The notes below the pieces were generated by a model. It did not search any database, was not told where the DNA came from, and saw only the letters and a program-made list of their open reading frames with translations. The position numbers and the translations under genes are program-made. A stretch of DNA of 63,668 nucleotides, taken from Moraxellaceae bacterium. Its GTDB lineage: Bacteria > Pseudomonadota > Gammaproteobacteria > Pseudomonadales > Moraxellaceae. Numbering within the stretch: position 1 is the stretch's first letter; the number at the start of each line of letters is the position of its first letter. Below are positions 1 through 63,668 of this stretch, in pieces. Location of the stretch: contig JBASJP010000151.1 of NCBI GenBank assembly GCA_049655345.1, forward strand, positions 1 through 63,668, read 5' to 3'.

Positions 1-216
1 CATGACGAGTTTTGCGGACTGGTACGCATCAAGGTTGTGACCACAAGCCCAGAACGCACAACCGGCGAAAAACCGGCAGCCCCACTCAGACGCCTGAGTC
101 CGGAGACAGGCGCATTGCTCAATGAGCTGGCTGAATCCTTGGGCAGTGGGGAGGTTAGCGAAGCCATCCGCCTTCTGGCAACCCATGCCCGGACGAACGG
201 ATCATCCCGGGGCTAA
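1..216 (+). CDS. 3' end of a DUF721/DciA-like protein (partial; start lies upstream of the window)
   Basis: Frame 1 is open from the window edge to TAA at 214-216. The tail ...LRRLSPETGALLNELAESLGSGEVSEAIRLLATHARTNG resembles, from memory, the C-terminal helix of DUF721 proteins that often neighbour lpxC. Confidence 0.4.
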   Translation, partial: HDEFCGLVRIKVVTTSPERTTGEKPAAPLRRLSPETGALLNELAESLGSGEVSEAIRLLATHARTNGSSRG

Positions 217-255
217 AGCCCCATGAAAAACATAATCAATTGATTTTAAAAGGCT

Positions 256-1164
256 TTATTTTGATGATGCCTTGATATAGGAAATCGGAGCCAGGCTTTC
301 GTCATCAAATGTCACAATTTCCCAGGCATCCGGCTGATCAAGAAGTGCCCGCAACAACTGGTTGTTAAGGCCATGTCCGGACTTGTACCCCTGATACTCC
401 CCGATGATGCCGTAGCCCAGCAGGTACAGGTCGCCAATCGCATCCAGCATCTTGTGCCGGACAAACTCGTCCTCGTAGCGCAGGCCTTCGGCGTTCATGA
501 CGCCATCATCCCCCACCACAATGGCATTTTCCATGCTGCCACCAAGCGCCAGGTTCTTTGAGCGCAGGTACTCGATGTCGCGCATGAACCCAAAGGTGCG
601 GGCCCGACTGACTTCCTTTACATAGGAGGTCGTAGAGAAGTCGACCTCGGCGTACTTGTGATCATCATGAAACGCCGGGTGATCAAAGTCGATGGTGAAG
701 CAGAGCCTGAAACCATTATAAGGCTCAAACGCGGCGATCTTGTCCCCGTCCCGGACCTCGACACGGCGCTTGATACGGGCAAACCGCTTGGGTGCCTCCT
801 GCTCCACGACACCCGCGGCCTGGATCAGGAACACGAAAGGGCCGGCGCTGCCATCCATGATGGGGATTTCACCCGCCGTGACCTCGATACGGGCGTTATC
901 AACGCCAAGTCCGGACAGGGCAGACATCAGATGCTCAACGGTGGACAAGCGCACATCACCCTGCACCAGGCTGGTCGCCATGGCGGTATCCTTCACCAGC
1001 AAGGCCTTGGCGGGCAATTCAACCGGGGGGTCGATATCCGTACGCACAAAGACAATGCCGGTATCGGCCGGGGCCGCCATGAGCGTGAGAAAGATCTTCT
1101 CGCCCGAGTGAAGGCCCACGCCGCTGGCGCGAATGGTGTTCTTTACGGTGCGCTGTCGCAACAT
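256..1164 (-). CDS. lpxC: UDP-3-O-acyl-N-acetylglucosamine deacetylase
   Basis: ORF 256-1224 trimmed to ATG 1164. [23 protein letters not shown] is the canonical LpxC N-terminus (302 aa). The gene sits directly downstream of ftsZ. Confidence 0.95.
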
Positions 1165-1300
1165 GTGACAAATTATTTCAGGATTCAGGAGGGGCGATGG
1201 TAGCAGACACGGCAGCCGCCGCAAAACAGGCCATCGGGAAGAAGGCCGGACTGATCGGGAGAGTGGGCCGATCAGTCCGGCGCAAGGCTGGCGACGGGGT

Positions 1301-2506
1301 TTAGTCCGCCTGGCGACGCAGGAAAGCAGGGATATTCAGCAGGTTGGCATCCGTTGAGCGCGGAGCGGTTCCGCCATTAGCCACTTTCTGGTTACGCAGA
1401 TAGGCCGGGGTATCGTAGTCATAGCTGCCGCCAACGACATGGCTGGTACCAGTGGCTGCAACAGGGGCTGGCTGGCTGGCCGGAACCGGCGCAGGCTGAC
1501 CAGGAACCAGGCGCATGGGCGCGGTGGCGGCATTGCGGGCAGCCTTGGGCAGGCCGGTGGCAACAACCGTCACGCGGAGCTCTTCGCCCAGATCCGGATC
1601 AAGGATGGTACCGATCACCACCGTGGCTTCCGGCGAGGCAAACTGTGCCACCAGGTCACCGACCGTGGTGTACTCGTCAATGCCAAGTTCGGGACCGGCA
1701 GCAATCGACACCAGCACACCACGAGCACCATCCAGACGGACATCATCCAGCAACGGGCTGTGGATGGCCATTTCAGTGGCCAGCCTGGCACGATCTTCAC
1801 CCTTGGCAGAACCGGTACCCATCAGGGCCAGTCCCTGCTCGGACATCACGGTGCGGACGTCAGCAAAGTCGACGTTGATTTCACCGGGCTGCTGAATCAT
1901 GTCGGCGATACCCTGCACGGCATTCTTGAGCACATTGTTGGCTGCACGGAAGGCCTCGATCATGGAGACCTTGCCCAGTACTGCCTGCAGGCGGTGATTG
2001 GGAATGGTGATCAGGGAATCAACATACTGGGACAGGTTTTCGATACCCGCTTCGGCCACGTCCATGCGGCGCTTGCCTTCGAACAGGAAGGGTTTGGTAA
2101 CCACACCAACGGTGAGAATGCCCATTTCCTTTGCGACTTCAGCCACGACCGGTGCACCACCAGTACCGGTGCCGCCACCCATGCCTGCCGCAATGAACAC
2201 CATGTCGGCACCAGCGAGCACTTCACGGATGCGATCACGGTCTTCGACCGCCGCCTGACGACCCACTTCAGGATTGGCACCTGCACCCAGACCACGGGTA
2301 ACGCCGGCACCCATGTGCAGCAGGGTCTTGGCAGACATCTTGGACAGATGCTGCATGTCGGTATTGGCACAGACAAAGTCCACACCCTGCACATCACTGG
2401 CAACCATGTGCTGGACAGCATTGCTGCCACCACCACCCACACCCACCACCTTGATTACTGCACGGCCATGCTGGGGAGCACTGTCGGCCAACTCAAAAAT
2501 GTTCAT
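1301..2506 (-). CDS. ftsZ: Cell division GTPase FtsZ
   Basis: [14 protein letters not shown] and the tubulin signature [17 protein letters not shown] are present. An AAGGAGAG RBS precedes the ATG. Confidence 0.98.
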
Positions 2507-2583
2507 CTCACTCTCCTTTGCCCAAAATTTGTCTTGCTGCTTCTTGTTGCTTTTGCCAGGTATTCCGCTTACCCGGTACCCAC

Positions 2584-3837
2584 TCAGAAATTCCGCGCCA
2601 GCCAGCCTCGGAGCTTCTGAACGAACTCGCCTGCATCAAGCGCCGACCTTCGTGCCGGCTCCTGACCAATATTCCTGTCCAGATACTTCTTTCTTCCGTA
2701 CATCAACAGGCCAACGCCTGTTGAGTAAATCGGGTTCCGCAATACTTCACCCATGCCACCAACCTTCAGCGACTGCGGCATGCCGATGCGCACAGGCATA
2801 TGAAAAATCGATTCGGCCAGTGCCGTTGCTTCTTCGATCTTGGCCGAGCCACCGGTCAGCACGATGCCCGCCGACAGCTTGCCCATGAAGCCACTGCGAT
2901 CAATTTCGCTCATGACCAGCGTAAACAGTTCGTCATAACGCGGCTCGACTACCGCTGCGAGGGTCTGTCGCGACATGCGACGGGCCGGGCGATCACCCAT
3001 GCCCGGAACATTGATGCTGTCTTCCGGATTGACCTGCTGGGCCACCGCACAGGCGTATTTGATCTTGATGTCATCCGCATCCTGGGTCGGCGTGTGCAAG
3101 GCCATGGCAATGTCATTGGTGACCTGGTCACCCGCAATCGGGATAACGGCCGTGTGGCGAATCGCGCCCTTGCTGAAAATGGCCACATCAGTGGTGCCGC
3201 CGCCAATATCGACGAGGCAGACGCCATGCTCCTTTTCATCCTCGGTGAGGACCGCATTGCTGCAGGCGAGCTGATCCAGCACAACTTCGTCAATCTCGAT
3301 GCCACAGCCGCGCACACACTTCTCAAGGTTCTGCATGGCATTGGCAGAACAGGTCACCAGATGCACATGGCCTTCGAGGCGGACACCGGACATGCCGAGC
3401 GGGTCACGGACATCACCCTGGTCATCCACCTGGAATTCCTGCGGCAGGATATGCAGGATGCGCTGATCTGTCGGAATGGGGCCGGACTTGGCTGCATCGA
3501 TCACACGTTCGATATCGCCCTGCTGAACCTCACCCTCACGAATGGCAACCACGGCCTGGGAATTGCGCCCGCCAATATGGGAACCGGCAATGCTGATATA
3601 GGCAGAGTGGATGCGACAGTCGGCCATGAGCTCCGCTTCGGCCACTGCCCCCTGAATGGACTGGACAGTCTGATCGATGTTGACGACCACGCCCTTTTTC
3701 ATCCCGCGAGAAGGTTTCATGCCGACGCCGACAATTTCCAGCTCGCCTTCGGCGTTGATCTGGCCGACCAGCGCCACCACCTTGGCGGTGCCGACATCGA
3801 TCCCCACGATCATCGGATTGCTCGTTGCGCTTGCCAT
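2584..3837 (-). CDS. ftsA: Cell division protein FtsA (actin-like ATPase)
   Basis: IVGIDVGTAKV and DIGGGTTD motifs. ATG 3837 has an AAGGAAG RBS; the ORF-track start at 3852 is a GTG five codons upstream. Confidence 0.95.
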   Translation of the reverse strand: MASATSNPMIVGIDVGTAKVVALVGQINAEGELEIVGVGMKPSRGMKKGVVVNIDQTVQSIQGAVAEAELMADCRIHSAYISIAGSHIGGRNSQAVVAIREGEVQQGDIERVIDAAKSGPIPTDQRILHILPQEFQVDDQGDVRDPLGMSGVRLEGHVHLVTCSANAMQNLEKCVRGCGIEIDEVVLDQLACSNAVLTEDEKEHGVCLVDIGGGTTDVAIFSKGAIRHTAVIPIAGDQVTNDIAMALHTPTQDADDIKIKYACAVAQQVNPEDSINVPGMGDRPARRMSRQTLAAVVEPRYDELFTLVMSEIDRSGFMGKLSAGIVLTGGSAKIEEATALAESIFHMPVRIGMPQSLKVGGMGEVLRNPIYSTGVGLLMYGRKKYLDRNIGQEPARRSALDAGEFVQKLRGWLARNF

Positions 3838-3913
3838 CTCTTCCTTACCCACTCAGCGGGGGCATTCCGTTTAAAGAATGCCATCCCGAATCATAAAATT
3901 TCTGCGTAAAAAA

Positions 3914-5667
<1,754 letters not shown>

Positions 5668-7107
5668 TCAACCCTGCAGATAAAGGCTGTGCTGGGCCAG
5701 TTCCAGAGCTACTGCACCAACCGTACCTGCCCCCTGGGTCAGCAATACATCGCCAGGACGCAGGACATGCCGCATCAATTCACCCAGCTCCGTGGCACTT
5801 TCCACAAATACCGGATCAACCAGTCCGCGCGTCCTTATGCTGCGCGCCAATGCACGACCATCCGCTCCGGCAATCGGCTTTTCACCTGCGCTATAAACAT
5901 CCAGCAACAGCAATGCATCAACCGTGGACAGCACATGCACAAAATCCTCGAAACAGTCGCGCGTACGCGTATAGCGATGCGGCTGGAACATCATGACAAG
6001 ACGTCGCCCCGGGAAGCTCTGCCGTGCCGCCTTGATGGTGGCATCCACTTCGCGGGGGTGATGGCCATAGTCATCGACCAGACAGACACTTCCACCCTCC
6101 AGCGGAAAATCGCCGTACTGCTGAAAGCGGCGACCAACGCCCTCGAAACCGGCAAGAGCACGCACAATCGCCTCATCTGACGCTTTCTCGTCAGTGGCAA
6201 TGGCAATAGCCGCCAGTGAATTCTGCACGTTGTGCATTCCCGGAAGATTCAGGGTGATCGGCAACGGCTCATGTCCGGCACGAAGCACAGTGAAATGCGT
6301 GCGCAAACCGTCCTGGCTAATATCGACAGCACGCACATCATTACCTTCCTGCAGGCCATACGTGATTATCGGGCGCGCAACATCCGGCATGATTTCGTGG
6401 ATCACAGGGTCATCCCCGCACAGTACGGCCAGGCCATAAAACGGCAGGTTGTGCAGGAATTCGACGAAGGTCTGCTTCAGCTTGTCAAACGAACCGCCAT
6501 AGGTATCCATATGGTCGGCATCAATATTGGTTACTACCGCAGCCATCGGCTGCAGATGCAGGAAAGACGCATCACTTTCGTCTGCTTCGGCCACGAAATA
6601 ACGACTGGCTCCCAGACGCGCATTGGTGCCTGCACTGTTAAGCAGACCGCCGATCACGAACGTAGGATCACGACCATCCTCCCCCAGAATGGAGGCAACA
6701 AGGCTGGTTGTTGTGGTCTTGCCATGCGTACCGGCAATGGCAATGCCATGGCGGTAACGCATCAATTCACCGAGCATTTCTGCACGACGCACGACAGGCA
6801 GGCGTGCCTCGCGAGCTGCGGCAATCTCCGGGTTCTCCATATCAATTGCCGTCGAAACAACAATTACGTCCGCACCCTCAATATTCTCGGCGCGATGACC
6901 AATAAACACCTGGGCGCCCAAAGACTGCAAATGTGCCGTTGTCTTGCCTGCCTTGATGTCAGAGCCGCTGATCTTGTAACCCTGATTCAGCAAGACCTCG
7001 GCAATACCGCACATGCCTGCACCACCAATACCGATGAAGTGCAGGCGACGGATACGACGCATTTCCGGGATTTCAATCAGCCTCGAACGGCTGGCTGGCT
7101 TGTTCAT
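5668..7107 (-). CDS. murC: UDP-N-acetylmuramate--L-alanine ligase
   Basis: [18 protein letters not shown]-terminus, Mur ligase P-loop GTHGKTTTT, 479 aa. Confidence 0.95.
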
Positions 7108-8186
7108 TTTCCACCTCTGAGACAGGCCGCAACGACCATGTCCGTTGATTCTGGTTGGGCTTTCAACCGGGCTGCGCGGGCCATGCCAAGCAAGGCAGTC
7201 CTGTTCATCAGTGGCAGCAGTGCTTCAGCCAGTTTTTCTGCCGTCAGCTCCTGCTGCCGGAAGAGCAATGCCGCACCGGCTTCACTCAGGTAACGGCCGT
7301 TGGCTGTCTGGTGATCATCAACTGCAAACGGATAAGGAATAAGCACAGACCCGACACCAACTGCGGCAATCTCGGACACCGTCAGCGCGCCCGAGCGACA
7401 AATCACAAGATCGGCCCATGCGTACATGGCGGCCATGTCATGAATGAACGGCAGGATATCCGCCTGCACGCCCACGTCCTTATAGCGTGCAGTTGCCTTT
7501 TCAATATTGCGCTTGCCCGCCTGATGCCGGATGTCCAGCGCAACCTGCTTCGCCACTATCGACAATGCTTCCGGCACCAGTTCGTTAAGTGCCACCGCCC
7601 CCTGACTGCCGCCCATGACAAGGACACGCAAGGCGCCAGTACGCCCGGCAAAGCGCTCATCAGGCTGTGACAAACCGGCAATTTCTGCTCGAACCGGATT
7701 ACCGACACAGGTCACTTTTGGCGAGGCGGGAAAAGCGCCGGGAAATGCCTCAAGCACGCGGGTAGCCACGCGGGACAGCTGGCGGTTGGTAAACCCTGCC
7801 ACGGCATTCTGTTCATGAATCAGCAATGGCTTGCCGAGTAACCGCGCCGCCACACCACCAGGGCCCGTGACATAACCGCCAAGGCCGATCACACAATCTG
7901 CCTGGACCGCACGCAAGGTGCGCATGGCCGCCAATACGGCACGAACAATCTTGAACGGGGCCAGCAACAGTCGTGCAATACCCTGACCACGCACGCCACT
8001 GACATCGAGATACGTGATATCAAACTGCCGTGCCGGCACCAACTCTGCCTCGATACCTGCGCGAGTACCCAGCCAGTGGATACGCACGCCTTTTTCACGC
8101 AACGCTTCGGCAACTGCCAGCGCAGGAAATACATGACCGCCCGTACCACCCGCCATGACAACCACACTTTTCACGGGAGCACTCAT
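7104..8186 (-). CDS. murG: Lipid II-forming N-acetylglucosaminyl transferase MurG
   Basis: [18 protein letters not shown]-loop, 360 aa, dcw position. Confidence 0.95.
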
Positions 8187-9352
8187 GCTTTTGCCCCCCT
8201 GCCAGCCACAACACCGGCCGCTTTGGTTTCCGAATCAATCCGCAACACCACCGCCAGCATCACAAAGACCATGACCAGACTCGACCCACCATAACTGACC
8301 AGTGGCAACGTCAGCCCCTTGGTCGGGAAAAGCCCCATGTTGACGCCAACATTGAACAGCGTCTGCATGCCGACCAATACGGCAACACCGTAAGCCACAT
8401 AAGCGCCATACAGTTGTCCAGCGAGCTCTGCCTGCTGGCCGATACGCATGATTGAGCGAATCAGCACCCAGAACAGTGCAATCAGAATGAACACACCAAC
8501 CAGACCAAATTCCTCTGCATAAATGGCAAATACAAAATCGGTATGCGCCTCCGGCAGATAGGAAAGTTTCTGGATGCTCCGGCCCAGACCTACGCCAAAC
8601 CAGTCACCACGACCAAAAGCAATCAGGCTTTGTGAGAGCTGGTAACCCGAATTGAACTGATCGGCCCAGGGATCCATGAATGAGGTGAGACGCTTGAGCC
8701 GGTAAGGCTCGAAAATAACCAGCATCACCGCCATGGCAGCAACAAGACTGAAGATCGATGCAAACGTCAGCATCGGTGTGCCGGCAAGAAACAGCATGGC
8801 CATGGCAGCAGACACCATGACAACACTGGCACCAAAATCCGGCTCCATGAGCAAGAGCACAACACCAATCCCGACCACCAGCATTGGATTGATGAAGCCG
8901 CGCCAGCTGTTGCGAACAACCTCCTGACGCCTGACCAGATACGACGCCATGTAAAGCACAATGGCAAACTTGGCGATTTCCGACGGTTGCAGCGTCACGC
9001 CCGGCAGGGCAATCCATCGCGTGCTGCCATTCACCCGATGCCCGATACCGGGAACCAGAACCAGAACCAGCAACAATCCTGCCAGGCCCAGCAACCAGAA
9101 TGCATGCTTCTGGAACCACGCCACGGAAAAGACATGCAGCGTCACAGCACCCGCGCCAAAAGCAACCGTCAACCAGAACAGATGACGCGACAGGAAATGG
9201 AATGTGCTGCCGAACTTGGCCTCACCAGTCACCATGGAAGCCGAAGCCACCATGATGAGACCGATGCAGCAGAGAATGCCGGCAGACAGCATGAGCAAAT
9301 GTCGCGATGTCACACCGCGCATCAGGTCAGGCATTGTTACTGGCACTGGCAT
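8183..9352 (-). CDS. ftsW: SEDS-family peptidoglycan glycosyltransferase FtsW
   Basis: Polytopic membrane protein. The ORF-track 5' extension overlaps murD, so the start is set to ATG 9352 (389 aa). Confidence 0.9.
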   Translation of the reverse strand: MPVPVTMPDLMRGVTSRHLLMLSAGILCCIGLIMVASASMVTGEAKFGSTFHFLSRHLFWLTVAFGAGAVTLHVFSVAWFQKHAFWLLGLAGLLLVLVLVPGIGHRVNGSTRWIALPGVTLQPSEIAKFAIVLYMASYLVRRQEVVRNSWRGFINPMLVVGIGVVLLLMEPDFGASVVMVSAAMAMLFLAGTPMLTFASIFSLVAAMAVMLVIFEPYRLKRLTSFMDPWADQFNSGYQLSQSLIAFGRGDWFGVGLGRSIQKLSYLPEAHTDFVFAIYAEEFGLVGVFILIALFWVLIRSIMRIGQQAELAGQLYGAYVAYGVAVLVGMQTLFNVGVNMGLFPTKGLTLPLVSYGGSSLVMVFVMLAVVLRIDSETKAAGVVAGRGAKA

Positions 9353-9362
9353 CACTTTCACG

Positions 9363-10733
9363 TCAGTCTCCGCACACGGAATGAACGGCAGCAACGAACT
9401 GCTCACCGCGATCTTCGTAATGCTTGAACATGTCAAAACTTGCACAGGCAGGCGACAACAGCACGGCATCTCCTGATTGCGCCAGTGCACGAGACTTTTC
9501 AACCGCATCAATCAGGCTGACTGCGCTTACCTTCGGAACAGTGGCCGCAACAGCCGCACCAATCCTTGGCCCATCCTCGCCGATCAGCACCAGAGCCCGT
9601 GCAAACTGAACCAGCGGCATCGACAGCGGCGTGAAGTCCTGGCCCTTGCCTACACCACCGGCAATCAGGACCAGCTTGCCGTCAATCGCGGCGCCAAGAC
9701 CATTGATGGCTGCCAGTGTGGCGCCAACATTCGTGCCCTTGGAGTCGTTGTACCAGGCGATGCCATTCTTCTCGCTAACCAGTTCACAACGGTGCGGAAG
9801 ACCTGGAAATGTGCGCAGCGTCTCCAGCATGGCAGGCATCGGCAACCCTGCCGCCTGGCCCAGTGCCAGACATGCCAGAACATTGGCTACATTGTGATCA
9901 CCACGAATTTTCATTTCGCGTACCGGCATCAGCAACTCGGCACCCTGCGCCAGATACTTCTCGCCACCACTGATGATCACACCAAACTGGCCTGCTGCAG
10001 GCGCGTCCAGACCAAAGCTGCTCGTTGGCAGGCTGGCAGTGATATCCGGCGATGTCAGTGCATCATCACGATTGATTACACAGTGGCGGCAGTTGCTGAA
10101 AATCCGGTATTTGGCATTGCAATAAGCCTGCATGGAGTCATAACGATCCATGTGGTCTTCACTGATATTCAGCACAACGGCAACAGCGGCTTGCAGCGAG
10201 TGCGTGGTTTCCAACTGAAAGCTGGACAGCTCCAGCACATACATCTGCTGTTCACCCTCAAGGCGCAGCATGTCGAGCACCGGCAAACCGATATTGCCGC
10301 CTACACCAACGTTGATGCCGGCGTTCCGGGCCATCAGGCCAACCAGTGTGGTGACTGTGCTTTTGGCATTGGCGCCAGTAATGGCGATGACAGGTGCCTT
10401 CACTTCACGACAGAAAAGCTCGATGTCACCCGCTATCGGCACACCAGATTCTTGACTGGCAGCGACCAGCTCCGGCTCATTCACGGAAATACCGGGGCTG
10501 GCCACAATCTCGCTGGCTCGGCGCAATAAACCGGCATCAAGTCCGCCCAGACTGATCTCCACATCCGGAAACTCGGCACGCAACTCAGCCAGACCCGGCG
10601 GATTTTCGCGCGTGTCATTGACTGCAACCGGATACCCCCGGCTTTTCAGAAAGCGAACGCAGGAGAGACCCGTCTTACCCAGACCGACCACTACCTTCAA
10701 TTCATTGCGCCCGTTCAATTGCATCATTGCCAT
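9363..10733 (-). CDS. murD: UDP-N-acetylmuramoylalanine--D-glutamate ligase
   Basis: VVVGLGKTGLSCVRFL Rossmann N-terminus and ITGANAKSTVT P-loop. Confidence 0.95.
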   Translation of the reverse strand: MAMMQLNGRNELKVVVGLGKTGLSCVRFLKSRGYPVAVNDTRENPPGLAELRAEFPDVEISLGGLDAGLLRRASEIVASPGISVNEPELVAASQESGVPIAGDIELFCREVKAPVIAITGANAKSTVTTLVGLMARNAGINVGVGGNIGLPVLDMLRLEGEQQMYVLELSSFQLETTHSLQAAVAVVLNISEDHMDRYDSMQAYCNAKYRIFSNCRHCVINRDDALTSPDITASLPTSSFGLDAPAAGQFGVIISGGEKYLAQGAELLMPVREMKIRGDHNVANVLACLALGQAAGLPMPAMLETLRTFPGLPHRCELVSEKNGIAWYNDSKGTNVGATLAAINGLGAAIDGKLVLIAGGVGKGQDFTPLSMPLVQFARALVLIGEDGPRIGAAVAATVPKVSAVSLIDAVEKSRALAQSGDAVLLSPACASFDMFKHYEDRGEQFVAAVHSVCGD

Positions 10734-10734
10734 T

Positions 10735-11817
10735 TCACCGCAACTTCAGCGTGGAAAGACCAACCAGCACCAGCATGAAACTGATGATCCAGAACCGGAC
10801 CACCACCTTGGTTTCCGGCCAACCCTTGAGTTCGTAATGATGATGAATGGGCGCCATGCGAAAGATACGGCGCCCGGTCAGTTTGAATGAAGCAACCTGC
10901 AACATCACCGACACGGTCTCCATCACGAACACACCGCCCATGATGAACAGCACAATTTCCTGGCGCACAATCACGGCCATCACACCCAGCACGGCACCCA
11001 GAGCCAGAGCGCCAACATCCCCCATGAATACCTGTGCGGGGTAGGCGTTAAACCAGAGAAAGCCAAGACCGGCACCGATGATTGAGCCGCAGATCACCAC
11101 CAGCTCACCTGAGCCGGCGACATAGGGAATGTGCAGGTACGTAGCAAACTTGATATTGCCTGTCAGGTAGGCAAACACGGCCAGCGCACCGGCAACCATG
11201 ACCGTTGGCATGATGGCGAGACCATCCAGGCCATCCGTCAGGTTGACGGCATTACTGGTACCAACAATCACGAAGTACGTCAGCACCATGTAAAAGATTC
11301 CAAGCGGAATAACCACGCTCTTGAACAGCGGAACAATAAGACTGGTTTCAACAGGCGTGCGCGCGTAGTGATAAAGGAAAACCGCTGCACCAATACCCGC
11401 AACCGACTGCCACAAATATTTCCAGCGACCAGGCAAGCCCCGCGGGTTTTTTTCTACTACCTTGCGGTAATCATCCACCCAGCCGACAGCACCAAAAACA
11501 ACCATCACGGCCATCACGACCCAGACATAGGGATTCTTCAGGTTGGCCCACAGCAGGGTACTGACGCCGATAGCCACCAGAATAAGCACGCCACCCATGG
11601 TAGGTGTGCCCGTCTTTGCCAGATGGGACTGGGGTCCGTCCGTGCGAATGGCCTGCCCGAACTTCATGGCACGCAGGCGCTCGATCATCCATGGGCCCCA
11701 CCACAGGGACAGCCCCAGAGCGGTTGCGACACCGAGCATTGCGCGCAGCGTAAGGTACTGAAAGACCAGAAAGCCTTTATGGTACTGCGCCAGAAATTCT
11801 GCCAGCCAAAGCAGCAT
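10735..11817 (-). CDS. mraY: Phospho-N-acetylmuramoyl-pentapeptide transferase
   Basis: 360-aa polytopic protein with [23 protein letters not shown] and PIHHHYE motifs. Confidence 0.97.
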
Positions 11818-11820
11818 CGA

Positions 11821-13170
11821 TCAGGACTCCTTCTTGTCCGTCAACGCGTCGACAACCTGCTCCATGCGGGCCGAACGCGAACCTTTCACGAGCAGGGTTA
11901 CAACTCCCTCCAGCTCTTTTTCCAGCTCCTCAATGAGCAACTGCTTTTCCTGAAATGCCCGTGCATCCGCACCAAAACCGCTGGCGGTGAAGCCGCTGTA
12001 CTGTCCAACCGTGTAGAGCGCATCTATTTTTTTCATTCTTGCGTACTCCCCGACTTCTTTATGGCCAGATTCAGTGGCCTCGCCCAACTCCCCCATATCC
12101 CCCAGCACCAGCACACGACGACCAGGCAAATCTGCCAGTACATCAATCGCAGCCTTGACCGAGGCAGGATTCGCGTTGTAGGTATCGTCAATCACCACAC
12201 AATTTTTGCCACCGGACTTCTGCACCAGTCGACCAGCAACAGGCCGGGTATTTTCGAGCCCTCGCACAATTGCAGTCAGTGGCACATGGCAGGCATGAGC
12301 AAGTGCTGCAGCAGCCAGCGCATTGGTGACGTTGTGACGCCCCAGTAATTGCAGCTGCACAGTTGCAGCATCAGCACCAAGATGAAGGGTGAAGGCATAG
12401 GCTCGATTGGCACCGATGCGAACGTCACTGGCATGAACAGTCACAGGCGCATTCATCGAAAACTCGATTTGCTTCCGGTCAGCCGCCAGTTCACGCCAGT
12501 ACGAAGCAAACTCGTCATCATGATTGATGACAGCAACGCCGGCTTCAGTCAGCCCGCCGTAAATTTCGCCTTTTGCTTCTGCAATACCCTCACGCGAACC
12601 GAAGCCCTCAAGATGAGCAACACCGACATTTGTGATAACGGCGGCATGCGGCGCAACCAGCCCACTTGTATAGGCGATTTCGCCACGATGATTAGCACCC
12701 AGCTCGAACACGCCAAACTGGTGTGCACTGCTCAGGCGCAGCAAGGTGAGCGGAACACCGATTTCATTGTTCTTGTTACCCAGTGTTGCCAGCGTCGGGC
12801 CTATGCCCTCAAAAATGCTGGCCATCATTTCCTTGGTAGTGGTTTTGCCAGCACTTCCGGTGATGGCAACCCGAGTCAGGGAAAACTGTTCGCGCCATGC
12901 CTGCCCCAGCTTTCCAAGTGCCACAAATGTATCCGCCACCAGCACCTGGGGAATGCCGGCAGCCGGATCAACACGACTGACAAGGGCTGCCAAGGCACCA
13001 GCCTCAGCAGCACGGGCAATGAAATTATTGGCATCAAAATTCGGGCCGGAGAGCGCAATGAACATGTCGCCCTCGACCAGCGCACGGGTATCAGTCGAGA
13101 ACGAGGTGATACCGGCATCCAGACCCACCAGTTCACCATCCAGAATCTGTGCCATTTGTGAAAGTTTCAT
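11821..13170 (-). CDS. murF: UDP-MurNAc-tripeptide--D-alanyl-D-alanine ligase
   Basis: ITGSAGKTTTKEM P-loop. ATG 13170 forms an ATGA overlap with the murE stop. Confidence 0.93.
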   Translation of the reverse strand: MKLSQMAQILDGELVGLDAGITSFSTDTRALVEGDMFIALSGPNFDANNFIARAAEAGALAALVSRVDPAAGIPQVLVADTFVALGKLGQAWREQFSLTRVAITGSAGKTTTKEMMASIFEGIGPTLATLGNKNNEIGVPLTLLRLSSAHQFGVFELGANHRGEIAYTSGLVAPHAAVITNVGVAHLEGFGSREGIAEAKGEIYGGLTEAGVAVINHDDEFASYWRELAADRKQIEFSMNAPVTVHASDVRIGANRAYAFTLHLGADAATVQLQLLGRHNVTNALAAAALAHACHVPLTAIVRGLENTRPVAGRLVQKSGGKNCVVIDDTYNANPASVKAAIDVLADLPGRRVLVLGDMGELGEATESGHKEVGEYARMKKIDALYTVGQYSGFTASGFGADARAFQEKQLLIEELEKELEGVVTLLVKGSRSARMEQVVDALTDKKES

Positions 13171-14636
13171 GCAGCCTCCCACGAGGCCAGGGCAGCCCTG
13201 ACTTCCTGCATGTCACTGAAGGGGTGTCGCACGCCGGCAACCTCCTGGTAATCCTCATGCCCCTTGCCAGCCACAAGCACAATGTCATCGACACTCGCAG
13301 AGTGGATGGCCTTCTGGATGGCAAGATGGCGGTCAATTTCAATCACGACCGGGAACTCGCCTGCACCGCTACGGATGTCTGCAATAATGGTTTCGGGTGA
13401 CTCGGAGCGAGGATTGTCCGTAGTCAGGATGACGTCATCGGCAAGGCGAGAGGCAACCAGACCCATCTCGGCACGCTTGCCGATGTCGCGATCACCACCG
13501 CAACCAAAGACACAAATCAAGCGTCCGGACACATGCTCACGCAGAGTCTGCAAGGCCTTTTCCAGGGCATCCGGTGTGTGGGCATAGTCTACGACTACCG
13601 TAGGATGTGCCCCCATCACGCTTTCCATGCGACCCGGCACCGGCAAGGCAGCGCGCAATGCAGTCGCGATATCGGCAGTCGGCACACCAAGCGCCAACAG
13701 GCCACCGACCACCGCAAGAATATTGCTGACGTTGAAGCGCCCCAACAACGGAACATCCAGCGCAAACTCGCCATCCGGGACAGCAATCAACATCGACAAA
13801 CCCTTCAAGGATGGCGTGATTCGCAACGCACGGATGTCCGCACGCGTATCCGGGGACTGGCTATAACGCAAGCAGCGAACGTCACTTGCCAGCACAGACG
13901 CATATCGCTCACCCGCCTTATCGTCCACATTGAGTACCGCTGCCTGCAGACCAGGCCAGCGGAAAAGAATTTCCTTGGCAGATGCATACCCGGTCATGTC
14001 GCCGTGATAGTCCAGATGGTCACGCGTCAAATTGGTGAACAATGCAACATCAATCCTGGTGCCGTTCAAACGCCCCTGCACCAGACCATGGGAGCTGGCT
14101 TCCATCGCGACAGCCTTGGCACCATCAACATGAAAACCGGCCAGCATTGCCTGCAGATGCAAGGCATCCAGCGTGGTGTGTGTCGATTTCTCCAGCGCAC
14201 CAAAGATGCCGTTACCAATCGTTCCCAATACTGCTGCTTTATCACCGAGACGCGTCAGCGCCCCAGCCAGAAGATTGGCCACACTGGTTTTTCCATTGGT
14301 GCCAGTCACCGCCAACACATTCATGTGCCGTGATGGCTCGTCATGAAATCGTGCAGCAATGTGCCCAACCACCTGATCAAGTGCATCCACCACAATGACC
14401 GGTATACCTTCGATAATCTGTGACTCGGGCCACTGGTCATCCCGCTCGGCAAACACTGCTACTGCTCCGGCAGCAATTACGGCTGGAATGAATTCACGTG
14501 CATCACGGGCATGCCCCTTCAGGGCCACAAACGCCATGCCAGGCCTGACCAGCCGGCTATCCAGCGCGAGCGCGGAAACAACAATCGTGGCGTGATCTTC
14601 TGCAACATCAGGCCAGAGTATCTGCAACGTCTTCAT
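13167..14636 (-). CDS. murE: UDP-MurNAc-L-Ala-D-Glu--2,6-diaminopimelate ligase
   Basis: VTGTNGKTS P-loop and a C-terminal DNPR motif (LTTDNPRSE). Confidence 0.95.
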   Translation of the reverse strand: MKTLQILWPDVAEDHATIVVSALALDSRLVRPGMAFVALKGHARDAREFIPAVIAAGAVAVFAERDDQWPESQIIEGIPVIVVDALDQVVGHIAARFHDEPSRHMNVLAVTGTNGKTSVANLLAGALTRLGDKAAVLGTIGNGIFGALEKSTHTTLDALHLQAMLAGFHVDGAKAVAMEASSHGLVQGRLNGTRIDVALFTNLTRDHLDYHGDMTGYASAKEILFRWPGLQAAVLNVDDKAGERYASVLASDVRCLRYSQSPDTRADIRALRITPSLKGLSMLIAVPDGEFALDVPLLGRFNVSNILAVVGGLLALGVPTADIATALRAALPVPGRMESVMGAHPTVVVDYAHTPDALEKALQTLREHVSGRLICVFGCGGDRDIGKRAEMGLVASRLADDVILTTDNPRSESPETIIADIRSGAGEFPVVIEIDRHLAIQKAIHSASVDDIVLVAGKGHEDYQEVAGVRHPFSDMQEVRAALASWEAA

Positions 14637-16369
14637 ACGCCGTCCTCCGATACCACTACTGCTGGAGAAACAGGCAAACGTCCTTGCTGCGCGAGATGCT
14701 CGGCACTGCGATCCGGCTCGATATTCATCAGGCGAAGCGTCTCGGCCATGATGCGAGAGAATACCGGTGCAGCAACCAGACCACCGTAATACTGACCATT
14801 ACTTGGGCTATCGATCACAACGGCAAGTACCACCTTCGGCCGGCTTGCAGGAGCCATTCCCACGAAAGTGGACATGTATTCGTCAGCGGCATACGTGCCA
14901 CCTACAGCCTTGTGTGCCGTACCGGTCTTGCCCGCAATGCGGTAACCAGGCACCGCTGCCTTCAGCGCCGTACCATCCTGGGTGACAACCGATTCCATCA
15001 TCGGAATCAGTTTATCGACAACAGACTGGTCGATGATGCGCACGCCTTTAACAGGCCCATCAACCCTGGTGAAGCTTACTGGTCGCGCTATGCCACCACT
15101 GGCCAGCGTTGCGTAACCGTGCGCCAACTGCAGTGCAGTCGTCGTCAAACCATACCCGTATGACATGGTGGCAATTTCCACCGGGCGCCAGCGCTCCGGC
15201 GGCTGCAGACGGCCAGCACTCTCACCCGGAAAGCCGGAGCCGGTATTCTTGCCAAAACCAAAGCGCCCAAGAAATGTCGGCAATGCTTCACGCGGCAACG
15301 ACAGCGCAATCTGTGTCGTACCAACATTGCTGGACTTGGTGATGATGGTACCGAGATCAATCACGCCATAATTCTGGTGATCACTGACTAGCTTGTTATG
15401 AACGCGATAAGTGCCTGGGTTGGTATTGAACAAGCTGCGTGGCGAATATTTTCCGCTTTCCATTGCAACCGCCACCGTAAACGGCTTCATGGTCGAACCG
15501 GGTTCGAACATGTCAGTGACAGCACGATTGCGCAATTCATCCGGCTTGAGCCGTGTACGGTTATTGGGATTGAATGAAGGCTGGTTCACCATCGCCAGCA
15601 CTTCACCCGTCTCCACATCCAGAGCGACAGCCGTACCGGCTTTTGCTCCATGCTGTGCAATAGCCGTCGCAAGTTCCCGATACGCCAGATACTGCGTACG
15701 CGCATCAAAGCTCAGGTACACATCCTGCCCCGGGCGGGCTGCCCGAATCAGCGCCACATCCTTGACCTTGCGCCCCTTCTGGTCACGCAAAACCCGCTTT
15801 TTGCCAGGCACTCCGCGCAACTTTTCTTCCAGCGCCAGCTCCAGACCTTCCTGGCCCGCATCATCAAGATTGGTAAAACCGATGATGTGCGAAGCCACCT
15901 CGCCTTCCGGATAGAAACGGCGGTACTCCGTCATGCCATAAACGCCTGGCAGCTCATTTGCCAGAACTTCCTCAGCGGCTTCAGGCGACAAATGCCGCTT
16001 CACGTACAAGAATTCACGCTTGCCATTTTCCTTGATGCGCCGGGCAACCGCAGCAGGCTCCAGATCAAGCGCCACAGCCAATGCACGAACATCGAGGCGT
16101 CGGGTAATTGCCTCTTTCGGATTCACCCAGATCGACACCACTGGCGTACTGACTGCCAGCGGCAAGCCATTGCGATCCTTGAGAATGCCACGATGCGCGG
16201 CAATCGGCTCTTCACGCAGCATGCGCGCATCACCCTGACGCTGCAGGAACTCCTGATCGATCACATGCAGGTACACCGCGCGCGTCGCCAGACCGCCAAA
16301 GCAGATAGCCATGATCACGACCACGACGGCATGACGCCCGGCGAAAGTCAGCCCCTTTGTGCCGTTCAT
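14633..16369 (-). CDS. ftsI: Division-specific transpeptidase PBP3
   Basis: N-terminal TM anchor and penicillin-binding motifs STMK (SxxK), SSN and KTGTA. Confidence 0.93.
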   Translation of the reverse strand: MNGTKGLTFAGRHAVVVVIMAICFGGLATRAVYLHVIDQEFLQRQGDARMLREEPIAAHRGILKDRNGLPLAVSTPVVSIWVNPKEAITRRLDVRALAVALDLEPAAVARRIKENGKREFLYVKRHLSPEAAEEVLANELPGVYGMTEYRRFYPEGEVASHIIGFTNLDDAGQEGLELALEEKLRGVPGKKRVLRDQKGRKVKDVALIRAARPGQDVYLSFDARTQYLAYRELATAIAQHGAKAGTAVALDVETGEVLAMVNQPSFNPNNRTRLKPDELRNRAVTDMFEPGSTMKPFTVAVAMESGKYSPRSLFNTNPGTYRVHNKLVSDHQNYGVIDLGTIITKSSNVGTTQIALSLPREALPTFLGRFGFGKNTGSGFPGESAGRLQPPERWRPVEIATMSYGYGLTTTALQLAHGYATLASGGIARPVSFTRVDGPVKGVRIIDQSVVDKLIPMMESVVTQDGTALKAAVPGYRIAGKTGTAHKAVGGTYAADEYMSTFVGMAPASRPKVVLAVVIDSPSNGQYYGGLVAAPVFSRIMAETLRLMNIEPDRSAEHLAQQGRLPVSPAVVVSEDGV

Positions 16370-16680
16370 TTCCGCACCATGATGATTTCAGTCGGCGCCG
16401 GATTGCGCATCTGGAGCTGCTCTGTTGCCAGACGGCCAATACGGCCGTAGGCACCCCATGCATGCTGCTCCAGCAGCAACTGACCCCATTCGGTCTCCAG
16501 ATGATCACGCTCTGCCTGCAGCTTTTGCAGCTCATACAGGTATTGACGCGACTTGTGCACACTGAATGTCACTGCAATGGCAGAGCTGACCAGAGTCACC
16601 ACAACAATACCAACCAGAAATATTCCCTGATTGCGTACCGGCAGTTTTCGGGTCAAATCACGGATTACCTGCAACATCAT
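16366..16680 (-). CDS. ftsL: Cell division protein FtsL
   Basis: 104 aa with one TM ([18 protein letters not shown]) followed by a coiled-coil-like segment. 4-nt overlaps with ftsI and rsmH. Confidence 0.8.
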
Positions 16681-17618
16681 GCAGCCTCCGCAATTTTTTC
16701 AGCGACACGCAGACGTGCGCTGCGGGAGCGGGGATTGGCGCTGACCTCTTCAACCGAAGGATCAATCGCCTTGCCGATAATTTTAAGCCGCGGCTTTAGC
16801 ATATCGACAGTTATGGGCAGCCCGGGCGGGAAATCATCACCCTTGGCTTCTTTCTGGAAATACTGTTTGACCAGACGATCTTCAAGCGAATGAAAGCTGA
16901 TGACTGCCAGACGGCCCTGCGGCTTCAGCACCCGCAAAGCATCGCGCAGGAAGCGTTCGATATCGCCCAGTTCGTTATTGATGAAAATGCGGATAGCCTG
17001 AAATGCGCGAGTCGCCGGATGCTTGTGTTTTTCCCAGGCGGGATGCGCCTCGGCCACAATATCAGCAAGCTGTTTTGTGCGAGTGATGGGACTTTCGGCA
17101 CGAACCCTCACGATCGCGCGCGCAATGCGACGGGAATGCCGTTCCTCGCCAAACTCGAACAACACTCGTGCCAGTTCTGTTTCATCCACACCGGCAATCC
17201 ATTCCGCTGCACTTTGACCACGCGTCACATCCATACGCATGTCGAGCGGACCATCATTCATGAAGCTGAAACCACGCTCGGCATCATCCAGCTGTGGCGA
17301 TGACACGCCAAGGTCTGCCAGCACACCATTCACGCTGCCAGCCAGACCCATTGCCGTAATGACATCAAGAATATCGGCGAAGGACTCATGAACAATCGAA
17401 AAACGGGCGTCTTCAGCCGCCAGCAACTGCCCCGCAGCAATCGCCTGGGGATCCTTGTCAAATCCGATTACCCGGGCATCTGCATCAAGCTGCGCCAGCA
17501 AATGCCGCGTGTGGCCTCCGCGACCAAACGTAGCATCAACATAGACGCCATCACGCGCTCCCAATACCGACACTACCGCCTCATCAAGGAGGACGGTCTG
17601 GTGGACGAAGGCGGTCAT
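16677..17618 (-). CDS. rsmH: 16S rRNA m4C1402 methyltransferase
   Basis: [20 protein letters not shown] motif and ISFHSLEDR motif. Confidence 0.95.
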
Positions 17619-17620
17619 GA

Positions 17621-18076
17621 TTACAAGGCCAGACTATCGAGGGCGGCGGCAAGCTCCGGCGCAGAGAAATCTGCGACACCGGTTTCAGCCTGGAGCTTGT
17701 CCCAGGCCTGCTTGTCCCATATTTCACACTTCTTGCCTTGGCCGGTCAGCACAATGGCCTTTTCTAGGCCAGCAAAGGCGCGTAACTCGGGGCTGAGGAG
17801 CAGGCGACCCGTAGCATCCAGACTGACTTCGGTTGCATAACCGATCAGCCGGCGCTTGATCTTCTGCGAATTGGGGTTGGACACCGGCAACTTGCCAAGG
17901 CCTGCCTCGATGGTTTCCCACTCGTGCAGGGGGTAGAGTGCCAGGCAGTTTTCCGTGAGATCGACAGTGACAACGAACTTGCCCTGGCACGCAGCGAGCA
18001 CACGCTCGTGGTAGCGCGTCGGTAAACCGATGCGCCCCTTGGCGTCCATATTGAGCTCGTCGTAACCTCTGAACAC
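17621..18076 (-). CDS. mraZ: Transcriptional regulator MraZ
   Basis: [23 protein letters not shown]-terminus and a duplicated SpoVT/AbrB-like module. GTG start; first gene of the dcw cluster. Confidence 0.93.
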
Positions 18077-18116
18077 GATGCGTCATCCACTCGCTTGGAG
18101 TTTTCTTCCAGAATTC

Positions 18117-18141
18117 GCCACAAAACTGCACTTTTCACCAC
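18117..18141 (-). promoter_or_regulatory. MraZ-box-like operator: three direct GTGNN repeats with 10-bp phasing
   Basis: The minus strand reads GTGGTgaaaaGTGCAgttttGTGGC, just downstream of the candidate -10 and 41 nt upstream of the mraZ start. This resembles the phased repeat operator described for E. coli MraZ. Confidence 0.5.
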
Positions 18142-18150
18142 TTGCAGCGA

Positions 18151-18180
18151 ACTATAGAGATCGATTGGCTTTAGCGTCAA
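18151..18180 (-). promoter_or_regulatory. Candidate sigma70 promoter of the dcw operon (Pmra)
   Basis: Minus strand TTGACG (18180-18175), 18-nt spacer, TATAGT (18156-18151). Confidence 0.45.
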
Positions 18181-18458
18181 GGAAGGACCGGGGCGTTATA
18201 AGAGGCAATAAAATCATTAATAATCAATGGGTTACAAACTACTGTGCGGAATAACAGCAAAGATCAACGCCTTTAAAAACAATGGCTTGCAAACGCGTCT
18301 TAAAGCCGAATATGACGCCATTTATTCTTAAGAATTTTTAGTTATTTCGTCATCCTTGCTCGAAACAACAGGCTTTAACCCGCGCATTGCCAAAGGCCAG
18401 CGTGCCGCCGGCATTGCGCCGGCAAGGGTGATGGCAGGGAAACCTGCCACAAATGAAA

Positions 18459-18813
<355 letters not shown>

Positions 18814-18820
18814 GGCGCGG

Positions 18821-18849
18821 AGATTACGCAGGAGTCCACCCGGACACAA
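18821..18849 (-). promoter_or_regulatory. Candidate rnpB promoter
   Basis: Minus strand TTGTGT, 17-nt spacer, TAATCT, then 7 nt to the G that begins P1 (18813). It lies in the rsmI-rnpB spacer. Confidence 0.4.
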
Positions 18850-18867
18850 GGACAAGACGTGGGGAAA

Positions 18868-19710
18868 TCAGCCCTTCAGACCGAGCGCACGCTCATACAG
18901 CGCATTTTTCTTGAGTCCGGTAATGCTGGCCGCCAATGCTGCGGCCTGCTTTACAGGTAGCTCCTCCAGCAGGATGCCAAGCACCCGGTCCGCCTCCTGC
19001 CAGTCCTGCTCACCCACGGCCTCTGGCAATCCCTCCAGCACCAGCACTATTTCACCACGCTGCTGATCCGGATCAGCGCTTACCCACGCCAGCATCTCCG
19101 TAAGTGAGTACTGACGTACGGTTTCGAATGTCTTGGTCAGCTCACGCGCCAGCACAATGCGCCTTTCACCCCCCAGCACCGCCACCATGTCCTGCAGGCA
19201 CTCCACAATGCGATGCGGCGCCTCATAGAACATCAATGTGCGGGTCTCCCCCGCGAGTTGCTGCAGGCGCTCACGACGGCCTGCCGTCTTTGCCGGCAGG
19301 AAGCCCTCAAAAATGAAGCGGTCAGAAGGCAAACCTGCCGCCGACAGTGCCGCAATTGCGGCACAGGCACCAGGCACAGGAACCACTCGCAGGCCAGCCG
19401 ACTGTGCCGCCGCCACCAGCCGGTAGCCGGGATCACTGATTAGCGGCGTGCCGGCATCGGAGATGAGGGCAATGTCATCACCACGCCCCAGTTGGTCCAG
19501 CAAACCCTGCACCCGACCGGCTTCGTTATGGTCATGCACAGCCACCAGCCGCGTCGGAATATTGAAATGCTGCAACAGCCTCCCGGAGTGCCGTGTATCT
19601 TCCGCCGCCACCACCGACACCGCCTTCAGCGTGGCAACAGCACGCGGACTCCAGTCGTCCAGATTGCCAATAGGCGTCGCCACCACATACAGTACGCCCT
19701 TCTTTTGCAT
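18868..19710 (-). CDS. rsmI: 16S rRNA 2'-O-ribose C1402 methyltransferase
   Basis: ORF trimmed to ATG 19710 (280 aa). LYVVATPIGNLDD, AAEDTRHSG and SDAGTPLISDPG motifs match RsmI/YraL. Confidence 0.93.
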   Translation of the reverse strand: MQKKGVLYVVATPIGNLDDWSPRAVATLKAVSVVAAEDTRHSGRLLQHFNIPTRLVAVHDHNEAGRVQGLLDQLGRGDDIALISDAGTPLISDPGYRLVAAAQSAGLRVVPVPGACAAIAALSAAGLPSDRFIFEGFLPAKTAGRRERLQQLAGETRTLMFYEAPHRIVECLQDMVAVLGGERRIVLARELTKTFETVRQYSLTEMLAWVSADPDQQRGEIVLVLEGLPEAVGEQDWQEADRVLGILLEELPVKQAAALAASITGLKKNALYERALGLKG

Positions 19711-19729
19711 GATTGCCCCTGTGTGCCCC

Positions 19730-20818
19730 ATGTATTCCACTATTGGCCGGTGCATCGGCCTGCTGATCGCTCTGACAACCGGACTGGCAAACCCTGCCCA
19801 CGCCGCGCCTGTTGATGAGGTTGCCATCCTGCTGCCTCAAAAGGGACGGCTGACCCAGGTTGCCCAGACCATTCGTGACGGTCTGCTGGCTGCGTATTAT
19901 CAGGACAGCCAGACCCGCACCGATAGCCCTCGGCTGCGTTTTTATGACAGCAGTGATGTATCTGCCCCTGCACTGGTTGCCGAAGCCGTCGCTAATGGTG
20001 CCGATGCCATCATTGGTCCGCTGGAGCGTGAACAGGTACAGGCACTGCTGAACACCGGCAGCCCGCCTGTTCCCGTGATTGCCCTGAACCGTGCCGAAGG
20101 TGACCAGACCAACCTGCTCCAGATGGCACTCGCCCCCGAGGATGAAATTGCCACGCTGGCCTTGTGGATGCACAAGCGTGGCATACGGCGCCCGCACCTG
20201 CTGTTTCTGGCTTCCGATGCAGGCGCCACGCGCTTTCTTCAGCTGTTCGACGCGGCATGGCAAGCGTTTGACCTCACCCGGCCACCCAGGCATGCCCTTG
20301 ATGCCGCACAAAAAGGCGGCGTGGCGACATCAGTCAAAATGCTGAAGGACGCTGCCGGAAACAGTGACGGCTTCTTTCTGGCCAGCCCGGCGATTGCCAG
20401 CCAGGTACAGCCGGCGCTGACTTATTACAACAACACGCTCCCCCTGTTCACCCTTTCTGCTGCCTGGGACCCAGGTGCGGATGCCGCCACACAGCAGGAC
20501 ATGGAGGGTGTGGCATTTTGTGGGCTGCCCTGGCTGCTGGAAGGCGAGCGCCCCGAGCAAGCCGCATTGTACGCAGCCCAGCCACGTCCTGCGGCCAGTC
20601 ATGACCGGCTTTATGCCCTTGGTGCAGATGCATGGAGCGTGCTGCACTCTCTTGCTGCCCTGCAGCGCGGCAGCGCACTCCCGTTACGTACCGGCCTGCT
20701 CCATCTTGATGAAAAAGGCCAGCTTGTCCGTCTTCCCAGCTGCGCGGAGATACGCCATGGAATGGCAACCACCCTGTTCACCCCCGAGCCTCCCCGACCG
20801 GCAGCAAGCCGGCGCTGA
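19730..20818 (+). CDS. lpoA: LpoA/LppC-family penicillin-binding-protein activator, C-terminal domain only
   Basis: ATG 19730, Sec-type signal MYSTIGRCIGLLIALTTGLANPAHA, then VAILLPQKGRLTQVAQTIRDGLLAAYY (start of the periplasmic-binding-protein-like LpoA C-domain). Synteny is rsmI <> lpoA-yraN-diaA-dolP, as in E. coli. Confidence 0.75.
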   Translation: MYSTIGRCIGLLIALTTGLANPAHAAPVDEVAILLPQKGRLTQVAQTIRDGLLAAYYQDSQTRTDSPRLRFYDSSDVSAPALVAEAVANGADAIIGPLEREQVQALLNTGSPPVPVIALNRAEGDQTNLLQMALAPEDEIATLALWMHKRGIRRPHLLFLASDAGATRFLQLFDAAWQAFDLTRPPRHALDAAQKGGVATSVKMLKDAAGNSDGFFLASPAIASQVQPALTYYNNTLPLFTLSAAWDPGADAATQQDMEGVAFCGLPWLLEGERPEQAALYAAQPRPAASHDRLYALGADAWSVLHSLAALQRGSALPLRTGLLHLDEKGQLVRLPSCAEIRHGMATTLFTPEPPRPAASRR

Positions 20819-21152
20819 GGCGGAACTATCTGCGCGCCGTCACCTCGAACAGCATGGCTGCCAGTTTGTCTGCGCCAACTACCGTAGCCGGCGCGGAGAA
20901 ATCGACCTCGTCATGATGCATCAGAACCGGCTGCTTTTTGTCGAAGTCCGCATGCGTCGGCACGAGGCCTTTGGCGGTGCGGCCGGCAGCATCACTTACG
21001 CCAAGCAACAAAAAGTAATTGCATGCGCAAGGGCTTTTCTCCACCATCATCCGCAGTTCTACAATCACGACTGCCGCTTTGACGTCGTCACGCTCCAGCG
21101 TCTTCAGCACAGCTGGCAGATCGACTGGCTACCTGATGCCTTTACCACCTGA
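20757..21152 (+). CDS. yraN: UPF0102/YraN endonuclease-like protein
   Basis: 131 aa from ATG 20757. GEIDLVM...LLFVEVRMR core; overlaps the lpoA 3' end. Confidence 0.85.
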   Translation: MEWQPPCSPPSLPDRQQAGAEAELSARRHLEQHGCQFVCANYRSRRGEIDLVMMHQNRLLFVEVRMRRHEAFGGAAGSITYAKQQKVIACARAFLHHHPQFYNHDCRFDVVTLQRLQHSWQIDWLPDAFTT

Positions 21153-21160
21153 ACCCGCTC

Positions 21161-21751
21161 ATGCAGAACCGGATACTCACCCTTACTGGCGACAGCCTGC
21201 AGACACTGACGGCAATTGCTGAAACCCGTATCACTGACGTTGTCACGCTGGCGCAGCTCATGGTTGACAGCCTCATGCAGGATCAGCGTATTTTCTGTTG
21301 TGGCAACGGCGCCTCGGCCGCCAATGCCCTGAGCTTTGCCAGCAAACTGGCCAACCGCTATGAGCGTGAACGACCCGCATTTCCGGTCATCATGCTCGGC
21401 CAGGACAGCGCCGTACTGACGGCCATTGCTGCCGATGTCAGCTTTCAGGATGTATTTGCCCGACCACTGCAGGCCCTTGCCCGTCCTGGCGACCTGCTGC
21501 TGGCACTCAGCGCAAGCGGCAATGCGGCCAACGTGGTGCAAGCGGCCCGGGTGATGCAATCTGTTGGCGGCAAGGTACTGGCCCTCACCGGTGAAGAGGG
21601 TGGCGAGCTTGGTCGCAACATGCGACCGGATGACATTCACCTGCGTCTGCCTGGCAACAGCTTTGCCCGCGTTCATGAGGCCCAGCTGTTTGTGCTTAAT
21701 TGCTGCTGTGATCTTATTGATCGCGAATTCTTCGGAGCAAATGATGTATAG
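21161..21751 (+). CDS. diaA: SIS-domain DnaA initiator-associating protein DiaA (GmhA-like)
   Basis: CCGNGASAANALSFASKLANRYERERPAFPVI...LTGEEGGEL...NCCCDLID aligns closely by eye with E. coli DiaA. Confidence 0.85.
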   Translation: MQNRILTLTGDSLQTLTAIAETRITDVVTLAQLMVDSLMQDQRIFCCGNGASAANALSFASKLANRYERERPAFPVIMLGQDSAVLTAIAADVSFQDVFARPLQALARPGDLLLALSASGNAANVVQAARVMQSVGGKVLALTGEEGGELGRNMRPDDIHLRLPGNSFARVHEAQLFVLNCCCDLIDREFFGANDV

Positions 21752-22349
21752 GATTATTGCTGCACTTTCTCTCGCGATGATGGTGTCAGGCTGTAGCAGC
21801 CTGATTGCCAGCGCCACCGGTCCCGAGCCTATCGGGCTGTCTCCCGGTGAGCGCACATTCAGCATGAGCCTTGATGACAGCAACATCGAGACAACGGCCG
21901 AGGTCAACATAATCAAGGCCGATGCGCGCTTCCGCGAGGCCAACGTCAATGTCATCAGCTTTTACAACAGCGTATTGCTGGCCGGACAGGTCCAGAACGA
22001 AGAGCTGAAACAGAAGGCCGAAGAGGTTGTACGCAAGATTGCCGAAGTCAGACAGGTGCATAACGAGCTGATCATTGCAGAGGCAAGCTACTACGGCCAG
22101 CGCACCAATGACGGTCTCATTTCAACCCGCATCCGTACCGCACTGACACTGGAGAAGGGCTTCCCCTCTTCTCGCACCAAGGTCTTTACCGTCGGTGGAA
22201 CCGTTTACCTGATGGGCAAGCTGACAGCGGCCGAAGCCGACAAGGCGGTCCTGATCATCAGTCAGGTGGGTGGCGTGCAGAAAATCGTCAAAATGCTGGA
22301 TTACCTGCCTGACACCCAGCCTGCAAGTTCAGCGGCAAAGAGCAGCTAA
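21741..22349 (+). CDS. dolP: Dual-BON-domain outer-membrane lipoprotein DolP (YraP)
   Basis: ATG 21741 and the lipobox in MMYRIIAALSLAMMVSGC. Two BON-like repeats (VLLAGQV.., VYLMGKL..). Confidence 0.85.
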   Translation: MMYRIIAALSLAMMVSGCSSLIASATGPEPIGLSPGERTFSMSLDDSNIETTAEVNIIKADARFREANVNVISFYNSVLLAGQVQNEELKQKAEEVVRKIAEVRQVHNELIIAEASYYGQRTNDGLISTRIRTALTLEKGFPSSRTKVFTVGGTVYLMGKLTAAEADKAVLIISQVGGVQKIVKMLDYLPDTQPASSAAKSS

Positions 22350-22358
22350 ACTTGCACC

Positions 22359-22392
22359 CATGAAAAAGCCCGCGAAAGCGGGCTTTTTCATG
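22359..22392. terminator. Bidirectional intrinsic terminator between dolP and sspB
   Basis: CATGAAAAAGCCCGC-GAAA-GCGGGCTTTTTCATG: a GC stem flanked by A5 and T5 runs, between convergent stops at 22349 and 22395. Confidence 0.8.
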
Positions 22393-22394
22393 GA

Positions 22395-22790
22395 CTACTT
22401 CACCACCCTCAATGTCGGGCGTACCGGCTTCTCCGGCTCAGGTGGCTCGTCACCACCATCGTCCGGCGGAAAATTCTCGTCTTCATCAAAGAACATGCCC
22501 TGTCCGTTTTCACGTGCATATATTGCCAATACCGCCGCCATGGGCGCGTGTATCTGCATGGGCACACCACCAAAACGGGCCGAGAAACTCAGGGCATCAT
22601 TGTGAATGAGCAGATCACGCACAGCCCCGGGAGCAATGTTCAGAACAATGCGGCCATCCTGAACATAGGCCACCGGCACTTGTACGCCAGGCCTGGCCAC
22701 ATCGACCAGCACATGCGGCGTCAGCTCATTGTCATTGAGCCATTCGTAGATAGCCCGTACCAGATAAGGTCTGCTGGGTGTCACGCCCAT
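22395..22790 (-). CDS. sspB: ClpXP specificity adaptor SspB
   Basis: RPYLVRAIYEWLNDNELTPHVLVD N-terminus, an acidic linker, and the C-terminal ClpX-binding tail RPTLRVVK. Confidence 0.93.
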   Translation of the reverse strand: MGVTPSRPYLVRAIYEWLNDNELTPHVLVDVARPGVQVPVAYVQDGRIVLNIAPGAVRDLLIHNDALSFSARFGGVPMQIHAPMAAVLAIYARENGQGMFFDEDENFPPDDGGDEPPEPEKPVRPTLRVVK

Positions 22791-22870
22791 TTCTCCCTAC
22801 AGAAGAACCTGCTTCACATGAAAAAAGGGATGGCATGCCATCCCTTTTTTAACAGCAACGCCAGACAGAA

Positions 22871-23509
22871 TCAGGCATTACGCATGTCGCGCTCAATATC
22901 AGAAAGACTAGCCAGGAATGCCTCACGTGCAAACAGGCGATCCATGTACTTGAGCATGAACTTGCACTGCTTTTCCGGCAGTTCGATTTCCATCAGCGGC
23001 AGACGCCAGAAAATAGGCGCCGCGATGCAGTCAACAAGTGTGAACTCGTCGCTCATGAAAAACGGTTTTTCCGAAAAAATCGGAGCAATGGTGATCAGGC
23101 TGTCACGGAGCTCCTTGCGAGCCTTGGCCGTTGCTGCCGTATCCTTGCCCTTGTTACCCAGAAGCAGGTCCACATGCGGGCACCAGTCGCGCTCGATGCG
23201 GTAGGCAAGCAGACGATTCTGGGCACGCGCAACCGGATACACCGGCAGCAATGGCGGGTGCGGGAAGCGCTCGTCCAGATACTCCATCATGATCTTGGTT
23301 TCGTAGAGCGAAAGCTCACGATCCACCAGGGTAGGAAGGCTGTTGTAGGGGTTAAGATCGGCAAGATCTTCCGGCTTGTTGGAAGACGTGACATTCACGA
23401 CATCCACAGACACGCCTTTCTCGGCGAGGACAATGCGCACACGATGGCTGTAATGATCGGATCCATCCGAATAAAAAGTCATCGAGGAACGGCGGGTAAC
23501 CACACCCAT
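22871..23509 (-). CDS. sspA: Stringent starvation protein A (GST-like)
   Basis: MTFYSDGSDHYSHRVRIVLAEKGVS aligns with E. coli SspA. GGAG RBS. Confidence 0.95.
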   Translation of the reverse strand: MGVVTRRSSMTFYSDGSDHYSHRVRIVLAEKGVSVDVVNVTSSNKPEDLADLNPYNSLPTLVDRELSLYETKIMMEYLDERFPHPPLLPVYPVARAQNRLLAYRIERDWCPHVDLLLGNKGKDTAATAKARKELRDSLITIAPIFSEKPFFMSDEFTLVDCIAAPIFWRLPLMEIELPEKQCKFMLKYMDRLFAREAFLASLSDIERDMRNA

Positions 23510-23649
23510 GCTTGTACTCCAGTCTAACGAGGAGCCTTTGCGATTTCGCCAGGCTCAAAACACAAAAAGGGCAGCGAAAACTCGCGCCCTCGGTACCTGC
23601 CAAGGCAGGTCCAGACGAAACGCCCGGGCATGCCCGGGCGCTCGATGTC

Positions 23650-24318
23650 TTACTTGATGTCCTTCCAGTATTCCTTGTTCAGGAACCAGACGGGGATCAG
23701 CAACACAAACAGGAAAAACAGTACCCAGACACCGATACGCTCACGCTCGACCTTTACCGGATCGGCCATGTACGCCATGAAGTTCACCAAGTCACCAACG
23801 GACTGCTTGAACTCTTCGGGCTTGAGATCCTGCTCAAGATCGGCAAGCACATGTGGCATGGCCACATCCTTGAAGACCTTGTTGTTCACACCATAAGGAC
23901 GGGCATCATCCGGATAGAACGACAGCAGATAGGAGTAAACCCAGTCAGGCGAACGCAGACGTGTTTCCACGCTCAGGTCTGGTGGTGGTGCGCCAAACCA
24001 CTTGGCCTGATCCTTCGGCGGGGTTTTCGGATCAATCGTTTCACCCACCTTGTCGGTGGTGAACATCATGTACTCGGCAACCAGCTTCGGATCAATCTTC
24101 AAATCGTTGGCCATGCGGTCGTAACGGATGTACTTGGCACTGTGGCAACCGGCACAGTAGCTCAGGAACAGCTTGGCACCGTTCTGCAGGGATACCTTGT
24201 CCTGTGCATTCACAGGCGCATGCAGGCAATGCTTGAGCTCTCCGCACTCACCACCGGCTGCGGCCTGTGCCACCAGCGGAGACAGGGCGAGAAGGACGAA
24301 AGCAATCAGCTTTTTCAT
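23650..24318 (-). CDS. petC: Cytochrome c1 of the bc1 complex
   Basis: Signal peptide, CAGCHS haem-binding motif, C-terminal TM anchor; downstream of cytochrome b. Confidence 0.9.
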   Translation of the reverse strand: MKKLIAFVLLALSPLVAQAAAGGECGELKHCLHAPVNAQDKVSLQNGAKLFLSYCAGCHSAKYIRYDRMANDLKIDPKLVAEYMMFTTDKVGETIDPKTPPKDQAKWFGAPPPDLSVETRLRSPDWVYSYLLSFYPDDARPYGVNNKVFKDVAMPHVLADLEQDLKPEEFKQSVGDLVNFMAYMADPVKVERERIGVWVLFFLFVLLIPVWFLNKEYWKDIK

Positions 24319-25583
24319 CAGTGGCTCCCCCCGGTCAGACGCTCAGGCACCGGTTTGCATTTTTCGATCGATGTATAGACAGGCATAAGCAGGAAGTACA
24401 GGAAGTACAGGGCAGTCAGTACCTGTGCCAGCGGTGTATTCGGAATACCGAACGTTGTGCCGCTTGAAGGCACCACACCCAGATAACCAAGAATCACGAA
24501 GCTGACAACAAAAATACCCAGCCACACCTTGCTCATCCAGCCCTTGTAGCGAATGGACTTCACCGGGCTGCGATCCAGCCATGGCAGCACGAACATGATG
24601 GCAATGGCACCACCCATCACGACCACGCCAGGGAAAGCCGAACCGGCGATCGATGGCATGGCACGCAGCATGGCGTAGAAGGGCGTGTAGTACCACACCG
24701 GGGCAATGTGTGCCGGTGTCTTCAGCGGGTTGGCCGCTTCGAAGTTCGGACGCTCAAGGAAATAGCCGCCGCCATCCGGGAAGAAGAAGATCACGGTGCA
24801 GAACACCATCAGGAAGACCACGATGCCGACCAGGTCATGCACGGTGTAATAAGGGTGGAACGGGATGCCGTCCAGCGGCTTGCCATCCGGGCCCTTGTTC
24901 TTCTTGATCTCGATACCATCAGGATTATTGGAGCCTACGTGATGCAGTGCCACCAGGTGCATGAACACCAGGGCGACCAACACCAGCGGAATGGCAACCA
25001 CATGCAGGGCAAAGAAGCGGTTCAGTGTGGCGCCTGAAATCAGGTAGTCACCACGCACCCACTCAACCAGCGCACCGCCAACAAACGGCACGGCACCGGC
25101 GAGGTTCACAATCACCTGTGCGCCCCAGTAGGACATGTTGCCCCATGGCAGCACATACCCGAAGAAGCCTTCAGCCATCAGGCAGAGGTAAATCAGCATG
25201 CCGAAAATCCACAGCAGCTCACGCGGCTTGCGGTAGGAGCCGTAGAGCAGGCCACGGAACATGTGCAGGTAGACCACCACGAAGAATGCCGACGCACCGG
25301 TGGAGTGCATGTAACGCAGCAGCCAGCCGTACTCGACGTCATACATGATGTAGCCGGCAACCGCGTCATACGCGGTATTGGCATCCGGCGTATAGAACAT
25401 GGTCAGCCAGATACCGGTGGCCAGCTGGTTGACCAGCACCAGCATGGACAGCACGCCGAAGAAGTACCAGAAGTTGAAGTTCTTCGGGGCGTAGTACTTC
25501 GACATGTGATATTCGTAGGTTTCTGTCGCGGGAAAGCGCGCATCCACCCAGCCCATCACACTTTTGAAAAGATTGCTCATCAT
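24318..25583 (-). CDS. petB: Cytochrome b of the bc1 complex
   Basis: 421-aa polytopic protein. The Qo motif is PVWY (APVWYYTPFYAMLR), the beta/gammaproteobacterial variant of PEWY. Confidence 0.97.
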   Translation of the reverse strand: MMSNLFKSVMGWVDARFPATETYEYHMSKYYAPKNFNFWYFFGVLSMLVLVNQLATGIWLTMFYTPDANTAYDAVAGYIMYDVEYGWLLRYMHSTGASAFFVVVYLHMFRGLLYGSYRKPRELLWIFGMLIYLCLMAEGFFGYVLPWGNMSYWGAQVIVNLAGAVPFVGGALVEWVRGDYLISGATLNRFFALHVVAIPLVLVALVFMHLVALHHVGSNNPDGIEIKKNKGPDGKPLDGIPFHPYYTVHDLVGIVVFLMVFCTVIFFFPDGGGYFLERPNFEAANPLKTPAHIAPVWYYTPFYAMLRAMPSIAGSAFPGVVVMGGAIAIMFVLPWLDRSPVKSIRYKGWMSKVWLGIFVVSFVILGYLGVVPSSGTTFGIPNTPLAQVLTALYFLYFLLMPVYTSIEKCKPVPERLTGGSH

Positions 25584-26182
25584 GCGGCTCCCTTGTCGAC
25601 ACCGATAGTCACGACCGTGGCGGCATCATAGGAATGCGGCGGCACTTCGAGATTCTTGGGTGCAGGCACGCCCTTGTAGACACGACCGGCCAGATCGAAC
25701 TTGGAACCATGGCACGGGCAGAAAAAACCACCCTGCCAGTTGGTCACGTGCGCGCCCTGAATCATGCCAACTTCAGGCTCATACAGTGGCGAGCAACCCA
25801 GATGGGTACAGATACCCGTGAGAATGGCAAACTCAGGATTGATTGAGCGGTGCGCATTACGGGCATAGTCTGGCTGCTGATTGACATCGTCAGAGGCCGG
25901 ATCGAGCAGATCACCCTCAACGTTCTTCAGGCCTTCAAGCATGGCTGGCGTGCGACGCACGACCCATACCGGCTTGCCACGCCACTCAATCACCACCTTC
26001 TGGCCCGGCTCAAGCTGACCAATGTCAGCTGTCACTGGTGCGCCTGCAGCCTTGGCCTTGGCACTCGGGCTCCAGGATTTAACAAACGGAACAGCCACTC
26101 CGGCAACGCCCACCGCTCCCACCGCACTGGTGAGGCCAATCAGCAATCGCCGACGACCGACATTCACGCCGTCTGTACTCAT
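25580..26182 (-). CDS. petA: Rieske [2Fe-2S] subunit of the bc1 complex
   Basis: ATG 26182 with a GGAG RBS; the ORF-track TTG at 26197 overlaps that RBS. Tat signal GRRRLLIG and cluster boxes CTHLGC and CPCHGS. Confidence 0.95.
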   Translation of the reverse strand: MSTDGVNVGRRRLLIGLTSAVGAVGVAGVAVPFVKSWSPSAKAKAAGAPVTADIGQLEPGQKVVIEWRGKPVWVVRRTPAMLEGLKNVEGDLLDPASDDVNQQPDYARNAHRSINPEFAILTGICTHLGCSPLYEPEVGMIQGAHVTNWQGGFFCPCHGSKFDLAGRVYKGVPAPKNLEVPPHSYDAATVVTIGVDKGAA

Positions 26183-26212
26183 CAAAGTACGCTCCAAATG
26201 AAGTACGCGGAC

Positions 26213-26242
26213 GTTCGATCACCTGTATTTACGTGATCGAAC
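26213..26242 (-). promoter_or_regulatory. Perfect 10-bp inverted repeat (10-nt spacer) in the petA 5' region
   Basis: GTTCGATCAC-N10-GTGATCGAAC lies 31-60 nt upstream of the petA ATG. It sits downstream of a candidate promoter: minus strand TTGTAA (26292-26287), 18-nt spacer, TATCAT (26268-26263). Confidence 0.4.
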
Positions 26243-26360
26243 CTCGAAAAAATAACCTGCGGATGATACTGGAAAGTCCTCAGAACTTACAAGGAGAGAA
26301 CCAATCACTTACAGGGAAAATACATGCAAAACCAGGCCACAACTCGCATGAATTTTTCCC

Positions 26361-26397
26361 AAAAAAAATGCCTCCGGGAAACCCGGAGGCATTTTTT
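26361..26397. terminator. Intrinsic terminator downstream of tRNA-Gln
   Basis: AAAAAAAATGCCTCCGGG-AAA-CCCGGAGGCATTTTTT: an 11-bp stem with A/T runs on both sides. Confidence 0.75.
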
Positions 26398-26403
26398 CGC
26401 CAT

Positions 26404-26477
26404 TGGCTGGGGAACAAGGATTCGAACCTTGACAGACGGTGTCAGAGACCGTAGTCCTACCGTTAGACGATTCCCCA
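26404..26477 (-). tRNA. tRNA-Gln (anticodon CUG)
   Basis: The minus strand folds by hand into a cloverleaf: acceptor TGGGGAA/TTCCCCA, D arm GTCT-AACGGTA-GGAC, anticodon arm ACGGT-CTCTGAC-ACCGT, T arm CAAGG-TTCGAAT-CCTTG, discriminator G and encoded CCA. The U1-A72 pair is typical of bacterial tRNA-Gln. Confidence 0.9.
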
Positions 26478-26537
26478 ACATTCGGACCATCTGCCGGATA
26501 CCAGAGAGTAGCCGGCAGACTGATACCTGAAAAGGTA

Positions 26538-26930
26538 TTAACGCTTGGAGTACTGCGGACGCTTACGTGCCTTGCGCAGACCAACCTTCTTACGCTCAAC
26601 TTCACGTGCATCGCGGGTCACAAAACCAGCCTTGCGCAGCGGGGACTTGAGGTCTTCGCTGAATTCGATCAGGGCACGGGTAATACCGTGACGGATCGCG
26701 CCGGCCTGGCCGCCGATACCGCCGCCAGCGACAGTGATCTTGAGGTCAAACTTCTCCAGCATTTCGACCAGCTCAAGCGGCTGACGCACAATCATGCGTG
26801 CCGTTTCGCGACCGAAATATGTTTCCAGCGTGCGATCGTTAACCGTGATCTTGCCGGTGCCAGCGCTCATAAACACGCGGGCGGTTGCCGTCTTGCGACG
26901 ACCAGTACCGTAGTTGGCTTGTGCAGTCAT
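26538..26930 (-). CDS. rpsI: 30S ribosomal protein S9
   Basis: 130 aa, with [19 protein letters not shown] and C-terminal [12 protein letters not shown]. Confidence 0.98.
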
Positions 26931-26940
26931 GGCTTCCGAC

Positions 26941-27369
26941 TCAAATCTTCAGTTCTTGAGGCTGCTGGGCAGCATGGGGATGCTCGGCACCAGCATATAC
27001 CTTGAGCTTGGCGAGCATGGCACGACCCAGGGGACCCTTGGGCAGCATGCCTTTCACGGCAATCTCGATCGGTTTTTCTGGCTTGGCCACGATCAGCTTT
27101 GCAAAGCTGATGCTTTTCAGGCCACCCGGATAACCGGTGTGGTGGTAATACTGCTTGGCCTGAGCCTTGTTGCCGGTAACAGCAATCTTGTCGGCATTCA
27201 CGACAACGATGTAATCACCGGTATCAACGTGCGGGGTGTATTCCGGCTTGTGCTTGCCGCGCAGACGACGAGCAAGCTCTGTCGCCAGACGACCCAGGGT
27301 CTTGCCATTGGCATCGACCACAAACCAGTCACGCTTCACCGTTTCCGGCTTGGCACTGAAAGTCTTCAT
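26941..27369 (-). CDS. rplM: 50S ribosomal protein L13
   Basis: ATG 27369, [20 protein letters not shown], 142 aa. Confidence 0.98.
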
Positions 27370-27443
27370 TGCATTAACGCCTGTAACATAAGGGCTGCTG
27401 GCGAAATCCCCTGAAAACAAGGGCCCCGCCAAAGAGGACGCGA

Positions 27444-27472
27444 ATCTTACCCAAGTGCGCCCGCTTTGACAA
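27444..27472 (-). promoter_or_regulatory. Candidate sigma70 promoter of rplM-rpsI
   Basis: Minus strand TTGTCA, 17-nt spacer, TAAGAT, immediately after the upstream terminator. Confidence 0.5.
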
Positions 27473-27485
27473 CTGCCCTTTCGGG

Positions 27486-27514
27486 AAAAAACCGGGAGCG
27501 GAGGCCACTCCCGG
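27486..27514 (-). terminator. Intrinsic terminator of the acyl-CoA dehydrogenase gene
   Basis: Minus strand CCGGGAG-TGGCCTCCG-CTCCCGG followed by TTTTTT. Confidence 0.7.
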
Positions 27515-27561
27515 ACAAGTTGCTGCCAGACGCCCCGGAAACAGGCACCTGACAGACACCA

Positions 27562-28704
27562 TCAGGCCAGTACAGCCCGGGAAATGATGGTCTTCATGAT
27601 CTCGTTGGTGCCCCCGTAGATGCGCTGGACACGGGCATCCGCCCACATGCGGGCAATCGGGTACTCCCACATGTAGCCATAGCCGCCATGCAACTGCACG
27701 CACTCGTCAATCACTTCACACTGCAGGTCGGTAATCATGTACTTGGCGGCCGCAGCCGTAGGCACATCCAGCTTCTTGTCCAGATGCAGCTCGAGGCAAC
27801 GATCCACGAAGACCCGGCCCTGCATCACCCTTGAATGCAGCTCCGCCAGCTTGAACTGGGTGTTCTGGAAGTCGGCAATATGCTTGCCGAAGGCCTTGCG
27901 CTCCTTCACATAGTCAATGGTGAGCTTGAGCGCACCCTCGGCCATGGCAATACCGTTCACGGCAATACCAAGGCGTTCCTGCGGCAGCTCCTGCATCAGG
28001 TAGATGAAGCCCATGCCTTCCTGACCGATGCAGTTGCCCACCGGCACCCGCACGTCCTGAAAGAACAGCTCTGAAGTATCCTGCGCCTTCATGCCGACCT
28101 TGTGCAGGTTGCGTCCCTTGGTGAAGCCGGGTGTTCCTGCCTCGACAATGATGAGGGAGGTACCCTTTGCACCGGCACTCGGGTCTGTCTTGGCCACAAC
28201 AATCACGATTTCGGCATGCTGGCCGTTGGTGATGAATGTCTTGGAGCCATTGATGACATAGTGATCACCATCACGTACAGCGGTAGTACGCACACCCTGC
28301 AAGTCCGATCCGGCACCTGGCTCGGTCATGGCGATGGCACCCACCATTTCACCCGTGATCATTTTTGGCAGGTACTTCTGCTTCATTGCCTCACTGCCGT
28401 AGTGCTCAATGTACGGCGCCACAATATCCGTATGCAGCCCAAAGCCGATGCCGGTCAGTCCAAGACGGGAAATCTCTTCCATCACGATAGCCGAGTACAG
28501 GTAGTCTGCACCAACGCCACCAAACTCTTCCGGCAAACAAGGGCACAGCAGGCCCTGCTCCCCTGCCTTGTTCCAGAGCGCACGATCTATCTGGCCGTTC
28601 TCTTCCCACTGCGCGTGAAACGGCACCGCCTCTTTTTCAAGAAACTTCACCACCATGTCACGGAAAGCCTCGTGGTCTGAATTGAAAATACTGCGCGGGA
28701 TCAT
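27562..28704 (-). CDS. Acyl-CoA dehydrogenase
   Basis: 380 aa with the ACAD layout. AMTEPGAGSDLQG motif and the C-terminal IYGGTNEIM motif with a catalytic-base region. Substrate not assignable. Confidence 0.9.
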   Translation of the reverse strand: MIPRSIFNSDHEAFRDMVVKFLEKEAVPFHAQWEENGQIDRALWNKAGEQGLLCPCLPEEFGGVGADYLYSAIVMEEISRLGLTGIGFGLHTDIVAPYIEHYGSEAMKQKYLPKMITGEMVGAIAMTEPGAGSDLQGVRTTAVRDGDHYVINGSKTFITNGQHAEIVIVVAKTDPSAGAKGTSLIIVEAGTPGFTKGRNLHKVGMKAQDTSELFFQDVRVPVGNCIGQEGMGFIYLMQELPQERLGIAVNGIAMAEGALKLTIDYVKERKAFGKHIADFQNTQFKLAELHSRVMQGRVFVDRCLELHLDKKLDVPTAAAAKYMITDLQCEVIDECVQLHGGYGYMWEYPIARMWADARVQRIYGGTNEIMKTIISRAVLA

Positions 28705-28766
28705 GTCGTACTCTCCAGTTGTTTACCGTTTTCTCAGTTGATATCGCCGCTGCATGGCATACCCGG

Positions 28767-29858
28767 TCAGGGACGATGCTCACGCTCCAGATATTCATGC
28801 GACTGCATTTCCAGCAATCGCGATTGTGTGCGCTGAAATTCGAACGCCAGCTTTTTTCCCTGATACAGCTCGTGAATCGGTGCATCTGCGGAAATAATCA
28901 GCTTCACGCAGCGATCATAGAACTCATCAACCAGATTGATGAAGCGGCGAGCTGCATCATCCAGCTTTTCCGTCATCACGGGCACACGGGCCAGCAAGAC
29001 CGTATGATATTCCCGCGCCAGCTCGATACAGTCGGAAGCCGAGCGCGGAGCAATGCACATCTCGGCAAACGAGACCCACAACACATCATCAGTACAGGCA
29101 ATCACGTTGATATGCCGGTCATTAATGACGATCGGATGACTCTCCACATGCAGCCCCGTCGTCAGCTCGCCAAAGCTTTTCTGCAGGCTGGTTTCCGCCG
29201 CTGCATCCAGCGGGCAATGGTAAAGCTCCGCTTTCTCCAGCACGCGCAAGCGATAATCCACGCCGGAGTCCACATTCAGCACATCGCAATGCTGTTTGAG
29301 CATGGCAATCGCCGGCAGGAAGCGTTCGCGCTGCAAGCCGTTTTCATACAGGCGGTCCGGCACGATATTGCTGGTCGCCACCAGTGTGACCCCGCGTGCA
29401 AACAGCTTTTCAAACAGGCCACCCAGCAACATGGCATCGGTTATATCCGTAACGAAAAACTCGTCAAAGCAGATCACCACCGCCTCACTGCGCAGCTTGT
29501 CCGCCACTATCTCCAGAGGATCCTGCGTCCCCCTCAGCGCGTTCAGCTCCTTGTGCACGCGCTGCATGAAGCGGTGAAAATGGATACGCATCTTGCGCTT
29601 GAAGGGCAGTGACTCAAAAAACAGGTCCATCAGGTAGGTCTTGCCACGCCCCACCCCGCCCCACATGTACAGCCCCTGTACGGGCTGCTTCGGCTGCTTC
29701 TGCAGCAACCGCCCCAGTCCCTTCGTTGCTTTCGCAGACTCGTATCGGGCCGTCAGCTCATCCTTGACGCGCTGAAGATGGCGGATGGCATTGGCCTGGG
29801 CCTCGTCATGACGAAAATCGGGACGGGCAAGGTCTTGCTGGTATCTAAGCTGAGGCAT
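28767..29858 (-). CDS. zapE: AFG1-family ATPase ZapE (YhcM)
   Basis: Walker A WGGVGRGKTYLMD and Walker B VICFDEF. Adjacent to rplM-rpsI as in E. coli. Confidence 0.9.
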   Translation of the reverse strand: MPQLRYQQDLARPDFRHDEAQANAIRHLQRVKDELTARYESAKATKGLGRLLQKQPKQPVQGLYMWGGVGRGKTYLMDLFFESLPFKRKMRIHFHRFMQRVHKELNALRGTQDPLEIVADKLRSEAVVICFDEFFVTDITDAMLLGGLFEKLFARGVTLVATSNIVPDRLYENGLQRERFLPAIAMLKQHCDVLNVDSGVDYRLRVLEKAELYHCPLDAAAETSLQKSFGELTTGLHVESHPIVINDRHINVIACTDDVLWVSFAEMCIAPRSASDCIELAREYHTVLLARVPVMTEKLDDAARRFINLVDEFYDRCVKLIISADAPIHELYQGKKLAFEFQRTQSRLLEMQSHEYLEREHRP

Positions 29859-29975
29859 GACAGGGTTCTATGGAAAAATTACAAGACTCACCAGTCAGGA
29901 GCGGCAGTTTACCCGCTTGCAGGGTGCGCGCAACTCTAAAATGACTGAACAGTATCCGGACGCCGCAAATTAAGG

Positions 29976-30611
29976 TCATGGCGCCAGACGAGCGGCCAAT
30001 TCTGCCTTGAGGTCGGTCAAACGGCCATGGAAGAAGTGGCTGGCGCCCTGAAAAACCTTCAGATCGCAGGGTGGCTGACGGGAAAGAGCCCAGACCTGCA
30101 TGGCCTCCGGGTCAACCACCTCGTCCCTGTCGCCGACAAGAACAAGGGTGTGTGGCGGCGGATGCAGGCGATCGAAACCGTCGTAATGCACGGGGGGAGC
30201 CACCAGAACCAGTCGCTCCAGGGCCAGATCGGCCGGCCAGCGCTCCGTGACGGCGGTCGCAACCCAGGCACCAAATGAAAAGCCCGCAAGACTGACACGG
30301 CGAATGCCATGCTGCCCTCGCAGCCAGACCAGCACTGCCAGCAGATCATCAATCTCGCCCCGGCCCTGATCGTGCAGGCCCTCACTCGCACCCGTTCCCC
30401 TGAAGTTGAAGCGCAGTACCGGCAGCCCGGCATCCCGGAATACCCGGGCCAGTGTCGTGACCACCTTGTTGTTCATGGTGCCCCCGTGCAGGGGATGAGG
30501 GTGGCAAATGACGGCCGCGTGGTCCGCCGCCACCTCGACCGGGGACCAGACGCCCTCCAGCAGACCAGCGGGACCAGGAATCATTACTGCATCATCTGAA
30601 CCTGGCTGCAT
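29976..30611 (-). CDS. Alpha/beta-fold hydrolase (COG2945-like)
   Basis: CHPHPLHGGTMNNKV, nucleophile elbow GFSFG, and C-terminal GASHFFHG. Confidence 0.8.
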   Translation of the reverse strand: MQPGSDDAVMIPGPAGLLEGVWSPVEVAADHAAVICHPHPLHGGTMNNKVVTTLARVFRDAGLPVLRFNFRGTGASEGLHDQGRGEIDDLLAVLVWLRGQHGIRRVSLAGFSFGAWVATAVTERWPADLALERLVLVAPPVHYDGFDRLHPPPHTLVLVGDRDEVVDPEAMQVWALSRQPPCDLKVFQGASHFFHGRLTDLKAELAARLAP

Positions 30612-30680
30612 GACGAAAAATCCTCAAGGCGTCTTGGCGGGGCGGAACAATGCTATAGACTAGCGGCAAGCGTTGAAATG

Positions 30681-30698
30681 CCCTGTCACGTGACAGGG
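30681..30698. promoter_or_regulatory. Perfect 18-bp palindrome with a CACGTG core upstream of yhcB
   Basis: CCCTGTCACGTGACAGGG ends 21 nt upstream of the yhcB ATG. It could be an operator or a 5'-UTR hairpin; the function is unknown. Confidence 0.35.
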
Positions 30699-30719
30699 TA
30701 ACAGCACAGGGAGAATCGC

Positions 30720-31169
30720 ATGGGCTGGCTGGTATATCTGATTGTGTTTGCACTGGGCGGACTGGGGGGCTGGCTGCTGGCCAAGTCGCGCAACCCTGAT
30801 ACGCGGGTTCGCGAACTGGAAGCGCACCTGACGGACCTCCAGGGCAAGTATGACCACTATCAGGACTCGGTCACACAGCACTTTGCCACCTCGGCACAAC
30901 TGACCAATGCGCTGACCACCAGCTTTCGTGAACTGCACCAGCACGTTCAGCAGGGCGCACAGTCGCTGTGCTCGGACAGCAAGCGCCATGGCAGCAGCAA
31001 TCCTGCCAACGCCTTCATCAGCCTGGATGCACCGCGCAATGGTCTGGGGCATGCCGCACTGCTCAATGATGACTCCTACCTGTCCAGCGTGGAGCCGCCA
31101 CGGGACTACGCCACAAAGAAGCCCAGCGACAAGGGTACCCTGGACGAAGATTTCGGCTTTCGTGACTGA
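30720..31169 (+). CDS. yhcB: Inner-membrane divisome-associated protein YhcB/ZapG (DUF1043)
   Basis: N-terminal TM MGWLVYLIVFALGGLGGWLL, then the coiled coil ELEAHLTDLQGKYDHYQDSVTQHF. Synteny with zapE and degS. Confidence 0.85.
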   Translation: MGWLVYLIVFALGGLGGWLLAKSRNPDTRVRELEAHLTDLQGKYDHYQDSVTQHFATSAQLTNALTTSFRELHQHVQQGAQSLCSDSKRHGSSNPANAFISLDAPRNGLGHAALLNDDSYLSSVEPPRDYATKKPSDKGTLDEDFGFRD

Positions 31170-31184
31170 GTGACTGCTTTCGTT

Positions 31185-31214
31185 AAAAAGCCCGCCAGAT
31201 TGCGGGCTTTTTTT
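31185..31214. terminator. Bidirectional intrinsic terminator (yhcB / small ORF)
   Basis: AAAAAGCCCGC-CAGATT-GCGGGCTTTTTTT. Confidence 0.8.
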
Positions 31215-31230
31215 GCCCGCACGACCTCCG

Positions 31231-31365
31231 TCAGGCACAGGGCCACTGGTAGTAACGCGCCTTTGCAGATGCATCCGGATTGCCGGCCTTGACGGGATCA
31301 GTCATCGCCTGGGCCTCTGCAATGCTGACAGCACGGGAAAAAATGGCAAGAAACAGGGTCTGCAT
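31231..31365 (-). CDS. Hypothetical 44-aa protein with a hydrophobic N-terminus
   Basis: ATG 31365 is preceded by GGGAGGAAAG (9 nt between the GGAGG core and the ATG). The product is MQTLFLAIFSRAVSIAEAQAMTDPVKAGNPDASAKARYYQWPCA, and the ORF ends 17 nt before the terminator at 31214. I recognise no family. Confidence 0.3.
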   Translation of the reverse strand: MQTLFLAIFSRAVSIAEAQAMTDPVKAGNPDASAKARYYQWPCA

Positions 31366-31488
31366 GATGATCTTTCCTCCCGGAGTTCTCCGGGTATGGC
31401 CATCATCATGCCGGCAGGCCGCCAAGCCTGACCAATTGAATTCATGAGCATTCACGATTGCGCGATGCTATCAATCTAAAACGCGTGG

Positions 31489-32247
31489 TCAGGCGGGGTT
31501 GTCGATATCCACAAACTGCACATCAATGCCGGTTTCCTGTTGCAGGAACTCCCCCAGCGCCTTGACGCCATAACGCTCGGTGGCGTGGTGACCACAGGCA
31601 AAATAGTGAATGCCGCCCTCTCTCGCTGCATGCACGGTTGGCTCGGAAATCTCGCCACTCAGATAGGCATCGAGACCCAGCGCAATTGCCTGATCAATGT
31701 AGCCTTGTGCCCCACCGGTGCAGAAGCCGACACGCCGGATCTCTACCGGACCCCCTGGAATCAACTGGGGTACGCGCCCCAGCCGGTCGGCAATATGCAA
31801 TGCAAATTCAGTCGGTGACAGGGGGGGCGACAGAACTGCCGTATTGCCGATGCTGCGCGGATTGCCCGGCTCCAGAGGGCCGTCAATCGTCAGCCCCAGC
31901 ACCCGGGCCAACTGTGCGTTGTTGCCAAACTGGGGATGGGCATCCAGCGGCAGGTGGTAGGCCAGCAATGACAGATCGTGGTCCAGCAGCGTTTTCAGGC
32001 GGGCGCGCTTCATGCCGGTGATTCGTGCATCTTCTCCCTTCCAGAAATAACCGTGATGAACAAGGATGGCATCGGCATCACGTTCTACGGCGGCATCGAT
32101 CAGTGCCTGCGATGCAGTGACCCCGGTAACAATCCGGCGTAATGTCTTGCGTCCCTCCACCTGCAGGCCGTTCGGGCAATAGTCATTGAAGCGACCCGGC
32201 TCCAGCGTACGATCCAGCAAAGCGAGTACATCACGCAAAAAAGTCAT
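31489..32247 (-). CDS. NIF3/YbgI-family metal-binding protein (GTP cyclohydrolase I type 2 homologue)
   Basis: ATG 32247 (252 aa). NGLQVEG, ILVHHGYFW and C-terminal FACGHHATE motifs. Confidence 0.9.
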   Translation of the reverse strand: MTFLRDVLALLDRTLEPGRFNDYCPNGLQVEGRKTLRRIVTGVTASQALIDAAVERDADAILVHHGYFWKGEDARITGMKRARLKTLLDHDLSLLAYHLPLDAHPQFGNNAQLARVLGLTIDGPLEPGNPRSIGNTAVLSPPLSPTEFALHIADRLGRVPQLIPGGPVEIRRVGFCTGGAQGYIDQAIALGLDAYLSGEISEPTVHAAREGGIHYFACGHHATERYGVKALGEFLQQETGIDVQFVDIDNPA

Positions 32248-32320
32248 ACAAAACCCGGTCTTGAGAACGAAAGTCAGGCCCCCATAATCTCCCGGGTAAC
32301 ACACACAAGGGAACCCCCGC

Positions 32321-33475
<1,155 letters not shown>

Positions 33476-33485
33476 ACCGGCCGGC

Positions 33486-33519
33486 CATGAAAAAGGCACC
33501 GTCAGGTGCCTTTTTCATG
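33486..33519. terminator. Bidirectional intrinsic terminator between degS and hisC
   Basis: CATGAAAAAGGCACC-GTCA-GGTGCCTTTTTCATG between convergent stops at 33475 and 33525. Confidence 0.8.
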
Positions 33520-33524
33520 CGTCA

Positions 33525-34580
33525 TCAAAGCACTTCTTTCAGCGCCCGTATCAACGCATCGTTCTGCTCCGGGGCACCAATGGTGATGCGCAGGAACTGC
33601 TCGATGCGGGGCGACCGGAAATGCCGCACGATCACGGCACGCTCGCGCAACAGTGCTGCCAGCGCACTGCCCTCACGATCAGGGTGGCGGGCGAAAATGA
33701 AATTGGCCGCCGACGGCAAGACTTCGAAGCCGAGCGCGGCCAGCTCGCCCACCAGCTTCTCGCGGCTCTCGATCACAGCCTGGCAGGTCTGCCTGAAATA
33801 CTCCTGGTCATCGAATGCAGCTGCCGCGCCGACAATCGCCATACGCCCCAGCGGATAGGAGTTGAAGCTGTTCTTGATCCGCTCCAGTGCCTCTATCAGA
33901 TCGGGATGCCCGACCGCCAGACCGACACGCAGGCCTGCCAGTGATCTCGACTTGGACAGCGTCTGTGTCACCAGCAGCTGAGGATACTTCCTGACAAGCG
34001 TGATGGCCGTTTCGCCACCAAAGTCGACATAGGCTTCATCCACCACCACGACCGAGTCGGTATTACGTTGCAGCAGGGACTCAATGGCAGACAAGGGGGT
34101 CAATATGCCGGTAGGTGCATTCGGATTGGGGAAAATGATGCCGCCATTGGGCTGTGCATAATCATCCAGATCAATCTCGTAGTTGGCATTAAGCATGACC
34201 TGCCTGAATGGCACGCCATACAGGCCGCAATAGACCGGATAAAAACTGTAGCTGATATCCGGAAAGAGGATGGGCAGGTCATGTTTCAACAAACCATGAA
34301 ACACATGTGCCAGCACTTCGTCCGACCCGTTGCCGACAAACACATACGACTTCCCGACGCCGTAGTAATCCGCTATCGCCTGCTTGAGCACATCGGCACT
34401 GGGATCGGGATACAGGCGCAAATCGTCATTCAATGCAGCCTGCATGGCAGCAACGGCTTTGGGTGACGGTCCGTAGGGATTCTCGTTGGTATTGAGCTTG
34501 ACGAGGTTGGCAATCTTCGGCTGCTCGCCTGGCACATAAGGCACCAGATCGTTGACGAAGGCACTCCAGAACTTGCTCAT
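33525..34580 (-). CDS. hisC: Histidinol-phosphate aminotransferase
   Basis: ATG 34580 (351 aa). [12 protein letters not shown] and the PLP-lysine motif [14 protein letters not shown]. Confidence 0.93.
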
Positions 34581-34665
34581 GAAATATTCCGTGGCAGGTT
34601 GCTGGAGCGGCCGGCACCTCGAACCGTTTTCACACTGTTCGCAGCGCCAGTCACTCCAGCAGGGA

Positions 34666-35970
34666 TTACTTGATAATGCGGTACTCGGCTGAACGGGCAG
34701 GCGCTTCCAGGCTTTCGCCACGTGCCAGCACCGAGGCCACCTTGCCCAGCACAGAGGCACCCGCCGCAGAGCAGCCGATCAGACTGGTACGCTTCTGGAA
34801 GTCGTAGACACCCAGTGGCGAAGAAAAACGCGCCGTGCCGGACGTTGGCAGTACGTGATTCGGCCCCGCGCAATAATCACCCAGCGCCTCTGGCGTAAAC
34901 CGCCCCATGAAAATGGCACCGGCATGCCGGATGTGCGGCAACAGCGCCTCCGGATTTTCCACGGACAGCTCCAGATGCTCGGGAGCAATGCGGTTGATCA
35001 GTGACAGCGCCTCGTCCTGATCCTGCACCCTTATGAGAGCACCACGATTAGCCAGCGATATGCGGGCAATATCCTGACGCGCCAGCGTCGGCAACAAGCG
35101 CTCGATACTGGCAGCGACGGCATCAAGGAATGCCTCGTCTTCGGACAAGAGGATGGCCTGTGCCTGCTCGTCATGTTCGGCTTGCGAGAACAGGTCCATC
35201 GCAATCCAGTCAGGACTGGTCTTGCCGTCGCAATAGACAAGGATTTCCGAAGGGCCGGCAATCATGTCGATACCCACCTGGCCAAACACCATACGCTTGG
35301 CAGTGGCCACATAAATATTGCCAGGCCCGACAATCTTGTCGACGCGCGGCACGGTAGCGGTACCGTAGGCCAGCGCCGCCACGGCTTGCGCCCCACCGAT
35401 GGTGAACACGCGATCAACGCCGGCCAGACAGGCGGCCGCAAACACAAGCTCGTTCACTTCGCCACGGGGCGTCGGCACCACCATGATGATTTCACGCACA
35501 CCGGCCACTTTTGCCGGCATGGCATTCATCAGCACCGACGACGGATAGGAGGCCTTGCCTCCCGGTACATAGATACCGACACGATCCAGCGGCGTGATTT
35601 GCTGGCCCAGTACCGTGCCGTCGGCCTCGGTGTATTGCCAGGAATCCTGCTTCTGCTTTTCATGATAGGCACGCACACGATCACGTGCCGTGGTGAGTGC
35701 CTCGCGCTGCTCCGCCGGCAAACCATCCAGCGCCTGCTGCAGACGCTTCTGCGAAATTTCCAGATGCACTGCATCAGCGGCATTGAGGCCATCAAACCGA
35801 TTGGTGAACTCCAGCAGGGCGCGGTCGCCCTCGCTGCGCACACGATGGACGATGGTTGTCACTGCATCCTGCACACCGGCATCGCTCACCCCTTCCCAGG
35901 CGAGCAGGGACTCCAGTCGGCGCTCAAAACCGGCAGCCACAGTATCCAGACGAGGAATGAGTTCGCTCAC
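34666..35970 (-). CDS. hisD: Histidinol dehydrogenase
   Basis: 434 aa. SQAEHDE and [13 protein letters not shown] motifs. Confidence 0.97.
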
Positions 35971-35987
35971 ATCAGACTCCGGTCAAT

Positions 35988-38041
<2,054 letters not shown>

Positions 38042-38290
38042 TCAGGAAAACAACCTGATCTTGCGCCACTCTTCTTTCGTCAGCGTGCGCATGGTCACCG
38101 CATGAATTTCACCGCTAGCAATGTGCGGATTCAACGGGCCATAAACCAGTTGCTGCTTGGCGACCGGGCGCATTCCCTCGAAACGATCCGTCACCACGGT
38201 AACTGTGTACTTGCTGCCCTCACCTTCCACGTGAATTTCCGCATCCGGAATACCCGCTTCAAGCAGCGCCTTGATCTCATCGGCCGTCAT
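38042..38290 (-). CDS. ibaG: BolA-family protein IbaG (YrbA)
   Basis: 82 aa with the BolA fold signature (...VTVVTDRFEGMRPVAKQQLVY...IHAV). Lies between the mla operon and murA as in E. coli. Confidence 0.85.
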   Translation of the reverse strand: MTADEIKALLEAGIPDAEIHVEGEGSKYTVTVVTDRFEGMRPVAKQQLVYGPLNPHIASGEIHAVTMRTLTKEEWRKIRLFS

Positions 38291-38315
38291 ACTTCACTCT
38301 CGAAAAACAAAAAAA

Positions 38316-38612
38316 TCAGACTTCCGGCAGGGCGTCGGCCAGCCCGCTAACCCTGGCAATCGCCCGGCAACGCTCCGGCACGTTCGCCAGCTGCAACTGA
38401 TGCCCGCGTACTGCCGCCGTTCGTGCCCAGCGCAACAATACTGCCACAGTCAGGCTGCTGGCCGAGGTCAGGCCGGTCAGGTCAACGACAACTGCTGTCG
38501 CCGCCTGTTCCAGCACGGTAATGCCTTCGGCACACACGGCATCGGCATTGTCATAGGTAATGGCTCCGCTCAACCTGAGGCAGTTGCCGTCACTGGCCAG
38601 CATGTCACTCAT
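38316..38612 (-). CDS. mlaB: STAS-domain phospholipid-transport accessory protein MlaB
   Basis: 98-aa STAS-like protein; last gene of mlaFEDCB, with a 4-nt overlap with mlaC. Confidence 0.8.
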   Translation of the reverse strand: MSDMLASDGNCLRLSGAITYDNADAVCAEGITVLEQAATAVVVDLTGLTSASSLTVAVLLRWARTAAVRGHQLQLANVPERCRAIARVSGLADALPEV

Positions 38613-39268
38613 TGCTTTGCCGTCTTGTTGGGCTTGCCGGCATCTGCCGAGGAGCCTTCCATCGCCTTGGTATCCGGCGTCCAGCCTGCAATCGCCTTGT
38701 CCAGACTGCCGCGGTTTGCCTCGACTGCCGAGCCAAACTGGTTGCGGAAAGTCAGCCCCAGATTAATTCCGTTCAGGATCAGGTTACGCACCTTCCACTC
38801 ACCGGCCTTGTCTACCTGCATCTGGAACGTCACCGGGTAAATCTGCCCGCTGCTGGCATGCACATCCACATTGACCTGGGCTTTCTGCGGGTCAGGGCCT
38901 GCCTTGTAGGGCTTGAAGACAATCTTCTGGTCTTCATAGGACGTCAGCCCCTTGGCATAGGTACGCACCAGCGACTGCTTGAAGACACGGGTAAACTCTT
39001 TCTGCTGGGCCGGCGTGGCCTGACGGAAATACTGGCCCATGACGCTGCGGGCGATACCGTCGACATCCACATACGGCGTGATGCTCTCGTCGACCAGGCG
39101 ATTCAGCGCCTCAGGATCCTTCTTGAGCACCTCCTTTTCCTTGGTAATACGGGCCAGCAGGGCATTTGTCGCATCCTGCACCACGACCTGCGGATTACCT
39201 GCGGCCGTTGCCATCATCGGCAGGGCCAGCATAAGGACTGCAGTCAGTCGTTGCCAAGCACTCATCAT
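38609..39268 (-). CDS. mlaC: Periplasmic phospholipid-binding protein MlaC
   Basis: ATG 39268 with a GGAG RBS, signal peptide MMSAWQRLTAVLMLALPMMATAAG, and a Toluene_X/MlaC-like body. Confidence 0.88.
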   Translation of the reverse strand: MMSAWQRLTAVLMLALPMMATAAGNPQVVVQDATNALLARITKEKEVLKKDPEALNRLVDESITPYVDVDGIARSVMGQYFRQATPAQQKEFTRVFKQSLVRTYAKGLTSYEDQKIVFKPYKAGPDPQKAQVNVDVHASSGQIYPVTFQMQVDKAGEWKVRNLILNGINLGLTFRNQFGSAVEANRGSLDKAIAGWTPDTKAMEGSSADAGKPNKTAKQ

Positions 39269-39293
39269 ATTCTCCGGGTTGCTCTCACGTGCC

Positions 39294-39800
39294 TCAGAAG
39301 CCGTCATCAACCGCCGCCGGGGCCGAGGCCGGGGCAGCAGGCTCACTGGCCTTGCTGGACAGGAACTTGCCAATCAGATCTTCAAGCACAAGGGACGACT
39401 GTGTCTGTTCGATTTCGTCACCGTTCTTGAGATATGTGTCATCGGCGCCCGGCACGATGCCGATATACTTTTCACCAATCATGCCTGCCGTCAGGATGGA
39501 CGCCACGGCATCGGTATCAATGCTCTTGACCTCGTTGACAATATCCATGGTGACCTTGGCCTGCAGGGTCTTGGGGTCGAGCTCGATCCTGCTGACACGC
39601 CCGATCACCACACCGGCCAGTGTGACCTTGGCCCGGACGCCGAGCCCCCCGGCATTCTGAAAGCGAGCTGTCAGCTGGTAGCTGGCCTTGCCGGCTTCTT
39701 CGGTCAGGCCACTGACACGAATGGCGAGGAAGAACAGCGCGGCAAAACCGGCCACCAGAAACAGGCCGACCGCCATCTCGATAGTACGTGTACGCATCAA
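39294..39800 (-). CDS. mlaD: MCE-domain protein MlaD
   Basis: N-terminal TM plus an MCE domain ([29 protein letters not shown]). Confidence 0.9.
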
Positions 39801-40576
39801 AATCCTCCGAACATGACAGCGGTGAGCATGAAATCCAGGCCCAGCACCGCCAGCGAGCCATACACCACGGTGCGCGTGGTGGCGCGGGAAATTCCTTCAC
39901 TGGTGGGTTCGCAGTCGTACCCCTGGAATACCGCAATCCAGGTCACGGCCCCGCCGAACACCACGCTCTTGATGATGCCGTTGACAACATCATCGGCGAA
40001 CTCCACGGAGTTCTGCATATTCGACCAGTAGGAACCTTCATAGATCCCCAGCCACTCCACGCCAACGAGCAGCCCACCCAGGATACCGACGGCTGAAAAG
40101 ATCAGGGCCAGCACCGGCATGGAGTAAAAACCGGCCCAGAAACGTGGCGCGACAATGCGGCGCAAGGGGTCAACCCCGATCATTTCCATGCTGGAGAGCT
40201 GTTCGGTTGCTTTCATCAGGCCGATTTCAGCGGTAAGCGCCGAACCGGCACGACCGGCAAACAGCAACGCCGTCACCACCGGTCCCAGCTCGCGCACCAG
40301 CGTCAGTGCAACCATGGTGCCCAGTGCCTGCTCACTGCCGTAATCAATCAGGATGTTATAGCCCTGCAGGCCCAGCACCATGCCGATGAAGAGGCCGGAC
40401 ACCATGATGATGATCAGAGAGAGTACGCCCACGGCATACAACTGCTTGACCAGCAAGGGGAAGCCGGTACGGAGATCAGGCACGGCGACCAGAGCCTGAT
40501 ACAGGAAAACACCTGCGGCCCCTATCTTTTGCACAACCTCAAGGGCCGTCGCCCCCAGACGCTGGATATGCTGCAT
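39797..40576 (-). CDS. mlaE: ABC transporter permease MlaE
   Basis: 259-aa polytopic permease at the expected operon position. Confidence 0.93.
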
Positions 40577-41406
40577 CAGGAACGATCTCCTTGCGGACGC
40601 AACGCCGCCAGCTCTTCGGCAAAACCAGGTGCAGGATAGCGGAAACGCACCGGGCCATCCGGCTGCCCGCGCAGGAACTGCTGCAGGAACTCCGAGTCTG
40701 ATGCCTGCAGTTCGGCCGGTGTGCCCTGACCGATCACTTTGCCTCCCGCCAGTACGTAGATGTAGTCGGCAATTGAGAGGGTTTCGTGGATGTCATGGGA
40801 GACAATGATCGAGGTCAGCCCCAGCGCCTCGCGCAGGGTACGGATGAGGGTGACCAGCACCCCCATGACGATCGGGTCCTGCCCCGCAAAGGGCTCGTCA
40901 TACATGATGAGTTCGGGATCAAGGGCAATGGCGCGCGCCAGTGCCGCACGGCGGTTCATGCCTCCTGACAGCTCGGCCGGCATGAGGTCTTCCGCACCGC
41001 GCAGACCCACCGACTCCAGCTTCATCAGCACCAACTCGCGCAACAGAGGCTCGGACAGGCGGGTATGGGCACGCAGCGGAAAAGCCACATTTTCGTAGAC
41101 GGACAGGTCGGTAAAGAGGGCGCCCGACTGGAACAGCATGCCCATGGAGGCTCGTGCACGAAACAATTGCTCTCGGCTCATGTCCGGGACATTACGGCCA
41201 TTCACGTGCACCTCGCCCTGATCGGGACGCAACTGGCCACCGATGAAGCGCAACAAGGTGGTCTTGCCGCAGCCGGAGGGACCCATAATGGCCGTCACCT
41301 TGCCGCGGGCAACATTGATGTCGACGCCATCAAAGATGCGTCGGTCACCGCGGGAAAAGACCAGGCTGCGAATTTCGACCAGATTGTCAGGGGCGGCGTC
41401 CGTCAT
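40576..41406 (-). CDS. mlaF: ABC transporter ATPase MlaF
   Basis: Walker [10 protein letters not shown], signature [14 protein letters not shown], Walker B IMYDEP. Start set to ATG 41406 (the ORF-track TTG is at 41427); neither has a good RBS. Confidence 0.92.
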
Positions 41407-41561
41407 GAGGGCGTCAGTCCGTATCAAAGTGGGCGCACTATATCACTGTTGGGCGCGCCTGATGAGTTGCGACTCGGTAACCCGCGCTCACACTCCGGCT
41501 GTAGCGCCGGCAGGGTGGAGTGGAGGATAATCGCGTCCTTGACCAAGGAGCATTTCCCGAC

Positions 41562-42533
41562 ATGGCCGATTTCGACTTTATCCGCGCCGGCCAGCGTGTG
41601 ATCAATGTCGAGCAGACTGCGCTCGACAACCTGCTGCCACATATTGATGCCCGCTTCCAGAACGCCTGTGACATCCTGCTCGCCTGCAAGGGCCGTGTCG
41701 TGGTCAGCGGCATGGGCAAGTCCGGCCATATCGGCAACAAGATTGCCGCCACCCTGGCCTCGACCGGCACCCCGGCCTTTTTTGTGCACCCGGGCGAAGC
41801 CAGCCACGGCGACCTGGGCATGATCACGCCACAGGATGTGGTCATTGCCATCTCCAACTCCGGGGAAACCAACGAAATCCTGGCGATTGTGCCTTTGATC
41901 AAGCGCATGCATGCCAAGCTGATCAGCATTACCAACAACAGTCATTCCACGCTGTCGCAGGCTGCCGATGTCAGCCTGGAAATCGGCAAGTCGCCGGAAG
42001 CCTGCCCCCTGGGGCTGGCCCCCACCTCCTCCACCACGGCCACACTGGTCCTGGGTGACGCGCTGGCAGTGGCCCTGCTGGAGGCCCGCGGCTTTACCGC
42101 CGAGGACTTTGCCCTGTCGCACCCGGGCGGCTCGCTGGGTCGCAAACTGCTGTTGCGTGTGCAGGATGTGATGCACAAGGACGAACACGTGCCGGTCGTA
42201 AGCGAGGACACCCTGATTGTTGATGCCCTGATGGAAATCACCAAGAAGGGCCTCGGCATGACGGCCGTGAAAAAAGCGGACGGCTCATTGGCCGGGCTTT
42301 ACACTGATGGTGACTTGCGCCGCAATCTTGATCGCAGGATCGACATACACCAGACCGCCATTCGTGATGTCATGAGCACCGGCTGCACCACTGTAACCGC
42401 CAACCTGCTGGCCGCCGAAGCCTTGGCCGTTATGCAGGAAAAACAGATTAATGGCGTCATTGTGGTTGATGCCGGACAACGCCCGGTCGGTGCACTGAAC
42501 ATGCATGACCTGTTGCGCGCAGGGGTGATGTAA
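41562..42533 (+). CDS. kdsD: Arabinose-5-phosphate isomerase KdsD (SIS + tandem CBS)
   Basis: GMGKSGHIGNKIAATLASTGTPAFFVHPGEASHGDLG plus two CBS domains. ATG 41562 chosen; a GTG at 41520 is possible. Confidence 0.92.
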   Translation: MADFDFIRAGQRVINVEQTALDNLLPHIDARFQNACDILLACKGRVVVSGMGKSGHIGNKIAATLASTGTPAFFVHPGEASHGDLGMITPQDVVIAISNSGETNEILAIVPLIKRMHAKLISITNNSHSTLSQAADVSLEIGKSPEACPLGLAPTSSTTATLVLGDALAVALLEARGFTAEDFALSHPGGSLGRKLLLRVQDVMHKDEHVPVVSEDTLIVDALMEITKKGLGMTAVKKADGSLAGLYTDGDLRRNLDRRIDIHQTAIRDVMSTGCTTVTANLLAAEALAVMQEKQINGVIVVDAGQRPVGALNMHDLLRAGVM

Positions 42534-42535
42534 CC

Positions 42536-43063
42536 ATGGATACCGTGATGCAGAAGGCGGCACAGATACGCTTGCTGGCACTGGATGTGGATGGCGTCCT
42601 CACCGATGGGCGTCTTTACTTTGCCGAAGATGGTCAGGAACTGAAAACCTTCGACACTCAGGACGGGCACGGCATCAAGATGCTGCAGCAGTCGGGCGTC
42701 ATCTGCGCCATCATTACCGGCCGCACCACGAAGCTGGTCGAGCGCCGTGCCAAAAACCTCGGCATCGCCCACCTGCTGCAAGGCCGTGAAGACAAACTGG
42801 TGGCACTGCGGGAACTATCGGCAGAGCTCGGCATTGCGCTGGACAACATGGCCTATGTGGGTGATGACTGGCCTGACTTGCCCGCCATCCGCGCCGCCGG
42901 ACTGGGCGTGGCTGTGGCCAATGCCCACAACGAACTGCACACACACGCCGACTACGTAACCCGTCTGGAGGGCGGTCGTGGTGCCGTGCGCGAAGTATGC
43001 GACCTGCTGCTCAAGGCACAACACACTTATGACGCGGCGCTGGCGCCGTATCTGGAACACTGA
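42536..43063 (+). CDS. kdsC: KDO 8-phosphate phosphatase
   Basis: HAD motif I LALDVDGVLTDG; 175 aa. Confidence 0.93.
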   Translation: MDTVMQKAAQIRLLALDVDGVLTDGRLYFAEDGQELKTFDTQDGHGIKMLQQSGVICAIITGRTTKLVERRAKNLGIAHLLQGREDKLVALRELSAELGIALDNMAYVGDDWPDLPAIRAAGLGVAVANAHNELHTHADYVTRLEGGRGAVREVCDLLLKAQHTYDAALAPYLEH

Positions 43064-43068
43064 CCCGA

Positions 43069-43638
43069 ATGGATGCCCGCAATATTCTCAGCGTAGCCGG
43101 TGTACTGCTCGTTCTGGGCGGTGTCGGCTATTACTGGGGGCTGGGTCGCCCCCAGCCGTTGCGGACAGCCACCGAAGAAACACGGCGCCCGGACTATGAG
43201 GCAGGCAACATCCTGTTCATGGAAAGCGGCAAGGACGGCAAATTGTCACGCCGTCTGGAGGCACCATCCTTGCGCCACTTCAGCTCACCCGATGATCAGG
43301 CAGAAATAGACAACCCCGTCATGCGGCTCTATGCCGATGGCCGCGAAGCATGGACGCTTCAGGCTGCACGGGGCGTCAGCCTCCAGGGTGGCAAGGAGAT
43401 CCGGCTGGATGGCGGCGTCATCGCCGAGCGACGTGACCCCGAAGCAGTTCCGCTTAGCTTTACCACTCCCTCACTGACCAGTTGGCCAGATGAGGAACGC
43501 CTGCAAAGCACCAGCGGCATCCACCTTGTCAGCCCGCAAGGTGAAATTTCCGGCCAGACCCTGCAGGCCAGCCTCCGCACCAGCACCGTGGAAATCAACC
43601 AGAACGTCACAGGAACCTATGCTCCCGCGCGCCATTAA
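43069..43638 (+). CDS. lptC: LPS export protein LptC
   Basis: N-terminal TM anchor with an OstA-like beta-jellyroll; kdsC-lptC-lptA-lptB order. Confidence 0.85.
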   Translation: MDARNILSVAGVLLVLGGVGYYWGLGRPQPLRTATEETRRPDYEAGNILFMESGKDGKLSRRLEAPSLRHFSSPDDQAEIDNPVMRLYADGREAWTLQAARGVSLQGGKEIRLDGGVIAERRDPEAVPLSFTTPSLTSWPDEERLQSTSGIHLVSPQGEISGQTLQASLRTSTVEINQNVTGTYAPARH

Positions 43639-44137
43639 ATACCTGACCATCCTTGGTCTTTGCATTGCATCAGCCGCCTTCGGTCTGCCAACCGATCGCG
43701 ACCAGCCACTGCAGGTCGCTGCCGACAATGCCCATTTTGACGAAAAAACCGGGATTGCAACGTACCGGGGGTCTGTCGTGATTCGCCAGGGCACACTCGA
43801 ACTTCGTTCCGATGAACTGGTCATCAACGTCGACAAGCAGGGCAATGTCACCAAAACAGCTGCGCGCGGAAAACCGGCCCGCTACCAGCAACAGGTTGAC
43901 CCGAAAAAAGGGCTGGTCTCGGCCGAGGCAACGCGCATTGATTACGACCTGAAAAACGAAGTCATCACACTTAGCGGTCAGGCCCGCTTGCGGCAGGACG
44001 GTGCCAGCTTCCAGGGCGCCACCATCACCTACGCCATCGCCCGTCAGCAAGTCGACGCCAAGGGCGATGCCAGCAACCGTGTACAACTGGTCCTGCCACC
44101 GCAACCGCGTGCGCCACGCAAGGACGCCCGACCATGA
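43619..44137 (+). CDS. lptA: Periplasmic LPS export protein LptA
   Basis: ATG 43619 (AGGAA RBS), signal peptide, and [20 protein letters not shown] (OstA N-terminal motif). Confidence 0.88.
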
Positions 44138-44859
44138 CGACATTGCAGGTCAACGGCCTGGCCAAGGCCTACAAGGGTCGCCAGGTCGTCAAAAGTGTCT
44201 CGCTTTCGGTGGAGAGCGCGCAGATTGTCGGCCTGCTTGGCCCTAACGGGGCAGGCAAGACTACGAGCTTTTACATGATTGTCGGACTGGTGCCGATGGA
44301 TGCCGGCCACATCATGATTGATGCCGAGGACATCTCTCACCTGCCCATGCATGGTCGTGCCCGCAAGGGCATCGGCTACCTGCCGCAGGAAGCATCGATC
44401 TTCCGCAAGCTGTCGGTAGAGCAGAACATCATGGCCATTCTGGAAACCCGCACCGACCTCGACAAGGCCGCCCGCCAGGCCAAGCTGGAATCACTGCTGA
44501 ACGAGTTTCACATCACCCATATCCGCAAGAACCTGGGCATGAGCCTGTCGGGTGGTGAACGTCGTCGTGCCGAGATTGCGCGTGCCCTGGCCACCGAGCC
44601 CCATTTCATCCTGCTGGATGAACCGTTTGCCGGGGTAGACCCGATTTCCGTGGCGGACATCAAGAGCATCATCACCCACCTCAAGGAACGCGGCATTGGC
44701 GTACTCATTACTGACCACAATGTGCGGGAGACGCTGGATATCTGTGAAAAGGCCTATATCGTCAGTGCCGGCACCCTGATTGCCGCCGGCACTCCAGAGG
44801 ACATCATGGCCAATGACATGGTGCGCAAGGTGTATCTGGGCGATCAGTTCAGCCTGTAA
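44134..44859 (+). CDS. lptB: LPS export ABC ATPase LptB
   Basis: GPNGAGKTT and [15 protein letters not shown]; 241 aa. Confidence 0.97.
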
Positions 44860-44976
44860 ATGTCGCCATCCGCACACTTTAGGCCCACTTCTTGCTAGGG
44901 CTGCAATCGCGACTGCGTTATAATTATCGCTCATCGCCGGATTCTCCCTGATCCGGCAGGGGGAGTCGCTGTATCC

Positions 44977-46488
44977 ATGAAGCCCACACTGCAATTACAG
45001 ATAGGCCAGCACCTGGCCATGACGCCACAACTGCAACAGGCCATCCGCCTGCTGCAGTTGTCGACGCTGGAGTTGCAGCAGGAAATCCAGGAAGCCCTCG
45101 ACGCCAATCCCATGCTGGAAAACGCTGATGACGACGGCGAACCGGCAGAACCGATTGATGACACCCCGATTGACTACGCGGCTGCAGAAGCCCTGCTGGC
45201 GCGGGAATCCGCTGACCCGGCCGAGGGCAATGACGAGCCTTCCGCTCTCGATATAAACCTCAACGAATCCATGCCGGACGAGCTGCCGGTAGACTCCCTC
45301 TGGGAAGACGTCTTCAGCAGTGGCGGCAACACCCCGGCGGGCAGCGCCGACGATGACGAGAACCCGTTCGAGTCGCGCAATGCCGCGCCGGAGACACTGG
45401 CAGACCACCTGGCCTGGCAGCTCAACCTGACCCCGTTTTCAGACCTGGACCGTGCCATCGGGCATGTGATCCTGGATGCGATTGATGAGCGTGGCTACCT
45501 GACAGTCCCTCTCGACGACATCCTTGCCGCCGTGACTGATCCGGACGACCCCGATGCCGTGGAAATGGACGAAGTGGAAGCAGTCCTGCACCGCATCCAG
45601 CAGTTCGATCCACCCGGCGTGGCCGCCCGTGACCTACGTGAATGCCTGTTGATCCAGCTGCGCCAGTTGCCGGAAACCCTCGCCTCCCGCGAGGATGCAA
45701 TCAGGGTTGTACGTGACCATCTGGAGTTGCTCGCCAGCCGTGACTTCACCAGCCTGATGCGCAAGCTCAAGCTCTCCGAAGACGGACTCAAGGCCGCCAT
45801 CAGCCTGATCCAGTCACTCAACCCGAATCCGGGCGGGCGCATCAGCCACACCAGTGAAACCGAGTATGTGACGCCCGACATCATTGTGCGGCGACTGCAT
45901 CAGCGCTGGACCGTCGAGCTGAATCCGGAAACCGCACCGAAACTGCGAGTGAATGCCAACTATGCCTCCCTGGTGCGACGCGCCGACTCCAGCGCCGACA
46001 ACACCTACCTGCGCGACAACCTGCAGGAAGCCCGCTGGTTCATCAAGAGCCTGCTGAGCCGCAACGAAACCCTGCTCAAGGTTGCCACCTGCATTGTCGA
46101 GCACCAGCGCGGCTTTCTCGAGCATGGTCCTGAGGCCATGAAGCCGTTGGTACTGCGCGACGTTGCCGACGAAGTAGGGATGCATGAATCAACCATCTCA
46201 CGCGTGACAACCCAGAAGTTCATGCACACCCCGCGCGGTGTATTCGAACTGAAATTCTTTTTTTCCAGCCATGTTGGCACCACTGGCGGCGGCGAAGCCT
46301 CCAGCACGGCCATTCGCGCCATGATCAAAAAGCTGGTCAGCCAGGAGAGCCCCAAAAAGCCCCTCTCGGACAACAAGATTGCTGACCTCCTGCTGGAGCA
46401 GGGCATCGAGGTAGCGCGACGCACCATCGCCAAATACCGCGAGTCACTGAACATCCCCCCGTCAAACGAGCGCAAGCAGTTACTCTGA
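44977..46488 (+). CDS. rpoN: RNA polymerase sigma-54 factor
   Basis: Gln/Leu-rich region I ([33 protein letters not shown]), an acidic region II, and the C-terminal RpoN box [10 protein letters not shown]. Confidence 0.97.
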
Positions 46489-46964
46489 CGCCGCGATACC
46501 CGCCGTACCGCCTCCGGATTGACCTGCAACAACTCTCCGGCAGATCAACCGTCCGTCCATACCGGGACACCCCCAACCCGGCGCCTGATGCCGTGATTCC
46601 TCGCGTAATCCCGCAGAAATCCGCAGGATTACGGCAGAATTGCACAAAAAATACGCATTACCATTCGATTACAAAGTTGCCATCCGCAGTCTTGCAAGGT
46701 TCACCTCAGGCTGTGCTATGGTGAAGCCATGAGATGGACAAGATGCCTGCAAACGGGAGCGTCCAGACCCGTTAATCCTGCACCCCAGCAACTGTATTCA
46801 CGGCCCCTCAACGGGGCCTGTTCCAGGGGAACTATGCAGCAGCCCGGAAGGCAGCCCGGAGCGCATCTGCGCCGCCGGTTCGACTGCCCGCCCCAGGGCC
46901 TGATGCAAAAGCCCCGCCCGGCACCACACCGGTGCCGCCTGTCTACCCAAGAGAGGAAAGGTCT

Positions 46965-47255
46965 ATGCAAATGGTAATCAGCGGTCATCACGTCGAACTC
47001 ACCGAAGCCCTCAAGGACTACGTGCAATCCAAGCTGGAAAAGGTCGAGCGCCATTTTGACCACATCACCAGCATGAAAGTCATCCTGAGCATCGACAAAC
47101 TGGTCCAGAAGGCGGAAGCCACCATTCATATTGCCGGTGCCGACCTGTTCGCCAATGCCGAATCCGAAGACATGTATGCCGCGATTGATCTGCTCACTGA
47201 CAAGCTCGACCGACAGATACTGAAGCACAAGGAGAAAACCCAGCGCCGCCACTGA
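46965..47255 (+). CDS. hpf: Ribosome hibernation promoting factor (short form)
   Basis: ATG 46965 with a GAGAGGAAAG RBS. MQMVISGHHVELTEALKDYVQSKLEKVERHF; 96 aa. Confidence 0.9.
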   Translation: MQMVISGHHVELTEALKDYVQSKLEKVERHFDHITSMKVILSIDKLVQKAEATIHIAGADLFANAESEDMYAAIDLLTDKLDRQILKHKEKTQRRH

Positions 47256-47287
47256 GTGACGGGCACCGGCCATCGTACGGCCACCGG

Positions 47288-47314
47288 AACCCGGGTCATT
47301 GCCCGGGTTTTTTT
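47288..47314 (+). terminator. Intrinsic terminator after hpf
   Basis: AACCCGGG-TCATTG-CCCGGGTTTTTTT. Confidence 0.8.
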
Positions 47315-47400
47315 ATGCCTTTTTACCAATGTGTGACGGTGTTGAGGTTGCAAGTCGTCATGACAGTGGCGACCATAACAACCGAACAGGGAAATTGATC

Positions 47401-48312
47401 ATGCAGCTTGTCATCGTCAGTGGCCGCTCCGGCTCAGGCAAAACCACCGCACTTCATGTCCTTGAGGACATGGGCTACTACTGCGTGGACAATCTGCCCC
47501 TGACCCTGTTGCCCGAACTGGCAGACACCCTGAAAAATCGCTCCGGCGGGGCAGTAACACATCTGGCGATAGGCGTGGATGCCCGCAACGTTCCCGGAGA
47601 TCTTGAATCTTTCCGGAATGTTCTTGACGAGATGACACAGCGCGATGTCACCTCCCGCAGCACGGTGACCATTTACCTGGATGCCCGTGATGATGTCTTG
47701 CTGGCACGCTTCAGTGCCACTCGCCGGCGCCATCCCTTGAGTTCGAAGTCCTGCTCGCTACAGGAGGCCATCGAACTTGAGAAACACCTGCTGGACCCCG
47801 TCAGCAGCGCCGCCACCCTTCGCATTGATACCAGCTCACTTAACGTGCACGAACTGCGTGAGCAGTTGCGTCATCGCCTGGAAGGTCATGCCGATACCGG
47901 CCTGACCGTGCTGTTTGAGTCATTTGCCTTCAAACAGGGTGTCCCGCTGGATGCCGATCTAGTATTTGATGTGCGCTGCCTGCCCAATCCCCACTGGCAT
48001 GCCAGCCTGCGTGCGAAGACCGGGCGGGATACCGAGGTGCGTGAATTCCTGAACGGTGATGCCCTTGTCGAAAGCCTGTATATGGACATCGCCGGCTTCC
48101 TGCTAAAGTGGCTGCCGGAGTTTCGTGAAAACGACCGCAGCTACGTCACGGTAGCCATTGGTTGTACCGGCGGCCAGCACCGCTCGGTTTACATGGTGGA
48201 GCGCATATCCGCCCGTTTTCGTGAAGAGTTTCCGCATGTACAGGTACGGCATCGCGACCTGCCTGCACAGGATGACCGTGCCCCCGCGACCAACCGGATC
48301 CAGGAACAATGA
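47401..48312 (+). CDS. rapZ: RNase adapter / nucleotide-binding protein RapZ
   Basis: ATG 47401. MQLVIVSGRSGSGKTTALHVLEDMGYYCVDNLP (Walker A) and C-terminal GCTGGQHRSV. Confidence 0.93.
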   Translation: MQLVIVSGRSGSGKTTALHVLEDMGYYCVDNLPLTLLPELADTLKNRSGGAVTHLAIGVDARNVPGDLESFRNVLDEMTQRDVTSRSTVTIYLDARDDVLLARFSATRRRHPLSSKSCSLQEAIELEKHLLDPVSSAATLRIDTSSLNVHELREQLRHRLEGHADTGLTVLFESFAFKQGVPLDADLVFDVRCLPNPHWHASLRAKTGRDTEVREFLNGDALVESLYMDIAGFLLKWLPEFRENDRSYVTVAIGCTGGQHRSVYMVERISARFREEFPHVQVRHRDLPAQDDRAPATNRIQEQ

Positions 48313-48578
48313 TCGAGACGGACATCGAAATCATCAACAAGCTTGGCCTGCATGCCCGTGCTGCCGCCAAACTGGTCAGCGTGACAGCCCAGTTCCAGTC
48401 GAGCATCCGGCTTGGGCGCGGCGAGCGCCTGATTGACGCCAAGAGCATCATGGCCCTGCTCATGCTGGGTGCCGGCAAGGGCAGCACCTTGCGGCTGGTG
48501 ATTGATGGTGTCGATGAGACTGTTGCACATGCGGCCGTGGTGGCACTGATCAACAACCGTTTCGACGAAGCCGAATAA
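48309..48578 (+). CDS. ptsO: HPr-like phosphocarrier NPr
   Basis: 89 aa. Active-site context NKLGLHARAAAKL; directly follows rapZ. Confidence 0.88.
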   Translation: MIETDIEIINKLGLHARAAAKLVSVTAQFQSSIRLGRGERLIDAKSIMALLMLGAGKGSTLRLVIDGVDETVAHAAVVALINNRFDEAE

Positions 48579-48757
48579 ACACGGCTTTGCGTATCACCCT
48601 CTGCGGCGAAGTCCCCGCCCACTTCCCTGTCAGAAAATACCTGCGCGCCAGGGCCATAAAGCTGTCGTATGCGGTCATCGCCATCCACCCTCCCCTGACG
48701 GAATAATCTCCTGCAACAGGCAGTCATGCGACAGCCCTTACTGGCAGGAGAGCATTG

Positions 48758-49540
48758 ATGAGCTATCAGGATAAAGTCGTTTTCGTGGCCGGCGGCACCA
48801 GCGGCATCAATCTGGGGATTGCCGAGGCCTTTGCCCGTGCAGGTGCCAGAGTAGCGGTACTGAGCCGCAAGGCGGACAAGGTTGAGGCTGCCATCACGCA
48901 CCTGCGTTCCCTGACCCCTGACGTACTGGGCTTCAGTGCCGATGTCCGTGATTACGATGCCGTTGCTGCCGCGCTGGCAGACACTGCTGCGCAGTGGGGG
49001 CCGATTGACGTGGTCATTTCCGGCGCGGCCGGCAATTTCATGGCGCCAGCCATCAACCTGTCGGCAAACGCATTCAAGAGCGTAGTGGATATCGACCTGC
49101 TCGGTACATTCAACGTCATGCGTGCCAGCTGGGAGCATCTGCGCAAACCGGGTGCGGCCGTCATCAACATCACAGCTGGCCAGAGCTGGCTGCCCACCCC
49201 CATGCAGATACACGTCTGTGCCGCGAAAGCCGGGGTGGACCAGATCACCCGGACACTGGCCATCGAGTGGGGACCTGCCGGGGTGCGAGTCAACTCGATT
49301 GCACCAGGCCCCATCAGCGGGACCGAGGGCATGGCACGACTGGCCCCCACGGAGGCATCGGAAAAAGCCTGGACCGACAGCGTGCCATTGAAGCGCTTCG
49401 GCACCAAAGCGGACATCAGCCGGGCAGCGCTCTGGCTTTGCTCGGATGACGCAAGCTACATCACTGGCGTGGTACTGCCGGTGGATGGCGGTTTCACATT
49501 GTGGGGGTCGGGTGCCATCGCGCATGCAACGCAGCAGTAG
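48758..49540 (+). CDS. Short-chain dehydrogenase/reductase (2,4-dienoyl-CoA-reductase-like subgroup)
   Basis: Cofactor motif AGGTSGINLGIA. GGAG RBS 7 nt before ATG 48758. NITA and VCAAKAG motifs resemble the DECR-like SDR branch; substrate unknown. Confidence 0.85.
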   Translation: MSYQDKVVFVAGGTSGINLGIAEAFARAGARVAVLSRKADKVEAAITHLRSLTPDVLGFSADVRDYDAVAAALADTAAQWGPIDVVISGAAGNFMAPAINLSANAFKSVVDIDLLGTFNVMRASWEHLRKPGAAVINITAGQSWLPTPMQIHVCAAKAGVDQITRTLAIEWGPAGVRVNSIAPGPISGTEGMARLAPTEASEKAWTDSVPLKRFGTKADISRAALWLCSDDASYITGVVLPVDGGFTLWGSGAIAHATQQ

Positions 49541-49584
49541 CGGGATGCCTCTGCTATCATGGGCTCCTTCCACTGGAGGCTCCC

Positions 49585-50160
49585 ATGTCCCGTCGCCACT
49601 CCCTGCATTCCGTGCATAACGAAATTGATGACTTTGAAGATGCTGGTCTCAGCAAGACCGAGCAGAAGAAAGCCATGGAGCGGCTGCAGGCACTTGGCGA
49701 GCGTCTGGGTGCCCTGAGCACGGCACGCCTGAAAAAGATGCCTATCTCGGAAACGTTGTTTGTGGCGCTGGAAGAACTGAAGCGCCTTAAGGCCCACGAA
49801 GCCGTGCGACGTCACAAGCAGTACATCGGCAAGCTGATGCGTGACGAGAACGAGGACGCCATTCTGGGTGTGCTGAATCCGCTCGCCAATCCCATGCTGA
49901 ACAAGCAGATGGACATGCTGGCCGAGCGCCTGCTGACGCAGGGTGATCCTGCTATCAATGATGCCGTGCGCCGCTATCCTGCCGCCGAACGCCACACGCT
50001 GCGCCAGCATGTGCGGGCCGCACTGAAGGAACAGCAGACGCTGGCAGAAATGCCTCCTGCCGCACCGGTAGCGGATGGTGAGACAGTCGCCGAACCGGAA
50101 CTGCCGGCCCGCCGGAAGCTGCTGACCTATCTGCGCGAAATCGCAGCACTCGTTGACTGA
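49585..50160 (+). CDS. yjgA: Ribosome-associated DUF615 protein YjgA (DarP)
   Basis: ATG 49585 (GGAGG RBS). SKTEQKKAMERLQALGERL...RRHKQYIGKLMR...LLTYLREIA aligns by eye with E. coli YjgA. Confidence 0.85.
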   Translation: MSRRHSLHSVHNEIDDFEDAGLSKTEQKKAMERLQALGERLGALSTARLKKMPISETLFVALEELKRLKAHEAVRRHKQYIGKLMRDENEDAILGVLNPLANPMLNKQMDMLAERLLTQGDPAINDAVRRYPAAERHTLRQHVRAALKEQQTLAEMPPAAPVADGETVAEPELPARRKLLTYLREIAALVD

Positions 50161-50174
50161 CGCAGTGGCCGCAA

Positions 50175-51224
50175 TCAGATTTTCATCTGCTCACTGAACA
50201 GGCCACTGCCACCTTCCTGTCCGAACCAGTCTCCGATTTCAACCTGAAACTCGCGTTTCTTGAGACCATTCCCCACCGCAAACAGGTAGGCGGTATCCGC
50301 CATTGCCGGCACCAGGCCGACCACCTCACGCCCAAGGCGACTAAGCGGATGCACCGGCATGGTCAACTGCAAGCCATCACCGCGAATGAACAACGCCTTG
50401 TTCTGACAACGCATGACAGCACGAAAACCTTCGCGTGAGACGGATCTTAGGGTGACCATGCCCTTGTTCTCGTCCCCCATCAGACCCATGTCGCGCAACT
50501 GCATGAACAATGGCTCATGAATGTCTGCATTGAAATAACCGGGGGCATCCCGACAGATGAACCCGCCAAAATCCAGACGCGCAGCCAGCATCAGAGCCTC
50601 TACATCACTGCGCGAGAGCGTGGCAAGAAATGCAAGGGTCCGCAGGCTATGCGAGCCAGGCTGTCGTACTTCATCAACCAGAACGCGCGCCCACAAGATC
50701 TGGAAGTCCTCGGCCACCGCACGTGCCGCCGATTCCTGCCAGCGCAACAACCAGTCCGCATCCACGGGGCGATCAGACAGGCTCTGCAGATCAATCGTCT
50801 CGGCCAGCAGGTCGGCACGCAAACCGATACGTCTGACGTTGAGCGTGCGACGCAAGGTCTGGATATCGGCATCCAGCCGCGCATCACGCAGTGCCTTGGC
50901 AGTACTGGGTACCCGCAGGATGTCGAGAGGATCATCCGGGGCCTGCTCGATCACGGAGCTGAAACGAATCGTCGAGATGTATTCGTCATCAGGCCTGTCA
51001 ACAATCTCACCCTGGATATTGAAGCGCTTGCGCCCCGCATGAAGATCATCAAGCTCGGCCAGCATGGCGGCAACAGCGGCCAATTCGCTCTCGCGCACCT
51101 TGTGCACATCCTTGCCACCCTGACGCAAACTCCACGGCGGCAACATGGCCGAGTCACCACCGCCAAACAGGGTATTCCAGAGCTTGTCAGCCAGCCGCTG
51201 TCGTAATGGCAGGTCACCGGTCAT
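50175..51224 (-). CDS. Hypothetical protein, DUF2806-like
   Basis: ATG 51224 lies 7 nt after the HMGR stop (TGAgacgtatATG); 349 aa. The central block DADWLLRWQESAARAVAEDFQILWARVLVDEVRQPGSHSLRTLAFLATLSRSDVEAL matches my recollection of the DUF2806 signature (DxxW...LWArILagEvxxPGsfSlRTL..L..Ls). No catalytic motif recognised. Confidence 0.65.
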   Translation of the reverse strand: MTGDLPLRQRLADKLWNTLFGGGDSAMLPPWSLRQGGKDVHKVRESELAAVAAMLAELDDLHAGRKRFNIQGEIVDRPDDEYISTIRFSSVIEQAPDDPLDILRVPSTAKALRDARLDADIQTLRRTLNVRRIGLRADLLAETIDLQSLSDRPVDADWLLRWQESAARAVAEDFQILWARVLVDEVRQPGSHSLRTLAFLATLSRSDVEALMLAARLDFGGFICRDAPGYFNADIHEPLFMQLRDMGLMGDENKGMVTLRSVSREGFRAVMRCQNKALFIRGDGLQLTMPVHPLSRLGREVVGLVPAMADTAYLFAVGNGLKKREFQVEIGDWFGQEGGSGLFSEQMKI

Positions 51225-51231
51225 ATACGTC

Positions 51232-52401
51232 TCACTTGCGATTACGCCCAAGCTTGTCGTGGCTGGACACCCACTGGTCAGCCACAATGGCGGAGGAAAG
51301 CGACAACTCGCCGCACAGCACAGTGGCGGCGACAATCTCGGCAAGTTTCCGGGCCTTACCATCGCCGTAGCAGCCCATCACTTCGAGGCACTCGCGCTGC
51401 GTAGGAAGACCCGTACCGCCGCCATAGGACGCCACAATCAGTGCGGGAATGGTTGCCGAAAAATAATAGTCACCGTTGGGCCTGAGTTCGCCATGCACAA
51501 ACCCGGCTGACGACTCCGCCACGTTTGCCACATCCTGGCCACAGGCAATGAACATGGCGGTAATGCCATTGGCAAAATGCGCCCCGTTGTTCACGGAGCC
51601 GGCCATCAGCGCGCCCATGTTGGACAGCTGGCGCTGCCGGAAGAGCGCCTCGCCCGAGGTATGCATGACATCGCGGATCAGTGCAGCCGGCAGGGTGATT
51701 TCGGCCACCACACGCTTGCCGCGCGTATGCAGGGCGTTCACGTGCGAGTGTTTCTTGTCGGTATCAAAGTTGGCGGCCAGCGAGAAGTGCTCAAGCCCGG
51801 CCGGTTTCTGCGCCAGAATCCACATGCAGGCTTCGCGCGTTGCCTTGGACACCATGTTCTGGCCGGCGGCATCGCCCGTGGTGTAACAGAAACGCAGCCA
51901 GCGCATCTTTCCCATGCTGTATTGTTCGATATGCCGCAGCTTTCCCGAGCGCGTAGTGGATTCTGCTGCCGCACGAATGGCCGGCAGGTTTGCATCCACC
52001 CAGACACCAAAGTCACGTGCATGGCGGGCATTCTCAAAAACAAACACCGGCGCGCGCTGCATGCTGTCGTCAATCACGGTGGCAATGACGCCACCTGCTT
52101 CGCGCGTGAGTCGCATGCCACGGTTGTAACTGGCCAGGAGGGTGCCTTCGGTTGTCGCCATCGGCACATAAAACTCGCCTGCCGCGTGCTCGCCATTAAC
52201 GAGTAGCGGGCCGGCAAAACCCATGGGGATCTGGGCAACGCCAGCAAAAGACTCGATATTTCCCGGCAATACGGCAGGATCAAATGAAAAGCTGCCGGTA
52301 TGGGCAAGGGCCGCACCGGTTTCATCGGAAACCACAGCGCGACGTGCGGCCGCCATGTCGCGGGTATAGTCGTTGTCTGTGTCGCGAGGAAGTTTTTTCA
52401 T
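51232..52401 (-). CDS. Class I (eukaryote/archaeal-type) HMG-CoA reductase, soluble catalytic domain
   Basis: Class I motifs NIESFAGVAQIPMGFAGPL, VPMATTEGTLLASYNRG, TGDAAGQNM, NFDTDKK, GRGKRVV-like TRGKRVVAE, ACGQDVANVAESS, GGGTGLPTQ, VLCGELSL and VSSH. Start set to ATG 52401 (389 aa); the ORF-track TTG at 52443 has no RBS. Confidence 0.88.
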   Translation of the reverse strand: MKKLPRDTDNDYTRDMAAARRAVVSDETGAALAHTGSFSFDPAVLPGNIESFAGVAQIPMGFAGPLLVNGEHAAGEFYVPMATTEGTLLASYNRGMRLTREAGGVIATVIDDSMQRAPVFVFENARHARDFGVWVDANLPAIRAAAESTTRSGKLRHIEQYSMGKMRWLRFCYTTGDAAGQNMVSKATREACMWILAQKPAGLEHFSLAANFDTDKKHSHVNALHTRGKRVVAEITLPAALIRDVMHTSGEALFRQRQLSNMGALMAGSVNNGAHFANGITAMFIACGQDVANVAESSAGFVHGELRPNGDYYFSATIPALIVASYGGGTGLPTQRECLEVMGCYGDGKARKLAEIVAATVLCGELSLSSAIVADQWVSSHDKLGRNRK

Positions 52402-52465
52402 TGTTTTTGTTGTTCTTGTGAGTCGTTTGCTGCTGCCTGCCAATGATGCCAGACACCCTGCCGAC

Positions 52466-52930
52466 TCATGTCAGCGGTGGCATGAACTCGGCCAGCTTGT
52501 CGGAAGTCTTGCGCAAATTGATCGAGAGCAGGGAGGCAACGCCCTTGAGGATCTTGATGCCGATTTCCGGATGCAGCTTGAGGATCATCTCGAAGCCCTT
52601 GCGCGTGAGAACGATCAGACTGGACGAGGTGCAGGCGCGGATGCTGGCAGAGCGGGTCAGCTTGTCAATCAGCGCCATCTCGCCAATGGAGCCCCCCTTG
52701 GCCAGCGTGGTGATGACAACCGGCTGGGCATTCTGGTTGAACTTGATGACGTCGAGCGCACCCGAGGCAACAAAGCAGACATAGTCGCCCTTCTCGCCCT
52801 CCTTGAAGACGAACTCGCCGGGCTCGATCTTGTTGAAGAACATGTACTTCTCAATGGTCTGCAGCTCCTGGGCATTCAGACCGGAAAAGATGGGAATCAG
52901 ACTCAGATGGTCCGACATACGATCGCTCAT
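52466..52930 (-). CDS. Stand-alone cyclic-nucleotide-binding (CAP-family) domain protein
   Basis: 154 aa. Beta-roll with the phosphate-binding cassette GGSIGEMALIDKLTRSASI and a GAGGAAG RBS. No DNA-binding or enzymatic domain follows. Confidence 0.85.
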   Translation of the reverse strand: MSDRMSDHLSLIPIFSGLNAQELQTIEKYMFFNKIEPGEFVFKEGEKGDYVCFVASGALDVIKFNQNAQPVVITTLAKGGSIGEMALIDKLTRSASIRACTSSSLIVLTRKGFEMILKLHPEIGIKILKGVASLLSINLRKTSDKLAEFMPPLT

Positions 52931-52991
52931 GGGACTTCCTCGGGAGACAGCAGGACCGGCCTGAAGCGGCGTCTTGTTCCTGTCACTGTCC

Positions 52992-53020
52992 TATTTAGCT
53001 GAAAGCGGCCCGGTTGTCAG
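52992..53020 (-). promoter_or_regulatory. Weak candidate sigma70 promoter for the cNMP-binding/HMGR/DUF2806 module
   Basis: Minus strand CTGACA, 17-nt spacer, TAAATA. The -35 element overlaps the nitrilase stop codon. Confidence 0.25.
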
Positions 53021-53844
53021 CGAATTAGTCGATGCTTTCGTACAGGCATGCGGTTTTGCAGGCTGACCTGTTCGTCGCGGTCCCAACGGGCCAGTACAAA
53101 ACCCGCTCCATCGGTCACCTGCTCCGCCAGCACCCGCCCCCAGGCATCAATGATCTGCGTATGCCCCCACGTCTGGCGCGACGGGTTATGCCGGCCGCCC
53201 TGCCCGGCACCAACCACCATGACCTGGTTCTCGATGGCACGGGCCCGCAACAGCACCTGCCAGTGCGCCTCCCCCGTGACAGCGGTAAACGCGGCCGGGA
53301 CGGTGACCAGCCCTGCCCCCATGCCCACCAGTGCACGGAACAGCTCGGGAAAGCGCAGGTCATAGCAAATCGTGAGCCCTATGCAGCCGAAGGGTGTCTC
53401 CACACACACCACCTCATCACCAGGCTCGAAGGTTGCCGACTCCCGGTAGGCTCCCTGTGAATCCGGCACATCCACATCAAAAAGGTGAATCTTGTCGTAA
53501 CGTGCCACACATTCGCCGGTGGCGCTGATGACGTGACAGGCAGTCCTGACCCGTCCGTCAGGCACCAGCGCGCCATCCGGACGACTGGCTGCCGGCAGGG
53601 TGCCCGCCACAATCCACAGGTCCAGCTCCCGTGCGAGGGCGGCAAGCCACGTCAGTATCGAGGGAAGTTGCCGGGCAACCTCGCGATACTGCGCCGCATC
53701 AAACACGGCAAAATTCTCCGGCAGTACTGCCAGACGCGCACCGGCAGCGGCAGCCTTCCGCAACTGCTGCTCAGCGGCATCAAGATTGGCCGCCAGCCCA
53801 GGCCCCGAACAGAGCTGTATGGCTGCAATCAGGACATGACTCAC
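53017..53844 (-). CDS. Carbon-nitrogen hydrolase (nitrilase superfamily)
   Basis: Glu-Lys-Cys triad contexts LPENF, YDKIHLFD and ICYDLRFPE. ATGA overlap with yhdP. Confidence 0.9.
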   Translation of the reverse strand: MSHVLIAAIQLCSGPGLAANLDAAEQQLRKAAAAGARLAVLPENFAVFDAAQYREVARQLPSILTWLAALARELDLWIVAGTLPAASRPDGALVPDGRVRTACHVISATGECVARYDKIHLFDVDVPDSQGAYRESATFEPGDEVVCVETPFGCIGLTICYDLRFPELFRALVGMGAGLVTVPAAFTAVTGEAHWQVLLRARAIENQVMVVGAGQGGRHNPSRQTWGHTQIIDAWGRVLAEQVTDGAGFVLARWDRDEQVSLQNRMPVRKHRLIR

Positions 53845-56800
53845 GGCTGCACTCCTGATGCCTGTGGAGGAATCGCAGGACGGGATTTCGCACCCACCTT
53901 TTCCACCAGCGGGCTACTCCAGTCTCCCGAAATACGATAATGCATGACAGTGGCTTTCTTGATCTGCCGCTTCAGGGCCATTTCGGCTGCCGCAACCGCG
54001 CCTCCGACAAGTGGCCCTGCCACCACCACGGCGGCCAGCGGTACGGCACTGGATACCGGCACATTCACCGTAAACAGCTGATCCATTTTTTGTCCGGCCA
54101 GATCCAGCTGTCCCTCGCCATGCGCAGAAAGTGACGGCCCCTTGAGATCAAACACGGCACGCGGCATTTGCCCCGACTGCAGGTTGCCATTCAGCGTGAC
54201 CGCATCAAAGGAAAGCCCCTTGAGTAGCACATCAGAGAAATCGCCCCGGAGGCGGCGCCGAATGTTTTCAATATCCACAAGCCCGAAGACACGACTGGCA
54301 CTGGTGGCCGCATTCACGTTGAGCAGGCGTCCGTTTTCAATACGCATCGCCAGCGTGCCATCCAGCCCCTTCAGGGCAATTGACTGCGGCGAAGAAGGCC
54401 ATGACAGATCCACCTCTGCCCACGCCTTCGGACTGTCCAGCGTGGGAGCAAAGCGCAAGGCCTTGAGCAAGCCGGCAACATCCTGACTTGTCGCCACCCC
54501 GCGCAAGCGTGTGCTGTCCCCACCGCGCCATTGCCAGTCGAGGCGACCATCAAAAGCCGCAACTGCGGTCCTGAGCTTCAATTCATCCATGCGCACACCA
54601 TAAGGGCTGGGCGACAGCCGGACCGCTCCGGACATCTGACCAAACCCAGGATACTGGCGCATGCGCAGTCCTTCGACGCTCACACTGACCGGCCTGGTGG
54701 AAGGCAACGCTGCATTGCCGGAAACTGCTGCGACTGTGTCCGGCATGCCAGGCAAGGGCCAGTGCAACCGCGTGATCGCCAGTTCGCATTCCTTGCCTTC
54801 CGCATCCGGCCACAGCAGTGTGCCGGCCAGATCCTCATTGGTCAGCCCGACGCGCCAGGCGGTAGCTTCCCTTTTCACGGACAGCCGTGCGTTGCCAAGA
54901 CGCCAGCCATTGGCCTCCATCTCGCGCGCCTCAATCTCAAGCCGTGTCAGGCCGGGCAACCTGGCGCTGGACACAGTCCTTGACGTGCTTTTCTGCAGGC
55001 GATCCAGCCATGGCTGCCAGTCCGTCAGGGACAGTCTGGGCACCCTGCCCTCAATCTCGATGCCGGGAGCGGATGGCCAGCCAACATCGTTGCTGTCGAG
55101 CCTGAGCAGGGCCGCATTGAAAACGCCATCACGCCAGACGAGCCCCCCACTCAACCGGCGCCCCAGTTGCAGTCGCGCCATCTGTTCCACGCCACCCAGC
55201 GAGGACTGGAGGCGGAAGGGCAGCGGTGTCACTCCCTTGCCCAGCGGCGCAGGCAAAAGAATGCTCATGCCCGCAAGCGAAGAGGTCACCTGCAACTGTG
55301 CGGGCTGATTGTCAGCAGGAATCCTGATACGCGCCTGATAGGGTGCTTCACCACTGAGCGCCTGCCACAGCGGGCCACCCAGCCACCCCTGCAGGGCGGT
55401 CACGCCGACGCGCCCGTCGACATCCACCTGCACCTGCTGCAGCACGCCCTTGCGGACGGTGCTGCCGATTCTTGCCATAACCGGGGCGCCCAGCATGCGC
55501 CCGCTGAGGGCATCTGCTGTCAGCCCGGCTTTAGTGGTATAGCGCACCTCGCCCCGCAAGCCATCTACCAGCAAGGACTGTCCGGGCAGGAGCAGCTGGT
55601 TCTCGTCCAGCACGGCTTTTACACTGACGTCCGCCGTTTGCGTCTGCGCGGCCAGAGGAATTTCAAGCGCCAGTTGTCCGTTCAGAACCCCTTTGACCTG
55701 CAACGCCTCCGAAAGTGACCCTGTGTGCTCACGCAACGGACTCTCCCGGAACAACCGGACAAGATCCGGCCCGTAGGACCGGAACTCGCCGCTCACCGCA
55801 AGCCGGGGATGCCGCAGGTCCGGAATATCCGCCCGCAGCGTATGGGCCACGGTTGCATCAAGCAGCCTGGCCTGCCGCCCCTCGACGTTCAGGCCCCGTC
55901 CGTCAATGGTCACCACCCCATCGAGATTTTGCAGCGCAGGCCATCCCGGCAGGTAATCCAGCGTGGTCCCATTCACCTCGAAACGCATCAGCTGGCGCAT
56001 CGGAGGCTGCCCGTCCCTGTGCGATACCGGCCCGTCGAACAGGAAGTCTCCACGCGTCACCGTGCCCGCCACCAGCGACCGGCGCAACCAGTCAATTGCC
56101 TTGTCACCCGCAGGTGGCCAAGGCACGTAACGCCAGGAGCTGGCCACACGGGCATTGGTCAGCCTGGCCATCAGGGACAGCTCGGCGGCATGAGGGTCGG
56201 CACGGGGTATGTCCACGCGCAAAACTGCCTGGCCTGCCGCATCGGGGTTTTTCACCAGCAGTCGATCACTTTCCAGATGCCAGCGCTCCGGACTGACCTG
56301 CATACGGACAACCCCTCGCAGATAGTCCAGCGCGACCGGCTCACGGAAAACCTGCCTAAGATCCAGCCCACCGGCTTTTGTATCCAGTGCCAGCAGTGTC
56401 TGCTCCGGCGTCCAGCGAGCCCAGCCGGTCAGGTTGTTTCCACCGGGAAAGCGGGTGGTAGCATGAAGGCCAATGCGCTCAAAACGGGTACTAACAAGAC
56501 GCGGCGACCAGTGTCCCTCCGCATCTGAGGACAACGACACCCTCAATGCAGGAATCCGGCCCACCGGTGTCGCTTCACGCATCCAGTCGGCAAGGCTTAC
56601 AGGCAAGGTCAGGCGATTGAGCAGCACGGCTGCCGGAGCCACCTCCAGACCCGCCACGGCCACCGTCAGCTCGCCGGGCTTGCCCGCGATAGCCACGGCA
56701 GAGGCCGGCCAGGCAATGTTGTCCACCTGAGCCGCCAGATGCTGTGCCGACAGCGTCCACCCCTTGTCCGTACGTGCCCAGGCAAGCTCGCCACGCACGG

Positions 56801-57701
56801 AGTTCAGGACATGATTGCCATGACGGCTGCGGAATACGGCCTGACTCAACCGGGGTCGCGCCTGCAGCGCCATCAGCTGCCCACGGGTAAAGTGCAGCCA
56901 GAACTCGCCGCCACCGGTTACCTGCTGAAGACCTATGCCAGCCACATCCGTGCGTGGCAGCCATGCATCCAGCCGCATGGACGGCAGGCTTAGCCAGGCC
57001 ACCAGCACCCCCTTGTGCCACTCGGTCGGCTCCCCCTGCAGACTCATGTTGATGGCCGCCGGATGCATCATGCCCTCCAGCCGCACATCACCCGCCAGGC
57101 GATGGCTCCGGCCATCATTGCGATTAACCAGATTGATGCGATTGAAATGAAGAACGGGATATCCCTGCAGGGCAAGCTCAAGCCGGCTGTCCTCGATCGC
57201 CAGCAAGGGCTGTCTCAGGGCCGCCTGTATCGCACGTTTGGCGGCCGCAGGATCCGTCTGTGCCAGCGATGCCATCTCCCGCAACCGTAACTGCCCGTCA
57301 GGCAGCTGGTCAAAGTGGAGATCAAGGCCACGGACACGCACATCAACACGGGGTTCAAACGAAATCAGGCTTTGCCAGAGCGAGGGTCGCAACTCCAGAC
57401 GGGGAATCAGCAGTAACGTTGATGCCGGCACAGCCGGATTCTGCAGACGCAACCCCTCCACCAGAAAAAAGGGCGTCACTCCCTGCCAGCTGCCTGTCAC
57501 CCGTTCGATACGAACCGGAAGGCCGATCACCTGCGTCAGTTTTGCCTCGATTTCTGCATGATAGCGGCTGGTCGCTGGGGCAAACTGACGACCAAGCCCC
57601 ACCACGATGGCCACCAGCACCAGCAGAACCAGCGCCAAGGTAAGCAGCTGGTGCCAGCCCCACAGGGCAGCATGACGCATGGTGTGCCAGTTCAGGGCCA
57701 C
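53841..57701 (-). CDS. yhdP: AsmA-like envelope lipid-transport protein YhdP
   Basis: 1286 aa with an N-terminal TM anchor and a long beta-rich body. Conserved position downstream of rng. Confidence 0.88.
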   Translation of the reverse strand: MALNWHTMRHAALWGWHQLLTLALVLLVLVAIVVGLGRQFAPATSRYHAEIEAKLTQVIGLPVRIERVTGSWQGVTPFFLVEGLRLQNPAVPASTLLLIPRLELRPSLWQSLISFEPRVDVRVRGLDLHFDQLPDGQLRLREMASLAQTDPAAAKRAIQAALRQPLLAIEDSRLELALQGYPVLHFNRINLVNRNDGRSHRLAGDVRLEGMMHPAAINMSLQGEPTEWHKGVLVAWLSLPSMRLDAWLPRTDVAGIGLQQVTGGGEFWLHFTRGQLMALQARPRLSQAVFRSRHGNHVLNSVRGELAWARTDKGWTLSAQHLAAQVDNIAWPASAVAIAGKPGELTVAVAGLEVAPAAVLLNRLTLPVSLADWMREATPVGRIPALRVSLSSDAEGHWSPRLVSTRFERIGLHATTRFPGGNNLTGWARWTPEQTLLALDTKAGGLDLRQVFREPVALDYLRGVVRMQVSPERWHLESDRLLVKNPDAAGQAVLRVDIPRADPHAAELSLMARLTNARVASSWRYVPWPPAGDKAIDWLRRSLVAGTVTRGDFLFDGPVSHRDGQPPMRQLMRFEVNGTTLDYLPGWPALQNLDGVVTIDGRGLNVEGRQARLLDATVAHTLRADIPDLRHPRLAVSGEFRSYGPDLVRLFRESPLREHTGSLSEALQVKGVLNGQLALEIPLAAQTQTADVSVKAVLDENQLLLPGQSLLVDGLRGEVRYTTKAGLTADALSGRMLGAPVMARIGSTVRKGVLQQVQVDVDGRVGVTALQGWLGGPLWQALSGEAPYQARIRIPADNQPAQLQVTSSLAGMSILLPAPLGKGVTPLPFRLQSSLGGVEQMARLQLGRRLSGGLVWRDGVFNAALLRLDSNDVGWPSAPGIEIEGRVPRLSLTDWQPWLDRLQKSTSRTVSSARLPGLTRLEIEAREMEANGWRLGNARLSVKREATAWRVGLTNEDLAGTLLWPDAEGKECELAITRLHWPLPGMPDTVAAVSGNAALPSTRPVSVSVEGLRMRQYPGFGQMSGAVRLSPSPYGVRMDELKLRTAVAAFDGRLDWQWRGGDSTRLRGVATSQDVAGLLKALRFAPTLDSPKAWAEVDLSWPSSPQSIALKGLDGTLAMRIENGRLLNVNAATSASRVFGLVDIENIRRRLRGDFSDVLLKGLSFDAVTLNGNLQSGQMPRAVFDLKGPSLSAHGEGQLDLAGQKMDQLFTVNVPVSSAVPLAAVVVAGPLVGGAVAAAEMALKRQIKKATVMHYRISGDWSSPLVEKVGAKSRPAIPPQASGVQP

Positions 57702-57803
57702 AGGGAAATTCCATCAAGAGTCGGGACAGTGAGGAATGATAGCGCCACCCCGGAAAAAGCCTGTCGCATGATTGTTGCAACGCATGCCCACTCCGGACAC
57801 CAG

Positions 57804-59270
57804 TCAGAGCAGCACGATATCAAACTGCTCCTGGGTATAAAGTGCTTCTACCGAGAAGCGGATCGGCTTGCCGATAAACAACTCCAGATCCGCCACCGCC
57901 GCAGACTCCTCACCCAGCAAGCGATCAATCACCTTCTGGTTGGCCACCACCCGGTAACCATGCGCAGCATCATACGCGCGTGCCTCACGCAGGATTTCAC
58001 GAAAAATCTCGTAGCAAACGGTTTCCGCCGTCTTCACCGTGCCCCGGCCCTGACATGCCGGACAGGTTTCACACAGGAGATGTTCGAGTGACTCGCGCGT
58101 GCGCTTGCGGGTCATTTCTACCAGACCAAGCTCCGACACCTGGGTAATCTTGGTCTTGGCATGATCACGCACCAACATCCGTTCAAAGCTGCGCAACACC
58201 TGCTGCCGGTGCTCAAGCTCCTCCATGTCGATGAAGTCGATGATGATGATGCCACCAAGATTGCGTAGCCTGAGCTGCCTGGCAATGACATGCGTTGCCT
58301 CAAGATTTGTCTTGAAAACCGTATCTTCCAGATTGCGTGTACCGACGAATGAACCGGTATTCACGTCCACAGTTGTCATCGCCTCGGTCTGGTCGATGAT
58401 CAGATAACCACCCGACTTCAGCATGACCTTGCGCTGCAACGCTTTCTGCAGGTCATCCTCGATATTGTAAAGGTCGAACAGGGGACGCTCGCCCGGATAA
58501 TGCTCAAGACGCTCATGCATCTGTGGCATGAACTCATGTACAAATTCGTTGACCTTGGCATGGGTTTCGCGCGAATCGATCAGTATTTTTTCAACATCGG
58601 CATTTACCAGATCACGTAAAGTCCGCAGGAAAAGCGGTAACTCTTCATAGATCAGTGATGCCGATCCTGCGCTTGCACAACGCTCCTGTATCCAGCGCCA
58701 GAGCTTGACGAGAAACTGCATGTCACGGCGCAGTTCATGCTCGCTCACACCTTCTGCAACGGTACGCACAATGAACCCGCCACTCTCCGTGTCAGGGCTT
58801 TCGGCCTTGAGCTGACGGATGAGGTTTTTCAGACGATCACGCTCGGCCTCGTCTTCAATGCGCTGTGACACCCCCACATGCTCGCCTTTTGGCATGTAGA
58901 CCAGATAGCGGGACGGAATCGACAGGTCTGTGGTCAGCCGTGCACCCTTGCTGCCCATCATGTCTTTCATGACCTGCACGATGACATTCTGTCCCTCATG
59001 CAGCATCTCGGAAATTACTGGCGTGCGCTCGCCATCGGCCTTTGGCCAGACAATGTCGTTGGCATGAATAAAAGCTGTCCGTGACAAACCTAGCTCTACA
59101 AATGCCGCCTGCATGCCGGGTAACACACGAACCACCCGACCCTTGTAGATATTGCCGACCAGCCCGCGTCGCGCCGTACGCTCGACAAACAGTTCCTGCA
59201 CAATGCCGTTCTCGACCAGTGCCACGCGGCACTCCATCGGCGTCACGTTAATCAGGATTTCTTCAGACAT
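57804..59270 (-). CDS. rng: Ribonuclease G
   Basis: S1 domain plus the RNase E/G catalytic core (IIIDFIDM). 488 aa, with no RNase E scaffold extension. Confidence 0.95.
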   Translation of the reverse strand: MSEEILINVTPMECRVALVENGIVQELFVERTARRGLVGNIYKGRVVRVLPGMQAAFVELGLSRTAFIHANDIVWPKADGERTPVISEMLHEGQNVIVQVMKDMMGSKGARLTTDLSIPSRYLVYMPKGEHVGVSQRIEDEAERDRLKNLIRQLKAESPDTESGGFIVRTVAEGVSEHELRRDMQFLVKLWRWIQERCASAGSASLIYEELPLFLRTLRDLVNADVEKILIDSRETHAKVNEFVHEFMPQMHERLEHYPGERPLFDLYNIEDDLQKALQRKVMLKSGGYLIIDQTEAMTTVDVNTGSFVGTRNLEDTVFKTNLEATHVIARQLRLRNLGGIIIIDFIDMEELEHRQQVLRSFERMLVRDHAKTKITQVSELGLVEMTRKRTRESLEHLLCETCPACQGRGTVKTAETVCYEIFREILREARAYDAAHGYRVVANQKVIDRLLGEESAAVADLELFIGKPIRFSVEALYTQEQFDIVLL

Positions 59271-59278
59271 GTGCTTGA

Positions 59279-59857
59279 TTACCCCAGAACCCGTATGCCG
59301 AAGCGCGCCAGTAACGATACTGTCTCTGTCAGCGGCAAGCCGACAACATTACTGTAGCTGCCTTCGATTGCATCCACAAAAACCGCACCACGCCCCTGAA
59401 TGGCATAGCCGCCGGCCTTGTCATGCGGCTCACCCGTCAGCCAGTAGGCATGCATTTCCTCCCGGCTGATCGGCCGGAAATGTACGCGCGTGGACACCAT
59501 TACTGTATCGACATGGCGACCATCACCGACAGCTACACCCGTCAATACCTGATGGGTACGCCCCGAGAGCCGCAACCACATCTCGACAGCTTCTGCCTCT
59601 GATGCAGGCTTGCCCAGCACGACATCATCCGCTACCACCGTCGTATCTGCCGCAATCACGACACCAGCGGTCACCTGCGCCAACCCGGCCTGTGCCTTCT
59701 CGTGTGCCAGCCGCAGCACGTAATCCGACGGACGCTCGCCCTCGCGCACCGACTCGTCAACATCCACCTTCAGCACTGAAAACTGCAGGCCGACCTGCTC
59801 CAGCAACTCACGGCGACGAGGAGATGTGGAAGCCAGAAACAGGGGGAGCGGATACAT
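59279..59857 (-). CDS. maf: Maf-family nucleoside triphosphate pyrophosphatase
   Basis: ATG 59857 (192 aa). LASTSPRRRELL and KAGGYAIQG motifs. Confidence 0.92.
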   Translation of the reverse strand: MYPLPLFLASTSPRRRELLEQVGLQFSVLKVDVDESVREGERPSDYVLRLAHEKAQAGLAQVTAGVVIAADTTVVADDVVLGKPASEAEAVEMWLRLSGRTHQVLTGVAVGDGRHVDTVMVSTRVHFRPISREEMHAYWLTGEPHDKAGGYAIQGRGAVFVDAIEGSYSNVVGLPLTETVSLLARFGIRVLG

Positions 59858-60030
59858 GGCGAGGTTCACAGGACAGGACAAGTCCCCAATATAACCGGAC
59901 ACCGGGAAAAACGCGCGGAGAAGAACAACCGGATCAAAGGAAGGGATTGGGACAGGCCATCAAAACCGGCACGGTCATCTGGCCTGCTGCAAAATATCCT
60001 GCCGCACAACCCGGATGATAATCCGGACGA

Positions 60031-60501
60031 TCAACGAGTGAAACGACGAAGGGTAAACATGACAGTGGGCCACACCAGCGCACTGGTCAGTGCAGGAGCC
60101 CAATACAGAAGAGAGTCTGTGCCTTGCCCCAGAATACCCAGCAAAATGCGCTTGACGATCAAACCCGCCAGCACCAGCGCAAACACCAGCCCGCCTGTTT
60201 GCCAGAGCGAGAAAACCGTTACCCAGCGATACGAAAGTCGGGTGAGATAAGCAATCACGGCCAACACCAATGGATATACGCCAAAGGTAGTCGCCATCAG
60301 CACATCCAGCAACAGCCCCAGGGTGAACGCAGCCCAGACGCCGACCTTGCCCGGTTCATTAAGCACCCAGAACACCAGCACCATCATGACCAGTTCGGGC
60401 CGCCAGTAGCTGATGGCCTGCGGCAAGGGCAGCGCCACCAGCAGGAAGGCAATGAAAAAACTCAGTGGCAGCGCCACCAGTGTACTGGGACGACGTGACA
60501 T
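60031..60501 (-). CDS. mreD: Rod shape-determining protein MreD
   Basis: 156-aa polytopic membrane protein directly after mreC. Confidence 0.88.
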   Translation of the reverse strand: MSRRPSTLVALPLSFFIAFLLVALPLPQAISYWRPELVMMVLVFWVLNEPGKVGVWAAFTLGLLLDVLMATTFGVYPLVLAVIAYLTRLSYRWVTVFSLWQTGGLVFALVLAGLIVKRILLGILGQGTDSLLYWAPALTSALVWPTVMFTLRRFTR

Positions 60502-60503
60502 GA

Positions 60504-61373
60504 CTATTGCGCTCCCGTTGCGTCAGCAGCGGCATTCTCTGCGCGCAGCGGACGATTGAAGAGCAACAGCACATGACGACTGCGATCAAGCTCCGCTGAC
60601 GGCTTTGCATCAATTTCAGCGAACTCACCGGTACCGCTCTTGCCTACCCGGGTAACCACACCCACCGGATAACCGGCCGGATAACGCATGCCCAGCCCGG
60701 AGCTCAGCAACTGGTCACCCACCTTCACATCAGCCGACTCGGGCACATACTGCAGACGCAACTGATCTATCTCGCCAGTGCCAGCCACAATCGCACGAAC
60801 ACCGTTACGCGCAATACGCACCGGAACCGCATGTTCACGATCAGCAATCAGCATCGCACGTGACGTGGTTGGTCCCACCTCGATAATCTGCCCCATCAGG
60901 CCGCGGGCATCCAGAATGGGCTGCCCTACATAAGCGCCGGCATCCAGCCCCTTGTTGACCAGAATGATGTGCCGGAACGGATCGGCATCCACACCGATAA
61001 TCTCTGCAATCAGGACACGACCATCCACCACCAGCGTGGAGTCGATCAGGCCGCGCAGGCGTGCATTTTCCGCTGCCAGTTCGGAGAACTTCTGCAGGCG
61101 TCCAGACAACACCAGCAACTGGCTTTTCAGGTAGGAGTTTTCCGCACGCAGTTCGGTTTCATCCAGCGCGACCTCGGTCGTCACATTGGACAAGCGTCCC
61201 GGCCAGCTCATCATGCTGTAAACCGGTGAGAGCAGCCCGTTGATCTGGAAGCGCACCGGCTCGGTGACAAAATGAAAGCGCACATCAACAAACATCAGGC
61301 CCGCTGCCAACAAGGCCGCAAACAGCAGACTGTAGCCGCCGTTAGAGGTTTTGCTGAAAAGCGTGGTTTCGAT
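60504..61373 (-). CDS. mreC: Rod shape-determining protein MreC (start codon uncertain, apparently non-canonical)
   Basis: MreC body with a C-terminal beta-barrel region. The conserved N-terminus (..TLFSKTSNGGYSLLFAALLAAGLMFVD) extends upstream of the first canonical start (TTG 61313). AAGGAG (61386-61381) precedes in-frame ATC ATC (61376-61371), and an in-frame stop lies at 61397-61395. Confidence 0.85.
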   Translation of the reverse strand: METTLFSKTSNGGYSLLFAALLAAGLMFVDVRFHFVTEPVRFQINGLLSPVYSMMSWPGRLSNVTTEVALDETELRAENSYLKSQLLVLSGRLQKFSELAAENARLRGLIDSTLVVDGRVLIAEIIGVDADPFRHIILVNKGLDAGAYVGQPILDARGLMGQIIEVGPTTSRAMLIADREHAVPVRIARNGVRAIVAGTGEIDQLRLQYVPESADVKVGDQLLSSGLGMRYPAGYPVGVVTRVGKSGTGEFAEIDAKPSAELDRSRHVLLLFNRPLRAENAAADATGAQ

Positions 61374-61427
61374 GATGGCTCTCCTTGAGTCCGTTTAGTG
61401 CAACAGTGCAGATACTGAAACAGTGCT

Positions 61428-61452
61428 AACAAAAAAGCCGGCACAGCCGGCT
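61428..61452 (-). terminator. Intrinsic terminator/attenuator between mreB and mreC
   Basis: Minus strand AGCCGGC-TGT-GCCGGCT followed by TTTTTTG. Confidence 0.6.
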
Positions 61453-61577
61453 CATTCATTTCTTTGCCACCATCCCTGGCCAACCGTATTGATGCGGGCA
61501 GGAGATGCAAGGCAAAACCGGGCGCAACAGCGGAGTGGGGAAATCACCACCCCGGATCACCCGTTCAGCGAGTCCGG

Positions 61578-62720
<1,143 letters not shown>

Positions 62721-62884
62721 TCACACCCTGTCCGCACGCTGGCGTTGGGCCTGGCGTTGGGCGATGGACACAAGTCCCGGAAAATGGCGCTAACTCTAAA
62801 CAAAGGAGGTTCTTTGGACAAGACGAGAACTGTGCTAAGTTGCGCCCTCTTACGCGTTTTCAACAAATTTCCACGAGTTTTCCC

Positions 62885-63172
62885 ATGGCCCTGACCGCCA
62901 CCGAGGTCGCGAAGATCGCCCACCTCGCCCGCCTGGCATTGACCACCGAAGAAGAAGGCCAGGTCACTGCCCGTCTCAATGACATCCTTGGACTTGTCGA
63001 CCACCTGCAAGCCGCCGACACCGCCGGGATCGAACCCATGGCCCATCCGCTGGATGCCACCCAGCCGCTGCGCGAGGACACGGTGACCGAAACCGACCAT
63101 CGCGAGCAGTACCAGGCCATTGCACCTGCCACCGAGGCGGGCTGCTATCTGGTGCCCAAAGTCATTGAGTAA
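62885..63172 (+). CDS. gatC: Glu/Asp-tRNA amidotransferase subunit C
   Basis: ATG 62885. [24 protein letters not shown]; 95 aa. Confidence 0.93.
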
Positions 63173-63225
63173 GCCACTCATTGCCCAGTGTATTTATTGC
63201 AGAGAACACTCATCGAGTAACCGTC

Positions 63226-63668
63226 ATGCATCACAAGACCCTGGCCGAACTGGCCACCGGCCTCGCCGCCAAGGAATTCTCCAGCGTCGAGCTGACCCGG
63301 CACTTCCTGAACCGTATCCGCCAGCATGATGGCCTGCTGAACAGCTTCATCACCGTGTGTGACGAGCAGGCACTGGCCCAGGCCGCTGCGGCGGATGCCA
63401 CCCGTGCCGCCGGCAAGGCCGGCCTGCTGACCGGGGTGCCGATGGCGCAAAAGGACATCTTTTGCACCGAGGGCGTCAAAACCACCTGTGCCTCGAAGAT
63501 GCTCGACAGCTTCATCTCGCCCTATAACGCGGCCGTCATCGAACGCAGCCTGAGCGCCGGACTGGTGATGCTGGGCAAGACCAACATGGACGAGTTCGCC
63601 ATGGGCTCGTCCAACGAAACCAGCTTTTATGGTCCGGTAAAAAACCCCTGGGACACCACAAAGGTACC
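63226..63668 (+). CDS. gatA: Glu/Asp-tRNA amidotransferase subunit A (5' part; runs off the window)
   Basis: ATG 63226 in an open frame to the window end. [24 protein letters not shown] and [13 protein letters not shown] amidase signature. Confidence 0.93.

Follow-up and report, generated by a model that had tools for sequence, protein, structure and literature searches.

This locus raises the question of whether three adjacent genes on one strand, encoding a cNMP-binding protein, a relative of HMG-CoA reductase (HMGR) and a DUF2806-like protein, form a functional module, and what an HMGR would do where no mevalonate pathway accompanies it. The genes lie in a window of 63,668 nucleotides from a Moraxellaceae bacterium, the whole stretch of DNA analysed here. 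A sequence-only reading had described them as a three-gene accessory module. They are best explained as three independent genes that lie within a variable slot, or next to it, in a chromosome of the Moraxellaceae type, and not as a cassette. The features are listed in Table 1.

Table 1. Features of the three-gene block, its spacers and its surroundings in the window.
Feature	Position	Strand	Evidence or remark
tRNA gene	26407-26477		Rfam; sole tRNA gene in the window
SDR oxidoreductase (PRK07576 subfamily, 2,4-dienoyl-CoA-reductase-like)	48755-49540	+	NF005752 407 bits, above cut-off
DarP/YjgA ribosome maturation factor	49501-50160	+	PF04751 E 3e-35; NF003593 123 bits, above cut-off
DUF2806-like gene	50175-51224	-	349 aa; PF10987 E 1.6e-14
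Spacer reductase/DUF2806, 7 nt (gacgtat)	51225-51231	-	TGA-gacgtat-ATG, from sequence
HMGR-like (FcrA-signature) gene	51232-52401	-	389 aa; PF00368 E 4e-122
Spacer cNMP/reductase, 64 nt	52402-52465	-	A-rich leader acaagaacaacaaaaaca ahead of ATG
cNMP gene	52466-52930	-	154 aa; PF00027 cNMP_binding E 4.7e-19
Spacer CN_hydrolase/cNMP, 86 nt	52931-53016	-	Stop to ATG, from sequence
CN_hydrolase (deaminated-glutathione-amidase-like)	53017-53844	-	PF00795 E 3e-48; backbone gene
yhdP	53841-57701		End overlapped by the CN_hydrolase gene

Much of the earlier description holds. Positions, strand and spacings are as claimed, including the 14 nt between the convergent stop codons of the DUF2806-like gene and DarP/yjgA, and profile searches found the three claimed domains, PF10987 only in part (residues 145-217). 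GC content is 0.57-0.62 in the block and 0.58-0.66 in the flanks, with no anomaly, and the only tRNA gene found by an Rfam scan of the window is about 24 kb from the block, in agreement with the absence of a tRNA noted before. No RNA families were found within the block by the Rfam search. The weak promoter-like element proposed for the 86-nt spacer was not reproduced; no promoter-like or terminator-like sites above shuffle expectation were found there or between the block genes.

The upstream border of the block is formed by the CN_hydrolase gene. Its synteny is kept in relatives, and its protein scores 257 bits against NF043013, under the cut-off. The cNMP gene follows CN_hydrolase in 18 of 18 related genome loci. 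Eleven metagenome loci at a greater distance (L099-L109) show the same order and contain neither the HMGR-like gene nor DUF2806. Where YhdP identity drops to 30-36%, that of the cNMP protein is still 83-86%, and the other two genes are absent there. The conserved mreBCD-maf-rng-yhdP-CN_hydrolase backbone ends with the cNMP gene, which is not variable cargo. Because it is conserved without the other two genes, the three-gene module is not supported.

DarP converges on the block and is the other edge of the variable slot, a border role that it also has in relatives. What relatives carry between cNMP and DarP differs: the HMGR-like gene, alone or followed by DUF2806; a gene with Sel1 repeats; genes for type IV pilins; or no gene at all. 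This varying content supports the earlier view of the interval as an insertion-prone junction. The SDR oxidoreductase gene, between HPr and DarP, is a second lineage-specific insert; L016, L017, and L096, which are the closest relatives, have it, and no other locus does.

PF00027 is the sole domain of the cNMP protein (residues 34-118 of 154), whose closest solved relatives are cNMP-binding domains of the PKG/PKA type. It shares a complete beta-barrel, the Glu and Arg of the phosphate-binding cassette (here GEMAL...TRSAS) and the C-terminal helix with stand-alone cNMP-binding proteins (PDB 3gyd and 2mhf) and the domains of CRP, PKA and PKG. Unlike the CRP/PKA/PKG-type proteins, it lacks an output domain, be it for DNA binding or of the kinase, channel or TIR kind, and probably acts via protein contacts as a small cAMP/cGMP receptor. 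Two other assignments were rejected. It is not a CRP/FNR transcription factor, as it lacks the C-terminal HTH; the CRP model NF008732 gives 42 bits (cut-off 266) and covers the sensor part alone. Nor is it a Pycsar or other cNMP-activated defence effector, as it has no effector domain and no cyclase neighbour. Its PADLOC matches, with E-values of 4e-10 to 8e-6, are confined to the generic binding domain.

The reductase begins at the ATG of MKKLPRD, and its homologues are all 389 aa long with an identical start. Against the class I model TIGR00533 it scores 348 bits, under the 442-bit cut-off. Class II was rejected, with only 29 bits for TIGR00532 against a cut-off of 260 bits. The protein belongs to the fold family of canonical class I HMGR (human 1DQ9, Methanothermococcus 6HR7, and Arabidopsis 8ECG; 36-45% identity), with which it shares the catalytic residues as well as the DAxGxN and GGGT motifs. 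In alignments with 6HR7 and 8ECG, E50, K216, N278, D290, and H381 are kept; E50, K216, D290, and H381 are the counterparts of the catalytic Glu559, Lys691, Asp767, and His866. It differs from canonical class I HMGR in having no pathway partners and in the residues that hold HMG: Ser684, Lys735, and Leu862 correspond to A209, S260, and W377. W377 lies four residues ahead of H381 and is invariant in 10 of 10 aligned homologues. The Ala/Ser/Trp pattern is seen in nine of them, and the remaining one has Ala in place of Lys735. The replaced triplet and the score below the TIGR00533 cut-off led to the rejection of a canonical class I HMGR (EC 1.1.1.34). In databases the protein bears the name HMG-CoA reductase.

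The riddle of a pathway-less HMGR is already answered in the literature by the FcrA family (PMC11948995). [quoted passage not shown] It retains the NADPH-dependent four-electron thioester reduction, acts on acyl-CoA of C14 or longer and not on HMG-CoA, is common in Gammaproteobacteria, and is found in bacteria without the mevalonate pathway. Pb-FcrA of 'Ca. Promineifilum breve' was characterised and Np-FcrA of Natronomonas was modelled. In the same paper, the three positions considered above discriminate HMGR from FcrA. Position 862 is bulky 'in all FcrA' (Trp in N. pharaonis), the Lys position is generally small (Gly411 in Np-FcrA), and the counterpart of Ser684 is Glu360 in Np-FcrA (PMC11948995). 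The residue printed there as 'Lys795' is taken here as human Lys735, from the spacing to the catalytic Asp. S260 is 30 residues ahead of D290, which is the Gly411-Asp441 spacing of Np-FcrA.

The reductase resembles FcrA in its class I HMGR domain with intact catalytic Glu, Lys, Asp, and His, in the replaced HMG-pocket residues, with Trp at Leu862 and a small residue at Lys735, and in being a solitary gene. Unlike the characterised FcrAs, it consists of the core domain only, without Lad (PF25653) or ACP. Position 684 is also different, being Ala and not the Glu of Np-FcrA, so the chain length of the substrate could differ from that of FcrA.

The clade was sampled with the 113 complete 50%-identity representatives nearest to the query. 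Phe, Trp, or Tyr occupies position 862 in 104 of them, and Lys735 is kept in only three. Apart from the two PDB sequences, the full Ser/Lys/Leu triplet is seen in two representatives, both distant; Leu862 is kept in six further representatives, most of which group with the PDB sequences. At position 684 most clade members have an acidic residue (Glu in 55 and Asp in 13 of 113), and A209 is neither this nor Ser. In a neighbor-joining tree, unbootstrapped and without a verified named FcrA, the reductase is placed in the aromatic-862 clade beside PF25653 proteins, far from the Ser/Lys/Leu sequences. Closest to the query are P0214 and P0216 (54-58% identity), in which PF25653 forms the N-terminal domain. 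The N-terminal extension of P0217 is as long as theirs, and its residues follow the Glu/Gly/Trp pattern known from N. pharaonis FcrA. Further members of the clade are fusions with AMP-binding domains, with or without PP-binding domains. Based on these residues and this placement, the protein is a putative NADPH-dependent fatty acyl-CoA reductase yielding fatty alcohol. Its substrate and physiological role would be those suggested by analogy with the FcrAs of 'Ca. Promineifilum breve' and Natronomonas.

The fatty acyl-CoA reductases of wax-ester producers such as Acinetobacter and Marinobacter, AcrB/Acr1 and FarA, have an SDR/Rossmann fold. The proposed product is the same, fatty alcohol or aldehyde for WS/DGAT, and the hosts are related lipid-storing Gammaproteobacteria; the folds are unrelated, so that any likeness is one of analogy, not of homology.

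Copies of the HMGR-like gene with at least 73% identity are found in 80 species genomes, belonging to Moraxellaceae, Alcanivoracaceae, Ketobacter, and HdN1. No conserved operon partner was seen across the 80 loci. The cNMP gene adjoins it in 18 and DUF2806 in six; in the other 62, the neighbours are differing, lineage-specific housekeeping genes. The neighbourhood survey thus found no conserved pairing of the kind that had been suggested, and homologues of the three genes are not neighbours outside close relatives. A WS/DGAT gene (PF03007 and PF06974) lies 7.2 kb from the reductase homologue of Fluviicoccus keumensis (L045), the only such linkage among the related genomes; none was found within 10 kb at the remaining loci or in the window. 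For FcrA, company of WS/DGAT or ether-lipid genes is expected often, but not always. The WS/DGAT protein search returned mainly Nevskiales proteins. On the Alteromonas plasmid pBGP9, an AMP-binding gene is located upstream of a 71%-identical copy of the reductase.

It could be considered that the reductase is a genuine HMG-CoA/mevalonate oxidoreductase, making mevalonate from the HMG-CoA of leucine or isoprenoid catabolism, or converting scavenged mevalonate to HMG-CoA for a lyase. Pseudomonas mevalonii oxidises mevalonate to HMG-CoA, which is then cleaved by HMG-CoA lyase, and the host taxa here break down hydrocarbons and lipids, some of them isoprenoid. The strong PF00368 match, the complete catalytic residues, the lifestyle of the hosts and the database name all agree with such a role. 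However, the holders of the carboxylate and the branched chain are all replaced, and the score is under the curated cut-off. No mevalonate-pathway gene is present among the ORFs examined in the 63.7-kb window, as had been stated before, and no lyase, synthase, kinase or other gene of that pathway is found within 10 kb at any of the 80 loci. In addition, the characterised FcrA, changed in a similar way, does not turn over HMG-CoA (PMC11948995). Such a role is quite unlikely. The earlier opinion that the reductase is not for isoprenoid biosynthesis is supported, and a reductase of the FcrA type would explain why no mevalonate pathway accompanies it.

The adjacency of cNMP and the reductase might reflect a lineage-specific pairing, in which the receptor controls the reductase, allosterically or through expression, and hence the production of fatty alcohol or wax ester, in response to cAMP or cGMP. 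The two are same-strand neighbours in 18 species-level genomes, where YhdP diverges down to 44%, and the phosphate-binding cassette is intact. In other lineages, homologues of the cNMP protein with 42-45% identity are paired with signalling partners, namely a sigma-54 activator and Che-like genes, suggesting that the family serves as an adaptor for any partner close by. However, the cNMP protein is equally conserved where the reductase is absent (L008-L014 and L099-L109), 62 of the 80 reductase loci have no cNMP neighbour, and the spacer varies from 42 to 470 nt in relatives. A single insertion in an ancestor, inherited vertically since then, accounts for the adjacency. Such control is unlikely, and the neighbourhood of the two genes is best put down to the chance landing place of the reductase gene.

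The DUF2806-like protein matches PF10987 with 54.8 bits (cut-off 24.5), over model positions 30-101 of 221 only, and TIGR03899 with about 51 bits (50.8), below the cut-off of 155.65. All 46 aligned family members match PF10987. It has the helical core of DUF2806, about 70 residues long, and behaves as a single-gene unit changing its genomic location; members of the family occur on plasmids and in a phage. It differs from PF10987 and TIGR03899 in its extra N-terminal helices and C-terminal alpha/beta domain, and its match spans no more than a third of the Pfam model. Its AF2 model has a pLDDT of 84.5, and a PDB fold search with this model gave no match. One viral match was found (A0A291AUV8, E 1.8e-9). 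Pfam Abi_alpha is absent from the weak matches (E ≤ 1) of all 46 members. Belisama, a DUF2806 protein encoded in Vibrio integron cassettes, defends by abortive infection (10.1101/2024.07.02.601686) and is the only experimentally characterised relative, at the domain level. Divergence of the DUF2806-like protein tracks host phylogeny, and no defence-island context is visible.

Homologues of the DUF2806-like gene with 58-62% identity stand alone at eight loci (L001-L007 and L178). In one metagenome-assembled genome (MAG), DUF2806 and the HMGR-like gene are on separate contigs (L003 and L029), and in a second they are apparently about 17 kb apart. In sister lineages, the HMGR-like gene was deleted, leaving scars of both its ends, and DUF2806 is intact. 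The motif AATCGCAAGTGA persists upstream of DUF2806 in relatives without the reductase, and one of these loci (L011) retains a leftover of the reductase's A-rich leader. DUF2806 is a separately inherited stand-alone gene; as it is found alone elsewhere and intact after deletion of the reductase, dependence on the reductase is not supported.

DUF2806 is probably co-transcribed with the reductase in the present sub-lineage, and it might be a coupled accessory partner, for example for substrate delivery or as a membrane or lipid-body tether replacing Lad/ACP. An SD-like AAGTGAG lies within the 3' end of the reductase gene, ahead of the ATG of DUF2806 at the 7-nt junction, and the reductase lacks the accessory domains of its nearest relatives. 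L016-L019, L096, and L097 share this arrangement. The junction is equally tight in L016-L018 and L096-L097, and 125-155 nt separate the two genes in L022 and L031. Against this partnership, DUF2806 survives where the reductase is deleted, the two are unlinked in one MAG and apparently in a second, 74 of the 80 reductase loci have no DUF2806 neighbour, and the model shows no recognisable lipid-binding fold. These facts make it very unlikely.

The sensor-effector cassette of the earlier description, for conflict, stress or defence, would have the cNMP protein sense a nucleotide signal, with the reductase and DUF2806 as effectors. The shared strand, the short gaps and the variable slot are consistent with it, as are the abortive infection by Belisama, the occurrence of DUF2806 genes on conjugative plasmids, one of them adjoining a restriction endonuclease gene, and the weak matches of Pycsar models to the cNMP domain. 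Nevertheless, the three genes are distributed independently of one another, cNMP belongs to the backbone and is better conserved than the genes around it, and DUF2806 outlives the deletion of the reductase. No PADLOC (2.0.0) or PHROG model matches the reductase or DUF2806, the cNMP matches are to a generic domain, and the normal GC content and the distant tRNA also speak against it. Such a cassette is highly improbable.

We consider it probable that the block combines an FcrA-type reductase, a backbone cNMP gene and a separately inherited DUF2806 gene, and forms no cassette. The reductase would turn fatty acyl-CoA into alcohol, which would feed wax-ester or ether-lipid synthesis. Its gene may have landed in the slot beside the backbone cNMP gene, and DUF2806 may have come to sit 7 nt behind it in this sub-lineage. 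The cNMP adjacency in 18 species and the 7-nt junction of DUF2806 leave room for a lineage-specific functional coupling.

It can be speculated, as an unlikely possibility, that cNMP, the translationally coupled DUF2806, or both were recruited in this Moraxellaceae clade as partners of a minimal FcrA, or that the core-only sub-clade with Ala/Ser/Trp reduces an acyl-CoA other than that of the characterised FcrAs. If true, the recruitment would place the synthesis of fatty alcohols and wax esters in bacteria under cyclic-nucleotide control, or provide it with a new accessory subunit.

The three minus-strand open reading frames of the sequence-only reading, with their domains and spacers and a GC content in which nothing is unusual, are confirmed by profile search and by the sequence itself (see the table). 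The spacers are 86 nt, 64 nt and 7 nt (TGA-gacgtat-ATG), followed by 14 nt between convergent stop codons. The nearest NCBIfam model for the reductase is the class I HMG-CoA reductase (HMGR) model TIGR00533, at 348 bits and thus below the 442-bit cut-off; the class II HMGR model gives only 29 bits. A scan for promoters and terminators within and between the block genes found none above shuffle expectation, and an Rfam search of the block gave no match.

Features of the window in and around the three-gene block
Feature	Position	Strand	Evidence or remark
cNMP-binding protein, 154 aa	52466-52930	-	PF00027 cNMP_binding, E 4.7e-19
HMGR-like reductase, 389 aa, start at the ATG of MKKLPRD	51232-52401	-	PF00368 HMG-CoA_red, E 4e-122
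DUF2806-like protein, 349 aa	50175-51224	-	PF10987 DUF2806, E 1.6e-14, residues 145-217 only
SDR oxidoreductase, 2,4-dienoyl-CoA-reductase-like	48755-49540	+	NF005752/PRK07576, 407 bits
Acyl-CoA dehydrogenase gene	27562-28704	-	best match AcrC (acryloyl-CoA reductase), sub-threshold; ordinary housekeeping
tRNA gene	26407-26477	-	Rfam; sole tRNA in the window, ~24 kb from the block
RNase P RNA	18460-18813	-	332 bits; ordinary housekeeping

The SDR gene lies between HPr and DarP, only in the window and its three nearest relatives (L016, L017 and L096), and is missing from every other related locus. Adjoining the block, it is another insert that is lineage-specific and lipid-related. A defence island or mobile element was also considered and rejected: the composition is normal, housekeeping genes flank the block, and the only Rfam tRNA is at a distance of about 24 kb.

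Related loci were gathered by three routes: contigs with homologues of the DUF2806-like protein, a reductase-alignment scan of species genomes, and a metagenome scan with the cNMP protein. By the first route, seven loci (L008-L014) with DUF2806-like homologues of 78-79% identity show the full backbone mreBCD-maf-rng-yhdP-CN_hydrolase-cNMP-DUF2806, converging on DarP-HPr-RapZ-HPF-rpoN, but the reductase gene is missing from the cNMP-DUF2806 interval. All three genes are present in L015 (68% identity). At 58-62% identity (L001, L003, L005 and L178), the DUF2806 gene is found alone elsewhere, usually convergent with an enoyl-CoA hydratase gene.

The second route, covering 185,579 species genomes, gave 80 reductase loci with at least 73% identity. 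Their hosts are Alcanivoracaceae, Ketobacter, strain HdN1 and Moraxellaceae, the last represented by Perlucidibaca, Paraperlucidibaca, Agitococcus, Fluviicoccus, Aquirhabdus, Alkanindiges and many MAGs. Based on tblastn with the window proteins, the order CN_hydrolase-cNMP-reductase is seen at 18 of the 80 loci. The reductase is followed by DUF2806 at six of these 18, and directly by DarP, by a Sel1-repeat gene or by others at nine; the contig ends at the remaining three. The neighbour genes of the window are missing at the other 62 loci. Genes there were called by codon-usage scoring, as suits high-GC DNA, and then clustered. The neighbours are lineage-specific housekeeping genes (MetRS, ErpA, FadL, FadH, malate synthase G, MsrA/B and a PF10118 hydrolase, among others), and no recurrent partner of the reductase across lineages emerged from this gene calling and clustering of the 62 loci. 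In the MAG JAQSDB01, the reductase is on contig 2 (L029) and the DUF2806 homologue on contig 8 (L003). In another MAG, the two (L020 and L178) are ~17 kb apart, apparently on one 171,419-bp contig.

The third route added 11 loci with the CN_hydrolase-cNMP pair (L099-L109). Here the cNMP protein is 83-86% identical to that of the window although YhdP is just 30-36% identical, and the reductase and DUF2806 genes are absent from all 11. Therefore, cNMP is a strongly conserved backbone gene, and the stretch between cNMP and DarP is a variable slot. Its cargo downstream of cNMP differs by relative (L099 4600-5700; L029 11330-12088; L101 6546-7739) and includes two type IV pilin genes, placed before DarP in L099, a Sel1-repeat protein and a methyltransferase-like gene, the last judged by eye. 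The proposal of a three-gene cassette thus finds no support: the genes occur separately, and one of them belongs to the backbone. Tight spacing (7 nt) in one genome is weak evidence for a functional module.

YhdP identity to the window is 60-65% for both L008-L014, which are without the reductase, and L018 and L019, which have it; the two groups are similarly divergent. The reductase is also present in more distant genomes (YhdP 44-50%). A tblastn search with relaxed settings found no remnant in the relatives without the reductase. Alignment and blastn-short revealed short nucleotide scars of both reductase ends in such relatives. The cNMP-DUF2806 spacer of L011 (9800-10010) holds two remnants. 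One, AATCGCAAGTGA, corresponds to the last four reductase codons, Asn-Arg-Lys-stop, followed by the usual 7-nt junction; it matches related locus L097 over 26 nt with 96% identity (E 5e-8). The other, AAAAAATAACAAGAACGAAAA, corresponds to the A-rich leader and start of the reductase, with ATG changed to ACG. Similar but weaker traces are seen in L009 (9845-10010). Because scars of both gene ends remain in L011 and L009, and the reductase is present in L018, L019 and more distant genomes, the reductase was deleted internally in these lineages. DUF2806 is intact after the deletion; the collection lists one such protein in 157 blocks. The reductase and DUF2806 genes are not mutually dependent.

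Grossi et al. (2025, PMC11948995) describe FcrA as a monophyletic branch arising from class I HMGR. With NADPH as reductant, it converts fatty acyl-CoA of at least C14 to fatty alcohol; HMG-CoA is not reduced, and simvastatin does not inhibit the enzyme. It is found in many bacteria without the mevalonate pathway, notably Gammaproteobacteria and Actinomycetia, and its alcohol enters wax esters or ether lipids. FcrA keeps the catalytic residues Glu559, Lys691, Asp767 and His866 (human numbering); in its pocket, Leu862 is changed to a bulky residue (Trp), Ser684 is replaced, and a Lys becomes a small residue (PMC11948995). This Lys is printed as "Lys795" there, but the spacing to the catalytic Asp in the Natronomonas pharaonis enzyme Np-FcrA (Gly411-Asp441) and the human sequence indicate Lys735.

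The residues of the window reductase were assigned by alignment with the solved HMGRs 6hr7 and 8ecg, Lys735 being counted from His752 and Asn755. The catalytic residues Glu559, Lys691, Asn755, Asp767 and His866 are all kept, as E50, K216, N278, D290 and H381. All three HMG-pocket residues are replaced: Ser684 by A209, Lys735 by S260, and Leu862 by W377. Nine of ten aligned homologues, those of Agitococcus, HdN1 and Isoalcanivorax among them, share this Ala/Ser/Trp pattern; in the remaining one, Lys735 is replaced by Ala. Unlike the FcrA described in PMC11948995, the window protein has Ala, not Glu, at position 684, and it is without the accessory domains of characterised FcrAs.

When 1.84 billion cluster representatives were searched exhaustively, 113 complete near neighbours of the reductase were recovered. 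Position 862 is F, W or Y in 104 of them, Lys735 is kept in only three, and all catalytic residues are kept in 111. In a neighbor-joining tree, which carries no bootstrap values and has no verified FcrA sequence among its members, sequences keeping Ser684 and Leu862, including two PDB enzymes, form a separate basal group, and the window reductase falls in the Trp sub-clade. Its nearest neighbours in the tree include the cluster representatives P0214 and P0216, which contain the PF25653 "HMG-CoA_red_N" domain, and P0217, which is extended at the N-terminus by the same length. These N-terminal parts fit the alkyl-carrier domain at the N-terminus of characterised FcrAs. P0217 shows the Glu/Gly/Trp pattern, as published for the N. 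pharaonis enzyme. The clade also includes fusions with an N-terminal AMP-binding domain, with or without PP-binding, as in P0235 of Enterobacter kobei; they are Rosetta-stone evidence for a putative acyl-thioester substrate.

Fusions of HMGR/FcrA-like domains occur in P0235, P0225, P0227, P0244, P0229, P0270 and P0255. Apart from the AMP-binding type, fusions in this set carry an AfsA hotdog domain or, at the C-terminus, APH/EcKL kinase-like domains of ~400 aa; the kinase fusions are abundant among ~900-aa representatives. We know of no description of such kinase fusions.

Two genomic contexts are of interest. In Fluviicoccus keumensis (L045), the reductase homologue has a WS/DGAT wax-ester synthase gene (PF03007 and PF06974; 18409-19917) 7.2 kb downstream. 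This gene is most closely related to those of Nevskiales rather than Moraxellaceae; a search for its homologues returned mostly Nevskiales proteins, none assignable to a reductase-bearing genome. The other is the 239-kb plasmid pBGP9 of Alteromonas macleodii (L177; NZ_OX359244.1 78999-80165), where clustered genes (thermostable hemolysin, AMP-binding, iron-containing redox enzyme and SDR) lie upstream of a reductase copy of 71% identity. This plasmid copy shows that the reductase gene is horizontally mobile. Both contexts weakly support the FcrA-like reading. Based on pocket residues, clade, fusions and contexts, the window reductase is filed as a putative FcrA-like fatty acyl-CoA reductase. 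The earlier view that it does not serve isoprenoid biosynthesis was right, and FcrA is the published explanation (PMC11948995).

The cNMP protein comprises a full cNMP-binding domain but no output domain; both Glu and Arg of its phosphate-binding cassette are present (GEMAL...TRSAS). Its closest relatives are PKG/PKA-type domains and stand-alone bacterial cNMP-binding proteins, and PADLOC Pycsar-effector matches to it are limited to the generic binding domain. In other, lower-GC lineages, a gene read as a sigma-54 enhancer-binding protein regularly follows homologues of 42-45% identity, at a gap of 9-177 nt or, in L147, with a 1-base overlap (L111-L147, e.g., L139 5095-7091). This pairing is kept in 21 metagenome loci, and nearby genes read as the CheX, CheC, CheR and CheY families; these readings were made from motifs by eye. 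Such neighbours suggest that the cNMP family may be a small signalling adaptor. Nothing in the surveyed loci ties the cNMP protein specifically to the reductase.

The AF2 model of the DUF2806-like protein, a confident one (pLDDT 84.5), runs from N-terminal helices through a disordered linker and a helical bundle, where the DUF2806 match lies, to an alpha/beta domain at the C-terminus. A PDB fold search with it returned nothing below E 0.5. Its sole significant viral structural neighbour is BFVD A0A291AUV8, an unnamed 229-aa protein (E 1.8e-9, 16% identity, TM 0.70 on target). A tblastn search of phage genomes and the PHROGs profiles gave no match. A role in defence can be considered, as the Vibrio cholerae protein Belisama, a DUF2806 member, is toxic and defends by abortive infection (10.1101/2024.07.02.601686), and relatives are plasmid-borne. 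Distant DUF2806 proteins are common on conjugative plasmids of ~31-33 kb in Enterobacteriaceae (H2-H15), and plasmid pI of Paraburkholderia dioscoreae (L176, 6001-8473) carries a full-length homologue (27.5% identity) directly upstream of a restriction endonuclease gene. Here the evidence points the other way: the divergence of the family follows the host backbone, the gene is single-copy amid housekeeping genes, and defence models, PADLOC profiles included, do not match the protein.

Genome annotation still labels these reductase genes "hydroxymethylglutaryl-CoA reductase", and the mevalonate step implied by this label is most probably absent from these bacteria. The observation is real and of modest interest, being a further member of the already published FcrA kind. 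The FcrA-like identity would shift the protein to neutral lipids, that is, to the synthesis of fatty alcohols, wax esters or ether lipids. The core-only gammaproteobacterial sub-clade, strongly conserved at 73% identity or above between families, could be a convenient minimal putative FcrA for biochemistry. The hosts (Moraxellaceae outside Acinetobacter, Alcanivoracaceae, Ketobacter and HdN1) are a group of environmental bacteria that degrade hydrocarbons and lipids, and their wax-ester storage is of ecological and biotechnological relevance.

Follow-up and report, generated by a model that had tools for sequence, protein, structure and literature searches.

A DUF2806-family gene beside a class I HMGR gene in a Moraxellaceae bacterium: a probable single-origin juxtaposition and a candidate role in abortive infection

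Described DUF2806 proteins and their relation to the locus

Belisama is a single-gene DUF2806 cassette of the chromosomal integron of Vibrio cholerae N16961, which blocks phage, brings about unrecoverable culture lysis at high MOI and shows toxicity upon over-expression; its homologues occur in 70 genera of Pseudomonadota, and its authors see homology to Abi-alpha (bioRxiv 10.1101/2024.07.02.601686). Abi-alpha (EF2833), encoded by prophage 6 of Enterococcus faecalis V583, causes the premature lysis of infected cells, and its authors pointed out a similarity to PF10987 (DUF2806) and to PDB entry 3H35 (ABO_0056) (PMC6356687). It is soluble, about 270 aa long and devoid of a catalytic motif, and it belongs to the Pfam family Abi_alpha (PF14337, formerly DUF4393). 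An ORF annotated as DUF2806 is also present on IncX4 conjugative plasmids, and it is the gene found disrupted by the mcr-1.1-pap2 cassette (PMC8221240).

We analyzed a window of 63,668 nt from a Moraxellaceae bacterium (contig JBASJP010000151.1 of assembly GCA_049655345.1, genome G000 below), in which a gene for a 349-aa DUF2806-family protein, hereafter P0001, follows a gene for a class I HMG-CoA reductase (HMGR). Like Belisama, P0001 carries a DUF2806 domain, a likeness drawn from the domain and the published description, the family assignment of Belisama being that of the preprint; also like Belisama, it has no conserved partner, as its gene stands alone in one lineage of the same genus (lineage B, see below) and in distant relatives. 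However, Belisama resides in an integron cassette, whereas the P0001 gene is chromosomal, lies at conserved positions, is vertically inherited across the genus, and is here probably located within the HMGR transcription unit. No integron-like repeats were seen at a pair of short DUF2806 loci in genome G225. The IncX4 ORF, in turn, is plasmid-borne and aligns to residues 125-331 of P0001 with 24.5% identity, leaving the N-terminal part uncovered.

P0001 begins with a helical part of some 145 residues that Abi-alpha lacks, and PF14337 neither matched P0001 at E≤10 nor found anything in G000. Clusters of Abi_alpha are the nearest named clusters outside DUF2806 by language-model features (score 0.82), which we take as a lead only. 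An hhalign comparison of the Abi_alpha and DUF2806 alignments gave a probability of 1.2%. Both hhalign and VIA-align superpose the two families at their C-terminal LGL...(L)T/SxxG region; an alignment of 10 Abi_alpha sequences finds 3H35 at 1.6e-23.

The gene, its junctions and the encoded protein

The ORF of P0001 comprises 349 codons and a stop, its ATG (51224-51222) being separated by 7 nt from the TGA of HMGR (51234-51232), just as the original prediction had described (Table 1). Although a mechanically called ORF extends further upstream to an ATG at 51362 and would encode 395 aa, the homologues, at 347-352 aa, start to align at residues 1-9, which identifies the 349-aa start as the right one. 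The HMGR stop lies inside a Shine-Dalgarno-like TGAGG in G020, G017 and G014, and in a weak TGAGA in G000, G004 and G009; owing to this stop/SD overlap, seen in six genomes when the remnant in G014 is included, the geometry of the junction suits translational coupling, as had been proposed. On the other side, the stops of darP and of the DUF2806 gene are 14 nt apart, so that no terminator fits between them. A consensus scan of 49900-53200 returned no promoter-like sites, including between the cNMP-binding, HMGR and DUF2806 genes, and terminator-like sites only as often as expected from shuffled sequence, with none between the DUF2806 gene and darP.

The GC content of the DUF2806 gene (0.583) is close to that of the window (0.584), and its dN/dS of 0.05-0.19 over seven orthologues resembles that of the neighboring core genes darP and CN-hydrolase; these values indicate that the ORF is a real gene under purifying selection. 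In the same part of the window, the plus-strand ORF at 52373-53002 matches no family and was discarded as the antisense of the real cNMP-binding gene. A mechanically called ORF of 475 aa (48146-49573, minus strand) overlaps rapZ and darP; it is probably spurious, since it has no family match above cutoff and only its C-terminal third is conserved in relatives whose divergence still lets the real neighbors align end to end.

Table 1. Features of the DUF2806 locus, with positions counted in the window
Feature	Position	Strand	Basis
DUF2806-family protein gene (P0001, 349 aa)	50175..51224	-	ORF and translation, PF10987, homologues, dN/dS
N-terminal helical part (about residues 1-145)	50790..51224	-	AlphaFold2 model; conserved across the full-length family
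Trp-rich helical core (residues 145-217) with the Pfam DUF2806 match	50574..50792	-	Pfam and conservation
C-terminal alpha/beta part (residues 222-349)	50178..50561	-	Model
HMGR stop TGA (51234-51232) and 7-nt spacer	51225..51234	-	Sequence; junctions compared in eight genomes
Class I HMGR, upstream neighbor, from the conserved ATG	51232..52401	-	PF00368, TIGR00533, synteny
Stand-alone cNMP-binding protein (154 aa)	52466..52930	-	PF00027 at 4.7e-19
darP/yjgA, convergent	49501..50160	+	PF04751 at 3e-35, NF003593

P0001 matches PF10987 with an E-value of 1.6e-14 and 54.8 bits against a cutoff of 24.5, a result with which the genome search agrees. The match spans residues 145-217, that is, the central stretch in which the DUF2806 signature had originally been recognized and quoted, and takes up only positions 30-101 of the 221-position profile. 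An exhaustive search retrieved homologues from 3060 cluster representatives at E≤1e-3 and from 599 at E≤1e-10, mostly of 330-360 aa and aligned end to end, with most of the top 150 covering approximately residues 9-340; PF10987 matches 90 of the 91 full-length aligned homologues. This end-to-end alignment indicates a single conserved architecture that includes the N- and C-terminal parts, the Pfam model capturing its core. When searched against Pfam, neither the N-terminal part (1-150) nor the C-terminal part alone matched any family, no helix-turn-helix Pfam family was detected in P0001, and no longer or fused forms of the family were found, the latter being weak evidence. TIGR03899, a hypothetical equivalog, shares the core region with P0001 (residues 147-215 on model positions 51-119), but its 50.8 bits are far under the curated cutoff of 155.65, so P0001 is not a member. 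The matches to PF10987 and to the full-length homologues place P0001 in the DUF2806 family.

The AlphaFold2 model of P0001 (pLDDT 92.3, pTM 0.88) is helical in its N-terminal part and in its Trp-rich core, and ends in an alpha/beta part at 222-348, the separate C-terminal module that had been anticipated; the C-terminal half modeled on its own reaches a pLDDT of 95.4. The N-terminal part forms a long helical hairpin (H40-62 and H108-143) around a lower-confidence insert (63-107). Of its earlier description as acidic and helical, the helical character is borne out by the model and the acidity was overstated, the net charge of residues 1-150 being -3. With a maximum 19-residue Kyte-Doolittle mean of 1.31, the protein has no membrane segment and agrees with its earlier description as soluble.

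Positions conserved in the family are W16, P30, G64, W158, W162, W178, E185, P189, G190, S193, G247 and G298, among which W158 in the core is invariant and W162, W178, E185, P189, G190 and S193 are nearly so. They contain no catalytic signature, in line with the original reading of the sequence; as they are mostly Trp, Gly, Pro and hydrophobic residues, P0001 probably acts by binding or disturbing another component. Foldseek searches of the PDB with the full and the C-terminal models gave no match at E≤0.001, and a PDB sequence search with the family profile gave none under E 0.1. Residues 203-307 recurrently but weakly resemble winged-helix domains, and the C-terminal part together with helix 205-217 weakly resembles winged-helix domains and PDB 3H35, all of these structural matches being below the tool's noise mark. 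In the ESM Atlas only a DUF2806 cluster was recovered (TM 0.71 over 308 residues), and in BFVD one phage protein of 229 aa with a common fold (E 8.8e-10, TM 0.68 by target); tblastn against phage genomes gave no match.

Linkage to HMGR within and beyond the genus

The upstream gene was confirmed to encode a class I HMGR (PF00368 at 4e-122), which scores 348 bits with TIGR00533 (NADPH type) and 29 bits with TIGR00532 (degradative type). This HMGR looks like an orphan: searches of G000 and five near-complete relatives found no HMG-CoA synthase (PF01154), and that of G000 no mevalonate kinase. IspH of the MEP pathway is present in 5 of the 5 genomes tested. Dxr (PF02670) was not found in G000 though IspH is present, which may reflect the 92.7% completeness of the assembly or a Dxr-like substitute. 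Several relatives have a second HMGR-like region, about 40-42% identical, inside open frames of approximately 850-990 aa (G004:C13:433627-434823, G019:C39:10019-11188, G020:C2:35593-36765, G024:C11:30421-31569 and others), which suggests a fused HMGR; none was found in G000.

The original prediction took the tight translational coupling to imply stoichiometric co-production with the class I HMGR, as would be expected if the protein were its partner, regulator or effector. In favor of this are the 7-nt spacing with stop/SD-like overlap in G000, G004, G009, G020 and G017, with a remnant in G014, and the apparent orphan state of the HMGR, for which neither HMG-CoA synthase nor mevalonate kinase was found, so that an unusual partner is conceivable. 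A complex prediction for HMGR and P0001 scored 0.03 against a mark of 0.32, which speaks neither for nor against binding. We searched 40 relatives, 20 of them in the same genus, with both proteins (the unpublished genome G015 enters only the genus tallies, and no conclusion depends on it). Within the genus, the DUF2806 ORF is present in 18 of the 20 genomes and an HMGR match in 19; since the match in G010 is partial and of the second type only, 16 relatives were counted as having both the ORF and an orthologous HMGR. The two genes are adjacent in only six of these 16 (seven genomes with G000) and unlinked in the other 10.

The seven genomes with the adjacency (G000, G004, G009, G020, G017, G013 and G019) make up lineage A, where the order is yhdP, CN-hydrolase, cNMP, HMGR and DUF2806, followed by the convergent darP and rapZ. 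The lineage B genomes (G011, G016 and G006) have yhdP, CN-hydrolase, cNMP, HMGR and then the convergent darP and rapZ at this locus, without the DUF2806 gene. Their copy is a solitary gene at another site, with pgaB transcribed away from it and an enoyl-CoA hydratase gene towards it. G007 has an HMGR locus of the lineage B type and no DUF2806 match anywhere in its genome. The lineage B interval between the GST and enoyl-CoA hydratase genes (L032:2900-9050) contains pgaBCD and the DUF2806 gene, and the same interval in G000 (C239, L056:3560-7880) contains genes for DUF1523, a glucose/sorbosone dehydrogenase, GNAT and a DyP peroxidase; as its genes differ, this interval is a variable spot. The cNMP-binding gene is the neighbor that stays with HMGR in both lineages (window 51232-52930; L046-L049, L054, L055).

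In a maximum-likelihood tree of the proteins, the HMGR-adjacent copies and that of G014 form one group (support 90/88) and the non-adjacent copies another (95/94), so that a single relocation explains the adjacency. The spacer is about 130-160 nt in the basal lineage A members G013 and G019, and 7-16 nt in the inner group only, which indicates that the tight spacing is younger than the adjacency itself. Nested in the inner group is G014, where the cNMP gene directly precedes the DUF2806 gene. Of HMGR, only some 60 degenerate nt of the 3' end are left there, immediately before the DUF2806 ATG and with AATCGCAAGTGA among them (L015:9085-9276). No HMGR was found elsewhere in this 82%-complete assembly, and the DUF2806 gene is intact with a dN/dS of 0.049; the remnant and this ratio indicate that G014 deleted HMGR and retained the DUF2806 gene under purifying selection. 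The converse case, HMGR with no DUF2806 gene found, is seen in six genomes: G007, G018, the sister genera G021, G022 and G024, and G028.

Beyond the genus, the family profile was found in 10 and PF00368 in 99 of 400 genomes sampled evenly across the class (the unpublished genome G181 enters only the PF00368 count, and no conclusion depends on it). PF00368, which covers both HMGR classes, is thus commoner than expected in this sample, and many of its carriers have genomes of 1.5-2.5 Mb. Three of the seven strong carriers of the family other than G000 have PF00368, compared with 98 of 399 genomes overall, and their HMGR is always on another contig; by our own binomial estimate (P about 0.2) there is no enrichment, and the co-occurrence that had been looked for with the partner idea was not borne out. 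A scan with a back-translated motif yielded 36 loci from species genomes and two from viral contigs, all 38 confirmed as family members, in Alpha-, Beta- and Gammaproteobacteria, Acidobacteriota, Nitrospirales, Spirochaetaceae, Binatia and Hymenobacter. HMGR is adjacent in only six of the 38, which come from MAGs titled Moraxellaceae or Gammaproteobacteria matching lineage A genomes; outside this group the adjacency was seen in 0 of 30 loci across several phyla, and no neighbor gene recurs across the loci examined. The original prediction had been staked on a DUF2806 match and on conserved linkage to HMGR in other genomes: the match was found, and conserved linkage essentially was not. Adjacency is thus a single event in one sub-lineage and occurs in no other taxon examined; with the 10 unlinked relatives, the loss of HMGR in G014, the six HMGR genomes where no DUF2806 gene was found and the cNMP-binding gene as the one that stays with HMGR, synteny already disfavors an HMGR partnership. 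We regard such a partnership as very unlikely, and consider it highly probable that P0001 is independent of HMGR.

A separate possibility is that the DUF2806 gene was recruited, in this sub-lineage, into a cNMP-HMGR-DUF2806 operon controlled by cyclic nucleotides; its protein would then be expressed or activated together with this module despite a separate evolutionary history. The three genes are on the same strand with short gaps and, as far as consensus matches can tell, no promoter-like or convincing terminator-like site between them, and the loss of HMGR in G014 has left the cNMP gene immediately ahead of the DUF2806 gene. However, lineage B has the cNMP-HMGR pair without DUF2806, and we give this recruitment hardly any chance.

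Taken together, the comparison indicates that the DUF2806 gene moved next to HMGR in a single event and that compaction later drew it into the HMGR transcription unit. The ancestor of the genus had the cNMP-binding gene, HMGR and then the convergent darP. The DUF2806 gene was placed in the gap between HMGR and darP in the forerunner of one sub-lineage, and the spacer then shrank from about 130-160 nt to 7-16 nt. In this genome the gene is probably read from the HMGR transcript and re-initiated at the stop/SD overlap, its co-expression with HMGR being presumably a by-product of compaction. On the other hand, as the stop/SD overlap has been kept in six genomes, being co-expressed with HMGR may not be a pure accident but something the cell tolerates or even profits from.

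Candidate roles of the DUF2806 protein and their meaning

Our leading, though tentative, reading, which we hold at slightly under even chances, is that P0001 is an anti-phage protein, namely, a stand-alone abortive-infection protein of the Belisama/Abi-alpha type. By analogy with the family, it would be harmless in uninfected cells and, upon a phage cue, would bring about early lysis or growth arrest. The contexts of some homologues are of interest in this respect. On a Paraburkholderia plasmid a homologue lies directly upstream of an annotated restriction endonuclease gene; a full-length homologue in Paraburkholderia fungorum has genes for a serine recombinase and a SIR2_2 protein as its neighbors; that of Pseudomonas endophytica adjoins a Peptidase_S24 repressor-like gene on a contig that is also in IMG/VR; and one in a Spirochaetaceae MAG adjoins an RloB-like gene. 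Other distant homologues lie among housekeeping genes, for example aspS/ruvABC, glmM and clpB.

Several observations go against a defence role. PADLOC and PHROGs gave no match to P0001. In this genus the DUF2806 gene has core genes, and no defence or mobile gene, as its neighbors and its GC is host-like, and many distant homologues likewise sit among housekeeping genes. Moreover, presence in 18 of 20 relatives at two stable chromosomal positions, with a core-like rate and host-like GC, is unusually stable for a defence gene.

Alternatively, P0001 may be a cellular protein that is conserved in its lineage and has nothing to do with phage, possibly a regulator that binds nucleic acid or protein through its winged-helix-like C-terminal half; in that case the function of the long subfamily of about 345 aa would not be that of the short mobile DUF2806 and Abi genes. 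Near-universal presence in the genus, stable loci, dN/dS of 0.05-0.19 and host-like GC all fit this reading, as do the many homologues whose genes stand singly amid housekeeping genes, aspS/ruvABC, glmM and clpB among them. Nevertheless, the family is large but patchy, with members in several phyla and in only 10 of the 400 class genomes, and it shifts position within the genus; homologues occur elsewhere on plasmids and beside defence or mobile genes; and the structural matches stay below the noise mark with no helix-turn-helix Pfam family to back them. We give a cellular role roughly one chance in three. A bolder version, which we consider improbable, holds that the subfamily of about 345 aa, marked by its N-terminal helical hairpin, is in this genus a domesticated cellular factor, not a defence protein, that has been wired into the cNMP-binding/orphan-HMGR operon in one sub-lineage.

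These results bear first on how such loci are read. Two genes that lie 7 nt apart with a stop/SD overlap seem strongly marked as a functional pair, yet here the comparison of genomes shows a recent juxtaposition of single origin, and one relative has already broken the HMGR-DUF2806 pair and retained the downstream gene. They also extend what is known of the family: conservation in a large family extends over the entire 349-aa architecture, beyond the Pfam core of 70 residues, for which there is a confident model but no solved homologue, and DUF2806 includes stably inherited chromosomal members in addition to mobile ones. If P0001 were a domesticated factor, its output would be tied to the role of the orphan HMGR in a bacterium that uses the MEP pathway, offering a first physiological handle on this DUF family and on orphan class I HMGRs in Gammaproteobacteria. 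Should the defence reading be wrong, DUF2806 would have a second, cellular function; if it is right, this would be an abortive-infection gene fixed throughout a genus, which is uncommon.

What the first reader, a model, noticed from the sequence alone, without database searches (positions are those of the whole stretch)
51232..52401. Class I HMG-CoA reductase in a gammaproteobacterium with catalytic residues apparently intact
Bacterial HMGRs are mostly class II. This ORF instead carries class I motifs throughout (listed in the feature). By eye, all four class I catalytic positions are conserved: Glu in PMATTEG, Lys in TDKK, Asp in CGQD, and His in VSSH (aligned to the KSH motif of human HMGR, H866). 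It lacks any membrane domain. Laterally acquired class I HMGRs have been described in a few gammaproteobacteria such as Vibrio, where their role outside a full mevalonate pathway remains unclear. An intact-looking enzyme without pathway partners nearby suggests a non-canonical role, for example mevalonate or HMG-CoA turnover, a redox function or production of a signal.
Basis: partly seen in the sequence, partly recalled or inferred. Interest (0 to 1): 0.6.

Follow-up and report, generated by a model that had tools for sequence, protein, structure and literature searches.

The report
FcrA-type fatty acyl-CoA reductase, not HMGR
This gene looks like the cholesterol-pathway enzyme HMG-CoA reductase, but it most likely belongs to the FcrA family described in 2025, look-alikes that turn fatty acyl-CoA into fatty alcohol for wax-ester storage lipids, so it is a mislabelled member of a known family.

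Summary
The ORF is real: minus strand 51232-52401, 389 aa, Pfam HMG-CoA_red 408 bits, class I fold (model pLDDT 94, TM about 0.9 to archaeal and human HMGR). All four catalytic residues are present (E85, K216, D290, H381) and dN/dS is 0.02-0.08. The genome uses the MEP pathway. HMG-CoA synthase and diphosphomevalonate decarboxylase were found in none of 41 related genomes.

It is probably not an HMG-CoA reductase. Three residues that hold HMG are replaced (S684 to Ala, K735 to Ser, L862 to Trp), whereas all 20 canonical or HMGS-linked homologues keep them. A 98%-supported branch puts it with the aromatic-862, Lys735-less radiation. These are the marks of FcrA (Grossi et al. [quoted passage not shown]

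The genome and all 24 family relatives encode a WS/DGAT wax synthase. In one orthologous locus the gene lies between WS/DGAT and a FadD-type ligase.

Its guess of a non-canonical role was right, but the specific roles it proposed are not supported. Earlier reports of this scan reached the same FcrA reading on other genomes. Differences from the studied FcrAs: no N-terminal Lad domain, Ala rather than Glu at 684, Asp at 688, and a co-resident AcrB-type reductase. No enzyme of this subclade has been assayed.

The parts
51232..52401 (-). fcrA-like gene: 389-aa soluble class I HMGR-fold protein, predicted fatty acyl-CoA reductase
   Evidence: ORF and translation; PF00368 408 bits; 389 aa is the usual length of the close homologues; AF2 model pLDDT 94, TM 0.9 to 6hr8 and 1dqa; dN/dS 0.02-0.08
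52147..52149 (-). codon of catalytic Glu85 (human E559)
   Evidence: invariant in alignment A1
51754..51756 (-). codon of catalytic Lys216 (human K691), in the DKK motif
51532..51534 (-). codon of catalytic Asp290 (human D767)
51259..51261 (-). codon of catalytic His381 (human H866) on the C-terminal flap helix
51775..51777 (-). codon of Ala209, at the position of HMG-carboxylate-binding Ser684 (Glu360 in N. pharaonis FcrA)
   Evidence: Ser in 20 of 20 canonical or pathway-linked enzymes, Ala in 60 of 61 clade members; paper
51763..51765 (-). codon of Asp213, at the position of cis-loop Cys688
   Evidence: Cys in 20 of 20 references, Asp in 61 of 61 clade members
51622..51624 (-). codon of Ser260, at the position of Lys735, which forms the salt bridge to HMG (Gly411 in N. 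pharaonis FcrA)
   Evidence: Lys in 20 of 20 references, Ser in 61 of 61 clade members; paper
51271..51273 (-). codon of Trp377, at the position of Leu862 (Trp528 in N. pharaonis FcrA)
   Evidence: Leu in 20 of 20 references, Trp in 61 of 61 clade members; aromatic in 57 of 58 rows on the FcrA side of the tree; paper
52402..52465 (-). 64-nt spacer upstream of the gene with an A-rich leader; no consensus sigma-70 promoter or terminator found

Best explanation
The gene most likely encodes an FcrA-type fatty acyl-CoA reductase. This is a soluble enzyme with the class I HMG-CoA reductase fold and catalytic machinery (Glu85, Lys216, Asp290, His381 on a closing C-terminal helix). By analogy with the assayed FcrA, it would use two NADPH to reduce a long-chain acyl-CoA thioester, through a bound aldehyde, to the primary fatty alcohol and free CoA. 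The pocket that holds the carboxylate arm of HMG in true reductases is remodelled. The salt-bridge Lys735 is Ser260, Ser684 is Ala209, Cys688 is Asp213 and Leu862 is Trp377. HMG-CoA should therefore be excluded and an alkyl chain accepted. The alcohol would then be esterified by the genome's WS/DGAT wax synthase into wax esters, a storage lipid typical of this lipid- and alkane-degrading lineage (uncultured Moraxellaceae). Shown here: the fold, the catalytic residues, the pocket substitutions, the tree placement, the absence of the mevalonate pathway, the presence of WS/DGAT, and linkage to WS/DGAT and FadD in orthologous loci. Inferred, not shown: the substrate, its chain length, the cofactor and the wax-ester role.
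For: (1) Of the columns conserved in both sets, 57 are identical between 20 reference HMGRs (14 lying 1-2 kb from HMG-CoA synthase, 6 canonical) and 61 clade members. Only six substitutions are fixed differently, and five of these lie in HMG-binding elements: S684A, C688D, K735S, N750G, L862W. (2) Grossi et al. 2025 (PMC11948995) define FcrA by a conserved E/K/D/H tetrad, Leu862 replaced by a bulky residue (Trp528), Ser684 replaced (Glu360) and the HMG salt-bridge Lys replaced by a small residue (Gly411). Purified Pb-FcrA reduced C14 and longer acyl-CoA with NADPH, did not reduce HMG-CoA, and was not inhibited by simvastatin. (3) All seven landmarks of N. pharaonis FcrA (236, 360, 367, 411, 441, 528, 532) equal the P0001 positions (85, 209, 216, 260, 290, 377, 381) plus 151, so the two share an indel pattern that human HMGR lacks. 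(4) In the IQ-TREE tree a 98% SH-aLRT branch separates the 13 canonical and pathway-linked rows from 58 rows without Lys735, 57 of which have an aromatic residue at 862. The query lies in a Trp862 subclade whose nearest outgroups (P0122, P0124, P0125) have a ~125-aa N-terminal extension; P0125 has the Glu/Gly/Trp triple of the archaeal FcrA. (5) HMGS and MDD were found in 0 of 41 relatives, and HMGS, MVK and MDD are not found in the own genome. (6) WS/DGAT is present in the own genome at 521.7 bits (cut-off 310) and in 24 of 24 family genomes. (7) In L096 the 74%-identical orthologue lies between WS/DGAT (same strand, about 230 nt upstream) and an AMP-binding FadD-type ligase. In L099 (73%) WS/DGAT lies 1.9 kb away with two alpha/beta-hydrolases and two acyl-CoA dehydrogenases. 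(8) Five relatives at least 98% complete (G005, G008, G015, G016, G021) have WS/DGAT and this gene but no strong AcrB-type hit. The two family genomes without this gene (G014, G023) have the AcrB type. G015 is unpublished. (9) The score is below the curated class I HMGR cut-off.
Against: No member of this subclade has been assayed. The tested Pb-FcrA carries the N-terminal Lad domain, which is absent here. Position 684 is Ala, not the Glu discussed in the paper. No experimentally validated FcrA sequence could be placed in my tree, so membership rests on signature residues, numbering and proxies. The paper itself notes that 12 of its 59 modelled FcrAs may fit only smaller molecules and that fcrA often occurs without WS/DGAT. 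I could not measure the pocket, because the tools return no model coordinates. This genome also has an AcrB-type reductase (PRK07201, 947 bits), so the gene is not needed to explain wax-ester synthesis here. WS/DGAT is common in this order (7 of 16 other families), and relatives are not independent samples, so co-occurrence is weak evidence. In the window itself the neighbours are unrelated to lipid metabolism (yhdP, CN-hydrolase, cNMP-binding protein, DUF2806). The taxonomic labels of some MAG contigs, including L096, may be unreliable.
Confidence: 0.75

Rival explanations
1. It is a reductase of the FcrA radiation whose substrate or product use differs from wax-ester synthesis. Examples are a shorter, branched or 3-hydroxy acyl-CoA, or fatty alcohol made for ether lipids or another product.
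For: Ala209 and Asp213 replace the Glu684 arrangement of the studied FcrAs, and the acidic residue sits four positions later. Asp215 and Lys217, which contact the 3-hydroxyl region of HMG in the human enzyme (my own knowledge of Istvan and Deisenhofer), are kept. The paper reports FcrAs that fit only small molecules and FcrAs without WS/DGAT. One sister-group genome, G028, has no WS/DGAT. An AcrB-type reductase already covers the wax-ester route in this genome.
Against: WS/DGAT and FadD flank the orthologue in L096. WS/DGAT is present in 24 of 24 family genomes. The Trp862 and small-735 combination is the one linked to long alkyl chains in the paper.
Confidence: 0.15
2. It is a genuine but orphan HMG-CoA reductase or mevalonate dehydrogenase. 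It would link mevalonate with HMG-CoA, which the genome's HMG-CoA lyase then splits, as in the first reader's turnover idea and in analogy to the Pseudomonas mevalonii mvaAB system.
For: The catalytic tetrad, Asn755, Arg590, Asp690, Lys692 and the CoA-binding residues are conserved. HMG-CoA lyase fragments are present in the genome, so HMG-CoA is a native metabolite. Public annotation calls the protein hydroxymethylglutaryl-CoA reductase.
Against: Lys735, Ser684 and Leu862 are replaced, whereas all 20 enzymes that are canonical or linked to HMGS keep them. The protein falls on the FcrA side of a 98% branch. An assayed FcrA does not reduce HMG-CoA. The score is below the curated equivalog cut-off. 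The gene is never next to HMG-CoA lyase or a transporter in 80 loci.
Confidence: 0.07
3. It is a non-functional relic or pseudoenzyme.
For: It has no pathway context in the window, and the leader before the ATG has no clear Shine-Dalgarno sequence.
Against: dN/dS is 0.02-0.08. Identity is 71-99% across 80 species genomes with an intact frame. All catalytic residues are invariant. The model is confident.
Confidence: 0.02

Closest known systems
FcrA, the fatty acyl-CoA reductase derived from class I HMGR (Pb-FcrA of 'Ca. Promineifilum breve', assayed; N. pharaonis FcrA, modelled; Grossi et al. 2025, ISME J 19:wraf035, PMC11948995)
   Same: Both have the PF00368 fold and a conserved Glu/Lys/Asp/His tetrad. 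Both have Trp at the Leu862 position and a small residue at the HMG salt-bridge Lys position, with Ser684 replaced. The spacing of all seven landmark residues is identical (offset 151). Both occur in genomes without the mevalonate pathway and with WS/DGAT. In one orthologous locus the gene is flanked by WS/DGAT and FadD, as in Halovenus.
   Different: This protein has no N-terminal Lad (long-chain alkyl carrier) or ACP domain; it is 389 aa of core only. It has Ala rather than Glu at 684, with an acidic residue at 688 instead. It is a separate, tight gammaproteobacterial subclade (71% identity or more) that has not been assayed. It co-exists here with an AcrB-type reductase.
Canonical class I HMG-CoA reductase (EC 1.1.1.34; human HMGCR catalytic domain 1DQA; Methanothermococcus thermolithotrophicus 6HR7/6HR8)
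   Same: The fold is the same (TM about 0.9, rmsd 1.7-2.6 A over more than 370 columns). Sequence identity is 35-41%. The catalytic residues, Asn755, Arg590 and the CoA- and NADPH-binding elements are shared.
   Different: Ser684, Cys688, Lys735, Asn750 and Leu862 are all replaced. DAMGMN reads DAAGQN. Inserts of one and one residue around 735-750 are missing. There is no HMGS, MVK or MDD in the genome. The score is below the TIGR00533 cut-off.
AcrB/Maqu_2507-type and FarA/Maqu_2220-type bacterial fatty acyl-CoA reductases (SDR/NAD_binding_4 fold)
   Same: The predicted reaction is the same (acyl-CoA to fatty alcohol, NADPH) and so is the downstream partner (WS/DGAT). One AcrB-type gene is present in the same genome (G000:C238, PRK07201, 947 bits).
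   Different: The fold and catalytic mechanism are unrelated. According to the paper, those enzymes also reduce free aldehyde, whereas FcrA does not.
Pseudomonas mevalonii MvaA (class II, degradative HMGR, with HMG-CoA lyase MvaB)
   Same: Both are HMGR-family enzymes in a bacterium without isoprenoid synthesis through mevalonate.
   Different: MvaA is class II (TIGR00532 scores only 29 bits here), is NAD-dependent, and forms an operon with the lyase. None of these applies here.

Membership tests
FcrA (HMGR-derived fatty acyl-CoA reductase) | Class I HMGR fold with conserved Glu559/Lys691/Asp767/His866 equivalents | tested here: met
   E85, K216, D290 and H381; TM 0.9 to 6hr8 and 1dqa
FcrA (HMGR-derived fatty acyl-CoA reductase) | Leu862 replaced by a bulky residue (Trp528 in N. 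pharaonis) | tested here: met
   Trp377; Trp in 61 of 61 clade members against Leu in 20 of 20 references
FcrA (HMGR-derived fatty acyl-CoA reductase) | The HMG salt-bridge Lys (K735; printed as Lys795 in the paper) replaced by a small residue | tested here: met
   Ser260; Ser in 61 of 61 clade members against Lys in 20 of 20 references
FcrA (HMGR-derived fatty acyl-CoA reductase) | Ser684 replaced (Glu360 in N. pharaonis) | tested here: inconclusive
   The residue is replaced, but by Ala209 and not Glu. An acidic residue sits at 688 (Asp213) instead. The sister group keeps Ser.
FcrA (HMGR-derived fatty acyl-CoA reductase) | Placement in the monophyletic FcrA clade, apart from canonical class I HMGR | tested here: met
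   A 98% SH-aLRT branch separates the 13 canonical or pathway-linked rows from 58 others, including the query. Caveat: no assayed FcrA sequence could be included; the clade was recognised by its signature, by Lad-like N-terminal extensions and by numbering (offset 151).
FcrA (HMGR-derived fatty acyl-CoA reductase) | Host lacks the mevalonate pathway | tested here: met
   HMGS, MVK and MDD not found in the own genome (92.7% complete); HMGS and MDD in 0 of 41 relatives; Dxr present
FcrA (HMGR-derived fatty acyl-CoA reductase) | Association with WS/DGAT wax synthase (frequent, not universal) | tested here: met
   Own genome 521.7 bits; 24 of 24 family genomes; adjacent in L096 and 1.9 kb away in L099
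FcrA (HMGR-derived fatty acyl-CoA reductase) | Reduces C14 and longer acyl-CoA with NADPH; no activity on HMG-CoA; not inhibited by statin | not testable with these tools
   This needs an enzyme assay. The pocket volume could not be measured because model coordinates are not returned.
FcrA (HMGR-derived fatty acyl-CoA reductase) | N-terminal Lad or ACP domain (present in only some FcrAs) | tested here: not met
   The protein is 389 aa and the HMGR domain spans residues 18-386. The feature is optional according to the paper.
Class I HMG-CoA reductase, EC 1.1.1.34 | Curated equivalog score (TIGR00533) | tested here: not met
   348 bits against a cut-off of 441.8
Class I HMG-CoA reductase, EC 1.1.1.34 | HMG-binding residues Ser684, Lys735 and Leu862 | tested here: not met
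   Ala209, Ser260 and Trp377
Class I HMG-CoA reductase, EC 1.1.1.34 | Mevalonate-pathway partners in the genome | tested here: not met
Class II HMG-CoA reductase | Similarity to class II models and structures | tested here: not met
   TIGR00532 29 bits against a cut-off of 260; class II PDB chains E about 1e-5

The most novel reading that the evidence does not exclude
The Lad-less Ala684/Asp688/Ser735/Trp862 subclade, which is nearly invariant across Moraxellaceae, Alcanivoracaceae, Ketobacter and strain HdN1, may be a distinct specificity class within the FcrA radiation. It could act on a substrate typical of alkane and lipid degraders, such as branched (isoprenoid-derived) or 3-hydroxy acyl-CoA. 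It could also run in reverse as a CoA-acylating alcohol dehydrogenase that converts alkane-derived alcohols straight to acyl-CoA without spending ATP. Either would explain why it is kept alongside an AcrB-type reductase.
Probability: 0.1. Interest if true: 0.55.

Novelty: new member of a known kind. Interest (0 to 1): 0.3.

Why it matters
Public databases, and NCBI and JGI annotation, still call this protein and hundreds of close relatives hydroxymethylglutaryl-CoA reductase (NADPH). Taken at face value, that label suggests a puzzling orphan mevalonate enzyme in MEP-pathway gammaproteobacteria. Recognising it as an FcrA-type reductase removes the puzzle and corrects metabolic reconstructions of wax-ester-producing, hydrocarbon-degrading Moraxellaceae and Alcanivoracaceae. 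It also gives a simple residue test (positions 684, 735 and 862) that separated every pathway-linked enzyme from every orphan in my sample. The compact 389-aa core form could also be of practical interest as a small fatty-alcohol-forming enzyme. The family itself is already published, so the advance is one of assignment, not discovery.

Tried and rejected
(1) Gene neighbourhood as a guide to function. The yhdP / CN-hydrolase / cNMP-binding / HMGR-like arrangement is confined to the window's genus (18 of 80 loci), and DUF2806 lies downstream in only 6 of 80. Elsewhere the neighbours are housekeeping genes (argC, bactofilin, erpA, metG, pyrG-kdsA-eno, dtd). So the window's neighbours are not functional partners.

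(2) Phylogenetic footprinting of 76 upstream regions found only lineage-specific promoter-like elements and an Alcanivoracaceae 5'-UTR hairpin. No shared operator appeared.

(3) Before I found the FcrA paper I considered a cationic distal group such as carnitinyl-CoA, because the pocket loses Lys and gains Asp and Trp. I dropped this in favour of the published explanation of Trp862 and the small residue at 735 as alkyl-chain features. Literature searches for it found nothing.

(4) Literature searches on orphan class I HMGR in Vibrio, Alcanivorax and gammaproteobacteria returned nothing specific.

(6) The paper's supplement names no Moraxellaceae, Alcanivorax or Vibrio member.

(7) An automatic ORF picker chose wrong frames in four high-GC loci. 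I redid those with tblastn.

(8) Co-occurrence with WS/DGAT in the sister group (4 of 5 genomes) is consistent but not discriminating.

(9) I did not run complex prediction. Oligomerisation was not the open question, and a pass would only reflect likeness to solved HMGR tetramers.

Full report
**Observation.** The finding's coordinates hold a real gene on the minus strand: ATG at 52401-52399, stop TGA at 51234-51232, 389 aa (P0001). Pfam HMG-CoA_red matches end to end at 408 bits. NCBIfam prefers the class I model (TIGR00533, 348 bits) to the class II model (TIGR00532, 29 bits), but 348 bits is below the curated equivalog cut-off of 441.8. The best solved relatives are the archaeal enzyme 6hr7 (8.5e-86) and the human and plant enzymes (about 1e-61 to 1e-63). 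Class II structures are near noise.

Asn755, Arg590 and the CoA-binding Ser/Asn/Arg/Arg of 565-571 are also kept. An AlphaFold2 model built on a 49-sequence alignment is confident (pLDDT 94, pTM 0.92). It superposes on archaeal and human class I HMGR with TM about 0.9. Pairwise dN/dS against orthologues is 0.02-0.08.

**Host and orphan status.** The window is contig C151 of a 2.74-Mb, 465-contig genome that is 92.7% complete. Close homologues carry names such as "MAG: Moraxellaceae bacterium", and cultured relatives include Agitococcus, Paraperlucidibaca, Fluviicoccus and Alkanindiges. HMG-CoA synthase, mevalonate kinase and diphosphomevalonate decarboxylase were not found in this genome. A Dxr fragment of the MEP pathway is present. 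HMGS and the decarboxylase were found in none of 41 related genomes, 24 of which carry this gene.

The gene is not a recent import. Its GC content (about 0.60) matches its surroundings, and it is present in 22 of the 24 other genomes of the family sampled. One of the 41 relatives, G015, is unpublished. It contributes only one row to each of these tallies and to the AcrB comparison below.

**Neighbourhood.** On the minus strand the order is maf, rng, yhdP, a CN-hydrolase, a stand-alone cNMP-binding protein, the gene, then a DUF2806 gene 7 nt downstream. This arrangement is limited to the window's own genus (18 of 80 related loci), and DUF2806 follows in only 6 of 80. In other lineages the gene sits among unrelated housekeeping genes. 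The window's neighbours therefore say nothing about function.

**The pocket.** The alignment to the human enzyme showed that Ser684 and Lys735 are Ala209 and Ser260 here. From my own knowledge of the human structure papers, both residues bind the terminal carboxylate of HMG. To test whether this matters I needed reductases of known role.

In a 400-genome sample of the class, 59 genomes have some class I-like homologue and 43 have HMG-CoA synthase. In about 30 of these genomes the two genes lie 1-2 kb apart, so those are bona fide pathway enzymes. I fetched 14 of them and added six canonical-looking cluster representatives.

All 20 keep Ser684, Cys688, Lys735, Asn750 and Leu862. The 61 members of the query clade (71% identity or more) are fixed for Ala, Asp, Ser, Gly and Trp at those positions. 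Fifty-seven other conserved columns are identical between the two sets. Only six substitutions differ, and five of them lie in the cis-loop, at the salt-bridge Lys, beside His752/Asn755 or on the flap helix. The chemistry is conserved and the acyl-binding pocket is remodelled.

**Identification.** Earlier notes of this scan on other genomes pointed to "FcrA". I checked this in the source. Grossi et al. 2025 (ISME J 19:wraf035, PMC11948995) show that a large monophyletic group of "class I HMGR" homologues are fatty acyl-CoA reductases. Purified Pb-FcrA uses NADPH, reduces acyl-CoA of C14 and longer, does not reduce HMG-CoA or a free aldehyde, and is not inhibited by simvastatin.

The paper names three pocket changes. 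Leu862 becomes a bulky residue in all FcrAs (Trp528 in N. pharaonis). Ser684 becomes Glu360. The universally conserved salt-bridge Lys (printed as Lys795) becomes a small residue (Gly411). These are the positions my blind comparison had picked out.

All seven numbered landmarks of the N. pharaonis enzyme (236, 360, 367, 411, 441, 528, 532) equal the P0001 positions plus 151. The two proteins therefore share an indel pattern. Human HMGR does not share it: D767 to H866 spans 99 residues against 91 here.

**Tree.** In an IQ-TREE analysis of 71 sequences, a branch with 98% SH-aLRT support separates the 13 canonical and pathway-linked rows from 58 others. Of those 58, 57 have an aromatic residue at position 862 and none shows a clear Lys735. 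The query clade (99%) lies in a Trp862 subclade. Its nearest outgroups are a 56-62%-identical sister group and then 508-520-aa forms with a ~125-aa N-terminal extension. One of those (P0125) has exactly the Glu/Gly/Trp triple of the archaeal FcrA. I could not include an assayed FcrA sequence, so clade identity rests on these proxies.

**Functional context.** The genome encodes a WS/DGAT wax synthase (TIGR02946, 521.7 bits, cut-off 310; G000:C97) and an AcrB-type reductase (PRK07201, 947 bits; G000:C238). WS/DGAT is present in all 24 family relatives.

Five relatives that are at least 98% complete have WS/DGAT and this gene but no strong AcrB-type hit. The two family genomes without this gene have the AcrB type.

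In locus L096 the 74%-identical orthologue lies between a WS/DGAT gene (same strand, about 230 nt upstream) and a FadD-type AMP-binding ligase. That is the three-gene wax-ester set the paper describes in Halovenus. In L099 (73% identical) WS/DGAT, two alpha/beta-hydrolases and two acyl-CoA dehydrogenases lie within 6 kb.

Co-occurrence by itself is weak evidence, because wax synthase is common in this order and relatives are not independent samples.

**Verdict.** The protein is most likely an FcrA-type fatty acyl-CoA reductase that supplies fatty alcohol to WS/DGAT (confidence about 0.75 for the enzyme type, lower for the wax-ester role). The protein is not a functional HMG-CoA reductase in any likely reading.

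The main uncertainty is that this compact subclade has never been assayed. It lacks the Lad domain, has Ala at 684 and Asp at 688, and co-exists here with AcrB. A different chain length or substrate within the FcrA radiation remains possible (about 0.15). A true HMG-CoA or mevalonate role is unlikely (about 0.07), even though HMG-CoA lyase is present in the genome.

The family was published in 2025, and this scan has reached the same reading on other genomes. This is a new member of a known kind, and its main value is in correcting annotation.

Noticed in passing
L019:606-12766 (G004:C13, a sister genome); also G003, G006, G017, G019, G020 and G024; not in this genome: Sister genomes carry a second HMGR-like paralogue, about 41% identical to P0001. 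It is a 911-aa fusion of a ~140-aa N-terminus, the HMGR domain and an APH/EcKL-type kinase domain. It sits in a same-strand cluster with a UbiA-like prenyltransferase, an MMPL/RND-like transporter, a PPDK_N plus PEP-utilising enzyme, a LolA-like protein and two unknown genes. It has Glu684, Phe862 and no Lys735. Earlier scan notes describe what looks like the same conserved lipid operon.
   Followed up: partly
window 52466-52930 (-): A stand-alone 154-aa cyclic-nucleotide-binding domain protein with no output domain lies 64 nt upstream of the gene. It is found with the gene only in the window's genus (18 of 80 loci).
   Followed up: partly
window 50175-51224 (-): A DUF2806 / TIGR03899-family gene (349 aa) starts 7 nt after the stop codon of the HMGR-like gene. 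This adjacency occurs in only 6 of 80 related loci.
   Followed up: partly
L102 (G000:C446) and L103 (G000:C396): HMG-CoA lyase is present in this genome, but only as two fragments at contig ends (profile positions 108-293 and 4-149 of 300). They may be one gene split by the assembly or two copies.
   Followed up: no
L033, L080, L098, L100, L085, L096 (public MAG contigs): Contigs labelled Pedobacter sp., Myxococcales, Acidobacteriota, Cytophagaceae and Burkholderiales carry 71-88%-identical copies of this gammaproteobacterial gene. L033 (labelled Pedobacter) also has the full genus-specific maf-rng-yhdP-CN-hydrolase-cNMP synteny. At least some of these are probably mis-binned contigs.
   Followed up: partly
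L067, L074, L084, L086, L088: about 50 nt upstream of the gene's start codon: In Alcanivoracaceae a hairpin that contains the ribosome-binding site (for example CCGCTCTTCC...GGAGCGG) precedes the GTG start, behind a conserved TGCTATCC -10-like box. The stem sequence varies between loci. This may be a translational control element.
   Followed up: no
L025-L036, L046, L083: 40-70 nt upstream of the start codon: Within the window's genus a recurrent GCCAAT ... GCGGTAAAACA / GGCACAA pair of boxes about 20 nt apart precedes the gene. The window's own species (with L021 and L022) lacks it and has an A-rich leader instead.
   Followed up: no
L039-L052, L050, L071, L090 (Paraperlucidibaca, Fluviicoccus and related MAGs): A PF10118 'predicted metal-dependent hydrolase' gene (about 290 aa) lies 0.6-1.5 kb upstream of the HMGR-like gene in 11 loci. 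An alpha/beta-hydrolase (about 300 aa) recurs nearby in 8 loci, including the WS/DGAT-linked L099.
   Followed up: partly
(representative clusters P0122-P0271): Most of the 150 nearest 50%-identity clusters of 'class I HMGR' lack Lys735, and 68 of 112 carry Glu or Asp at position 684. Many are fused to extra domains (about 500, 600, 800, 900 or 1000+ aa). One clade has Arg at 684 with Phe or Tyr at 862. The radiation is far more varied than the two FcrAs studied so far.
   Followed up: partly
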